From positions 45,880,001 to 45,944,000 of the forward strand of contig OZ024746.1 of assembly GCA_964016885.1 (NCBI GenBank): 64,000 nucleotides of DNA, read 5' to 3'. How positions within the stretch are numbered: the stretch's first letter is position 1; every line of letters starts with the position of its first letter. The notes beneath the pieces are model-generated. The model did not search any database, was not told the origin of the DNA, and saw only the letters and a list, made by a program, of their open reading frames with translations. The translations under genes and the position numbers were made by a program. The DNA comes from Eledone cirrhosa (Eukaryota). Positions 1 to 64,000 of the stretch are shown here, one piece after another.

Positions 1-168
1 ATTTCACTGTGTTACATGGTAAATTAGATTTTGTATTTCACTGTGCTACATTGCAAATTATGTGCAGTATTTAACTGTTCTACATGGTAAATTAAGTGCT
101 GCATTTCACTGTAATACATGCTAAAATATGTGCAGTATTTCACTGATACATGGTAAAATATGTGCTGT
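1..168. repeat. Degenerate 34-bp minisatellite (about 5 units, decaying further to ~300)
   Basis: Units of the form ATTTCACTGT.NTACATGGTAAATTA...GT start at 1, 35, 69, 103 and 137. Confidence 0.8.
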
Positions 169-2662
169 ATTTAGTAGTGCTGTATTTATAATTCTGTATG
201 AGATTGGTATAGTAAATCTGGTAGTGATATATGGTACATTTTATGCAGTATTTAGTTGTGCTATAGTTATAATTCCATGTGAGAAGGCCGTAGTAATATA
301 TGCTAGAACTATATTTGTGTAGATGTACAAATCAACTATTTTCCAAATCTTTTTTTTTTTAATAAAGGAGAAGAGATGTTATGCTATTTCATTAATTTTA
401 GTTTTCATTATTTTAACATTTTGTCTTTAAGAATTTGAGTTTAAACTCAGTATTAGCATGAGATAAAGCAAGAAAGCTACCAGAAGCTTTCTTCATCCAT
501 AGATTTGTGATAGGCTCGTTTTCTTAGTTAATAGGAATTGTCACTTGATGCTTCCGTCTTGGCTACAAAAGTCAATAACTCAATATTCCAAGTGGTTTCT
601 GTGTCTGATTTACCGACTGATAATGGCAGTGGCAGTGATTGGATTGTTGTGGTTGAGAGGTGATACTGATGCAATTATTGGTAATGGTATGTTACAGATG
701 TAAGGGTAGTTTGCAGTGTGGGTGGTGGTATTGTTATGTGTGAAATAGCATTAGTTATAATAGTAAGGTGGTTGTGGTGGTGGTGGTGGGAGTTGTGTTG
801 GTGGTGGTGGGGGTTGTATTGGTGGTGGTTGTGATACTAGATATGAAGTTTCCAGTAATATTGAGGTGAGTGGGTAATGATAGTGATGCTGATGTTGATG
901 TAGTTTGAATGTTGTTGTTGTTATTTTCCCCTCACCCCACCATAATGAATCCTTTTCTCACATCCTCTTGCTTTAATTGATCAATGCTTTTAGATGTTCA
1001 ACTGGATTCTTAGTTCTCATACCTGTTTCACAAGTTTATATTATACATCCATTGTTCCACTTCTGTTGCTGCATCCTTTCAACCTTTACTATTCATGTTT
1101 TACTCTAATATAACATCAAAACTCTGATATCAACATGTAATATATCTGTTGTATAAAGAGATTGTAATAAAATAAAAGAACATGGGACCATATGGGAAAA
1201 CTTCTCTTGAATTCAAACAATATAAATGATCTAATTAAATATATTTCTATTTCATGTTTAATATCTGTTAGTTATTGATATACTCCTCTGTAAAGGAATT
1301 GTTCTCACATAAATGTTTAATAGTTAGAAGTAGGAAAGTTATAAAGCAATTTGACTGGTAATATTGAGGAAGATTTTTGGCACACATGAAACTGATAGAT
1401 ATACATATGCATAGACACAAAATGCTTCTGCTTCAAAGAGATTACTTGTCTGTTCAGTATTTGTTACTGTATATTATATTCTCACAATGTTAAAGATTTA
1501 TACCGACAAACAGTATTGCTTGCATGAATTCCTTCTATAATAAATTCTGGTACTTTTTATCTCAGAATTAATATAATAGAGAAATAAATGCCATAGTATA
1601 TACTGCTCTTGCACCTCTCTTTTCTACTGCACACATCTTGTGTGTATCATTATTACATTCTCATTTAACCCACACACATATTCTCTCTCATTTGCTCATT
1701 TATATTCAGTAATACCCTGCTTAACACTATCCCATTTGTACTGATTTGCTTTAGCATTCACATTTCTTGCAGACAATATTTTAAGTGAGATAGCACTGCA
1801 CCATTTTAATAATCATAGGTTTCATACTTATGCACACTAGAGAGGTTGTCACACATGACACAACTGAAGAGACCTCTCAACCATTTTTAAACATGGTTTC
1901 TACAGCAGGGTGCCCTTCTCGTCACCAATCACCTAACAGGTGTATCAGATGCATTTTCATGATACCAATGCTAGAGAGGTTATTGGTCTTTGTAGCAACA
2001 GAAGAGCCCTCTCTACTTTGTGGAGGGGTTTGGTGGGAGCTATAGAACAGAGATAAATATGAAGTTGTGGGAAGTGTAGTATGATTTAATAGAGCAGTAA
2101 GTGGAGAAGAGGAAGACATGACTTTTGATAAGATGAGAAGGTGAGAACATCAAAATAGAGATAGTGATGGTGGGGGTGGGGTGGATGGTTTGGTTAATAG
2201 TGTGGGGTGGGGATAGCACTCACCAGGGCTGGGAAAAGAAAGTATAGTGATGGAGAGAATAGCTAAGGAGTGATGGTGGAGAGGGCATGATTGGGGTGCA
2301 TAGAGGTGAAGAGAGTATATAAGGGCTTTAGAATATATAAGGGTGATACAGAGAGTATCTAAGGGCTTTAGAAGTAGTAAATATTGGATGGGGCATGGAT
2401 GGGGTGGGGGTGTGTAGTGATGGTGAGGAACATCTTCAGGTACTTAGAAGAAGATAGTTCAGAAACATTCACAATAAGCCAACAAGTTGAGGCTGCTTTA
2501 CAGATTCAAATGATAGTAAAATTTCTCATCACTTTGTTTCTCATCACTACTGCAAATGTAGGAACACAAGGGACCAAGAAATGTCCCAGGTTCTTAATAT
2601 TATTAAGCATAACAACATTTCCCCCCTTATTCATATTCAACATAGTTGAAGCACCCCTTTTC

Positions 2663-3284
2663 TAGGAAATAATGGTTTCAAATTTAGTCACAAGGCCAGC
2701 AATATTGGAGGAGGTGTAAGTCAATTAAATCGACCCCAGTGTGTGACTAGTACTTTATTTCATTGACCCCATAAAGATGAAAGGCAAAGCTAACCTCGAC
2801 AGGAATTGAACACAGAATGCAAAGGCCCATAACTCAAAGCAGGGTGTCTGACAGTCTACAATACTACCAATCCACTTCCCTAGAAAATAATTGTTTCTAC
2901 ATTTGGCACAAGGCCAGCAATTATCCCAGTACATTATAGGTACTTTATTTTATCGACTCCGTAAGGATGAAAGGCAAAGTTAACCTCAGTGGGATTTGAA
3001 CTTAGACCATAAAGGACCGTAACTCTATGCTGGAAAGCATGGTGTCCGACCCTCTACTGATACTGCCAATCCCCCGCCTAGAAAATAATTGTTTCTACTC
3101 TTGGCACAAGGCCAGCAATTACCCAGTACATTACTGGTACTTTATTTTATTGACCCCGTAAGGATGAAAGGCAAAGTCAACCTCGGTGGGATTTGAACTC
3201 AGATCGTAAAGGGACTTAACTATGCTGAAAAGCATGGTGTCCGACCCTCCACCGATACTGCCAATCCACCGCCTAGAAAATAAT
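2663..3284 (-). mobile_element. Three head-to-tail copies of tRNA-derived SINE family A
   Basis: The minus strand reads GGCGGTGGATTGGCAGTATCGG (A box) ... GAGTTCAAATCCC (B box) ... TTTGCCTTTCATCCTTACGGGGTC.ATAAAATAAAGTACCAG ... AGAAACAATTATT. Copies are separated and flanked by TAG(G/A)AAATAAT at 2663, 2881, 3079 and 3274. Confidence 0.9.
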
Positions 3285-3859
3285 GCTGTCTTGCATGCTG
3301 ATCTCCTGAGAATGAAAAAGGCTCCTTTTACCAAGACCATTTACTTTATTACTTAGCAGGAGGCTTCAAGCTTTCAGAAATGCTGCATTTAATGAGAGAA
3401 ATATAATAAATACATCTGCCTGTGATTTGGAAATCAAACAAGAAGACCTGAGTGTCAATAAAAATTTTCATTTTCACACAGTGGTATTTTTCATACTCTT
3501 TTCTGTTGGTGATTGATAATACTGCTGACTATACCTTTAAAATCAATATTCTTCAAACTTGCATTTCTTAGAACCAAATGTCACTTCTTTATTCTAGTGT
3601 GTAGTTTCTAATATCAAAAGCGGCTACCTTCATCAGTCTTCTAAAAAAAACCAAAAAAACTTGTTGATGCAACTAATCATCATGATAAATAATCTATCAA
3701 AGACCTTTGGTAAATATACAATCTCATGAAGGTCATAAATAATACTAAAGAATCTTGGTATAGTGTAACTGAGAACTGTGCGAGAAGGGGTTTTGGAAGA
3801 AGCTCCATTCAGAAGCATGTAATGACATCCTGGTATTTGACATATAAATATTACCAGCA

Positions 3860-4180
3860 TTCATTAATAACATTGCTGCGGTAGTCAATGAAAGAAGAAT
3901 GCAAAATGTTAACATAGAAAATTTGTAGGAGTTGCTAGAATTGCATAGTAAAGTTGTTTTTCTGTTGAAGAATTGTTAGTTCATCAAAATATCTCATATG
4001 ATTTTGAAAACCATATAGTACAATAGAGTTAGTGAAATCAGAAAGAATTCTCACTCTGCAATAATTCCATCAGCAAGATTAAGGAAATCATGGACTGAGA
4101 ATTAATCTGACTGGGAGGAAAGAAAAGTAGGAAGACAAAAGGTGTTTTGTTATCCTCTTATCATGAATTGTAATAGAAGA
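3860..4180 (+). pseudogene. Possible pogo/Tigger-type transposase C-terminal relic
   Basis: Translates to INNIAAVV..NVNIENL*ELLELHS...EEL, which resembles Tigger C-terminal regions. A diverged second copy of 4027-4140 lies at 7572-7690. Confidence 0.35.
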
Positions 4181-4588
4181 CTTAAGAATACACATACGAC
4201 ATTGGGTAGAGTTTTAAAAAAATAACCAATGTCTAAAGAATGAATACAACATGGTTCCTTTACTCAGATCCCACCTCGTCTGTTCTATTTCTTATTGCTG
4301 ATTTTCAATTGGATTGATAATTAATTAATGTGTACTCATGATTAAAGTTGATTAATTTAACCTGCTCATATGTTCATTATAACATTAGGCTTTAATTAAA
4401 GTTGTTTTCCAATATAATCATAATTGTAGTTCACAATGTGTAACATCACATTGTGTAAGGTTAACTAAAATTATCAAGTGATCAGCATGTTTCTTGATTT
4501 TTTTCATTCATTTTGTGAGATCAATCATATTCATCTGCATCTGTGCAACTGCTAAATATAGCCTACAAAAGGTGAACAGTAAGAAGGG

Positions 4589-4593
<5 letters not shown>

Positions 4594-4669
<76 letters not shown>
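4594..4669. repeat. (GA)n microsatellite
   Basis: Direct reading; it explains the ER- and SL-rich ORFs at 4494-4827. Confidence 0.95.
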
Positions 4670-4676
<7 letters not shown>

Positions 4677-5610
4677 TTGAGATTAAGTGAGGGAGAAAGA
4701 TATTTGAAAAATAGAGAGAGAGATGATATACAAAGGGAGACTGTTGCAGATGTAAAATAGTGATACACAATATTATTGAGGAAATATTTTGTGTGTCAGC
4801 ATTTAAGCAGTACCAAGCTATATACAAAAACTAGGAAAATATATGGGATTTTCAAAGCTATTATTTATAGCAATGGACTGACTGCTGTTATTTTCTGCAT
4901 TTGGGATTCCTACATATTTTATATGAATTTCAAATCACCCAGCATCATGACAGTTTGTATAAAAGGTTGTTTACATCCAAAACCATACAGTATAGCTGTC
5001 TAATTCAGATAGAGAATGTTGCCAGAGGTCCCTTAGTTCAACAGTTAAAGCACTTAGCTGTAATTCAAGAGACATGGAGCTTGATTCTCCATAGAAGCTT
5101 GTAGTCACTTTTTTTACAGACCATAGCAGTATTTTACCTGATTTTCTAAGCTATCATTTATAGCAATCGATTATTGTTACAGTTATTTTGTGCATTTGGG
5201 ATTCCTACATTTTCTAAATGCATTTTAAATTACGCTGTACCTTGACAGTTTAACAGGTTATATATATGTAAATATATATATATGTATGAAGTATTGATTG
5301 TTTTGCTTGTATCTCATGTCTGATTTTGCCTGAGAAAATACATCTATGTGTGTATAAATAATACATACATATATTTATTTTTTTAATATCCAAATGAGTT
5401 CTTCATCCGTGGTTAAAATTCATGACAGAATTAATTGACCTGCGTATATATTTTATGTTTTACGATGACCTCCCCTTCCCGTTTGGGGACAGCGTGAACT
5501 TTCTTTTTGAGACTGCTGGAATTTCAAATTTGGCGGTCATTCTAGAACTGACGGGGACCATCGCTGAATATTAATATCAGTATGGTTTTTTATATTGATA
5601 TTGCTGGGCA

Positions 5611-5733
5611 TCCACTGATGAGTTATAAGTGCCCACCTGTATGTATACCTATGGACTATATGCAGGCTTCTACATAACCTGGACATTATTTTCCCAATCT
5701 GTAGAAAACTTATAACGAAACGATCGTTTGGGA
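5611..5733 (+). ncRNA. Minimal type I hammerhead ribozyme-like motif with long stem II loop
   Basis: CCA-CTGATGA-GTTATAAGT(5622-5630)...ACTTATAAC(5708-5716)-GAAA-CGATCG-TT-TGG. Stem II is a perfect 9-bp pair, stem III is palindromic, the triplet is GUU, and stem I is CCA/TGG. Confidence 0.7.
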
Positions 5734-5970
5734 GGAGAGATGTATTTAATTATGTCTCATATAAAATAATACAGCCGGCTATCTGCAAAATACAATATAG
5801 TTAGCACCCCAAACATATAATTAGGGTTATACTCAGGTATATCCTAATGTTTGTTGAGTGAGATGGATGTCGGTCGGAGTATTGCTTAAAGCTTTCTCTG
5901 TTAATGTGTTAAGTATATATATATATATATATTGAAGGGATAACAAGGACTATATATATATATATATATA

Positions 5971-7067
5971 AGTAGGAGTACATCAGGGTTCAGTCCTCAG
6001 CCCACTCTTGTTCATTATAGTCCTCCAAGCCATAACAGAAGAGTTTAAGACTGGCTGTCCATGGGAACTTATCTATGCTGATGATCTGGTTCTTTTAGCA
6101 GAATCAGTAGAGGAGCTAGAGAATAAATTCTGGCTATGGAAACAGCAGTTGGAATTAAGAGGACTGAGAGTGAACCTAGCTAAGACAAAAGTGTTGATGA
6201 GTAGAAAAGAACACAACATTCTGATTCCGTCAGGGAAATGACCATGTTTGATATGCAGAAAAGGAACTGGCATACATTCTATAAAATGTACACAATGCAG
6301 ATTATGAGTACCCAAGAGATGTAGTGGGATAGCAGGTAAACTAACAGGTAGGGAGAAATACGTATGCAGTAGATGTACAGGGAAATTTGACAGTAGAAGT
6401 CGCATTGATAGACACATTTTTCAAATGCAGGTGGGTGCTATAGAAGTGGTTGATAGCTTCCGGTACCTAGGGGATCAGATTAGCATGGGAGGGGGTGTTC
6501 CGAGGCCATAGTATCTAGAATAAGGACAGGTTGGAAGAAATTTAGGGAGCTGCTTCCTCTGCTGACGAAGAAGGGTTTCTCCCTGCGTATGAAAGGCCAG
6601 TTGTATGATGCCTGTGTGAGGTGCACAATGCTGCATGGTAGTGAGACATGGGCAGCAACTACAGGATTTGCAATGGCTGGAGAGAAATGAAGCAATCATG
6701 CTCCATTGGATGTGCAATGTCAATGTGCGTGAACGACCAAGCATGGATGTGTTGAGAGAGAAACTGTGTCTGAGAGGGATAAATTGTAGTGTGCGGGAGA
6801 GGAGACTGTGATGGTATGGACATGTGATGCACATGGAGGATGTCTGATGGGTGAAGAAGTGCCAAGAAATGCCAGTTGAAGGAAGACGTAGTAGACGAAG
6901 ACCAGGAAAAACATGGGCGGAGGTGGTGAGAGCAGACTTGAGATTACTGAAGCTCACGGTGGAGATGACGAAGGACCGTGACAAGTGGAGAGATACGGTG
7001 CTGAATAGGACCCATCCCACCCTTGCAAGCAGGGAAAAGCGGACGTAAAATGATGATGATGATGATG
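5971..7067 (+). mobile_element. 5'-truncated RTE-clade LINE (RT C-terminal half plus 3' tail), disrupted
   Basis: VGVHQGSVLSPLLF..ELIYADDLV; F.YLG motif; WYGHV; EGRRSRRRPGKTW. Tail is CCCTTGCAAGCAGGGAAAAGCGGACGTAAAA(TGA)n. Internal stops; inserted in (TA)n. Confidence 0.93.
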
Positions 7068-7086
7068 ATATATATATATATATACA

Positions 7087-7160
7087 GAGAAGAAGAAGAA
7101 GAAGAAGAAGAAGAAGATGAAGAAGAAGAAGAAGAATGAGGAGAAGAATGTGTAGAAGAA
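7087..7160. repeat. (GAA)n microsatellite
   Basis: Direct reading. Confidence 0.9.
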
Positions 7161-7712
7161 GATAGTGTGTTGAAAGCATCAACAAAACACTGTTAAACTA
7201 AGGAAGATGAATGTTTCCTGAATCTAGGTAAACCAGAGCATGCTATTATTTCAAGACCTAATCAGTTTATCAATTTTTCCTGACATATCATTTGTCAAAA
7301 ACAATGACTTTACTGAAAACAAATCAGTCTTACCATTGAAAAATTCCTTTATTTATTTTTTTACTTGCCTTCTATTATCACTCTTGTGTCTGTGAGATTT
7401 CAGGCTTCAATGTGCAAAGAATGATCATTATTACTGTTTGCTGTCATTGAAAATGTTGGCTTTAACATATTAACTCTTAGAAAGCTGCTTGAAATTATAT
7501 TCAAAGAAGAATGAATTGCAATTTATACATTCTACTGTATGAGGTACATTATCCATACTGTACAGTAGAGCGAGCTAGTGATATCAGAAAGAATCACTCT
7601 GCAATAATTGCATCAGCAAGATTAAGGAAATCATGGACAGTTCACTGAGAGTTACTCTGATTGGGAATAAAGAAAAGTAGCAAGACAAAAAAAAAAAATA
7701 ATAATAATAAAT

Positions 7713-8750
7713 TGCTACAAAGGCAAAGGTGAAGCTCTATAGAGCATCACCTTTGGAGCAGCTAAAGAGGAATAAAAATAATGGACCAAGTTATGAAAGT
7801 TCCCAAAAGAGTTATAGTGCATCTAATTAGGGAAAGAGTCAAAATAATGAGGCAACTAAAAGAGAAGTTCCTAGCCAAAAAGAAATCACTATATTCAACT
7901 TTTGTTGATTTAGAGAAGGCCTTTAACAGAGTATCTCGATCTATTATCTGGTGGTTTTTAAGGAAATTAGGTGTAGAAGGATGGCTTGTGAGAGCAGCGC
8001 AAGCTATGTATAGAGTAGCTGTCAGTAAAATGTGAGTAGGAAATGAGTTTAGTTAGGAATTCAAGGTACAGGTAGGAGTTCATCAAGGTTCAGTTCTTAG
8101 CCCACTGCTGTTCATCATAGTTCTTCAGGCCATAACAGAGGAGTTTAAAATAGGCTGCCCATGGGAACTTCTCTATGCAAATGATTTGGTCCTTATAGCT
8201 GAAACAAAAAAAAAGCTAGAAAATTAATTCCACTTATGGAAACTGAATTTGCAATCAAAAGGTCTGAGAGTAAACTTAGCCAAACCTAAAGTACTAGTGA
8301 GTAGGAGAGAAGATAGGACCCAGATTCCCCCAGGGAAGTGGCCATGCTCAATATGTAGAAAAGGGGTATGCATGAACTCCATACAATGTACACAATGTAA
8401 ATCTTGGGTATACAAAAGATGTTGTGGGATAATGAGTAGACTAATAGGAATGGAGAACTTTGCTTGTAGAAGATGCACAGGAGAAATCGAGAGGAAGACT
8501 GCTAATGATATAAACCTTTTCCCATCACAAGAAGGAGCCATAGATGTCGTTGATAACTTCTACTATCTAGGTGACCTAATTAGCAGCAGAGGAGGGTGTG
8601 CCAAAAGTATAATAGCTAGAATAAGGCTAGGATGGCAGAAGTTTAGAGAACTGCTCCCACTGCTGACAATAAAAGGTTTCTCCCTATGTACAAAAGGAAG
8701 GCTATATGATGCCTCTGTGCAGTGCTTAATGCTACATAGTAGTGAAGTAG
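7713..8750 (+). mobile_element. RTE-clade LINE RT fragment, same family as 5971-7067
   Basis: CYKGKG; FVDLEKAFNRV; LRKLGV; VGVHQGSVLSPLLF; LYANDLV; FYYLGD. Contains stops and deletions. Confidence 0.92.
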
Positions 8751-9784
8751 CTCCAATACTATGGGCATGTGGATAGAATGTCTCGGGAAAGAATTGCTGG
8801 ACAGATTTTATGTCAAAACCAACCAGTAGGAGACTCAGAGGTAAAGAACAACGAAAATGATTGGATAACATCCATGAGCTTGGTTGGTCTCATTTGCAGG
8901 TCCAGCTGGATTAGTTGGAGACAGTTGCTTCTGATAGGACCCACTAAAATGAGTGTTTGAGAATTCTTCCCCCAATAACCTCTCAGGAATAAGTGGGTGA
9001 AAAAGAAGAAAAAGAAGAAGGAGGAGGAGGTGTGGAAGAAGATTTAAATAAAATAAAATAACAAACTGTGTCTCATAGAATCAGACACATTTTAATGTGG
9101 GTTATCACCAATATCTTTCACTATCTTTAGCTTTTATCCAGGGAAAAGCAGACGTAAAATGATGATGATGATGATTTTCTTTCAGTTCCAGGTTTACATA
9201 TACCAAGAAAACATGGTAGATGGCATTCCAGTGATTTATTACAAACAGAATATATCTAGAACTACATTATCTGATGTATAACTTTTAAAGAAAGCAGGGT
9301 GTGACCTAAGGAAGATTTTACTGTATCTTGTAGGTCAATCATTCCCCCATTGAATATATTGAATATATTGAATTGTTCATGAATTTGCATATTCTCCTTA
9401 TACTCAAGCCATGCTAATCTCCTCCATATAACTCCAATTTTAGTATATATCATACCCAATAAATAAAGGTACATGCCTTCTCACACTCATAACAACATAG
9501 AAAAATTCATCCGGTTAGTGACAGCTGGAAAGCATTTTCCATAATAAAACTTTCCTGAAGATGTCATTTCTGTTAGCATGTGTGAAATATTTGAAATTAT
9601 GTACCATGAAAATAGACATGAGAAATAGTTGAATGCTTATATTATTATTCCTAATATATATGCTAGCAGGGAAAATGGCTGTTAAATGATAATATATTAT
9701 ATATGTATATATATATATATATATATGTGTGTGAGTGTGTGTGTGTGTGTATTGTTAATCAAAATAGGTGTGTTGACATGGCTA

Positions 9785-11091
9785 TGTAGTAAGACGCCTT
9801 ACGCCCCCCTGTCGGATAATGGACCAGGCCTAGTTGTCTCCCCCTGGTTGAGAACACTATTTAAGTAAGCAGCAGTATTACTTTCTCAGACAAGCCACGG
9901 AGACAGAAAACAGCAGACGGCCTTTGTACCACGAAACAGCAGACAGCCTGTGAAACCCCCGCTCACACAGCCTTACACTGGAACTTACCGTGTCTTAGCG
10001 CGCTCGGCTAAGCATTTCACTCTAGATATTAAAGGGTGCAGGGAGACAGTTACAATAGACAGGCTTAAGCAGGCACATCTGGATACAGACGTTGTGGTTC
10101 CTGATCCACGAACCCCTTCGTATTTGCCTGTTGAGCGAACGCCTGTTCCTGAACCACCATCATCGCCTGTCCCTACACCACTACCATCGCCACGTTACAA
10201 GACCACGACCCGTTCAGGTCGTAGGGTCCACTGGCCCAAAAAATTTTGCAGCACCGTCTATATTTAGACTGTGTTAGCTACACCTTTTTTTTGGCTTCTG
10301 TGTTTCTGCTTTTTTTTTTTGCCTTTTTTTTTTATGCATGCATGTTTTTTAACATTTTTCAAATCCTTATTCTGGATTTAACGATTGGTAGAGCGAATAG
10401 CTCCCCCTTGTTGCATTGTTCGCCATCTTACTCCACGTGTGAGTAATAACATCGATTTTCGATGATTTGAAAATCTGGCAGGGGTACTGTAGTAAGACGC
10501 CTTACGCCCCCTGTCGGATAATGGACCAGGCCTAGTTGTCTCCCCCTGGTTGAGAATGCTATTTAAGTAAGCAGCAGTATTACTTTCTCAGACAAGCCAC
10601 GGAGACAGCAAACAGCAGACGGCCTTTGTACCACGAAACAGCAGACAGCCTTTGGACCACCAGATCACACAGATGTCAATACACTGAACTCCTATGCTGA
10701 AGCCACAAGGATAGTGTTGGCCGAGCACTGGCTCATAACTGATTTCACATTACTGGTCCCGTCACATTGGTGACCCAGATGTGGGCATTACATTGGTGAT
10801 CCACGACAATTGTAATACGTTGCCTTCATTTCAACTGATCACGTCTATATTGGTATGTTGTTTCATTTGTAATATAACAAACACATAATAGACAAAATAA
10901 ACATCATCCTTATTTACATTGTTGAATAGAACTCTCGTTGTGGTTATTATCTTGTCTACACACACACCCACTCACTTGTTATAATTCTATGGAGTACCTA
11001 TCCTCTCACTTACGAAAATGGTAAATAGACGAGGGACTTTCCCTCACGTCTATATTGATAAACTATCCAACAAGGATTTTTCATTACCATA
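9785..11091 (+). mobile_element. Internally deleted Gypsy/Ty3 LTR retrotransposon
   Basis: 5' LTR stub 9785-9949 is near-identical to the start of the 3' LTR (10488-11091, TGTAGTAA...TTACCATA). A purine tract GGCAGGGG lies before the 3' LTR. A 4-bp TSD GCTA is at 9781-9784 and 11092-11095. Confidence 0.88.
9950..10267 (+). pseudogene. Gypsy integrase C-terminus (GPY/F module)
   Basis: KPPLTQPYTGTYRVLAR..KHFTLDIKG..ETVTIDRLKQAH, followed by a Pro-rich linker and TRSGR. Confidence 0.88.
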
Positions 11092-11281
11092 GCTATATAT
11101 AAATATAGTATCAACAAAAAATGCACTGTTATTTCATCAGCTACCTTGCTGGCAGAGCATCTTCACACATTAGGGTGAAACTATTCTTATTATGCCAGTT
11201 TTCACAACAGAACAAGGCCTGCTATGTTGGTGAGACAAAAAATAGACAGCAAAAATGGGTGTCTTTCATCTGAAGGGGATA

Positions 11282-11850
11282 CAAGGTACACTCAAGAGGT
11301 TTTGAGACTTTTATCAGAGAGACATTTATTTAATTCATATCAACACAAAACTCTAGTCCCCATCAAAGTAGGATCCTCCAACTTCAATGCACTTGTTGTA
11401 GCACTCCAACCACTTCTGGAAAGCCCCCGCTTCCTGTAGTCCTCCAAAGTAAAGGTGTCCAGCCTGCTTCATCTCCTCCACATCCTCAAAGCAAATGTCC
11501 CTGAGTTTCTTCTTCAGCTTTGGGAATATCCAGAAGTCACATGAGGCTAAGTCAGGACTGTAAGAAGGATGATGGACAGTCTTGATCCCATATTGGTCAA
11601 GTAGTTGGTCACTAGGATGTAATTTTGGCAGGAGGCTTTGTCCTGTTACAGGTGCCACTGACCAGATTTGACGAGTTCTGGTTTCTTGAGATGAAATCTC
11701 TTTCTGGACTGGCATAAAACCTCTATAGTAGTCTTTGTTGACTGTCTGGCCATGAGGGACCCAGTCGATGTAGATGATGCCCTTGCTGTCGAAGAAAGGG
11801 GTCATCATGAGCTTCCCAGTGAACCTACTTTGTTGGGCCATCTTTTCCCT
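11282..11850 (-). mobile_element. Mariner (Tc1/mariner) transposase C-terminal relic with one terminus
   Basis: FFDSKGIIYIDWVPHGQTVNKDYY; HPSYSPDLASCDFWIFPKLK; KCIEVGGSYFDGD. Frameshifted, with a TA-flanked end near 11280. Confidence 0.9.
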
Positions 11851-12185
11851 GGGGATAAAAATTATTTTTACTGCAGTTTCAAAGAATAATGGAAAGCCTT
11901 TCAATATATTGATATGGTCATCGTTAACAGAAGGATTTCTATTCAGAGAATTTTCTGTGTAGTTTAAGAAAATAATAACTATATACCTGTTAACAGTATC
12001 ATTTACTGCTCCCCATATGGTGAGCTGATAGTCTATATTGATTGCTATTTCTAGTGGCAGTTTAGACTCGTGACTTTGTCGTCTGTATATATGAATATTT
12101 ACCTTGTTGATAGATCTACACATGCATACAGGATTAATTTTTTCACCACGTGGGTTCAATGAAGAATGAACACACTTCTATTAAC

Positions 12186-12247
<62 letters not shown>

Positions 12248-13139
12248 AAAGAATGAAGAGTAACATGGTTGGCTGTCAGGTATTGACAATTGTTTCATTG
12301 ATCAGGTGAGTCTAGAGGTCGCTAATCGCTCGAAGTTGCGTCATATTACCTATAACGATAACTTGTTACTCCATATATATATATTTAATGCTGGAGTCAT
12401 GAAAAAACATCCAGTACACCTTGTTAGAAGGTTGGTATTAGGAAGAGCATCCATTATAGAAACCATGCCAAATATGGAACACATGAGCCAGTTGAGCTGC
12501 TTGGACCTGTCTGGTCTTGGATTATGACAACCTGTCCAGTTCATGCAAGAATTAAAGTGGACATTTAATTATGAAGATGATAATAATGATGATGAGGATG
12601 ACAATAATGATGATGATGAAAAATCTATATATTAGAGTTGAAGAATATGTTAGAGCAATATTCATGACATCTTAAGGGCATTATTATTCCAATTGAAGTG
12701 AATTCAAGATAAATAAGGTTAGAAACTGTGCTCTAGTTTCAACTTTTTATATTATCTCCATGAAACTATTATTAGCATATTATTATTGTTTCTATAAAAT
12801 TTGCTGTATATGCCTGTGAATACTTACAGACATTTCCACATGCTGCTCTTTAGGTGTCCTCAGAGAAAGCTATAAGGGATTTGCAGTGAATAAGCAGAAA
12901 AATTAGGAAATTGGCCTATCAAGAGAAAAGCTATTAGTTTTCGTTACTGTCATTGTACTATGACCTGGTTAAAACAACTTACCATAATTTTCAGTTCACT
13001 TAGCAAAACCTGAGAGTGAAAGATATGGTTGACAAGTTATAAATAAAATAAAAATAATATAATATAGCAAAACTTATTTCAATGATAATACTTAAGTGGA
13101 ATAGGAATAAAATAGAATAGCAAAACAGAATTATATAAA

Positions 13140-13292
13140 TTAATTGTTTCTACTTTTGGCACAAGGCCAGCAATTACCCAGTGCATTACTGGTACTTTAT
13201 TTTATCGACCCCGTAAGGATGAAAGGCAAAGTCAACCTCGGCGGGATTTGAACTCAGATCGTAAAGGGACGTAACTATGCTGGAAAGCATGG
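13140..13292 (-). mobile_element. 5'-truncated SINE family A
   Basis: Family A body; TSD ATTATATAAATTAAT at 13130-13144 and 13293-13307. Confidence 0.9.
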
Positions 13293-15271
13293 ATTATATA
13301 AATTAATGACAGCACTGCAGCATTGGGAGTAGAAATATACATTTCTGAGGGACAAAGATAGGTTAAAAGACCAACACTATTACTAGTTGACACACATATA
13401 TATATGTAACATTTTGTTTTGAGAATTGGTTTATTATTGAATTCTCTGTAGGGAAAATATATAATTTGTGTTTTAGAAAACGCTATATGATAGTGAAATA
13501 GGAGGGGTAAAAGTAAATAGACATTTAATGAATGAGAATTCATAGCGTAATTTATGTTTGAATGTATTCAAATCTCAGGTGAGAATATAAAATGTCTGGT
13601 GTAATTTGTAAAAAATTATAAGAGGAATATGTGATCAGAATATCATGATTGATTGAATGTTGCAAGATTTTAGCAAACATGATATGATATTATATACTCT
13701 CTTTACATGACTTCAAATTATCAGAAGGAATAATGAAGGGTTGCTCTAACTGTTAACACGAAAACACGCCAATTAAGATGATATAAATTAGTTAATTTAA
13801 TTAACAAACATATTGATTTCATTTTAGATTTTCAAGAGTTTACAATGGATGCAGTAAATTATTTTGATGTTAAACCCATTTCCCCTTTTATCATGCTCTA
13901 TTATTCTGAACATCAATTACTACATTCCTTTTATTTATTAGTACATGTACTAAGAACAATTGCATGTGTGATTAGTGCAAGCCACTTAAGAGGAATAAGT
14001 TGGGTATACTCCATTAGGAAATTATGTGAAAGGCAGAGCTGAAGGAGTTGTGAAGATGATTGTATGCTCTTTCTCCTCTGAATTAATCAGAGAAAGAGGG
14101 ATATCACCAGTAGCATATGGCATGTGCTGTTACAAGGTGTGCTTGTATGCTGAATTGACTATTCTGGCCTAACTATAAACATACACATTTTTGTCTATTT
14201 TTATTCACAGCATGACTTCTATTTAATTTAACTTGGTTTTTCAATGTCTTTTATTATATTTGAAAACAAATCATGACCATATTATATTATGATACAGTAT
14301 GGACAGAATTGATATTAAGAAAATTTCATTTCCTATTTTTAGAAGTATGAATGAATTGATAATTTAGCACACACAGAATGTATAGCAACTATAGCTTATA
14401 CAGGCCATTTGAGGAGGGCAAGGTTGATGCAGTTGATGTTGAGTTTGACATTTGTAATGACCAAATTTTGTTTTGATAGGAGATGGGTAGAAAGTACATT
14501 CCAAAGTTGTGGGGATGATGAATTGGCAACAATGTTTAGTATGGAGTCTAGTGGGACGAGATATAGAAGACTTAATGAGAGGAAGGAAAAAAAGATAGAT
14601 CAAGTAAATTTGGGTGGAAGTGGAACATAGTTAGTTTATTCAAAAGAGTAGGTACCATTGCAATAGTAATAGAAGAAACAGAAAACCAAATACACATGAT
14701 GATGGTAAGTTATTAGTTGGATGACTGTTTGGGAATTTGGTCTAGAATGTTTGAATGTGTAGCAATTGTACCTTCTCAATTGTACCTACTTTTGTACTAA
14801 GTATAATATTAGCAGTTTTAAGATTCTGCATTGACTATCAACATCATCTTCATTGCTGCTTAATATCTATTTTTCTATGCTAGAATGGGTTAGACAAGTT
14901 GTCCCATTGTGACAAAAGCCAGATCAGATGACAGTGCCTTGCTCATACAAGGCTGCTTTTGGCTTGGTTTCTGAAGCTGGATGCCTGTCTTAATGCCAAC
15001 CACATTTACTGGACTGAGATCTTTGGTGTTATGCAGTAATACAGAAGACCTGCCTTCCCATGAGCACAGGTTGAAGCATGCAGCTAGTATGCACCAACTT
15101 AACCTCCATCCCCCCTTCCATACATCTCCCACATCCTAATATTCCAACCCCTCAAACATGCCCCTATAACCACCTCTTAATCCCCACACACCTCCACCAC
15201 CAAAGTCCCCAGCACACTGGTGTTGTGTCTAAGGAGGTTGTGGGTTAATGATAGTGTTGGCCCATGCCCCA

Positions 15272-15317
<46 letters not shown>

Positions 15318-15596
15318 GGAGGCACATGGCTTAGTGGTTAGAGCATTGGCCTTGCAATCAAAAGGTTGTGAGTTCAATTCTCAGACCGGGTGATGTGTTG
15401 TTACTCAGCTGGGGTCCCTATCATTCCACTGCAAAGTGGTTATGGAGGTGCCACGGCAAAAAAGCACCCAGCACACACTGTGAATGAGGTTGGTGTTAGG
15501 AAGGGCATCCAGCTGTAGAAATCAAGTCAGAATCAGTTCCCGTCTCACCCTTGCAAGCAGGGAAAAGCGGACGTTAAGTGATGATGATGATGATGA
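15318..15596 (+). mobile_element. tRNA-headed SINE family B with RTE LINE-derived tail
   Basis: A box TGGCTTAGTGG and B box GAGTTCAATTC. The 3' end CCCTTGCAAGCAGGGAAAAGCGGACGT..(GAT)n matches the LINE tail at ~7020-7067. Sits inside (TA)n. Confidence 0.88.
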
Positions 15597-15855
15597 TATA
15601 TATATATATAATGTATATATATAATGTATATATATAATGTATATATATATATTATATATATATATATGGGTAAAAGGAAAAGAAAATTCTGACAAATTGT
15701 TCCCAGTGAAAAATAGTTTAATTAGGAATAAGCAAAAATTAGTAATAAGTATTGGTTAGTATTCAGTTTTAGTTTTAAGTTTTTACCGGTTGCGCATTTC
15801 TAATGCTTTTCAAAAATAATTTTGAGATAGAGCGCCCGTGATGTTTGCTCTAATC

Positions 15856-16171
15856 TATTTCTATACTACTATTTATTCATTTTTAAAAAAGTACTAACTT
15901 TTTATGGTTTGACTCAATTCAGTTTTACCAAGTTTTTAGTTATTCTTATGTTTGTTTAATTAATTTTCTTATAAATTCTGTTCTTTTGTTATTCTAATAA
16001 ACTTTCTTTACTTAGCATTTGTCTTTTATTTTGACTAAAAGAAGCCAAAACATTAGAAACCACGAGCATTATGTAACAATGTGATTTTAGAATTCACTTA
16101 TCCGGATATTTCACTTAACCGGATCTTTTTCTAACTGTTTGGTTTTGACCGTCCGAATAAGCGAAGATTCA

Positions 16172-16216
<45 letters not shown>

Positions 16217-16336
16217 TTGAGTCAAACCATAAAAAGTTAGTACTTTTTAAAAATGAATAAATAGTAGTATAGAAATAGCTGTCCGGTAAATCGAATTTCG
16301 GAAAAGCGGTATCCGGATAACCGAAGATGCACTGTA
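15856..16336. mobile_element. Two oppositely oriented fragments of a pogo/Tc1-like MITE separated by (TA)n
   Basis: 15856-15921 is the reverse complement of 16213-16278. TIR-like ends CGAAGAT(T/G)CACTG-TA occur at ~16175 and ~16336. Confidence 0.65.
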
Positions 16337-16552
16337 TATATATTAATCTCAGAACAGAATTATTTTCTTTTTGCAAAAATCGCCAAAATTCTACGTTCAG
16401 AACTATTTTTAATTTATAATATCCCTATAAACCTTCAAAATGATCCTACTTTTTAAAAAATTTAAATGTAAAATTTTTTAATATTTTTAATATTTTTAAT
16501 ATGTTTAAATATTTTTTAATATATATAATATTTTTAATATATATATTTAATA

Positions 16553-16650
16553 GGTTGACTTTGCCTTTCATCCTTACGGGGTCGATAAAATAAAGTACCA
16601 GTAATGCACTGGGTAATTGTTGGCCTTGTGCTTAAAGTAGAAACAATTAA
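16553..16650 (+). mobile_element. 3' fragment of SINE family A
   Basis: GGTTGACTTTGCCTTTCATCCTTACGGGGTCGATAAAATAAAGTACCAG...GAAACAATTA. Confidence 0.85.
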
Positions 16651-17443
16651 TATATATATAGAGATATTTATATACATATAACCTATCCTAATGTAATAAG
16701 ATAAAAATACTTACAACCATAATTCTTCATATAATCTAATTGATTATATATACAATATTATAACTAATAATATAGGTAAATAAATCTTTTCCCCAAAATT
16801 AACGTAAATGCTAGCCCTTCTTCCTTTCTCTTCTTTACAATAACTTATCATAATTATTAAAATTTTCCATAGCGTGTAAAATATCGTTTTGTTCAGCCCT
16901 TTTACATGAACCACATTTTCATACTCATCTTAATAATTTGAAATATTTGAAATATCCAGGGATAACTTGAACCGTTAAGGTATATTATCCTTGGTTATGT
17001 CAAAATTTATAAAACTCACTTCGTATTTTATCTGATGATAGCGTACCAACATTTTTGGTACCCTTGAAATATATATAATAGAATAAATATGGTTTTATAA
17101 ATATAGTTTCCATTTATTTAATATCATTAAATATATATATATATAACAAATTTACCATGCCCAATATATATTTGTTTCCTTTATATTTCATTATATTGTT
17201 ATAACAGTGGTATTATTTGATTACTGTATTGAAATAATTGTAAGACATTAAATGATTTAAGAAATCTTTTCTATTATCTGAAATTGTTGTATATGCTCTT
17301 TGGTTAATGACTTCTTTTCTACATTTCTATTTATAATGACATAAACACATTGAGCTTAAATATATTATTGGCTGGAAATATTTTAATTCTCTTTGGTTAA
17401 CTCTATACATGTATATATGCATACAGTTACTCTCTATTTGTGG

Positions 17444-17498
<55 letters not shown>

Positions 17499-18221
17499 TG
17501 AGCGCTTGTCTGCACAATATGGAAGTTGCGTTTCGCTAATTTCTACCCGCCGAAATGCGATTCTCGCTAAATATATTTGTATATATATATATATTTTATA
17601 TATGTGTGTGTGTGTGTGTATTATATATATCTAAAAATGGAAGGCAGATTATATGATGCTTGTAGCAATACTAATAGGTCTTTGTCACAATTCATCATTA
17701 CCAATCAGAATATACTAATTGCATTGATGGTTTAAAACAGTGAGGAATATCCTCTAAATATTCTGGCAAAATACTATCAGCAAAATTTCAGTAATTCTTA
17801 AAACAACATTCAGTTAATTTAATCAATGGAACTATAAATGAGATAAGTAGAAAATGTGAATTATTCTTTCTGCTTTTTGTTCTAGAAACATGTCGCCTGG
17901 TCTGATATATGAAACGGAATGAAGAGAAAAGAAGCCGATTTTCATGATTGCACAAAAGAAATAATGTTTCTATTGATCTTTTATTGCTAATGCTATCTCT
18001 CAGTTGCAAATCCTAGCAGAAGTATCTCTGCTTTCCTAGTGAAAAGAGGTGCAATTTGAACACACAGAGCTGGAACAGATATTTGTTCAATACTTTAAAA
18101 ATATCAGTCCTCGGGCTGATACTTTAATTGTCAACCCTGAAAAGATGAAAAGCTAAGTTGACCTTAGCAGGATTTGGCCTCATAGTGCAGAGACCTGAAA
18201 CAGATACTGAAAAGCATTCTA

Positions 18222-18397
18222 CGAGGGTCAACTAAAAAGTTCATAGGCTGATTGTGAAGGATTGATGCTAGAACTGTGAAATCTTGTATGCATTAATTTC
18301 AACTCTTTTTATTAATAAATGCATTGTTTCTTTCCAGCAATTATGTTGAAAAATAAACCTCATTTGGTCATTCTATGAACTTTTCAGCCGACCCTTG
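18222..18397. mobile_element. Mariner-type MITE
   Basis: TA-CGAGGGTCAACTAAAAAGTTCATAG ... CTATGAACTTTTCAGCCGACCCTTG-TA forms TIRs with a TA TSD. A second copy is at 31311-31507. Confidence 0.85.
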
Positions 18398-18769
18398 TAT
18401 TAAACATTTCTGCTATTTCACAGCCAAAGAAGGGATGAATTCAACTATAAATGGAAACAATTAAAGAAAATGCAGAAATAAAACTTGCATATATAGAAAG
18501 TACACTAATAATCAAGTTAAGACTTTTGATGCACCACAGTCCATCTTACGACTTGCTTTTAAAGATGTTTAATAATTCTAATACTACAATGAAACTATTG
18601 CCTTTAAAGAAGATGTCCAAAGATATAATAATTTATTTTGGTTGTTATAGATGAATTAGAAAGAAAGGTCTATCATTTTATTGTAACCTGTAAAACTAAT
18701 TATGCAGACTTACATTGGATCTAATCTTTCTAATCTGGTTGAATTTACACTTGCAAATAAGAAGAACCA

Positions 18770-19083
18770 GGGCTGCCCCTAGGAGCAGGGGTCACTGCTT
18801 CTCCTGAAGGTCAATAGTTCTCTCCTAACTCGAGCAGGAGCACCTTTCCATTGTCAATTTGCATTGATTATCTGCAAAGCCGCATTGTTCTCAAAACCAC
18901 TTCACCAGTCTTTCGATGCTTGCAGCTGGAACTACTGACACCCATTGATTTGGTAAGATCGCAACTCATTTCTACTGCTGAGTAAACTGGAGTAACGTGA
19001 AACAAAGTGTCTTGCACAACACATCACCCGGTCTGAGAATTGAACTCACATCCTTTCGATTGCAAGCCCAATGCCATGCGCCT
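18770..19083 (-). mobile_element. SINE with family B head and a different 3' body
   Basis: 18970-19083 matches the reverse complement of the family B head (CTGAGTAAACTGGAG...ACCCGGTCTGAGAATTGAACTCAC). The left boundary is uncertain. Confidence 0.65.
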
Positions 19084-20484
19084 TACATTGGAGCACATGG
19101 ATGATATGAAAAATATAGCCCTTTTCATACCAAATCACCTGATAGTGCCTCTAGTTCTATGATATAAAGCTATTTATTTTAAAGTATCTATATTCATTTA
19201 AAAATCTTCTATCAGTTTAGTTTTATATTACTAAATTCTTCCAAAATCATGATCATTTTCAAAATTATTTTTAAATCATAGGCAGTGACGTTCATTAGAA
19301 ATATAGTAATGAAAGAGTTAATGACATAAAATTTAATAGATTACCTTCACCACATAAGTTGTAAATAAGATTTACATTTCATTAGAAAAAGAATTAGTTT
19401 TATAATTGTATTTAGCTAAGTAACATGTATGATATATTAACTTCAAATATATGAAAATAAATTAAATAAGTGAAACCAATATTCTTAGTTTTGCTATTTA
19501 ATCAGGGATGTAAGGATAGCAGCTATGACCCCTTTTTCAAGACAGGAAGAAAGAAGGGAAGAATTTATTCTGGCCCATGTGCTTGCTACAGAGAAAACTG
19601 TACTAAAAGCACTCAAAAACCAGGTGTTGGTGCTAAACTGGGCAATGGATGAAATCACCCATGAACATGGAATGCAAAGAGGCCAGAACAAATAACACAA
19701 GGTATGCACTAGCAATTCTGTCAATCCACAACATTGAACTAGCGCTTTATTTATTGACTCCAAAAAGATGAAAACAAAGTCGCCCTTAGTGGATTTTGTA
19801 CATGAGTCAGAAAGAAATGCAACAAAAACTTAAAACACTTTTTTCCTATGCTCTAACAGCACTACCAATATGTCACCTATAAAAGATTTCTCTTAATGAA
19901 AAATTGTGGTGCCTAATAATCATTGTTTAATGCCATAGTTTACTTGTGGTGCTGTCATCATCATTTAATGTCCTATTTGCCTGCTAGCAAGAGTTGGACA
20001 AGTTATCTGTAGACCAGGTCAATATTCAAGCAGAGGAACTGACTCCATTTATGGGCTGGGAACCAGCATCTCACTTACATACATTACTGAATTCTACTGA
20101 GTGCTCAGATGGGCCAGCAATCTGCAACTTTCTTACATACGATCCAACACATTATCAAGTGCATGTTATCATGACACCAACACTAGGGAGGTTGTCCCAT
20201 CCTCAACATAGCTGAAGTGTCTTTCCTTGATGCCTTTCCTCTTACCAACTTCATAGAGTGTACTGGGTGCATTTATTATGTCAGTCACCAACACTAGTGA
20301 GGTTGTCATGCACTTGACAAAACCGAAGATACCTCTTGACCTTTTTTTGGCATAGTTTCTACAATGGATGCGTAATGCAGAAAAATAACAAAGTAATTAA
20401 ATTAGTGAACAGCTGACCCCAAATTCATGTGACATATATAAATACTGTTAGTCAAAGCATATTTCTCCATTTTTTTTGTCAAGG

Positions 20485-20745
20485 TGCCTGGCCTTATGGT
20501 TAGGGTATTTGGCTTACAATCAAAAGCAGCATGTTGTGTCTTTGAGCAAATCACTTTATTTCTTGTTGTTCCCGTCCATTCAGCTGAAAGAAAATGAGAT
20601 GTACCTGTAAATTAAAGTGCCAGCCTTGTCACACACCAGTCATGTTGAATCTCTCTGAGAATTACTTTAAATATTCTTGCAGAATGCATAGTCACTTGCA
20701 CATTAATTTCATGAGCAGGTTATTCTCTTGCTTGAGCTGCAAGAC
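20485..20745 (+). mobile_element. Old tRNA-headed SINE
   Basis: GGTGCCTGGCCTTATGGTTAGGGTATTTGGCTTACAATC head followed by GTGTCTTTGAGCAA..CACTTTATTTC, which is shared with 37309-37420. Confidence 0.55.
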
Positions 20746-21541
20746 GACCTATACACATATTTCTTCATTTTGGCTTAGACAAAATATATGAAAATAAACT
20801 TTTGTACCTCTCCTTATTCAAGCAATTATTATTTATAGAAAGATCCTGGCTGTAAAATATGTTTCATTAATTTTCAAATCCGTTAGCATTCATGTGAAAA
20901 GAAAATCTGAATACTAAATAAAAGAAATAAAGCTGTAGCATTTATTTGAACTATCCACTCATAATCCAACCAATCATTCAACTATAACTATCTGCCACTT
21001 GAATTATACCTAACTGCTATAAGAATTTTCTATTGAATTTTCTATTTCAGACACTGGAAATATTCAATCAGCTGACAGGTTTGTAGATATGAACAAAAGA
21101 AGTAATATAGAAATATAGGTTCAGATCATTGATGTTGTAACCCACTGGCTGTCAATCTAATTTAGAACTTAGCTAAGACCTTTTGCTAAGGTGAAGTAAT
21201 CACGAAAGAAAATGGAATTAGTTACAAATTCTGTGACAATGTCTAATCAATAATGGCAGTAAGTATTAGGTATTTTGCAAAGCTGCTGAGATAATTAGCA
21301 ATTATCTCAATCAGTTGAGACAATAAATTTAACAAGATTAACTAATAACAATCACAACTTTATATATTAACCATTGTTTCATTTTAATACCTTAGAGAAT
21401 ACATGAAGCGCTATATACTTTAACTTTTTTATGGCCATACTTCTAATGAAAATACTCTGTGTTTCAATTAATTTGTGGAACACTCAAGGTTTTAGAGAAA
21501 TTTAGTAAAGTTACTACATTTTTCATTATTATATATCTTAT

Positions 21542-21757
21542 GGCAGTGGATTGGCAGTATTGGTAGGGCGCCAGACAACATGCTGTGTAGCATAGAGTTA
21601 TGGCCCTTTACGTTCTAAGTTCAAATCCCGTCGAGGTTAGCTTTGTCTTTCATCTTTATGGGGTCAATAAATAAAGCACCAGTAATGCACTGGGGTCGAT
21701 TTATTTGACTTTCCCCTCCCCAAAATTGCTGGCCTTGTGCTTGTAGTAGAAATTATT
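21542..21757 (+). mobile_element. Full-length SINE family A (longer variant)
   Basis: A and B boxes plus family A body; imperfect TSD ATTATTAT..ATATCT.A on both sides. Confidence 0.85.
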
Positions 21758-22872
21758 ATCATATATCTAACCAATAGGTTCTTACATAAAATTATGATAG
21801 AATATTTTAATGTAATCTTTTTAATACCAACCTGCTGGAAACCACCTTTGTTTATTTTGAAATGTTTATATTTATCTAAGAATTTTCCACCATAATTTTG
21901 TTATGTTCCAAGCAATAGCTTTATTATGAGAAAGTTATTTATATTACTAAATCAATTCAAATTCTTGATTATTTTCGAAATTAATTAGAAAGCATAAAGA
22001 AATGTCTTACATAAAAAATATGGTAATTAAGGGCTAAATTTTCATTAGAAGATATTCTGATTATTTTCTGATTATTTTTACGTACACACACATGTATCAT
22101 ACACGTAAATTAATGCAAAAGACCTTCCGATAGGATCTTACTGAGAAAAAAAGCCTAATAGCATATATATTACATTGGGTTGCTAGGAAAATCAATACTT
22201 CCTTCTCAGATGTGGATAAACTTCTGTCTGTGCTAAACTACAGCATTGCAGTATGTTATGGTAACTGCACTTTATCATACTGAAAAGGACTGCAATTTGT
22301 AATGAAAGCTACCAAACATAAGTATTATTTGTATACCACATCTGTCCATGGCTATGACATTTTGCACAAGGACATGACTGAATCATATAAAAAAAATATG
22401 TATATATGTAGAAATAGGAAGCATTGATGTTGATTGACAAATATACAAATCTAAATGTAGTGCTGATAGAAACACTAAAATGAGGATGATATTATGGAGA
22501 GCTCAAACTACTCTAGCATTATTTCAGATAGAGGCTGATGTACTGAATAATGCACACTAAATCTTCTTGTGTAATTGAAATTTGCTTCATAGCTGGAAAA
22601 ATAAAATTAAATGAAAACCTAGTGGCAGTTGTTAGTGAGTCACAATTGAAAAGAAGAGCTTCAAGAAATTAAGAATTAATTTTACAAAAAATTATTAATC
22701 TTAATACTTAGGGAGAAAATTTATCTTCAGTAGCTATTAAGGTGACAGTTACAGAAATGGTTCAGTCTTATTAGTCCTATTAGTCTATAGTCAATCTAAA
22801 CAAATCATACTTTAGCAATGATTATGAACCATGTAAATAGGTAAGTGTCATACTCAATAACTGGTGTGACTG

Positions 22873-23265
22873 CATCACTGTCAACTGCTACAAAAGCAAA
22901 ATATTTACAGAGCCATCAAATTGCTGAATAAGATTATGAAAGCTATGGAAATTGTCATTGCAACATTGATCATAAGCAGTATAAAAGTAAATGGGATGCT
23001 GTTCAGATTTGTGCCAGAAAGAAGCACTATTGATGTCATCTTTCTAATGAGATGACTACAGAAGTTTATAGCTGGGACTTAGGAATTAGCCCTTATACTT
23101 AGCATTTATGAACCTGAAGAATGCCTTTGACACAATCCAATACCATATGATCTGGTGGGTGCTAAGGAGGCTAGTGGTTGATGAATGGCTATTAAGGACT
23201 GTAAAAGTCATATACAGAGGTGTTGTCAGCAAGGTGACAGAAATTATTATGCAGGTAGGTATTTA
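22873..23265 (+). pseudogene. Highly decayed RTE RT fragment
   Basis: NCYKSK; FRFVPERSTIDVIFLMR; AFMNLKNAFD; IWWVLRRLVVDEWL. Confidence 0.8.
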
Positions 23266-23682
23266 TCTAGTTATGTAACCCCATCACTCCGTCTTCTCCA
23301 CAACACTCATAAACATATAGCCCCCTTTTATGCTCAGTACTGATTACATTTCCTTAGAACAAGGTGCACCCCCACTCTATAAAACTTGAACACTCCTTAA
23401 ATATGACATTCAAATAGTAATAAAACAGGGTAGAGAGGATTTTTCAGTGATGTCAAAGGCATGAAAACTACACTGGTGCTGATGCCATCATAAAATACAC
23501 ACCGTACACTGCACAAGGTAGTTGGTGATAGGAAAAGCAACAAATTGTAGGATTTATGCCAAATCATTTTAGTATGAGCCAGACATGGTCATCTGACCTG
23601 GCCTATCTCACAAAGAAGCAACTCATCTAGCGTGGAAAATGGACATTAAATGGTGATGATGTTGATGATATATACATATATT

Positions 23683-23716
<34 letters not shown>

Positions 23717-26253
23717 GAGGAATATATATATAAATTTGGTTCTGCTTGATTAACTAGTCTGATGAGTAGATCAGGCTGGAGTTGGGTTTATATCATTTAC
23801 ATAGATCCTGAGCCACCCATCGTAACTGTGTATAATCAATAACGAACTTAATGTGAAACCTCGCTTTGTTTTTAATATATATGTGTGTGTGTGTTTCAAT
23901 TCATTTCATTAATCTATTATTTCTCCACTTTGCTCCACACCATTGACATCAAACAAAAAAAGTATGCCAAGTTTCAGAAATTTCTCTTTAGTATTTTCAA
24001 CCAGAGCAACAATTATTATTGATTAATTGTTATTACAGTTTTTAAGTAGAATACTCAATGATGGCATGAATTTAATAGCACTATTTGCATTTAAAATACT
24101 AACGATATATCACAATACATCATCTGTTACCTCCCTACAATCTACACATATTCTTATTCCACCACCACTTTCCATGAAGCCAATTATAATACACTGCATA
24201 GACAACAACCTTATTCCCAAAGCAAACAGCTTTATTTCCAAAGAATTAAATCTTTAGTGTCAATATAACTACAATGTCTGTTAATAATTATTGATAGTAG
24301 TTTATTGGTAAATAGCAAATCAGTTAACTCTTAATACATTTATAGGACATTCTTGTAAAGTACAAAATGGCACAAAAAAAAACAAACTATTTTCTTTAGT
24401 TTCCTGCAAATTTTCACAACAATCTGTCCTCTAGTAAAGATAATCTAAGCATTTGAATTAACAAACTTGTTTTTAGATATTTTCTATTAAATCATGAAAT
24501 GATGTTAAGAGTTAAAAGACAAAAACAACTCAGAACCCCCTCAAACCCCACTCAAAATAAAGTTACACAAACTCTCTTCATTTTAGATGTAAAATGCTGA
24601 TACTAATTTATCCACCTTCTGGAATTACCCTTCTTTCAGCCAGGTCTAAACTTTTAGAGCTGTCAATATTAATGTTGAAAGATAAGTCAGATGAGATTGT
24701 AAAGGAGTGAAAGTGGGTTGATGTACACTATGTATAAGAGATTAGATGGAGAGCCTTAGCCAGACTCATTACAAGTGAAGAAACATTTTCTCTATTGTGC
24801 TACTGAAAATTAAGTCATTGTTGAGGGGATATGTGATTTGAAATGATAACAATGCACTTGCTCTCAATGATGCTGAAAAAAATTGTTTGCAAGTGGCATT
24901 ATTATAGATTGTTGAACGAGAAAAGGCATGGCAAAGAGAGAAGGGTTACCGCAAGTAAACCCAAAAGAGAAACTAGCCAGCCTTGTTAGCAGTAATACAG
25001 TAGTAATTAAGGATATGAAGGCAGTTAGGCTATTAGGTCTCTGAAATGCTGAAAATATTTGGCATGGCAAGCCTGGTTTGATTTGATTCCTTGGTCCACT
25101 CTACTCGTAAACAAATGAGATCTGTGAACCTGTCAATTGATTAAATCAATTGAGATATGTTTTGTTTTTATCAAAATTATTTACATAGTTTCTTTTACAA
25201 AAACAAACCCCAGAAGAGTGAGTTTGTAAAAACAACAGGGTGTCAAATTAAAGGCATGAGAGTCTTTATTCTTGGCCTTCTTGTCCCTGAGCTCAAAACT
25301 CATCAAGATCAACTTTCTTGTACTTTCCTTAAACGTCAGTACATAACTATAATGATGATGATGATGATCATCATCATCATCATGCATCTTATTTTCAAGC
25401 TGACATAGTTTTGATAGGCCGTCAAATTCCAAGTCAGTCCTTATTTAAAGTTACTATTGGAAGCATTAGGGCAATTAACAGAATACTTGGTACTGTTTGT
25501 TCTGGCTCTCTGCACCCTGAATTTAATTTCTGTCAAGACCTACTGTATTTTCATCCTGTAAGGATTAATAAAATAAAGTACCAGTCAAGGGAAGGGGATT
25601 GGCAGGATTGTTCAAGCATTGGGAAAAGTGCTTGATGTTATTTGTTCCAACTCTTTGCATTCTGAGTTCAAATTCTGTTATAGTTTACTTGGTTGGTGGA
25701 CATAATCCATCATTAGGTTTAACACCAGCTCCTGACTCATGGGTTTCTTTAGTGAAGTCCCCTTTGTTGCAAGCATTTGGGCTATGTCTTCAGTATGAGG
25801 ATATTCACCTTCCTCCCTCTCACCATTCTTGCATGCCCTGAAAAGGGTCATGGCCACTGACCTTCTCTCCCTTACTAAGCAGTAGACTACAGCAAATGTT
25901 CAGTGTGAGTATTGGCTGTATTAATCTCATCAATTTCAGAGGACTTATCAAGGTCATGGGTACTGCTTTTCTCCCCTGAATAATTTACTAAAGTAAAAAA
26001 TATCTATACTATTTTCTTCTGTGAAAATTAGCTTTGGTTTTAGTCAAAAGTAATCAATATTTTCTTTCACCATGAAGAAATCATATGTATTTTATGCTCT
26101 CTTTCTTTAACCAAAAAGAAAGTACAATAGGAATTACCAAAAGGAAGTATTTACAGGAAATTGAAAATGGTCCGATTTCTTTGGATTTGAGATCTCCTAC
26201 AAATTTTTCAAAGATATCAATGACAATGAATGTCTTTTAACAGAAGAATGAAA

Positions 26254-26285
<32 letters not shown>

Positions 26286-27959
26286 GGGGGGGGTTATAGT
26301 ATGGTAAATGTGGGTTTGAAACAGCATTAGATATATTGTATAACTCTTATATTTGCTTAAGAACAAGAACATTCTAGAACAGATTTTGTGTAACAAGAAC
26401 TGCCACTCTTCAGAGTAATTGTGTTAGCATGGAACTTGTTGCTATATTGTAAAACAAATTTCTAGTGTTTATCATTTCTCAACGAATACAATCTGGCTGG
26501 CCAATCTGCCAATCTGCCTGTACATCTATCTGTCTGTTTATCTGTCAGTCTATCTGTTTGTTTTTTTGGTTTTGTTTTTCAATTTCCCAACAATAGAGAA
26601 ATAACCATTTTCTAAAACAACCAACATTCTATCATTGGGATCTAGATAGCATTAGCTAGGTAGTCATGTATGCTTGCCTGCGTATATGCCATCTTGCATG
26701 TATGTATATAGCTGTACTTGTGAATATGTGTGCAAACATGGATGTCCTTGCATGCGTGGATTTGTATATATATATATACAAATATATATGCTTGTATATC
26801 TACTTATTACATGCTGGTCTTTGGAATGCTTTACATGTTTTCTTAGTTCCATTAATGGGTTATAACTGCTATTTCCACATTAACTATGTTCTTTCTAACT
26901 TTGTGAAGCCCAGCTTCTCAAGAATGGTGCTAATGCAATTGACTATATATCCAGGTGCCCCAATAACTACTGTTTAGGTAAATATCAGAAGATATTTCAC
27001 TTGTTTGCCAGAGATGTTTTCTTTTTCTCTTATCTTTAATTTCATGTCAACATCTCCCATGTAATTGATTCCCACCTCTATGCATACTTTTTTCTGCTCT
27101 CTTCCATATCTTTATATCTGGAATGTTATGCCTTCATTTTACTCAAGTTTTGTCATGTATTCTTTTATATAAGTAGTGAGTATGCCATATGTATACCACT
27201 GTAATGTCTTATATCTTCAGAGTTATCCATGTCATGGATTGCATTGTAAATGACCATATATCAGATGTCATAGGTAGATAACTTTATGCTGACATATTCG
27301 GACAGGTGTTTATGATGAGGGTGACATGACCACCTGACATAGCATTGCTCACAACAAGATAACTGGTTTAATCCTTGTCAGCATGGAAAAATGAACGTTA
27401 AATGGTAATGATGATGATGATGCATTTGATTCCAGTGAATAAGCATCGAATATCATACCTAGTTGTTTTAACTGTACCCACATCCATTTTGTGCATAAGG
27501 GTTCTTGTTATTTCCTGATCTTTTTGATCCAAGATAGACTACTTTGTTTATCTGTGTTACTGTCACTTACATCATTGTACATTTATTGATATATATGCAG
27601 TTTTTTATCTAATGGCTTGTTGCAGTAGATAGATGCGTATCCTTGGTAATCTTTCAGAGAATACATTCCAAAATTATCATTTCAAGTCTTCATCGTGTTA
27701 CCTTCCTTAATTATACAAACTTGATCCATGGAAGCATTTCCACACTTAATAGATGTTTCAAAAAGATATGAAGCAACATTCAAACATTGATTTTGTTTTA
27801 GGCAGAAGTGGCCAATATCACTGTTAATGTGGAAAATGTTTGTGTTGACAACAGGTTTTGGAATTTTAACACCAGTTTTAAAGTTCTCATCTAGCTCCCA
27901 ATCAAGTAGCCTAAATGTTGGTATGAGTATTGTTATAGCTAACACAGTGTAATCTTTTA

Positions 27960-28480
27960 ATTTATTGTTTAGAGAAAGTCCCGAGGAACAGTGTTTTTTA
28001 TTGGAGTGTTATATTCCCTGGTTATGTGTTCCTTATAACAAATTCCATCACATGACTGTTTCCATGATATCTGATGAGGAATGTTACAGATAATTAGTGA
28101 TGGATGAAAATATATTTTCATCCATCCCAAATTACCTGTGGCATGCCTCATCAGATATTGGGGAAATAGTTATGTATTGATAGAAATATTATTAGATTTG
28201 GCTTGTAATTTAACCTTGTTTTACACTTATGTAGGAATATTTATGCTCTCATAATAAACTCAAGCCACTTTATCCCATTTGTATTCTTAGCATATATTTT
28301 CAAGCTATGTTCTAAGTTGGTGTTTCTGTCTTCCTGTGAGCCAATTACATATCCTGCAATTCTCTTGAGAAAAAGAACAAGAATTTTACTGAAAGCATAA
28401 ACTGCATCACAGAAAGAACATCTCCTTGAAATATATAACTGTGACTCTATATCATAACAGTGATAATACAATCACTTCCT
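27960..28480 (-). pseudogene. Possible decayed DNA transposase (Sola2-like HGK..CDG motif)
   Basis: The minus strand near 28040-28070 gives HG(K)QSCDGI with one frameshift, with a Cys-rich segment upstream. The superfamily assignment is from memory of the motif only. Confidence 0.3.
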
Positions 28481-29439
28481 GTATTTAACTGCAGAGTAGC
28501 AACTCAGGATGAATTCAGGTTGTCTATGATTGATTATAGTCTCCAATAAGTCAAGGGATCTTTCGAATCTACAAATGGGGACCAGATTCAAATGCTTTCT
28601 TGTAATTTAGCCAGACTACAACCAGAGCCAACTGTCTCCTGAAGATCAACATTATTTGTTTCCATTTTCCAAATGTGTCTTATTGTTTTACTTTCTTTAA
28701 TATTTGCAAGGTATTACTTTGCTGTTGTTGAATAGACGTATAAACAAACATTAGATAATCACTCCTGATTTCATTAATCCCCGTTAGGCTCAGTGTGTTT
28801 CTTGTTAATGCTGGTCAAGTGTAATAGAAGTTTTACAAATGAAATAATCATTTCTTGAAGCATTTCACTAAGAATACATTTCAATTGTTTATAGTCCTTG
28901 TTTTTCCATCTTGTAGTGCATCTCTTAATGTTACTGCTGCAGCAGTCACTGACATCATGCTATAAATTATCAGCCTAATTGACCAATAACATAGAGGAAG
29001 AAGGAGTTTAGTCGGTTGTGACATAGTGTTATTGTTGTTATTTAGTTTTGCTGAATGTTCACTTAGTCTTATTTATGCAGTATTCTGGAAGGATAAAATT
29101 AGATTCTTCACATTTCATAATAGAATTGCAATCATCAACACACCTCTTGCTTTCAGCAAATGTTGCATGTTGGCATGATTGTTTTGTTGCGAAATAATTT
29201 AGTGAAGTTTATCCCAGTCTATTTTCATTCTATTGATACAACCTATAGAGATATCTGTTTTGTCATTTATAGCAATCAAAATGTCATTATTCAGTCCATA
29301 AATCCCAGAAATATGCACTCAGTTTCTTCTAGGATTACACCTAAAAAGATTCTGTTTACCTTTGAATCACCACAACTGTTTTCGAGGTTATCCTTTCTAG
29401 CTATATGCATGTAGCAAACCACTGCATGGTGAATTCATT

Positions 29440-29660
29440 GTTTGGGATAAATATTTCTAAGATATTGAGTAAGAAGATTTTTCCCTATATATAATCATGG
29501 AACAAACTACCTGCATCAGTTGTAAGCTCTTGAGACACTGCATCCTTCAAAACTTCCATGCTTCCTGAAATTCGCCAACAACACACCTGATATACCTCCT
29601 CCATACACATACACGCATGTATCTGTGTGTATAACATGACTGTTCCCTTTCCTGACATTT
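29440..29660 (+). mobile_element. CR1/L2-type LINE 3' end
   Basis: SWNKLPASVVSS*DTASFKTSM matches the WN.LP C-terminal motif of CR1-group ORF2. Confidence 0.65.
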
Positions 29661-29666
29661 GTACAG

Positions 29667-29777
29667 TGAATTGGCAGTATCGGTAGCATAGTTACGTCCC
29701 TTTACGGTCTGAGTTCAAATCCTGATGAGGTTAACTTTTCCTTACATCCTTATGGGATCGATAAAATAAAGTACCAG
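29667..29777 (+). mobile_element. Deleted/truncated SINE family A
   Basis: TTGGCAGTATCGGTAG..GAGTTCAAATCC..GATAAAATAAAGTACCAG. Confidence 0.8.
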
Positions 29778-29802
29778 CAAAATTTGCTCCGAAAGCATTG
29801 CA

Positions 29803-29892
29803 TGTGTCCGAAGAACCCGCAGTTCTAGAATCAGACAGATCCATACAATGATCGTGTCTCGAGCTATCTGCCGGCGAAACAATTATAACACA
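29803..29892 (+). ncRNA. Degenerate minimal hammerhead-like motif
   Basis: TGTGT-CCGAAGA-ACCCGCAG...CTGCCGGC-GAAA-CAATTA-TA-ACACA, then AATAAA. Stem I pairs over 5 bp; the core and stem III each carry one substitution. Confidence 0.55.
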
Positions 29893-30443
29893 CAATAAAC
29901 TGAGTCTAGATGCATCACTGATTTTTCGTTTTATATTATATCACACTCTGCTCTGTAAGAACATAGAGTGCTCAACTGGCATACCGCCTATGGAAGCCCC
30001 ATAGCTACCATTAAATACACACACATATATATATATATATACATATATGGATCTGAGTATATATGAACAGCTGGATTTGTATATTCATGAATAGATAGAT
30101 ATTTGTATGCACATATATTTGTCATTAGGATGTATGAATGCTTCTTAGCAAAAAGTTGCCAATACATTGCAATAGTTTCCTGCATATTAGTTAGTTCCTT
30201 TATGATTACATCTCAACAAATAATCACCAACTGTCAATTGATTTCATCTACTTAGAATCTAATTAAAAGTATGTGTGTCAAAGTTAATTTCTAATGAGTG
30301 TCAATTATTTTTCTATTTATTTCATCACAGTGAATGTACAGGCTGTAAGTATTCTTAAAATTAGTTTCTCGCTAGAAGTACATATGTAGTGCTGTCCGTT
30401 CTTTTAAATAATTTATGTAATATTCTGGTCATGTTAAGTAAAC

Positions 30444-30806
30444 ATTGGCAGCATCAGTAGAGGGTCGAACGCCATGCTTTGACGCATAGAGTTATGGTCC
30501 TTACCATTCTGAGTTCAAATCCCGCCGAGGTTAACTTTGCCTTTCATCCTGACGGGGTCGATAAAATAAAGTACCAGTAATACACTGGGATATTTGCCAA
30601 AAGTAGAAACAATTATTAACTTATCAAGGGCAGTGAATTGACAGTATTGTTAGAGCATCTGACACCATGCTTTGCAACATAGAGTTATGACTTTGAATCC
30701 TGTCGAGGTTAGCTTTGCCTTTCATCCTTACGGGGTGTCGATAAAATAAAACACCAGTAATGCACTGGCCTTGTGCGAAAAGTAGAAACAATTATTAACT
30801 TATCAA
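30444..30806 (+). mobile_element. Two tandem SINE family A copies
   Basis: Two bodies, with ATTATTAACTTATCAA following each copy (30612 and 30791). Confidence 0.88.
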
Positions 30807-31310
30807 CCTCCTTATTACAGAAACCCAGCTGTTTGTGTTAATTAAGTAGTTGCTGAGATGTATTGATGAATGACAGGGTTTGTAATGTATCAAGTACTCT
30901 GGTTAATTGCTGATGTTTTGTTAGATTACAGTGTACCATATTAGTGAAGACTTGATATAAATGAAGCTTCCTAATGAAGGATACTGTCAAGGATTAAATT
31001 TATAAGAGGGAGATTTCTAATGATAGCTGATTGTACAGGATAAAAAATGTATTTGAATGATAAACTTTGAAAGGTTGTGCTCTCAGCATATGTATGTATT
31101 TACTAATTTTTTTATTGTTTAATCAGATGATAAAATTCCCATCCTTATTCTGTTTTCAGATCAGAGACCAGATACCAGACACCTGATCTGAATGCTTACA
31201 ACATAGTGAGCTCAACTAAAGCTATACAGGAGTCAGGTGGTGTTGGTGTCAAAATAGATAGTGGAAATATGCTTATTGAGGATAAAAATTATGAAATAAA
31301 AATAGCAGTA

Positions 31311-31507
31311 TGATGGTTGCCTGAAAATTTCATAGGCTGACTATGAAGGAGGGATGCTAGAGCTGTGAAATCTAGCATGCATTAATTTCAACTCTTCTTA
31401 TTAATAACTGCATTGTTTCTTTCCAGGGACTATGTTGAAAAATAAACCTTATTTGGTTATTCCATGAGAGTATCTTGGTCACCCTATGAGCGTTTCAGCC
31501 AACCTCA
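31311..31507. mobile_element. Mariner-type MITE, same family as 18222-18397
   Basis: TA-flanked TIRs and shared internal sequence GATGCTAGA.CTGTGAAATCT..CATTAATTTCAACTC. Confidence 0.83.
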
Positions 31508-31740
31508 TAATAGAGGGATGCATGTGTTTATGGTATTTGAGATACAACAATGTGTATATTTGTAAACATAGCAGAATTTCACAAGCATTGCAACTGGGAA
31601 ATATACCTATATTTTTGTGAAAACACAAAGATACATAATATATAAAACTATAAGGAAATTGATGGAGTTGATCAAACTCCATTTTGTGTCTAAGTAGCAC
31701 TACACCATCCATGGCTCATGACTCCAGAGCCACTGCCACT

Positions 31741-31937
31741 TTAACCCTTTAGCATTTAAACCACCCACATCCAGCCAGAATTTTCTCACCTCTTTCTGAT
31801 TTTAAGGTATTGTTCTCAAAGTGAATAATATCAAGATCTCATAGATTCGATATTATGTGAGATAATTATGGGAAGTAAAGCCTTTACCATGAAAATATAA
31901 TAGTAAACATAGAGTAATGTAAATGCTAAAAGGTTAA
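31741..31937. mobile_element. piggyBac-type MITE
   Basis: TTAA-CCCTTTAGCATTTA ... TAAATGCTAAAAGG-TTAA. Confidence 0.85.
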
Positions 31938-31975
31938 AGAACATTTGCTGTGTCAGTAACTATTTCAATGTCCCA

Positions 31976-32058
31976 TCATCATCATCATTTTACGTCCGCT
32001 TTTCCCTGCTTGCAAGGGTTGGATGGGACCTATTCAGCACAGCATCTCTCCATCCGTC
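31976..32058 (-). mobile_element. Extreme 3' tail fragment of the RTE LINE family
   Basis: Reverse complement of ~6970-7065, including (CAT)n TTTACGTCCGCTTTTCCCTGCTTGCAAGGG. Confidence 0.8.
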
Positions 32059-32704
32059 AAGAAAATAAAAACCAGAAGGCATTAAGAATTAGGTATTGCA
32101 ATGAACTTTATTACAATGTAATATAATATATGCCATTTGTATTTTATTCTCTTATAATAAAATTTCAAAATTATTAAATGTTTCCTTCTGTTGTTTTTGT
32201 TTTTTGTTTTTTGATTTTTTAATGTTTTATTCTTTTTGTAATTCTAATTGATTAATTAATACGAAAAAAAAAAACAGGTAGGAAACAAAATAGAAATTAA
32301 TAAAAGAAGAAAAGAAATTAAACATTACAGCATAGGAAAATGTCCAGAGAAGAGACAGAGAAGAGGGGGAAGACATGTGGATATTAAATAAACAGTCTTG
32401 AACATGAGGAATTTTTTATATAAATATATCATATTGTTAAAAAGAGAATAAAGAACTTTAAAGGTTTATAGCTGCTAATAGCTGGATATTACATTAGTAT
32501 ATGTGTTATTTGTGGAATTAATCTTGGAATACATAGACATCTATATGAGTATACACCTGAGTGTGTTAATGTCATATGTAAGAAAATTTATGTTTCCTAG
32601 TTGGGTTTTTTACTTCTTGCCTTTTAAGTATGTATTCATATATTTTCTTCAAAGTTTATGTATTGAATACAGAGTGACAGGGAGCGAGATAGAGAGAGAG
32701 AGAA

Positions 32705-32757
<53 letters not shown>

Positions 32758-34287
32758 AAGATGCAAATACACATACAAACACACACACGTATACATAAAT
32801 ATGTCTGAAGAAATTGATGTATTTAAACACATCATCATCATCATCATCTTAATTTTTTACATCTACTTTTTTCAGTGCCGTATAAGTTGAAGTAAGTTTT
32901 CTATGGCTAGATGCGATCTTTGATTCAAACACCTTACTTTTTTTAAGTATTGTGTGTACCACTAACATTCATCAAACCAGTACATAACAGGTTGTATTGT
33001 TTATGGGAAACATAAAAAAAGCTGTCCGGGTTTTATAAGCAATGTAATGTTTGTAGTAACTGACATACACACATACACCAACACACACACACACATACTA
33101 AGAATTTCAAAGTTCTTACAACATACACACATATACATACAAACAATCATACATATAGTAGGGTTCCTTACAATTTCCATCTATCAAATTTAGTCATAAG
33201 ACATCGGCTCATCTTGGTTTATAGTAGGAGAGCATTGCCTAAGGTGCCAAACTGTGAGACTGAATCCCAAATCATATGGTTTCAATGCAAATTTGTATGT
33301 GGGTATATGGGTGAGTGAAGAGTCTAAATACATCTGTTTTTGGTTATATTTCTGTGTAACAGTTTAAAATAGATGTGCCAAAAAGCAGGACTAAGAAATT
33401 CAAAGTTCTTACAACATGCCCATGCTGTTTCAGGAAAATGTGTTTTTGTTAAGCTTTATCAAGGAAGTATTGAGGTGCTATGGATTTGGTTTATAAATAT
33501 TGGTTTGGTTAGAGGCAGAGAGTGCAGGAAAGATGAGGAGATGAGAGAGAGAGAAGGCTGAGAGGGAGAGACAAATGGGAGAGGGGAAGAAGAAAGAGAG
33601 GATGACTTGAAAAAATTGGTAAGAGCATGACTGAAAAGAATTTGAACTAGAAGAATTGTTGGTTATATATAAATGTGATGGTTGTGGTATGCTAGAGGTT
33701 CAATTTGATTAAGATAGCAGTAGTAGTGACAGAGGGGAAAATTGAGGATAGTGAGCATAATGGGAGTTTGAGGAAGTGGGGACAGAGAAAAGGTTGTTGT
33801 TGAAAAATAAAACAGTCTATGAAGTAGACAAAAATAGAAATAGACTTACAAATATGGAAATAAATTGAAAGGCCAGATGCACAGATAAGATTGTGGTACC
33901 CTTGGTTTTCTAAATCTATGATTTACATATCTAGGATTTACTGAGACAAATATGTGGAAAAAAAGCAAAAGAAGAAAATGAATAAATTAATGAGTAAATA
34001 AGCATTCAGTGTCATCAATTTTTTCCCCTTTTTGCTTCTAGAACTTCTCTAATGCTTTTCTTTCTCTCTCTTCTTTCAAATGTAATTCCTAAGAATCTTT
34101 TAATTCTTAAGTTTCCTTTGTTCTGTATCTGTAAACATAAAGTCATAAGACAGAAACATCTAATATCTGTTCTTCATGGCAATGTTTCACCAGCTTGTCC
34201 ATGTGGCACAGCTAGGAGACACTGTTTAGCCAGGAGTGTTGAGTTTTCCCCTTTTCATCTTTCTAGTTTTCATTATTTAACCCTTTA

Positions 34288-34680
34288 GCGGTGGATTGGC
34301 AGTATCGGTAGAGAGTCGAACACCATGCTTTGAAGCATAGAGTTACATCCCTTTATGATCTGAGTTCAAATCCCGCCGAAGTTAACTTTGCCTGTCATCC
34401 TTACGGGGTCGATAAAATAAAGTACCAGTAATACACTGGGTAATTGCTGGCCTTGTGCCAAAAGTAGAAACAATTATTTAACCCTTTAGTGGTGGATTGT
34501 CAGTATCGGTAGAGGGTCAGACGCCATGCTTTGACGCATAGAGTTACATGCCTCACCATTCTGAGTTCAAATTCCGTTGAGGTTAACTTTGCCTCTCATC
34601 ATTAAGGGGTCGATAAAATAAAGTACCAGTAATACACTGGGATAATTGCTGGCCTTGTGCTGAAAGTAGAAACAATTATT
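34288..34680 (+). mobile_element. Two tandem SINE family A copies inserted in the left end of a piggyBac MITE
   Basis: ATTATTTAACCCTTTAG is repeated at 34272, 34473 and 34675 around two SINE bodies. Confidence 0.9.
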
Positions 34681-34904
34681 TAACCCTTTAGCATTTAAAC
34701 CGGCCGTATCTGGCCAGAATTCTCTCACCTCTTTCTGTTCAAACTGTCCGTAATCAGCCATTCATATTGACATTAAGGTATTGTTCTCAAATAAATATCA
34801 AAATATTATAGATTCGATATTATGTGAGATAATTGTGTAAGATAAAGACTTTACTAGAAAAATACAATAGTAAATATAGAGTAATGTAAATGCTAAAGGG
34901 TTAA
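34680..34904. mobile_element. piggyBac-type MITE, same family as 31741-31937
   Basis: TTAA-CCCTTTAGCATTTA ... TAAATGCTAAAGGG-TTAA, with shared internal sequence. Confidence 0.88.
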
Positions 34905-35488
34905 TTTTTCTCTCATCCTCTTTTTTCTCTTCCTATTTATAGTTTTAATATTAAAAAAATTCTTTATCATTGAACACAATCTAAACTGCGTCCAGAATAT
35001 ATGTTTGTTATCCCGTTTGTAAAATAAGTTGGATTACTTTGAATAAATAACTGTTTCTACTTTTTGGCACAAGGCCAGCAATTACCCAGTGCATTACTGG
35101 TACTTTATTTTATTGAACCCGTAAGGATGAAAGGCAAAGTCAACCTTAGCGGGATTTGAACTCAGATCATTAAGGAACGTAACTATGCTGGAAAGCATAG
35201 TTAAATAAAATAAAGTACCAGTAATGCACTGGGTAATTGCTGGCCTTGTGCCAAAAAGTAGAAACAATTATTTATTCAAAGTAATCCAATTTATTTTACA
35301 AACGGGATAACAAACATATATTCTGGACGCAGTTAAGATTGTGTTCAATGATAAAGAATTTTTTTAATATTAAAACTATAAATAGGAAGAGAAAAAAGAG
35401 GATGAGAGAAAAATTAACCCTTTAGCATTTACATTACTCTATATTTACTATTGTATTTTTCTAGTAAAGTCTTTATCTTACACAATTA
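34830..35488. repeat. 285-bp inverted duplication centred on a truncated minus-strand SINE A
   Basis: Arms 34830-35114 and 35204-35488 are near-identical reverse complements. The direct repeat ATTACTTTGAATAAATAA lies at 35033-35050 and 35485-35502. Confidence 0.92.
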
Positions 35489-36431
35489 CTTTGAATAAAT
35501 AATGAATGAATATTACATAATTTATGTACTAAATTTCGTAACTATAAATAATTTTATTGCTTATTTAAAGAGTCAGTTCTTTAAAATTTTCAAATGTCAC
35601 CACTTCCGGTTAGCACCCGTTATATTATAACACTTCTAAAAACATTGCATATATTTCCGTCGCTAATTTTCTCCTAATGCAGTTTGTATATAATGTCATC
35701 TTTTTTTAACGTAGCATGGATTACTTTACTGATTACAGAAGAGAGTGTAACACAGTCTGTCTTCAATTTCTGTGGATATTGTGAATTACGATTTTATTTG
35801 ATGTATCATATCTACATGTATATATATTTGTGTATAATATCAAAATGCACACACTACACATACTAGCAGAAAACCCCTCGTAGGGTCGTTTTTCTGCTAG
35901 TTTATATAATACATATGATTTTCAGAATTTTAATCTTTATAAACTAAACAAATTTATTTTTATTAAAAGTCAACTAGATACTGCACTTGTACTTATTATT
36001 TTACGTAACTGTCTCTTTCTACCTTGAACATTTTTTAATGGAAACAATAAATGAATCTTGAAGAGATGGATAGAAAAATTCCTTTACCATCTAATTAACT
36101 CATATTCTTAATTTTCAACCAACTATTTCCTCTTATCCTCTCTCATCTCTCCTTCTGACCATATCTGCCCTACATCCTTCCATCCTTTCCTTTGCCATTC
36201 CATCTTCTTTACTTTCCTACACCTTTTAACTCTCACCACTTTTCTATTATAAACCAAATCCACAACACTTTAATACTTCTCTGATGAAGCTCTTAGCACA
36301 TTACACATGCTTTGGTGAAATTTCATGGCCATGTTGTAATATTATAAACAAATGTCTCCCTCTCTCAGGAAAAAGGATGTTAAACAATGATGACACGCAC
36401 ACACACACACACATACACACACACACACACA

Positions 36432-36788
36432 CTCAGTCTGCCTTGTAAAGTGGATGTGATGGTGAAACAAAACGCAACCTGTAAGGTGGTCATGCTGGTG
36501 ACATGACACAATAACAAACATCCAGTCAACACTGTAAAATGATTGTGATGATGACATGACAAAAGTATCCAGTCCACACTGTAAAGTGGTTGTTTAAATG
36601 CCATGATGAAGAACACCCAGGCTATATTATAAATGTGGTTGGCATTAGGAACCAGCCATAGAAACCAAGTCAGAAATGATTCTGTATGAGCAAGACATGG
36701 TCATCTTATCTGACTTGCTTCATGAGATAACTCGTCTAACCTATGCTAGCATGGAATATAAATGTTAAATGGTCATGATGATGATGAT
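36432..36788 (+). mobile_element. Old non-autonomous retroposon with internal ~45-50 bp tandem modules and RTE-like (GAT)n tail
   Basis: Repeated CATCCAGTC.ACACTGTAAA.TG modules followed by GCATGGAA...GTTAAATG(ATG)n. Related decayed copies lie at ~12390, 23460, 41010, 49130, 52250 and 57700. Confidence 0.6.
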
Positions 36789-36911
36789 ATATGTACATAG
36801 TATATTTTATATATATATATATATATATATGCATGTGTATATATATATTTATATATGTATGTATATATATGTATATGTGTGCATATATATATATGCATAT
36901 ATATATATGTG

Positions 36912-36974
36912 TTTTTGTGCCTCTCCTTTGTTCTGTCCTACGGCATAGGACAGAACAAAGGAGAGGCACAAAAA
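36912..36974. repeat. Perfect 29-bp-arm hairpin with 5-nt loop
   Basis: TTTTTGTGCCTCTCCTTTGTTCTGTCCTA-CGGCA-TAGGACAGAACAAAGGAGAGGCACAAAAA. Confidence 0.95.
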
Positions 36975-36991
36975 AAAGAAAAGAATCCCCA

Positions 36992-37034
36992 GTCACTGAA
37001 GAGGTCACATAATGTGTGACGAAAGAACTTTGAC
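36992..37034 (+). ncRNA. Minimal hammerhead ribozyme-like motif
   Basis: GTCA-CTGAAGA-G-GTCACA-TAATG-TGTGAC-GAAA-GAAC-TT-TGAC. Stem I GTCA/TGAC and the 6-bp stem II both pair perfectly. Confidence 0.7.
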
Positions 37035-37526
37035 AATATATAAACAACTATCTGGTTGTGGAACCAACCAACCAACCAGAAATTTATAAATTCCTAAATT
37101 TATAAATTTATTATAATAAATTGAAGTGAAAGCAACTGGTGCGTGTGTTTCTTATTGGCAACATGACCCTCCCAAAGTATAACAATATCGGTTTCAACAC
37201 ACGATTTCAGATAAAGAAATCTTGCTAAACAAATTCAGAAACGATATATATATATACATATATATATACTATATATATATAATTATATATATTTATATAT
37301 ATTTATAGGTGCATGGCTGAGTGGTTAGAGTATTGGATTTGCAATCGTGTGATTGTGAGTTTGATTCCCGGACTGGGTGTGTGCTATGTCCTTGAACAAG
37401 ACACTTTATTTCATGCTGCTCCTTCTACCTGGAGTTGAGACCGATAGATAGTATAAGCAATTAGAAAGACCAATGGAAACATTGTTTCCTCGGTCCGATT
37501 TGACGAACATCGATTGACTGTCGATG

Positions 37527-37577
<51 letters not shown>

Positions 37578-37579
<2 letters not shown>

Positions 37580-37922
37580 TCATCATCATCATCATCATTT
37601 TACATCCGCTTTTCCCTGCTTGCAAGGGTGGGACGGGAACTGATTCCGGCTTGATTTCTACAGCTGGATGCCGTTCCTAACACCAACCTCATTTACAGTG
37701 AGTGCTGGGTGCATTTTTTTGCCGTGGCACCTCCACGACCACTTTGCAGTGGAATGATAGAGACCCCAGTCCCTATCATCTCATTTCTACAGCTGAGTAA
37801 ACTGGAGCAATGTGAAATCAAGTGCCTTGCTCAAGGAAACAACACATCACCCGGTCTGAGAATTGAACTCACAACCTTTAGATTGCAAGGCCTATGCTCT
37901 AACCACTAAGCCATGTGCCTCC
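37578..37922 (-). mobile_element. Full-length SINE family B with RTE tail
   Basis: Reverse complement of 15318-15596 plus an extra internal segment; embedded in (TA)n. Confidence 0.9.
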
Positions 37923-38828
37923 ATATATATATATATATATAAACGCTCATACACAAATTCAACCTTATATGTCTCTAAAGGAAAAGTCAATCCCGAACAA
38001 TAATCACACAGGGATCTGAAAATTTCTATTTCCAAGAAATGCATATATTCTTATGTATTGTTTAAACAATTTGGAGCTCAAATGTTGTAAGTTATCAGGC
38101 TATTAAATTACAACATTTCTTTACTAAAGAACCCCCACAACATAAAAACATTGTATTGATTACTGTTTATAAACTCCCCACCATAGAATAGTTGTGCATA
38201 ATATCATTAACATTAGTAAAGAAAACCACAAGATGCAGAAAAAATCAAAAAATCTGAAGCACTATATCTTTCATTTGAGAAGAGACACACACACCAATTG
38301 ATAAAGGAAGATGCTGCATGGTAAATATCAATATTTAGTATGTATGATTGAATAATTAAAAAGCATAAGAACACTGTCAGCTGCCAAAACTCTCCAGGAA
38401 TGACAATCCAATAAAAACACTGCTATAACACATATTCATTAGCAGCAGTCAGGTATTTCAGTATATACCAAAAGAAATTAAGAAGCATATAGTAGCCTTA
38501 AAATTTCAAGTTTGACTTAACTAACCAACTATAAAGAGTTTATAATCAGTCAAGAACAGACCCAGTAACTCACTGATTCACTACATACATACATATAAAT
38601 GTACAGACATATAAATGTAAACATAAAACTCCCCTGAAGTACAAGCAGTAAACAAATGATACAGTGCATAAAGTGGTGCTTCAGCTTCGCCTGAATTCAC
38701 ATTGGTTTGAGCCAATAACAAAAAAATAATTTATTAGTCCCCTCCTCTCTCTCTCTCTCTATATATATATATGAATTCATAAATATATATACATATATAC
38801 ATATATATATATACATACATATATATAA

Positions 38829-38894
<66 letters not shown>

Positions 38895-39063
38895 GTTTAT
38901 ATGTATTTATATATTCATATACATATGCTTGGTGCTGTTGTCATGATTTTATATATCTCTATACCCACTCTGCATATCCCCATGCCTTGAGTACTCCCAT
39001 GATTAGTGGTCTGCCCCATCTCAACAGTTCAGGCTTTCTCTTTCTCTCACACTCTCTCTCTAA

Positions 39064-39094
<31 letters not shown>

Positions 39095-39100
<6 letters not shown>

Positions 39101-39367
39101 TAGTATATTTGGCAATATATTGTATGTTTAATTAAAAACATTTTGAAGACCATTCGCTATGAGTTTTAAATCGTGACTATGTCACTTATTTATTCTTGGC
39201 AAAAACAAAGGAGAGTGATCGACAGTCTGTTTCCCGCTTGGATCACTCTCCTTTGTTTTTGCCGAGAATAAGTAAGTGACATAGTCAACACTTTAAAACT
39301 CATAGCGGATGGTCTTCAAAATGTTTTTAATTAAACATACTGTATATTGCCAAATATACTATACATA
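39095..39367. repeat. Long palindrome (~126-bp arms, 20-bp loop) between (TA)n tracts
   Basis: 39095-39220 is the reverse complement of 39241-39367 with a few mismatches. Confidence 0.93.
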
Positions 39368-39403
39368 CATTCATGTATACATCGCTATTTCAGAGCACCA
39401 ATA

Positions 39404-39481
<78 letters not shown>

Positions 39482-39683
39482 TATATATATATAAAATCCC
39501 CAGCCAAATTTACAGTCCTCATCAGAGCAAGGTATGTCATGGCCAATTCTGGCAAGACCTTTCTCTCAATGTGGACGACCTATCTAACCCATGCAAGCAT
39601 GGAAAAATAGACGCTAAATGGGGATGATGATGATGATGGTGATGATGGTAATACATACATGCTTATATATATATAGAGAGAGA

Positions 39684-39878
39684 GAACATCTTATACAAAA
39701 TCACTGAAGCGTAGATTACTGTAGAAGGGTCTTTCCCTGGAGATAAAAAAGTTATCTTTACTGCCGTTTCAAAGACTAAAAGAATAAGTGGTAGCCCTTC
39801 AATAGATTGACATGGCCATCGTTGGGGAAAGATTCTTCTACAGTAATCTACCCCTTAGTGATTTTGTATAAGATGTTC
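39684..39878. repeat. Inverted repeat (~54-bp arms)
   Basis: GAACATCTTATACAAAATCACT..TAGATTACTGTAGAAG..TCTTTCCC pairs with GGGAAAGA..CTTCTACAGTAATCTA..AGTGATTTTGTATAAGATGTTC. Confidence 0.88.
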
Positions 39879-40127
39879 GATATCTATTTGCTTCTCTGAA
39901 TGAGATTTTTTTTTAGCAATTCCCTTTTCATTGAGATGTTATGTATATTCTGACAAATTTACATATGTATGTGTGTGTATATATATATATTTACATTTGT
40001 TGGTTCACCACTGGATAGAACTGGTCATTCCGTATGGTCAACCTCGATGTAGTATTATGGAGAGCACTCAACATAATGTAATTCACCCATCTTCGTTTGT
40101 GTAGTTGGTGGTGCGAGTACGGAGTTA

Positions 40128-40392
40128 ATTATTATAAAATAACAGGAGGCTGGACTGGTGTAAATCCTTGAAAGGTTGAGGGCGGAAGACAGAGGTAGAA
40201 GCTGCTAAATGGTTGGTCGTCCTCTTGTCTCTGATTTTCAGCCCTATGGATTTTATCTGTTATATTCCTTTGTTATATTTTGAATACCTGATGATGTCAC
40301 CGGATTCATACTGAGCCCGGTCATTGAAATGATCATGGTATAATAAACCTTTCAAGGATTTACACCAGTCCAGCCTCCTGTTATTTAATAAT
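40128..40392 (+). mobile_element. Penelope-like pseudo-LTR relic: inverted repeat enclosing a CpG-decayed hammerhead-like motif (40284-40341)
   Basis: Arms at 40128-40177 and 40346-40392. Motif is ATAC-CTGATGA-TG..ACCGG...CCGGTCA..GAAA-TGATCA-TG-GTAT, followed by AATAAA. Confidence 0.6.
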
Positions 40393-40424
40393 ATATATAT
40401 ATATCCATATATATACATACATAT

Positions 40425-40572
40425 ATGGTGGCTGCCAACTCGTTTTTGAGTACGGCCACTACTTTATATCCATGTAGGAGAACCCCTACCGATACACTGA
40501 ATGAGTGTGACTTTTTAGTCCAGCCAGCAACTTGAAAACTCTGGTACAAACACTACACTTGTGACAATTATT
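40425..40572 (-). mobile_element. 3' end of a LINE with a C-terminal C2H2-like finger (RTE-type)
   Basis: HKCSVCTRVFKLLAGLKSHTHS..R* followed by a short 3' UTR; inside TA-rich repeats. Confidence 0.6.
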
Positions 40573-42121
40573 GACATATATACATACATATATACATATA
40601 TACATATATACATACATACATATATACATACATATATACATACATACATATATGCATACATACATAAAATTTGAAAACATTTTTGCGATTCAAGGGATGA
40701 CAATTTCTTTTCTTTTACAACCTTGCCACCAGGAAGGTGGCCGGTCAAAAAAATATACTCGAAATTAAGAGAAAGAGATATACATACATATATACATACA
40801 TACATATATATATATATATATGTATATATGAAAATATTAAGAAAAACATGTTTATCACAACTTCCTGTGATTTGTTTAGCATATGTGCAAAAGTTGGTCA
40901 TTGTTTCTGCCCAAAGATGTACAACAATCAGTCATAAAGAAACTATAAACACACTTTTGAAATAATGAGTTATGGTGTAACTTATGCAAAAATGAACCTT
41001 AGATTAATCCATGTAACCACACCAAATGCATTCTGTGCATGCTATAAGTGCTGCTTCTCATCACATGATAAAATGCATCCAGCCCAATTTGCAAATTGGT
41101 AGTGCTGATGCTATAATGAAATAGATTTATGACACAATGTAAAGTGATTGGTTTTAGGAAGGACATCTAGCTGTAGAAATCCTGTCAACGTAGAATGTAT
41201 GAGAATATATAACATGTATGTGGTTTTCTAATCTCTCTAGTCTCAGAGCATGACAAACCATGCAAGCCATGACATTGTGGGACATGGATATAAAACTGTG
41301 ATGATGATGTTGCTGATGATGATATTGTTGATGACGATGTTGTTGATGATGATGTTGATTCTAAATGGTATTCTTTGAATTCAGAAAATTAGATATACAG
41401 ATGGATAATTCACAGAGTAAATTAAATGAGAGAGAGATTGAGAAAGAGAAAGATTATGAAAACAACAAATCCATCTGAGGCATACAAAAACACAATAGAA
41501 AGAAAGAGAGATTGTAGAAAAGAGTAACAGAAAAAGAGTGAAAATGGGACAGATTGACAGGTGGCCAGACACAAATGTAAAAGACACAAAAACAACTGCA
41601 TATACAATTTTGCTTGACATGCTGGAAATAGGAGTCATATCATACTTCCTTTAAAAGGGAAGGATGCATTTACATTTTGATTTCTTAACTTTAAATACGT
41701 TATTTCATTTCTTCAGTTACTCCGCTTAACACAAAAGTGAGATGGTTATGGTTGGAGAGCGCTAATTTACAACTGCACATCAAAAATTATAGTCTAATGT
41801 AAATACATACACACATATTTATATATATACAATAAAGTATGTCCATAGAATCATTTGATAAGATATATACACCATCTCCTCTCCCAATCAACATAATCAA
41901 CCACACAAAAAACCAATTAAACCAGGCTATAAGATTAAAAGGCACCTATGAAGAAATAATAGATAAATAAATGACAGCCATCTATTCGCGATCAACAGCT
42001 ATAGAATATTTACCCAGCATTTCAATAGCACGTGGAAATCGATTAAATATATCGTCAACCATACACAATTAGGTATAAAATTAAAGTTAGAAGGAAAAAA
42101 TGTATATAAACATACCAAGAT

Positions 42122-42155
<34 letters not shown>

Positions 42156-42361
42156 AATGATTTTGATAGGACTAGAACTGTTTCATTTGTATGAAATCAT
42201 CAGGATTGCATACGAATGAAACAGTTTTTGTCTTGTAGAAGTATTTCTATATATGATAAAGATGCCTATACTCTACCAATGTATTGAGTACCTTCTTTAA
42301 ATTTTCTTACCCCCAACACAACTTGGGTATCTATCTATCTATACATATATATATAAGAAAG

Positions 42362-42459
42362 TAGTCAGTACCCCGACGGCAGAGCTCAAGCGGTTTCGAC
42401 AGCTATTTCTGGAAATATATTTCGAAACGGCTTGAGCCCTGCCGTCGGGGTTCTGACTA
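42362..42459. repeat. GC-rich hairpin whose right arm is the 3' half of a hammerhead-like motif
   Basis: Arms at 42362-42399 and 42422-42459. The right side reads GAAAT-AT-ATTTC-GAAA-CGGC-loop-GCCG-TC-GGGG. Confidence 0.8.
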
Positions 42460-42519
42460 TTTTTCTATTACCCACTCTACTACACAAAGTATTGAGTACT
42501 CTGGTGCGTTATGGTCCAC

Positions 42520-42585
42520 CTGGTTCCTTACCACACTTCCATCATTATATATATATATAACGATGGAAGTGTGGTAAGGAACCAG
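42520..42585. repeat. Hairpin centred on a (TA)n tract
   Basis: CTGGTTCCTTACCACACTTCCATC..(TA)n..GATGGAAGTGTGGTAAGGAACCAG. Confidence 0.92.
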
Positions 42586-42740
42586 TCCGGGAACTATTAT
42601 AGGCACCCGTTTTACGTGTGTTGTATTGAAGCGAATAACTATGTGTATACTCTGGGAATGTATCTTACATTGCCCACGAAGTACGCTGAGATACAACCGG
42701 TCCTAGCATTGATAAATATGCTGGGTCCGTCAACTGCTTA

Positions 42741-42779
<39 letters not shown>

Positions 42780-42842
42780 GTGGGTTTTTTTTACAAAATG
42801 AAAAATAACCGAGGTGTCCTACACGAGTGAAAGTATAAAAAA

Positions 42843-45336
<2,494 letters not shown>

Positions 45337-45669
45337 TATTGATTTATATATATGCATTTATTTTCCAAGAAGAAAGTAAATACTTTATAAAGTTAGGAAG
45401 AAATGTAAAAATTTCACTCTAGAAATTGAGATACACATTTGACAATGTTAAACAAAATACTTCAAGGAACATCTCAATTCCAAGAACAGGGTTTTTTTAT
45501 TGTGTCTTCATCTTAAAAAGTATTTTATTTCTTTTTGGATTCCCATCTCAAACAGGTAGATCGATGAAGAATAATTGACTTTACTCAAACCTTCCACATA
45601 CACACAGTCTTCTACAAATATAAATTCTGTGCTTTCATACAGACCCCTTATAAATCTTGCAAATCAGTT

Positions 45670-47280
45670 TTACCTTGACAACATTCAACTGTCAGAACCT
45701 ATGTGAGTTTGGTGTAAATTTCCCCCTAACAACCAGTTTCAGTTGATGCTGCATGAACAGACTTTAAACAAAACATTTATACCACCTCTGCAGATATTTT
45801 GGGCTTCATAACAACAGTGTGTGGTTTGATGAAAATAATTCGGAAATACCTAAGCTTCTAGACATCAAACATAAATGACCAAAAATTGCTTGATTTCAAT
45901 TTATCAGAAAAACAAGACTAGAAGACTAAAGAATTGCCAAAGCACCATAAATCAGTATTGCAGAAAGAATTGAGGACCATGGAACACATATATTAAACTG
46001 GCCTTAGGTAAAAATAAATGTTCCAAAATAATAGACAGCTTTTTAAAGCAGATATTTAGTTTTGTCCAACCAACTGATGTTCCTCTATCGATTATCAAGC
46101 ATGGTGCAAATGTGAGGGCTCATCTTAAAACCACGGCGATTGTCAAGGTGTGGAGTGGTTCACAAGTTCCACAAGACTGGAAAGACATAGTACTGATTTC
46201 ACTGGTTAAGGTAAAAGATATCAAATCAAACAATTGTAGCTTTTTAGGCATTTCCTTTGTTGTAAGACTTTCCAGTTTTTATTGAATCACTTGCAGACAT
46301 GCATTTTTTCCAGCATCACTTCAGCGTCAATGTGGATATATAACTAGTAAAAGCACAACAGATATGATTATCTGTGTTAGACAGTTGCAGAGCAGCGTTT
46401 CTCAAACCTTTTACTCTTGTGGAACTCTTGAAATAGTTTTCTGGTCTCCAGGAACCCCTACATAAAAATTATTATATACGATTATTAATATCTAAATGCA
46501 TTAGCTTATTTATCATTGTTTCTCACAGAACCTTAATGACCTCTTGTGGAAACCTAGGGTTCTGGGGAACACCAGATGAGGAACAGTATAGAGTATGGTT
46601 TTCCTTCTTTATTACACTTTTGTTGACCTAATGACCATTTACAACAAGGTGAATAGAAATGAATGAAAAAGTTTGGTTGCTTGATTACATTTATAGATGT
46701 TTGTCTAACTTCACACTGGTATGAAGATGTATTATTCTCCACATGTTTTGTGGTTATGGAATGTGTGTCTCCTATCACTCAGCAGGTAAACTTTCAACTG
46801 AATCATTTCAAACATTAATCAAAGATCTTTGTAGGTCCAGTTGATAATTTGTTGTGTGTTGGTGATTGTTATTTTCTGACCAGCTTGGAACAAAGTATTC
46901 AGAAAATAGACTGATTCTTTAGTGTTCACAATGTTTTCAGACTTACAATAAGCTTAAAGAAAACTGAAGTGATATTTATCCTGCTTCAGGTGACCCATGT
47001 GTAGAACCAAATATACTTGTTCAAGGGACCAGATTTGATGTAATGGGTTCATTTGTATTCCTAGTCAGCTCTGCCTAAGGATATGGATCCTGAGTTTCGG
47101 AGATCAACATAAGAATTAAGAAGGCTTTAATAGTGCATGGGACTTGTAAGAAACAAGTCTTGTCATTCTAGGACTTGACACAGTTCACATTGTTTAGCAT
47201 CTGTGATATTTGTTTCAGCACATCTCCATTAAACACTTCCTGGACACGCCAAAGCCTACCAGAGGTGTTTAAGTTTTATA
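45670..47280 (+). pseudogene. Decayed RTE (BovB-like) LINE ORF, distinct from the 5971 family
   Basis: VPQDWKDIVLISL; FLGISF; STTDMIICVRQLQ; FVDL; LTISLKKTEVIF. Many stops. Confidence 0.8.
46393..46588. mobile_element. hAT (Charlie-like) MITE nested in the LINE relic
   Basis: CAGCGTTTCTCAAAC left end, repeated GGAACCC subterminal motifs, and a decayed right end TGAGGAACAGT. It interrupts the RT frame after RQLQ. Confidence 0.65.
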
Positions 47281-48349
47281 TTAAACATCAGTTGCCAATC
47301 TTTTTCGCCTGATACAGGTGTACTGGAATGTGTTGGGTGTCTCAGTATGGAAACTAGCTCCATACAGTATCATATGCGCTGCATTGATCATGCCTTCAAT
47401 CTTCATGATTTCAGGCTTCCAAATTAGTTCACAACAGAGTGCCCAGCACAAACATAAAACAAAATCACAGCATGTCACAAAAGATAACCTAAAAGAACTC
47501 TAGGTTAGCTCCCCACTCAGCCTTACCTAAATTTGTTTTCTCATAATTTTCTTAATAATGCACATTTTCAAAGATTAATTCAATGAAAATAATTATCCTG
47601 ATCCATACTATCATGAGCATGAAACTGGTCAGCATGATATATATATATACGTATATACATAGAAATGATGATATATTTTTAGAATTCATAAGTTACTGTT
47701 TTGTTCCACAGTTAAGATTGTTGGAAGTGTTGGCTATATACATTTTCAATCATTCTAATAACATAATCAATAAATGTGAAGAGTAGTCAACCAGTATTTT
47801 CTCTTGTACAATAGCATGTAGATCTTGCAAAAGCTTGTTTCTTTCTTGATGTAAAGATAAAAATAGTAGATAACAATTCACAAGTTGAAAGATGTGACAA
47901 GTGTTTAACAAAAAATAGAGTTTTCAAAGATATTTTCTCCTAAGAATGCATCGTCACGACTATCTATGTTAGATTTACACCATTACAAGCAATAAGCACT
48001 TCAGAAAAAAAGATACTGTTTAAAAAATGTATTTTAGTGTTATTTATATACTTTCTATAATCTTTCAGTTTTTAAAATAACTGTAAAATCTTTGTACTTT
48101 TGCCAACTTATTATATAATACTTATTGATTTTACAGTATACCCTTTGATGAAAAATTCAACACATTCAAAAACATGTATAAACCTCAGGTATTTTAATAA
48201 ATAAAGAGATATACTCCTGATTCTTGGTTATTTTGTATGGCATTTTAGAAAAAGAGTGGATAGAAGCTATGCCTAGTGTACACAGTGAACACATAAGAAG
48301 TATAGTAGATCATGGGTAGGCTACGAGCGATGGTCTATTTTCTATGTGA

Positions 48350-48930
48350 CAGGTGCACTGGTAACTTCTTTACCAATGGAGGTGGATGTGTCCAAAGTGG
48401 TGTAGCCTAAGTGAGAATGAAGTGGAAAAATTCTAGGGAGTTGTTACTTCTGCTGACAACAAAAGGTTTCTCTCTCAGAATGAAAAACAAATTGTATGAT
48501 GCTTCTGTTCAAACTGCTATGCTGTTTAATAGTGAGATATCGGTCATGAATGGTGAAGATTTGCAAGGCTGGAAAGAAATGAAGTATATATACTCCACAG
48601 GTAGTATGCTTGACAGAGCTCAAGTTAATTCACATTGCACATGATGTGCAATGTGAATGACAAAGCATAAGTGAACTGAGAGAAATGCTGAGTATAAAAG
48701 GAACTGAATGTAGTGTGCAAGAGCGATGATTGTATTGATATAAACATGGGATGTGTGAGGAGAGCAAAAGTTGCATAAAGAAGTGCCTAGCACTTGAATT
48801 CAATGAAACATGTAAGAGTGGGAGATTAAGGAATATATGTAATAAAGTTATAAAGAATGACTTTAAGAAATTGAACCTCACATAGGAAATGACACTGGAT
48901 CCTGTTGACTGGTGAATCACAATGCTAGAA
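48350..48930 (+). pseudogene. Decayed 3' part of the RTE family of 5971-7067
   Basis: WKNSRELLLLLTTKGFSLRMKNKLYDASVQTAML aligns to the 6530-6650 translation. Confidence 0.82.
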
Positions 48931-51292
48931 AAGAGTCAGCTCCAGTTTAAGTACTATAATGTAAAAAGTAAATGTGGTGAGAGATTAGTAATGACATGGA
49001 GTGAAGAGGTTCTTTTTCGTCTGCAGTGAATCAGACAACCTCACTAAAGTTGGTAAATCAACAGAGACAATGTAGAATATTAAAAACTTTTCAGTCTTGC
49101 TTAAGCACATGACAATCTCTTCAGAGCTAGGGCCATGATAAAATGCAGCCTCAATATTCTGTAACGTGGTAGTGGTGGTACCTTGATAAAATACATCGAG
49201 TGTTGGGAATTAAGAAAGGCACTCAGCAGTAAAAGAACACGTCAACATATGGAATCTATGAGCAAAATGTGGTGATCCGACCCATCTTGTTTCAGAACTG
49301 TCCAACACATGCCAAATGGATATAAAAGGATGATGGGGATGGGGATGAGTATTGGAATCACACAATGACGATGTTGCCTTTATTTTGTTTTGTTTTTCCA
49401 ATCAACAGATCATCATCATCATCATCATCAGGTGATCATGTCTTGCTCATCCATGTCTTATTTAGAATGGTTTCTTCAACTAAATGCTCTTCTTAACTCC
49501 ATCCATTTTACAGGGTGCACTGGGTGCATGTTTTTGTGGTACCAGCATTACCATTTTCCAGAGGGGATTAGGTGTGTTTTATTGCATTACCAGCACTGGA
49601 GAGGTTGTCACATGATCGGTCAAAGATTATGCTAAATAACACTAAAGACTTACATTTATATTCTCTCTCAATAAACTATCATTTTATTTTAAATCTGCTT
49701 ATTAACCTAATACAACATTTAGTTGAGTTTTTCTGTCAATGTTTTATATAAATAAAAGCACAGTGTTTGTTGCTGGACAATTGCTCATGAGTTCAACGTT
49801 TCAAACATATATGTTGTGTCTTTTGACAAGATTGTTATATTTTTCTGTTTGGCATAAAAAGGGTTGTCAGTCCTATCTAAGGAGGTTGTATTAAGAATGA
49901 TAATCATCAGTAAAAATATTTGATCTCACAACATATAAATATTGAAATTTCAAATCTCTATCCTTCCAATTCTATCATGATAAAATGGATGTTACGAAAG
50001 CAGCATTTCTTACCATGTAATTCTAATACTGAAAGTAATTTATTGAAATAACCTTCAAAAAGTGGCTATTAGACATTGTAATGTTCTTGATATCTAGATA
50101 TACTTTATTTCCTTTATTTAATTCAATATATAGTATTGAGTTCTGCAGTTGTGAATATGTCAATTTATAACAAGTTTATAAGCACTTTAGTTGTTTTATA
50201 CTTATGTGTTACAGAAAACAACTGATATATTATATGCAGTGCATTATAATAAGGGAAAATTGAATATCTTCACATGAAATGAATATCGTGAGTCCTAATG
50301 ATCTGATATTGTATGTATAAGGAGCAGAGAAGATGTAAATTTACATGGGAATATCATTGGTTGCCTGACTTGAAAGAAACACATTTACCACTGAAATATT
50401 AAACTGCAATGCATTATATATTAAATGGATACTGTTATATTATCCATGTCACCTTGTGTGCTACTTATAAAAGCTGTCATCACCAATACTTTGGAGAATC
50501 AGCATTTTGTGTCTTACTAATTTAGACTGATTAATCACTCAGTTTTATGTAGATGCTGTATTGGTTTTTGTATGTTAACCTATAGGGAACTGTTATAGCC
50601 TCGCTGAGGTGTTAAGGCATGTAAAACAAGTATTTGAAATAAATTAAAAACTGATAATTTACTTACATTGAATGAATTTATTGAATTGCTATGTGATAAC
50701 TTCAAAGAGAATGTAATACACATCAAGCATACCCTGAAAATACATCTTTGACATATGAATATGTATACTATACAGGATCTGAAATTAATATACCACAATA
50801 TCACAGATAACTAAACGTATATTAGGAAGGTCGATATCAAAGATTTCATGAAGGGGATTGGAAAAGTTGCAATATTAGAGTAAAGTGGTTTAGTTAATAA
50901 GAGAAGTAATACAAATAAAAAAGAACTCATGATATGTAACGAAGGTATTGCTATATTAACATACTATTAGAATTTAATGTCCAATTTTATCATCATTTGT
51001 TCCTAGGAAGTTTTTGTTCCGGTGTATGCATAGGTATAATGTAGTGGTGGCAATCATAAACACAGACTCACACAAACATACAAGCATATATAAATGTCAC
51101 ATCCTGGTGGTAATTGTTTGTGTAATTGAAATTCACACAAGTTGGATATCACCAACAAATATATATATATGATGATGAAAGACTAGTGTCTGAAATGTTT
51201 AGACACTTTTCCTGTTATGTCAAGCGTTAAACTAATATATTTCTTCAATGTACTGTCTCTTTTGCGTTGTTATTTCTGTTTACCTTCTATAC

Positions 51293-51345
<53 letters not shown>

Positions 51346-51445
51346 CACATATATATATATATTTCTATATATATATTCATTATTAATACAGATTAAAAGT
51401 TAGAGCAAACAATTTCTGCTCTCACCCTAAGTGGGATCAACTGAA

Positions 51446-51542
<97 letters not shown>

Positions 51543-54101
51543 AATATATATATATATAAACATACACACACACACGCATATATATATATAAATATTTGTG
51601 ACGTCAGCTGGTGGGTAAATGATTGCAACCATTCTGTTAATTGTCATATGATATGACAGTAAGAACAATATTGCAGTTAAATCCAGTAATATATTTATAT
51701 ATGCAGCGAAATTTGATCTTAAAATCTTTCAGGTTGTTTTATCATAGTGATCTGTGCTGTTGTTCAATATGCAGCATATGCTTCCTGTAGATGATACTTT
51801 CAGATTTCATCTGTCAAATTTCACATATATAAAAATCCATCATTTTTAGTTTAAGTTTATCATAAACATTTTAACCCTTACATTATATAAAATACTGTAA
51901 GAAGCAGCTAAAAGGGTTGGTGTTGGGAAGGGAATCCAGCTGTAAAATATTGCCTAAAACATCCTATTAAACTCATGCCAGCTTGAAAAAGTCATAGTAA
52001 AAAGGATGATGATGATGATGATGATATGTATATATAGTAAAGGGTTAAGCGAACAAGGATGTGCGGAACACGTAACGGACCGTTGGTAGTGAAGTAGATA
52101 AACGAATACACTCAATGACCTGTATACACACACACACACACATATATATATATATGCATATATACATATATATCTCTATATATATAGCATAAATATACAT
52201 GCATGTATGTATATTTGTGTATATAGATACATATTTGTAAAGTTGTAGTGCTGGTACCATGATAAAATACAACCATCTCACCATATGACGATAAAATATA
52301 AGACATACATGCTTTGAAATGGTTGGCAAAAGGAAGGTCATCCATCCAAAGAAATCATGCCAAAATGAAATATATGAGCAAGTCAGAGTTATTTGACCTG
52401 TCTGGTCTCAGAATGTGACAGCCTGTCTAAAATATCTCAGTCTGGAATGCAGATTTAAAAAGTGATGAAGTTGATGATGATGGTGATAGGTACTGGCATG
52501 GCTCTGTGGTTAACGAGTTTGTTTCATAACTAATTGATTTGGGATTCAATCTCCTTATATAGCAACTCATCTAAGGCCATGTGTGCAAACCTTGTTAGAA
52601 AGAAACTGCAGAAACAATGCTTGTCATATTTCATGTATAAAAAAACGTGTCATTTATGTTTAAGTTTATCATTTAAGTTTAACTGTATATTATATATATA
52701 TACAGACATATATGATATGATATACACACACATATGTATATGAATATTAATGTATGCACATGATTGTGTAAGAAAGTGTCCTTGTCTGTGTTTATATTTA
52801 CATCTTACAATGTAGTGGTTTGAGAAAGCAAGATTGACAAACTAAGCATTAGACTCATAACATTTACACTGAGAATAATTAGCAGAATTGTTCCAGCCCC
52901 ACCATCATATGTTTGGTTGGGATGTAAGGCTGCTGTACACTACTATTAGCAGGAGTCATAATGCTACATGATAACTTCCTTTGTTCAGCTGTCTCTTATA
53001 TTACCTATGCACATGAAGTTCGTAACTAATATCACATATATACACTGATGATCTACCAAGCAGTTGACAACTGTATGGTTGTGAAATATGAACTCATTGT
53101 CTACAAGATTTAAAAAACTCAATTCTTTCCATCAACAAAAACTTCACTCCTTTCCCATTGATAGAGAAAATAGTCAAAGCATTGAATCAACCACCATTGT
53201 CTGTGATGGTCAGGACAGGCTACCAAGATTAATAAAAACTGACATCTTTGTTAAATATTATTCACTTGGAAGAGAGCACAGACACATCCACTCTGCTGCT
53301 CTAAAGGCCAAATAAAGTCAACTTTCAAGTTAACATAAAAAAAAGAACGAAATTCATTTAAAACCAATTATAAAACAATGCACCCAATGGTTTCAATCCA
53401 TTATTAAAGAAGCTTCTATTTTTGACCCCCCCCCCCCCAAAAAAAAAGAGGAGAAATTAATATAGTAACCATGAAAGATTTGATTTATTCAAACATCAAA
53501 TTATCTACTCTTTCTTGCCATCTGGGACACCACATATTCTATGCAATAGTTTGCTTCCCCAATGATCAACATCATCATCATTGAAAAGCAAGTAAAGGGA
53601 AGAGAATTGAAAACATGCATAAAAGAAACAGCCAACAAAGACAATATATATATATATATAAATATATATGTGTGTATGTGTGCGTGCGCGTGTGCATGTG
53701 TGTGTGTTTAATTACTGGGGTTATGTTGTGTTAATCAATCATGGATTAGTTTTGCAATCGTGAATATCAATCAATAAACAGTTGTGTAAGTAGGATTATG
53801 TTCTCAATGCCAGTGTACCTTTTTCTTAGATATGGGATCAGGCAGGTCTATTCATAATGAAATATTGATATAATAATTAAGTACAAGTCAATAAGGTTAT
53901 ACTTTATAGCATTTTATTTATTATGGTTTCATGGTATCTGTTATATAATTTTAAACTTTCTGATAGGATTTAATCAGAGAGGTCTCATTTGATGAAATCG
54001 TATTTGAAAGTTTAGAATTACATCACAGATACTATAGAACTATGTATAACAGCTATTGCATAATAAATAAAATATTGTACAGTACACCCTTATTGTTTTA
54101 T

Positions 54102-54150
<49 letters not shown>

Positions 54151-54153
<3 letters not shown>

Positions 54154-54836
54154 TTGCAAGGTTTTTGATATGAAATCGTGTGTCGAAACAAATAATATTG
54201 TTATACTTGGGGAGGGTCTTATTGTTGTAATATTGCCAGAAATAATAACAGAACACGCTCACTGTTTGGTTGGTTTTCGCTTCTGTATCTTTTATATCTC
54301 CATAGTTAATTTATTTGGCAATCAATTTTTATCATTGATTGACACACTATTGAACAAAGATAGAATACAAAAACAAAAACACATACACTCAAACGCGAAC
54401 ACACACACCAAACATTATACACACATGCAAACACATGCACAGAGACAGAGACAAGAATAAATAAATAAATAAAATAAAAATGGCATAGAAATAACAATAC
54501 AATAGGAGGAAACATAATAGTACCACTGATGATGTTGCAGATATGCAACGAAAGAACTTTGATAGACTATATATATATATTTATTTATATCAGTTATATA
54601 CGGCTCGGAAAAATCTTTTTCCTAGAGCTAATTTACTGTAATGAGACTATTTTGAATTTCTAACTCAATACATGCTTTTGATATATTTATATCTGTATTT
54701 TTAACCGATTTTTAATGATTGCCAAATAAATTAACTATGGAGATATAAAAGATACAGAAGCGAAAACCAACCAAACAGTGAGTGTGTTCTGTTATTATTT
54801 CTGGCAATATTACAATATGACCCTCCCCAATTATAA

Positions 54837-54842
<6 letters not shown>
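54151..54842 (+). mobile_element. Penelope-like pseudo-LTR relic with inverted 5' copy of its 3' part, in (TA)n
   Basis: 54195-54324 is the reverse complement of 54716-54842, with a hammerhead-like motif between them. The terminal motif TGACCCTCCC.AA.TATAACAA is shared with 37164-37230. Confidence 0.65.
54521..54564 (+). ncRNA. Minimal hammerhead ribozyme-like motif
   Basis: TACCA-CTGATGA-T-GTTGCA-GATA-TGCAAC-GAAA-GAAC-TT-TGATA. Stem II is a perfect 6-bp pair; stem I has one mismatch. Confidence 0.7.
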
Positions 54843-54897
<55 letters not shown>

Positions 54898-56266
54898 TAT
54901 ATATATATATAACTTGTATTTTCAAATGGCTTAGTAGTATCCCTTTTAGAAATGTCAAAAGTACAGAGCAATAATTTGCAGAGCCTTTACATGCTCCAAT
55001 AATTTGATTCTGAGATCATGTCAAATATTGCTTAAACGTAATGGAGTAAAAATAATTTTTACTTCTTTATGCATACATGGAAAAAAAATCCATGCGTCTC
55101 AAAAATACATATCATTCCAATTGCTGTCACAAGTTATGTATTGCCTATGTTTCTAAGTTTGCATGAATGGGCTTTTTTCTGCTTGCCATATGTTGTTAGA
55201 TTTATAATAAAATTGATGCTAGCAAATTTTGAATAACAAGTATATTTCTATTCAGTCATATTCAACATGAATATAAACTAATCTTATTCATAAAATGTTA
55301 GAATAGATTATTTTATCTTCAAGTAACTCAGAAATCGCTAAACTTTACCAGAGTTACTTAAGATATCAATGACCCTATTTTCAATGGCTGCTTAGTGTCA
55401 GCTCAGCCCAAGAGCAGAAAAACTATGGTCAAAGGCATTCTAATCCTGACAATTCTAACTTTTTAAAGGTTATGTAGAAGTAGATTATCTAATGTCTCCT
55501 TTCCTTATTCAAAACATTTTTATGATTTGAGGGGAATTTATGTAATATTTGAAGTATGTCTAGCAACCAAGTAATGGCCGAATCATTTTCTAAATAGCAG
55601 AAAAATAATTGGAATATGTCTTTTGTATCAGATGTGCAGTTAATCAAGTTAGGTACAAAATGACTACTTAGTGAATGTGTCAGCAACACTTATGAGAAAA
55701 ATATGTTCTGACATAATGCTTACAGCTGAAACTACATAAAATAGCTTACTAATGTCTGTCTTCAGAAACTTTAACTTTGGTAGAAATAGTTAGTGAGCAA
55801 GAAACATTCAGTTATAGATTTGCTGTCAGATTTAGAGTCTTTTAACCTATAACTACATTTAACCTAATACTATGTTCGATAGTCCAGACATAATGGGAAG
55901 GTGATAACACAAGCTGGATGCATGTTAACCTTTTCATGACTGTATGAAATATACTCTGTTTCAATTAATTGGTACAGAGGATTTACTAAAATTATTAATT
56001 ATTATGTTACTAAGATAGTAAATTAACATATGGTTCTCATATCAATGATGTTTTATTTAAATAGGAACACTTTACAATGGGTTAGGTAGTTTAATTTCAT
56101 AGAATTAAAGCTGGTTTTAGTCTTGTTGTTATAAAAAAAGGATAATACTTTGGTCAACACCCTGCATACCATATAAAGAAACATGTTTTTTCGTCTGTGT
56201 AAATGAGGTAATTAATCTCATTTGCATATGAAGCTGTATAAGTTGGCTCAACTTAATATAGAATAG

Positions 56267-56430
56267 AATTAGAATTTAGCTTCGAACATAGATGTATACA
56301 AATATGTATTTGAATTTCGTATTTCTAAAGAAATACGGTATGTTATGAATAAACATTTAGAAAGCCATAGCTATGAATGACACTGGAAGCTAACGCTGTA
56401 TACAGCTATGTTCGAAGCTAAATTCTAATT
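56267..56430. repeat. Inverted repeat (34-bp arms, ~96-bp spacer) next to (TA)n(TG)n
   Basis: AATTAGAATTTAGCTTCGAACATAGATGTATACA pairs with TGTATACAGCTATGTTCGAAGCTAAATTCTAATT. Confidence 0.9.
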
Positions 56431-56437
56431 ATATATG

Positions 56438-56507
<70 letters not shown>

Positions 56508-59398
56508 TGTGTGTGTGTGTGCGTGTGTAATATGTAGATTCCCGAGTTGTGTTGGGGGTAATACAATAACTTAATTTCATTTGAAAACTAATTTTCACAA
56601 CTTCTCAATAATGCAAAACACATTTTCCCTATCTTCAAATAATTCTCAAATATATTTTAAAACAACTAACATTTTGTATTATTTTCCCATTGTAGCATTT
56701 TGCTTTATGAATAGAAGAAAAAAGCAAATAAACATGAAGCAATTTTTAATATTTTGTTATTTAACAAATATTATAATACGTAAGCTCTGTGTCCTTTTTG
56801 TGTGTGGAAAGAGACATGTATATATGTTTTGGAATGTGTATGATTACAACATGGTTCAATGGTTAAAAATGTGTGTTTCAGTCATGGAGTCATGAGTTTA
56901 ATACGACAGCATGGAATCTGGGCAAGTGTTTTCTACCATAGTCTCTTTGTCAAACCAAGCCTTTTGAGGGAAATTAGATAGGCAGAAATTGAGTGGGAGC
57001 TCAATGGGTCGATTATTCATGCAATTAACAAGCTTGGCCATGTTGATTGTGTCATGTTGATTCTGCTTGGGGGTTGTATCAAGGTTATTTCTATCTGTGG
57101 TATACTCATCCATTTATAAGCTAATTCAACAAAGTGGTCGTTATTATAAAAAAATAGAGATTCATTTATTTCACTTTTAGGTGCTATAACAAAGCTGATG
57201 ATAAAAGTTTTGGATAGCAACAAAAATGGCAGCAGTTTGTATCCTTTCACTGGCAATGCCTTGTGTCTATGGTAAATCACAACTGTAATGGGGTTCAGCT
57301 TATCTAAAACTATACATGTATCTCATAATAGGAACAACTTGTTTCTGTAATCATCACCAGCAGCACTGTAAAATGGAGGATTTCAATAGTTTATAATATT
57401 CAGTTCAACACACCCTTCAGTGAGGTATTAAATGTTTTAGGGGTATGAACTCTATGAGGTTAACATGCTGTAGTTCCATTAAATGAAGATGATGTTTCAG
57501 TAGTGCTTTACGAATTTAGTTAGATTTAAAACTCATCACATTACCTTGTGTAATGCATGATGTTCTACTATATTGTTGCAGATTTTACATCTGCTTTGAA
57601 TGTATATTTATTATATATACATAGATGCATTCAATATACTTTGTAAAGTGGGTGTTGAACAAACAGACAGACAACATTGGATAGAGAGAACATGACAACT
57701 TCTCTAGTACTGGTTCCATGATAGAATACATCCAGTACATTTTGTGAAGTAATTGGTGTTAGGAAGCGCTTCCATCCATAGAACTATGCCACAAATGGAA
57801 TGTATGAGTGAGATGTGCAGGAACATAGTAACTCTAAATAAGAAATTAATCGGATCATGATGAGTTGCTTAACCCATGACAACATGGAAAATTGATAGTA
57901 TTGATAATGTACATTATGACACACATTTTCTATTGTTCATTTTTCTTCGTTTCTTCATTTCATCTTCACTTTTCTTCCTTCAATGCACTTAGCATATTTT
58001 CATTCAAGTATTATTTTCAGATATCCTCAGTTATTCAAACTATCATATCATGTCATATGTACAGCTATCTATTCAAATGCTTTGTCCAATGTCTGTTGAG
58101 TCTACACTTATCTCAGCCAATATATACATATATACATTTCTGATTAAAAAAATTGTGATATCTTCCTCTCATCATAATTTTACATCCAGTTTTCCATGTT
58201 GACATGTATTGACTGGATTTTCATGGCCCATGTAATCTTCTTGTATATGTAGCAACCAAGACAATAGATCAGCTTTGGTATTACTTAATGGTTTATTATG
58301 CCACCAACACTAAAGAGTTTGTTCTTTGAGAAAAGGATTGGATCAGTTTTTATCCAGAGTTAATGATCTCCAAAACACATAGCCTGTGATGCAACTTGTA
58401 GAGACTATATATTTCTTGCTATATTCCTTTGTTGACATGGCTTCTATGACTAGATATCTTTCCTATCATACACTTTACAGAGTGTAGCATGTGCATGTTG
58501 TTGAAATTCTAGCACTATCTTTTGAGTAAATAATGTTATGTCACCTGAATTGTCATTAATACGTAATGCTTTATATTTTCACTGTTCACAAATATATGTG
58601 TGTTATAGTGATTTATTAAATACATTTAACATCACAAGAAATGAAAATTCAATGTCTTTCTGATGCCATTAAATATACTCACATGTTAGATGATGACAAG
58701 GAATTCGGTCATTCATTCATCAGACTATTATGCTACAAATATATATTCATATGCATTCACACACACACATGAATCTTTGATTCTTTACTACAACCATTAA
58801 ACTTACCCAACAATTACATCTAAACTCCCCCAGTATTTCACTACTCAAATATTGTAGTAAATACTTTATCCAATGATTCCTCTAAAAAATGAGCTTTTCT
58901 AGAATTTGTTCTCACTACCTGTTTTTTATATTGACAACCACCCGAAGTAGTTCAAACTAAACATGACTAACATAAATCTCAACACTCTTGGATGGTCCTC
59001 AAGAATCATAAGTACTTCCTGTCATCTCTAGCTAATATATAGAGAAATGCATAGAATAGTAGATATTTCTTAAGAGATTTTAATCAGACAAAACTATGAA
59101 TTATTTGCAAATGTGCTTTGATATCTAAAAGCTGCTTATTTACTGTTTTACACACACACACACACATATATATATATCAGTATTAATGAATATTTAAAGT
59201 CATCAAAATTCATATGAAAGTAAATGAATACCTTTGTACTTAGATTTAAGACAAATACTTAAGCCAGAAGCAACTTTTGATTTTCAAATCAGTTCCATAT
59301 GCTTGACTTTGTTGTCATAATGCTTAATCACTTTTCAGTTTCTTCTTTGTACAATGAAATGCATTTTCATAGCCAGCAAGATTAAAAGAGAAATGTAA

Positions 59399-59695
59399 TA
59401 ATTGTTTCTACTTTTGGCACAATGCCAGCAATTACCCGGTACATTATTGGTACTTTATTTTATCGACCCCGTAAGGATGAAAGGCAAAGTTAAGCACAAG
59501 GCCAACATTTGGTGTGAGAGGAAAGTTAATTAAATCAACACCAGTGCATTACTGGTGCTTTATTTTATCGACTCTGTAAGGATGAAAGATAAAGCTAATC
59601 TTGGCATGATTTGAACTCAGAAATGTAAAGGGACATAACTATTTGCTGCTAAGAATGTTGTCTGATGCTTTACCAAAACTGTCAATCAATTGCCC
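59399..59695 (-). mobile_element. Two adjacent SINE family A copies (one truncated)
   Basis: Two TTTATTTTATCGAC..GTAAGGATGAAAG..AAAG bodies. Confidence 0.85.
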
Positions 59696-61770
59696 TGTAC
59701 TGAAATGTAATAATATTAGTGAAAATATTACATATTTCCAAGTGAAACAGAATCACATTCTCAAATCTTTTAGGCCAACATTAAATGTTACTATTTTGTT
59801 GGAACTTACCAATGTCAATAATCTTTGCTATAATGTCCATTCTCAACCTTCCCAAAGTGACACCAAAATCTTTGGCTCTCTCTTTAGAGTCCCCAAATAA
59901 CTCCCCCGATCAGTAACAAATACACTTGACTGGAGTAATGTAAAACAAGATAGAATCTCTGGCAGTCAATACTACCATTTATCACCATTTAACGTCTATT
60001 TTCTATGCTTGCATATGTTAGATGGCTGTTGTGTTGTAAGAGCAGACTGATCAGGCAACTAGGTCCTGCTCATATGCTTTGTTTTGGCTTGGTTTCTACA
60101 GCAACCTCTTTACAACATGTATTGGGAGCATGGTTTCCAGTACACACTCTAACGTGGTGAGTGTTATTCAAAAGAAAATTGTCTGTCCTATAAAGTAACA
60201 CTCACAGACAGAAAACATTTTATACTAATACTACTGTTGATCAACATCCTCCTTGTAACTCTTCTATAATATCTATAACATACCTTTCTTATTAAATCTT
60301 GGTGGTAGGTTTCATCCTGCAATAGAACCATTCTATTTTACCTGTTTCTTCATATTCTCCATATGTAGCAATGAAAAATGTTTCCTAAAGCTATATATAA
60401 TGTTACAAATACTACAAGTTAAATGTTTATTACATAGTTTATTGATATATTGAAGACAATAAATTTCAGATGTCAACAAATTATTGAAATATAAAATTTG
60501 AAGGTTAACATATGTTGTTTGAATGTGTGCAAACCATTAACTTTATGTATAAATCATAAGTTTTTGTGAATGTTATTTTAGGTGTATATCCCCATACCTC
60601 TCATTAGATGTATAGATGCATGTCTGCGTGTATAGACATCGACATATTTATTCACATAAATCAAACAGCTGTAATAATAATTTTCACTATTTTGTAAATC
60701 CCTTTTCTCATGATTTTCTCTGAGTATTATTTACTCTTGATATATGAGATTGTACTGAACAATTTATATGTACTTGTTGAATTTTTGTTTCTATTAATAT
60801 GTTTCTCTTCCCTCTTTCTATATATGAATGGCATGACTTATGTTTGTTGAAAAATTTGATTTAAAGTGCAATACCCATCCTATGATGTCTGTGTTTTTAT
60901 TCTACCAGGCAAACTAATGTGAGCCAAGCTAGGTGTTTGATAAAAAAGGTATAACACAATGAATGTAGCAAGATTGGAAATTATTACTATGTAGTTCAAC
61001 ACTTTAATACATATAACTATAGTGCTTACTTCTGTTCGCACTTTCATGAAGAAACCGAATGTATCTGCAACTAAAGGGTAATAAATCTGTAGTAAATGAT
61101 GATATCACACATTAGGTATAAAAACATGGCGATATGAAATCAAATTTATCTAAAACAATAATTATTTTTCTATTTAAACTAAATGTGTTCTGTCTAGCAA
61201 ACATATCAGGTTCTTAGAACAGTGGTGGTCCAGCTGTCCTATGCTCACTCCCTGTATTGACAAATATGCCCAGCTGCTATAATTTCAAGTATTCTAACAA
61301 CATATGACAACAGGGAGGCTTTTGCAATTGAACTTGCCTGTATGAACCTGACTAGAATGCTTTGCAGCATGACTCCTCAGTCATAATAAAGGCAGTCTAA
61401 CAAAGACAGAAGTAACTTTGAATGAAATTTTGCATGGATGATGCATGGACTCCACAGTTAATATAACCCAGGAGAACAATAATTCTAAATAAAAATAAAA
61501 TCTGCACAGATGTAGTGTGGTCTATGATAAACATATAGAAGGCAATTGGTCTAAGAGATCAGTAACTCTGAATAAAATACAGAGGGGGCATCTTATTCCT
61601 GATAAACAACTTCTCTAGTGCTGATGTCATGAGAAACTAAACACATTGAGTATGCTTAAATCATGACATCCAGAATAAAAAGACCTAATTGCATATATGT
61701 TTGTGCTGCATGTGGCAGTGAGGTAGTGAGATACTAAGATAGGAACATCTGGCCATGTGTGAAAAGCTCT

Positions 61771-61822
61771 TAATCATCATTAAATGATTGCAATAATTAT
61801 TGCAATCATTAAATGATGATTA
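61771..61822. repeat. 52-bp near-perfect palindrome
   Basis: TAATCATCATTAAATGATTGCAATAA-TTATTGCAATCATTAAATGATGATTA. Confidence 0.9.
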
Positions 61823-62079
61823 GTCTTTATAATTAGTCTTCTCTCAGATATGAAACACAGACAGACATCAAACAACCAGCACGCCCTTGGAAATGTTTCT
61901 CACTCTTTCAGGTACAAAACTTCAAGGCTGCCATGATGAAAGTTAAACCTGGAGAGATCATAGTGATGCTGGAGTTGAGGCAAGTAGAGGCGAAGTGTAT
62001 ATAAGGTGAAAGTGAGGCTCAACCAGACTCTAATTATGCAAAAGACACAAGTACAAGTTCTTCTGAGTAGGTGACAGGG

Positions 62080-63866
62080 TTGGGTTTGGTGAAGTAGTCA
62101 TTTGGTTTGTAGAGGTAATCAGAGTATGGGATAACATGAGAGAAGCAGCACTTCAATCAGACAGTTCAAATGAGCAGCATAACCATTTCAATGAGGTCCT
62201 CATGCAGAATATTTTGATAACAAATGACAGTAACCTTGTTATCATGGTTGGTTACTTTAATGAACATAATGGTTAACACCATAATGGAGACTTTAGATAT
62301 GATACAAGGAATGAAGAAGGATCATAGCCCTTAAAAGTTGGTGATGCAAACAACCTAACTATATGCAACACTAACATCAAGAAATAGGAGAGATTCCTGA
62401 TTAACTACAGATCAATTGAACACACAAGCCAGGTAGACTTCAAACTTACAAAGAAATGGGATAGGAAATTGCTTGTGAATACTAAATCCTTCCCTGGTAA
62501 AGAATGTATAACACAGCATAGACTATGATCAGTAACAGATAGACAAACTTAGAGAAACAAGACAACCTCAAGAATGAAAGCATAGAAGCTAAACATTCCT
62601 TGTCAAAGCAGAATACTAGTTGATGCATATGATAAGAAAGCTGAAAGTTAGAGATTTATATTATAAAGGACAACTGGTAGTTTCTATAAGGCAAACAATC
62701 GGAAGCCATAAACAAGATATGTGGATATATCTAGTAATATTCAAAGTGACAAAGCAGTAAAATAGTACAGTAGGCAGAACCATAACACTAAGATACAGGC
62801 CTTGAAAGGCTGGAGGAAAGTGGGATGCAAGGAACAATATCAGCTATCAAGAAAAGAAACAAGTTATCAGGTATACGTAACATGGAGAGCAACTGAAAGA
62901 AAAGGTTTGTCAATGTTTTGCCATGGGAGGACCAGATGTGTGAGGTATTTCAAATTACAAAGCAGTTTGTCACCCAAGATGCCACTGGGGAAAAGTATGT
63001 CTGGAGTGAGAGTGACACATTTTCCATTGCTGAGATTGGGAATGGAGCTACACAGAAATATTATTGGGTGAGATTGCAGGCTGCAGAAAATACACAAGAG
63101 AATAAAGGACTACCCCAAATAGACCCAACAGAGACGTCAGCTATTGAAACTGACAGCTACATATATGGTCAGAAGCATAATAAAGGATAGAAAGACAGTC
63201 ACAAATCTTCTGAAAATATCCAGTGAAGTAGAACACACTTTAATCACACAAATACTGATTGAAATGGTAGAGGGAGACATCATACACAATGATTGACAGA
63301 GCAGTATCATGATCAGCTGCTACATAGGCAAAATAAATGCTTTAAAAAGAAGCAATGACAAAGGCATCTATCTGATGAAGGAGATTATAAACGTAACAGA
63401 AAGAGTTATAGCACAGCCGATTAGGAAGAGAATTAACTTTTAGATGAGAGCAGGGAAAAGAACTGTGTGGACAGAGTTCAGAAACCTACGACCTCTATTG
63501 GTAAGAAATGTGATCCTTTTACCAAGTGAAAGGCAGATTATATGATGCCAGTGTATAAAGTGCAATGTTATATAGAAGCAAAACATGAGCACTGAATATG
63601 TAACACAGAGGGAAAGACTGCACTTGTATAGACATGTGGCATGTGAGAAGGATAATAGTTAGGTAAAAAGTGCAATGCAATCCGGTGGGAGGAACCTATA
63701 GTAGAGGAAGCCCAGGTAAAACATGGAAAGAAGTGGCTAAAGCTGTCCTTAGGAGGCTGAAACTTGAGAAGATGATAATGGAAACGTGGTCAGGCATTCA
63801 GCTTGGGTAGATCTCTCTAAACCATGCAAGTAGGGAAAAAAGGACAGGAAAATGATGATGATGATA
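62080..63866 (+). mobile_element. Decayed, internally deleted RTE LINE (APE endonuclease, RT pieces, (GAT)n tail)
   Basis: VIMVGYFNEHNG; TRNEEG; ANNLTICNTNIKK; TSQVDF; SFPGKECITQHRL; KGRLYDA. Tail is CCATGCAAGTAGGGAAAA..(ATG)n. Confidence 0.82.
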
Positions 63867-63906
63867 TTGATGCTAATAGTATATAATAATAATAATAATA
63901 ATAGTA

Positions 63907-64000
63907 ATAATTGTTTCTACTTTAGGCACAAGGCCAGCAATTACCCAGTGCATTACTAGTACTTTATTTTATCGACCCCGTAAGGATGAAAGGCAAAGTC
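63907..64000 (-). mobile_element. SINE family A (runs off window end)
   Basis: TAATTGTTTCTACTTTAGGCACAAGGCCAGC...GTAAGGATGAAAGGCAAAGTC next to a (TAA)n tract. Confidence 0.9.

Follow-up and report, generated by a model that had tools for sequence, protein, structure and literature searches.

The window analysed here, a 64,000-nucleotide stretch of the Eledone cirrhosa genome, contains a palindrome built around a SINE. A repeat scan placed its inverted arms at 34830-35118 and 35200-35488 (289 nt, 99% complementary) with four mismatches, three of which are substitutions (34983, 35028 and 35051), while the fourth, at 35115, is the inner junction. The clean arm, 34830-35114 on the left side, is 285 nt long with three true mismatches, and 221 nt of its inverted copy are target DNA. 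The same scan found an 18-nt direct repeat, ATTACTTTGAATAAATAA, at 35033-35050 and 35485-35502 (18 of 18 nt identical), and a third, inverted copy at 35268-35285. Along the plus strand the order is flank A, target-site copy 1, the SINE as its reverse complement, AGTTA, an inverted run of SINE tail, target site and flank A, target-site copy 2, and flank B.

Repeat scan and alignment together define the left arm (34830-35114, plus strand), composed of flank, target-site copy 1 and SINE tail, as the putative template of a fold-back. Target-site copy 1 (35033-35050, plus strand) is single in the empty paralogues described below, and its 3' end would have been the primer for reverse transcription. 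The SINE (35051-35198, minus strand, the plus strand being the cDNA) belongs, on alignment to the family majority, to the youngest subfamily seen; it is a dispersed family member with an intact 3' tail and a truncated 5' end (208,945 exact tail motifs in the 3.0-Gb assembly), and sequence and folding both place its end at the native 5-bp stem ATGCT-GGAA-AGCAT (35185-35198). At this point AGTTA (35199-35203) stands in place of the family GGTGT, which makes a perfect 10-bp hairpin, TAACTATGCT-GGAA-AGCATAGTTA, at 35180-35203 on the plus strand. Beyond the hairpin lie the inverted SINE tail (35204-35267, plus strand), the inverted third target-site copy (35268-35285, minus strand) and 203 nt of inverted primer-side flank (35286-35488, minus strand; 221 nt with the target copy), which ends in the right end of a MITE (35414-35488, corresponding to 34830-34904). 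Target-site copy 2 (35485-35502, plus strand) has its first four nucleotides in common with the end of the inverted arm, so that the outer junction shows a 4-nt overlap (TAAT at 34830-34833, ATTA at 35485-35488). The right arm lacks a complement of 35115-35179, a single-copy spacer of 65 nt recognized by alignment on the plus strand, and re-enters the tail at a GTT/AAC match (35200-35202 and 35116-35118) with one mismatch. This omission went unstated in the initial annotation, which had otherwise described the structure well: the coordinates of a minus-strand SINE following 35033-35050 and ending at its internal stem-loop hold, the repeat scan bears out 35204-35488 as the reverse complement of SINE tail plus upstream DNA, its roughly 220 bp of inverted flank with one MITE end is 221 nt with the target copy, and the rejoining of the second target copy through ATTA is the 4-nt overlap just given. 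No open reading frame of at least 90 aa overlaps the palindrome and the locus shows no sign of function. A tRNA search with ARAGORN found none, and the SINE matched no named family in the parts of the compared literature that were available (PMC4824008, PMC4758252).

Insertions of TTAA-duplicating elements of the piggyBac type are marked by terminal inverted repeats starting with CCC. The MITE at 34680-34904 is bounded by TTAA on either side and has terminal inverted repeats of 14 nt that start in this way (18 nt perfect with the TTAA included), and on these grounds we take it to be piggyBac-like; the inverted arm includes a copy of its right 75 nt. A second copy lies in the window near 31740-31937, and there are many in the assembly. 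At the left end of the MITE, 34277-34691 holds two older tandem SINE copies, each followed by a TTAACCCTTTAG repeat with a period of 201 nt, which are repeated insertions into the same target. Elsewhere in the window, a 274-aa stop-to-stop frame at 11353-12177 resembles, by eye, a decayed mariner-type transposase.

The target site itself lies in a high-copy host repeat, whose left part (34980-35050, plus strand) was delimited on 10 aligned empty copies and begins at TC following an A, and whose right part (35503-35900, plus strand, by repeat scan and alignment) ends in a hairpin and CTAG followed by T; to judge from these letters, the repeat ends may be Helitron-like. There are 4,502 exact copies of the target motif in the assembly. 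In 13 of the 15 host-repeat copies viewed, flank A runs straight into flank B through one target copy, which shows that the target duplication is real; the other two hold a SINE at the same nick. The empty copies, which are paralogous sites, lack the inverted repeat. Where SINEs have entered this host repeat elsewhere, the right-hand target copy starts with ATTAC in L043, L078 and L102, three of the six with a distinct boundary, and starts 1-5 nt shorter in L078 (second copy), L179 and L113. The ATTAC starts mark 35485 as a boundary of ordinary insertions, and it is exactly there that the inverted arm joins. SINEs have targeted this site of the host repeat repeatedly (L179 at 1407-1701, L078, L101, L102, L113, L043 and L047), and L179 is a second flank-copying fold-back at it, of 93 nt. 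Contigs from public runs, the best of which share 0.22-0.42 of sequence words, were compared with 34200-36200 (X4-X6 and X1) and 35262-35560 (X1-X4); these contigs are repeat-fragmented and none of those listed bridges either junction, nor does any of them show an orthologous empty allele, matches being swamped by repeats. Their loose ends revealed the target to be part of a repeat. One X4 contig matches 35433-35488 exactly, at a depth of 33 compared with 15-20 for nearby unique contigs, and then diverges for 10 letters.

The perfected hairpin recurs. The initial annotation held that it replaces family sequence, and exact copies of the family form AGCATGGTGT indeed number 2,498, as opposed to 37 with AGCATAGTTA and none for a reversed-pattern control; a second SINE subfamily has 77 perfected stems, of which 15 were viewed. 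Folding is predicted at -8.5 kcal/mol (z -5.1) with AGTTA and at -3.4 kcal/mol without it, the native stem at the cDNA end being itself predicted to fold. In 21 of the 36 hairpin copies viewed, out of the 37, the sequence folds back for 7-16 nt and then resumes the SINE head, returning at four different short matches (12, 6, 2 and 1 copies, as read from the sequences). This resumption suggests fold-back while the template was still engaged, that is, during reverse transcription. The remaining copies end in a target copy, in filler or in a longer fold-back, and the locus at 35180-35203 is the only one of the 36 to run on into flank. The largest group of returns shares AGTTACG followed by ACCC (L012, L014, L016, L020, L021, L024, L025, L033, L036, L152, L153 and L156), and four of these 12 have a common poly-T tail; they are likely a SINE variant born by snap-back and then re-mobilised. 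As this variant looks amplified from a source element, AGTTA at 35199-35203 could have come with the RNA template. At the A/T subfamily site our locus is T-type while 9 of 11 members of the AGTTACG-ACCC group are A-type, which favours a new event, and we consider it probable that AGTTA arose as one here. In L032 and L036 the perfected stem (about 1500-1524) encloses a four-base loop in flipped orientation with respect to the SINE strand.

The initial annotation had asked for a genome scan for SINE copies followed by inverted flank. Genome-wide there are 1,200 head-to-head pairs of SINE tails 60-300 nt apart, of which we sampled the first 50 (49 loci, lying in the first 174 Mb of one contig) and 40 of the 309 short-gap pairs (50 listed, nine already in the first sample), so that 89 were viewed. 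Inverted flank was called by gapped extension at thresholds of our choosing (score at least 15, at least nine distinct trimers). By this measure 13 of 49 first-sample loci carry an inverted flank copy, or 12 of 49 after one SINE-in-SINE case is dropped, as do 22 of the 40 short-gap pairs, compared with three of 400 mismatched pairings serving as the null. The 12 of 49 extrapolate to about 290 loci genome-wide (95% range 160-470), or 0.14% of the 208,945 tails. Copied flank tracts run from 15 to about 370 nt, the 221 nt of the present locus being among the longer ones. The target copy lies cleanly at the arm end in L076, L082, L130, L144, L159, L163, L177, L193 and L195; many siblings have no clear second target copy, and some outer junctions contain short templated or untemplated fillers. 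In L175 (1459-1886), 41 nt of flank were copied, after which the SINE head was completed and the insertion closed in an 18-nt target copy, which is the best single case for a reverse transcriptase copying chromosomal DNA in mid-reaction. Two fold-back loci on one contig, L129 and L192, share the same flanking sequence, from a host repeat or a duplication; this match surfaced as a hit among the mismatched pairings. The flank-copying palindrome is a recurring by-product of this SINE family and not a one-off.

Siblings allow the mechanism to be examined as a class. Snap-back of a single strand requires the longer SINE arm to lie on the original side, which the fusion of two cDNAs does not. Polarity could be scored in 23 siblings in which the target copy was found in one orientation only (a few of them resting on low-complexity targets), and the longer arm lies on the original side in 21 (P = 7e-5), the exceptions being L118 and L184. 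Overlap at the outer junction averages 2.5 nt in 11 siblings, with the microsatellite case L121 left out, compared with 0.78 nt expected by chance (P = 0.001). In 28 of 30 cases the two arms have the same base at the subfamily site, compared with 50% in random pairs, and at our locus both arms carry a five-T variant present in 12 of 289 other tails. The shared five-T variant, the polarity and the subfamily site indicate that one and the same cDNA molecule served as template for the inverted copy.

The ages of the arms were compared across the class with L149, L151, L161 and L166 excluded, and L173 also for the contrast of stable with hypervariable sites. At stable tail sites the arms differ at 14 of 460 positions and share a derived base at one, the difference being near the 2.2% mismatch between sibling flank arms; the arms appear to have been copied when the SINE was new. 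Hypervariable tail sites behave differently, sibling arms differing at 24 of 223 (10.8%), compared with 14.6% in random pairs and 3.0% at stable sites (P = 1e-4); given the agreement at the subfamily site, we tentatively read them as mutating anew in each copy. One hypervariable stretch, beside a 5-bp hairpin, is the tail motif GCAATTACCCAG (window 35078-35089), which often differs between otherwise identical young copies and even between the two arms of one fold-back, suggesting a hot spot of mutation or polymerase error. L131 has six mismatches in its 93-nt SINE arm and none in its 109-nt flank arm. At our own locus, polarised on host-repeat and SINE copies, two derived bases lie on the right arm and one on the left (the left arm is ancestral at 34983 and 35028, the right arm at 35051), which means that ageing in the genome has affected both.

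We conclude that the palindrome is a SINE insertion that likely arose in a single event, through snap-back of the cDNA during target-primed reverse transcription (probability about 0.8). A self-primed cDNA that switched to its own strand and read on into the chromosome had been proposed in the initial annotation, and the empty paralogues, the siblings and the polarity in 21 of 23 support it. In the sequence of events that we envisage, the endonuclease of a partner LINE would nick after ...AATAAATAA (35050), and the other strand would be cut before 35033. Reverse transcription would then copy 148 nt of SINE RNA and reach the stem at 35185-35198, where the cDNA end would probably fold back and extend itself by 5 nt; otherwise the perfected stem would have arrived with the RNA. 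Because the right arm lacks the 65 nt, either two switches or a later deletion is called for: the end may have re-annealed 65 nt further back at the 3-nt match, from where synthesis, displacing a strand or following a resected end, would have run along the tail, past the priming nick and for 203 nt along the chromosome, or the 65 nt may have been deleted later from a perfect palindrome. The new ATTA end could finally pair with the 3' overhang of the other target end, from which second-strand synthesis would fix the palindrome. The synthesising enzyme seems rather more likely to have been the reverse transcriptase itself than a host polymerase such as Pol theta, because sibling products return to RNA-encoded sequence after copying DNA. 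Pol theta makes snap-back inserts and also copies RNA, so the return to the SINE head does not settle the enzyme. The LINE fragments at L024:1590-3024, presumably Dong/R4-like and each bounded by (TAA)n arrays, include a CCHC motif, a piece of reverse transcriptase and a region of restriction-like nuclease. They were rejected as the partner because they lie in opposite sense to the SINE tail and have other 3' ends, those of two fragments being unlike the tail by eye.

The spacer complicates the timing, for while the class data fit a fold-back before the 5' junction formed, the spacer at this locus looks older than the arms. Together with position 35114 it has seven changes from the subfamily majority in 67 nt, the most among 56 copies of the young subfamily; outside CpG there are three in 55 nt, compared with arms that differ at three of 285 (P ~0.011 for the three non-CpG changes, if all are post-insertion). 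This excess suggests that the insertion is older and its arms younger or homogenised, that the source RNA was divergent, or that the loop is mutable; either of the last two could account for it, as could arm conversion or a later duplication. No source subfamily with all the spacer variants was found (one exact and 62 one-mismatch matches), the closest copies among the 19 of 62 viewed sharing 3-4 of nine derived bases with the spacer. An ADAR-type change was rejected as the cause, none of the seven changes being T>C on the cDNA strand. With the 65-nt skip, an AGTTA that possibly came from the RNA template and a spacer more diverged than the arms, 'complete record', as the initial annotation had it, is too strong.

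The excess of spacer changes (P ~0.011) also speaks for a two-step history, in which an ordinary SINE insertion, truncated at the stem, was later acted on by a replication or repair polymerase that folded back at the hairpin, copied 285 nt and came back where target copy 2 begins. Truncation at this stem does occur in other copies, for example at window 13135-13306. Nonetheless, we regard this history as unlikely: the polymerase would have to return exactly on the nuclease boundary, here and in at least nine siblings, derived bases shared by both arms are nearly absent from the class (one compared with 14 unshared), and siblings resume the SINE head after the fold-back. More improbable still is that two cDNAs on replicated sister ends were joined head to head, after which the fused sister broke at a distance of 203 nt and its end was united with the other end of the target, along the lines of a second model in the accessible text of PMC11702581. 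It would account for differences between arms that are nearly as frequent at hypervariable sites as those between unrelated copies, for the mismatch pattern of L131 and for the two polarity exceptions, but it predicts no polarity where 21 of 23 was observed. In addition, 28 of 30 arm pairs agree at the subfamily site, and the five-T variant, found in 12 of 289 other tails, is common to both arms of our locus.

That no listed public contig bridges either junction, among contigs fragmented by repeats, could be taken to favour an assembly or read chimera, a fold-back artefact. Such an artefact would give identical arms, whereas three sites differ and derived bases lie on both arms, and it would give no target duplication; dozens of siblings exist besides, and we give it hardly any credence. 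The same very low standing falls to twin priming, or to a pair of independent SINE insertions, head to head, within an inverted repeat that was already there. Of the 49 first-sample head-to-head pairs, 37 have no inverted flank copy, and some of these are independent insertions. Twin priming, as the available text of PMC2912911 describes it, inverts only RNA-derived sequence and not 221 nt of target DNA, and a pre-existing repeat is contradicted by the empty host copies, which lack it; the inverted repeat moreover includes the SINE tail and three target copies.

The joining of non-LTR insertions at their 5' end, and the question whether reverse transcriptase or a host polymerase makes the DNA-templated additions, are still argued from few engineered or tumour events. 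A few hundred inherited cases with both target ends preserved would allow polarity, tract lengths, overlaps at the junctions and returns to the RNA template to be counted; insertion by snap-back also offers a way for palindromes with short spacers and host DNA in them to arise. The class, chiefly through its polarity test and the SINE-head return, is of more value than this locus. On balance we lean slightly towards a partner reverse transcriptase that toggles between RNA, its own cDNA and chromosomal DNA in natural germline insertion, leaving a few hundred fixed palindromes (with 15-370 nt of host flank), one stem-loop hot spot and no fewer than one SINE variant that snap-back created and that was then re-mobilised. 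If that reading is true, the genome offers a natural census, and a large one, of an intermediate known until now chiefly from engineered or somatic insertions.

In the literature searched, whose coverage is limited so that absence from print is not established, we found no report of a natural SINE with this build. The closest parallel comes from insertions made by an R2 protein (PRINT), for which the accessible text describes snap-back 5' junctions: before the 5' junction forms, the 3' end of the cDNA primes on its own cDNA or, less often, on nearby target DNA, and antisense element sequence ends joined to the target (PMC11371274, PMC11331408). By that definition our locus is alike, its 5' junction being fused to the reverse complement of its own cDNA plus nearby target (35199-35488), and by analogy the SINE snap-back here may work as that of the R2-type protein does. 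In the same available text, PRINT placed engineered transgenes at one rDNA site of human cells in culture, and the junctions were observed mainly by short-read sequencing (PMC11371274, PMC11331408), whereas the insertions here are natural inherited SINEs at many sites, with continuous synthesis from cDNA through the priming nick into flank and an intact target duplication.

Human L1 provides the other comparisons. Nam et al. 2023, in the part of the paper available, describe foldback inversions of somatic L1 in which 52-220 bp of target flank are duplicated inverted at the 5' head, in three cases (0.3%) plus one combined (PMC10191854). The flank length of our locus (203-221 nt) matches their range of about 50-220 bp, and the rarity is similar (0.14% here). 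Their flank (process C), going by the text, derives from the 5' upstream side of the target, while ours comes from the primer (3') side of the SINE, and unlike in their L1 cases as there described, the duplicated flank here is preceded by inverted element tail and target copy. L1-linked foldbacks likewise involve, in the sections available, a cDNA-extended end that self-anneals into a hairpin, with local inversions and templated inserts; those hairpins were ligated into chromosome-scale foldbacks, with local inversions at the reciprocal end, whereas the hairpin here was resolved locally into a stable 0.7-kb palindrome (PMC11702581). L1 templated insertions, as far as the accessible text goes, comprise 22 inserts, each a duplicate of under 250 bp of sequence lying within 15 bp of the insertion point, somatic tumour events proposed to arise when the cDNA leaves the RNA (10.1101/2024.08.27.596794). 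Twin-primed 5' inversions also place an inverted element segment, with microhomologies, inside one target duplication, but that segment, in the portion available, is RNA-derived only, whereas our locus has inverted target site and flank (PMC2912911). Snap-back has its precedent, then, in engineered R2 insertions, as inverted flank copies have theirs in human L1.

What the first reader, a model, noticed from the sequence alone, without database searches (positions are those of the whole stretch)
36912..37240. Hammerhead at 36992 and its relative at 54521 show fully compensated stems
Seen: both share CGAAAGAACTTTGA and a downstream terminal motif (TGACCCTCCC.AA.TATAACAA). Stem II is GTCACA/TGTGAC in one and GTTGCA/TGCAAC in the other; stem I is GTCA/TGAC versus TACCA/TGATA. 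Both have one extra nucleotide after CTGANGA and a CUU triplet with a non-palindromic GAAC stem III. A perfect 29-bp hairpin sits 17 nt upstream of this copy. Inference: RNA structure was conserved while the families were active, and this may be an atypical core variant that needs dimerisation.
Basis: partly seen in the sequence, partly recalled or inferred. Interest (0 to 1): 0.7.

Follow-up and report, generated by a model that had tools for sequence, protein, structure and literature searches.

The report
Weak hammerheads in Penelope retroelement ends
Both motifs are copies of the small hammerhead RNA motif already known from the ends of Penelope-like jumping genes, here in a variant predicted to cut itself only weakly and in pairs, and the upstream hairpin is likely a copying scar, so the finding is mostly ordinary, although younger sister subfamilies changed the predicted cut site in the same way twice.

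Summary
The motifs are real. 36992 and 54521 are 5'-truncated ends (pseudo-LTRs) of two sister lineages of a Nematis-like Penelope retroelement: 1,229-aa ORF, RT plus C-terminal GIY-YIG, about 34,000 motif copies genome-wide. The shared "terminal motif" is the ORF start (MTLPKYNNI). The 29-bp hairpin is a copy-specific 5' fold-back.

"Fully compensated" holds for stem II (one double change). It fails for stem I at 54521: pair 3 forms in 3 of 93 lineage-B copies.

The extra nucleotide, U17 and CUU already appear in Cervera and De la Pena 2014. Only the non-palindromic AA loop was not among their 56 examples.

New detail: six subfamilies differ at loop 3 (AA, AG, GA, AU) and position 17. U17 changed to A twice, each time in younger subfamilies, and the window's AA/CUU form has the weakest predicted dimer helix. 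5' ends pile up 87-112 nt upstream of the cut site, not at it, so many copies likely came from uncut RNA. Cleavage is untested. The scan has noted uncut-template PLE hammerheads before on other DNA.

The parts
36912..36940 (-). Inverted copy of this insertion's own 5' end (fold-back arm of the 29-bp hairpin); copy-specific
   Evidence: Exact reverse complement of 36946-36974. Other copies have fold-backs of other lengths or none
36942..37243 (+). 5'-truncated 3' pseudo-LTR plus tail of a lineage-A (subfamily A1) Penelope-like element, between (TA)n tracts
   Evidence: 92% identical to the pLTR of full-length copy L086; 40 scored hits at 96-100%
36942..36950 (+). 5' junction, 89 nt upstream of the predicted cut site, at the AAGATGGCG motif where 5' ends pile up (likely transcription start region; YY1-like label recalled)
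36992..37034 (+). Type I hammerhead motif A1: stem I GTCA/TGAC, CUGAAGA, extra G, stem II GTCACA/TGTGAC, GAAA, G-AA-C, CUU; predicted cut 37030/37031
37163..37243 (+).
54147..54343 (-). Inverted 5' arm of the lineage-B insertion, carrying the tail
   Evidence: (I23)
54343..54836 (+). 5'-truncated pseudo-LTR of a lineage-B (subfamily B1) element, with a ~90-nt insert near 54592-54681
54516..54571 (+). Type I hammerhead motif B1: distal helix ATAGT/ACTAT, internal loop, CA/TG, CUGAUGA, extra U, stem II GTTGCA/TGCAAC, GAAA, G-AA-C, CUU; predicted cut 54559/54560
54817..54836 (+). ORF start of lineage B (MTLPKYNNI in intact copies) and short 3' end

Best explanation
The two motifs are type I hammerhead sequences in the pseudo-LTRs of two sister lineages of a Nematis-like Penelope retroelement, predicted to cut weakly and only as a dimer, and the hairpin is likely a fold-back scar of reverse transcription. 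Shown: a full element has one hammerhead in each pLTR, on the sense strand, about 4.1 kb apart, around an RT + GIY-YIG ORF; insertions end at the ORF start in (TA)n and are 5'-truncated, often with an inverted arm. Inferred: transcription starts about 100 nt upstream of the cut site; the two hammerheads of one transcript pair their 6-nt helix III segments (here A-U, G-C, tandem A.A, C-G, U-A) and occasionally cut after CUU, giving a unit RNA that may be circularised; the RT is primed at a TA nick and copies from the ORF start through the hammerhead; many copies, this one included, ran off at the 5' end of an uncut transcript and folded back.
For: Full-length copies L085/L086 have hammerheads 4,076/4,043 nt apart around a 1,229-aa ORF with RVT_1 and GIY-YIG hits. 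Lineage B has its own ORF, 67% identical over 652 aa. The core is invariant and stem II 100% paired in 14 representatives, with double changes in stems I and II. In contig run X1 the five variants at >=5% within 36992-37035 are two in loop 2, one in loop 3, position 17, and one that extends stem I; none is in a stem or the core (p=0.002 for 4 of 4). The architecture matches PMC4209133. 76 of 98 sampled lineage-A copies span the cut site and 93 of 98 have an (AT)n tract at the 3' end. 28 of 48 ends lying 36-200 nt upstream fall at 87-112 nt. 37 of 84 junctions abut an inverted piece of the same pLTR.
Against: No cleavage or expression data. The dimer helix of the AA form is predicted unstable, +2.4 kcal/mol, the worst of 16 loops. 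There is no excess of 5' ends at the cut site: 131 matches against 64 and 133 in control windows. Stem I in lineage B keeps only 2 proximal pairs. The covariation rests on 2-3 events and hand-picked rows, and the shuffle control ignores relatedness. The pile-up window was chosen after seeing the data, at least 4 pairs of ends come from one insertion each, and the start site is not mapped.
Confidence: 0.75

Rival explanations
1. The AA/CUU form is catalytically dead. The fold is kept as a binding site for the element's own protein or as part of the promoter/5' UTR, and A1 and B1 spread without cutting.
For: Worst predicted dimer helix. No pile-up at the cut site. 16,100 copies with this form. 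PMC4209133 reports low in vitro activity and does not rule out other functions. Naiads multiply without canonical hammerheads (PMC8557442 passages).
Against: All catalytic core bases are invariant across lineages whose RT-EN regions are only 67% identical. Position 17 is U, A or C in every subfamily seen, never G; G17 appears only as 2 of 100 listed copies. Younger subfamilies moved to A17.
Confidence: 0.17
2. It is a new hammerhead core variant that cuts efficiently as a monomer with the help of the upstream 29-bp hairpin or an alternative register (GU-closed 3-nt loop, bulged A2.1).
For: The hairpin lies 17 nt upstream and is very stable. The 3-nt-loop register can be drawn by hand.
Against: The hairpin is specific to this insertion and absent from full-length elements. 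The alternative register needs the run of three U, which A2, A3 and B2 (CUA/UUA) lack, while A2.1-U1.1 is invariant.
Confidence: 0.03
3. The stem 'compensation' is not selection: one CpG-type or chance double change was inherited by thousands of copies.
For: The swapped positions are TG/CA on both strands, and CG-containing intermediates exist (L033, L036). There is only one stem II event.
Against: A second double change sits in stem I pair 4 (G-C versus A-U). The core is invariant while flanks align poorly. Variants avoid stems.
Confidence: 0.05

Closest known systems
Minimal and small-helix-III type I hammerheads in pLTRs of metazoan Penelope-like elements (Cervera and De la Pena 2014, PMC4209133; main text parts 1-2 and supplement parts 1-2 read)
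   Same: CUGANGA + one extra nucleotide, G10.1-C11.1, 6-bp helix II, short helix I, complementary 15.2-16.2, U17, location in pLTRs. The Oikopleura row (G-AU-C-U-U) differs from ours by one base in helix III; CUU also occurs in Philodina and Chrysemys.
   Different: Loop 3 is AA (A1, A2, B1), AG (D) or GA (A3), not palindromic; I saw no such 2-nt purine loop among the 56 rows (read from PDF text with displaced columns). No cephalopod row.
Nematis clade of C-terminal EN+ PLEs (Craig et al. 2021, PMC8557442; passages, and Figs S2/S7 in the supplement text)
   Same: RT + C-terminal GIY-YIG, CCHH, a CX4CxxC linker with a short spacer, an IVERPG motif like Nematis IVEKPG, partial tandems, an inverted 5' copy, a tail at one end.
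   Different: Long Asn-rich N-terminal region (1,229 aa), TDKSG in place of DKG, a ~55-nt tail against 30-40. Clade not tested by a tree.
Animal non-LTR retrozymes (PMC7229834, passages; 10.64898/2026.07.22.740005, parts 1-2 of 5)
   Same: Type I hammerhead with a weak helix III, dimer model, link to PLEs.
   Different: These are truncated ends of protein-coding elements, not tandem non-coding monomers.

Membership tests
PLE pLTR type I hammerhead (Cervera and De la Pena 2014) | Core CUGANGA...GAAA...UH in type I order | tested here: met
PLE pLTR type I hammerhead (Cervera and De la Pena 2014) | Extra nucleotide between 9 and 10.1; G10.1-C11.1 pair | tested here: met
   14 of 14 rows
PLE pLTR type I hammerhead (Cervera and De la Pena 2014) | Long helix II, short helix I | tested here: met
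   6 bp; 4-5 bp in lineage A, 2 bp plus a distal helix in lineage B
PLE pLTR type I hammerhead (Cervera and De la Pena 2014) | Complementary 15.2-16.2 | tested here: met
   G-C 12, G-U 2 of 14
PLE pLTR type I hammerhead (Cervera and De la Pena 2014) | Palindromic loop 3 when present | tested here: not met
   AA in both window copies; met only in sister subfamily B2 (AU). Filed as a variant for this reason.
PLE pLTR type I hammerhead (Cervera and De la Pena 2014) | One motif in each pLTR of a full-length PLE, sense strand | tested here: met
   L085, L086, L247-L249
PLE pLTR type I hammerhead (Cervera and De la Pena 2014) | Self-cleavage as a dimer | not testable with these tools
   Needs an in vitro assay
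C-terminal EN+ Penelope-like element | Single ORF with RT followed by GIY-YIG with CCHH | tested here: met
   (RVT_1 hit below the Pfam cut-off on a 209-aa piece; one of two GIY-YIG hits above it)
C-terminal EN+ Penelope-like element | Partial tandem pLTR, inverted 5' copies, tail at one end | tested here: met
Nematis clade | CX2-5CxxC linker, reduced compared with Neptune | tested here: met
   CIDKKCITC then 7 aa to the next C, compared by eye with Fig. S2
Nematis clade | Phylogenetic placement of the RT | not tested
Non-LTR retrozyme | Tandem non-coding monomers of a few hundred bp | tested here: not met
   The repeat unit is ~4.1 kb and coding

The most novel reading that the evidence does not exclude
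The subfamily series records selection for a tuned, weak ribozyme. In two lineages the younger subfamilies independently replaced U17 by A17 and stabilised the dimer helix slightly (tandem G.A in A3, AU with G.U in B2, a fifth stem I pair in A2/A3), yet no large subfamily took a strong palindrome. Cleavage rate would then set the balance between short run-off copies from uncut RNA and long or tandem copies from a circular RNA, giving a natural allelic series for testing what PLE hammerheads do.
Probability: 0.22. Interest if true: 0.55.

Novelty: new variant of a known kind. Interest (0 to 1): 0.3.

Why it matters
The role of hammerheads in endonuclease-bearing Penelope elements is still open (PMC8557442 says so). 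This locus does not settle it. The family does offer six natural variants that differ by one or two bases at helix III and the cut site, with relative ages, copy numbers and near-intact parents. That makes 'does cleavage rate affect spread or copy length' directly testable. As a motif, the finding is a minor variant of a described class.

Tried and rejected
Rfam: no hammerhead hit at E<=1.

Expression: no RNA holder listed, so no evidence either way.

Fossil of cleavage: the junction-type pattern at the cut site gave 131 matches, against 64 (about 12 nt upstream) and 133 (about 25 nt downstream). Of 20 cut-site loci inspected, 13 were true junctions (10 starting at the first base after the site) and 7 were indels. 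The control windows were not inspected and TA microhomology confounds the count. No clear excess.

Link between predicted ribozyme strength and promoter-ended copies: the raw shares fall (A1 14/42, A2 9/40, A3 4/41, B1 5/34, B2 0/37). The trend disappears among copies shorter than 400 nt (14/31, 9/19, 4/13, 5/21, 0/6). Younger subfamilies simply have more long copies, which loss of long copies over time also explains.

Loop changes: 4 of the 6 possible single changes from AA stabilise the duplex, so 3 of 3 observed is not significant.

The GCCA/TGGC double change (D2) differs between two arms of one insertion and is not counted as selected.

The reversed control (5,889) exceeds the count and is uninformative; I relied on the listing.

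The ranking of triplets (CUU among the slowest, CUA somewhat faster) is recalled. PMC306830 is not held. PMC3138052, PMC544870 and PMC6908138 passages gave only the NUH rule, GUC/GUA as fastest, and knockdown at one CUU site.

The scrambled (type-SGC) hammerhead noted elsewhere in this genome does not apply; the order here is canonical.

Full report
Observation. Both motifs are at the stated places. 36992 reads GTCA CTGAAGA G GTCACA taatg TGTGAC GAAA G AA C T T TGAC. 54521 reads TACCA CTGATGA T GTTGCA gata TGCAAC GAAA G AA C T T TGATA. In hammerhead numbering A15.1-U16.1 and G15.2-C16.2 enclose a 2-nt AA loop and the triplet is CUU. The hairpin is a perfect 29 bp with a 5-nt loop, 17 nt upstream. 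The pattern has 16,100 genome matches and 0 in the reversed control. 'Fully compensated' fails for stem I of 54521: across 93 lineage-B copies, pairs 1-5 form in 91, 87, 3, 62 and 26, and folding gives 2 bp, an internal loop and a distal helix.

What carries the motif. The window lies in a 3.0-Gb animal genome. 36945-37240 has 1,306 candidates, the 40 scored at 96-100% identity; 54480-54840 has 4,312. Longer copies run into an RT + GIY-YIG ORF. Of eight long-ORF loci fetched, L085 and L086 are complete partial tandems with hammerheads 4,076 and 4,043 nt apart; L085 encodes 1,229 aa starting MTLPKYNNI. Lineage B has the same start and its own ORF, 67% identical over 652 aa. The closest named protein is an Octopus vulgaris hypothetical protein (65% by blastp), so the host is probably an octopod (inference). 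The short CX4CxxC linker and the IVERPG motif match the Nematis rows rather than the Neptune rows of PMC8557442 Figs S2/S7 by eye; no tree was built. In the first 100 places (98 distinct copies), 93 have an (AT)n tract at the 3' end, 54 carry the long tail and 44 stop at TATAACAAT.

The hairpin. Its upstream arm is the reverse complement of this copy's own first bases, and it abuts a TA tract. Other copies have fold-backs of other lengths or none. 37 of 84 lineage-A junctions mapped within 600 nt abut an inverted piece of the same pLTR. Inverted 5' copies and one-sided tails are described as typical of PLEs (PMC8557442 passage). The hairpin is therefore an insertion scar (inference) and not part of the ribozyme.

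Conservation of the fold. Four disjoint patterns give 16,100 (AA/CUU), 6,181 (95 of the first 100 CUA), 7,400 (about 75 of 100 AU/UUA, about 17 AG/CUU) and 4,413 (90 of 100 GA/CUA) matches. That is about 34,000 in all, with both arms of inverted insertions counted (listings counted by eye; the control is uninformative). In 14 hand-picked representatives the core is invariant, stem II is paired in all cells with two double-changed pairs, and stem I is 78% paired; 0 of 500 shuffles reach the covariation score, but relatedness is not controlled. The stem II swap is one event inside lineage B, and single copies show G.U intermediates. In contig run X1, which may not be independent of this genome, the variants at >=5% in the motif are 37010, 37012 (loop 2), 37027 (loop 3), 37030 (position 17) and 37035 (adds a fifth stem I pair).

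Subfamily series. From 205 pattern-sampled copies (200 in six groups, 5 singletons left out), the median divergence from the group majority is D 7.3% (n=4), B1 3.4% (26), A1 2.3% (40), B2 1.7% (36), A2 1.6% (39), A3 1.0% (41). A tree of up to eight copies per group (44 rows) groups A2+A3 (98/96) and nests B2 inside B1 (99/96). So CUU is the older state and A17 arose twice. Predicted energies of the 6-bp dimer helix are AA +2.4, B2 +0.2, AG -0.4 and GA -1.7 kcal/mol, against -5.0 for a perfect AGAUCU; AA is the worst of 16 loops. Both window copies belong to the AA/CUU form. These few changes do not by themselves prove selection on rate, because most single changes from AA stabilise the helix.

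How copies were made. 76 of 98 copies span the predicted cut site, so their template was uncut or re-ligated there. Among 123 lineage-A copies, 28 of the 48 ends lying 36-200 nt upstream fall at 87-112 nt (1.08 per nt against 0.18 and 0.13 on either side). The window was chosen after the fact and some ends are two arms of one insertion. This position holds AAGATGGCG, and the window copy ends there (-89). Penelope has an internal promoter in its pLTR (PMC2377424 passages). A circle has no end, so a pile-up here points to run-off at the 5' end of an uncut linear transcript (inference; an RT pause site is the alternative). There is no clear excess at the cut site (131 against 64 and 133). Against a link to ribozyme strength, the fall in promoter-ended copies in younger subfamilies disappears among short copies. 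A three-unit 4,147-nt array sharing one frameshift fits, but does not prove, the circular-template model.

Comparison with what is known. PMC4209133 (parts 1-2 of the main text and parts 1-2 of the supplement read) describes pLTR hammerheads with the extra nucleotide as consensus, long helix II, short helix I, small palindromic helix III variants, weak cleavage only in dimers, and the circular-RNA model. Its Fig. S3 lists many U17 motifs, with CUU in Philodina, Chrysemys and Oikopleura. I saw no AA, AG or GA loop among the 56 rows, read from PDF text with displaced columns. Searches for hammerhead + Penelope-like + octopus or cephalopod returned only PMC8557442, whose supplement lists octopus Naiad and Hydra families, not this one, in the rows shown. 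PMC13282606 lists Penelope-like families in O. vulgaris and has no 'ribozyme' passage. The family may be in Repbase or Dfam, which I could not search. bioRxiv supplements were closed. Earlier scan notes report uncut-template PLE hammerheads in other genomes and fold-back PLE ends in this one; I reached the junction result before reading them, and they are not independent support.

Verdict. A real, structurally conserved PLE hammerhead; a minor variant (non-palindromic purine loop 3) of a described kind; cleavage untested. The subfamily series is the most useful by-product. Interest 0.3.

Noticed in passing
L247/L248 (G000:C1:14381000-14397000): Head-to-tail array of three 4,147-nt B2 units, 99.9% identical, sharing one frameshift, capped by an inverted 5' arm; fits more-than-unit copying of one template or DNA duplication.
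   Followed up: partly
pLTR of lineages A and B, 90-140 nt upstream of the cut site (e.g. L085): GCATGCGCA and AAGATGGCG/AAAATGGCG motifs are kept in both lineages although the spacers differ; they resemble NRF1 and YY1 sites (labels recalled).
   Followed up: partly
genome-wide: Other large families of minimal hammerheads with GAAACGUU/GAAACGUC and GAAAAUUA cores (35,067 overlapping matches against 1,771 control).
   Followed up: no
window 42880-45179: Large nested inverted repeat (arms 95-97% complementary) between simple repeats, with GGGTCGAAAC near its outer end; possibly another PLE-type two-armed insertion.
   Followed up: no
window 34830-35488: 289-bp 99% inverted repeat whose centre holds part of the SINE-like repeat seen six times in the window.
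   Followed up: no
window 9361-9463 (-): U6 snRNA-like copy above the Rfam gathering score (47.4 against 44 bits), probably a retrocopy.
   Followed up: no
window 54592-54681: A ~90-nt piece inserted in the TA tract of the B copy, shared with L032-L034.
   Followed up: no
L124 (G000:C1:2760012): An older relative (46% amino-acid identity to lineage A) with a CUC triplet, an A-type stem II and a B-type stem I, suggesting GTCACA/TGTGAC is ancestral.
   Followed up: partly
run X1: The A3 loop variant is about 1.4% of depth in this run, against about 4,400 of 34,000 motifs in G000, as if A3 expanded very recently; contig depth is a poor measure.
   Followed up: no
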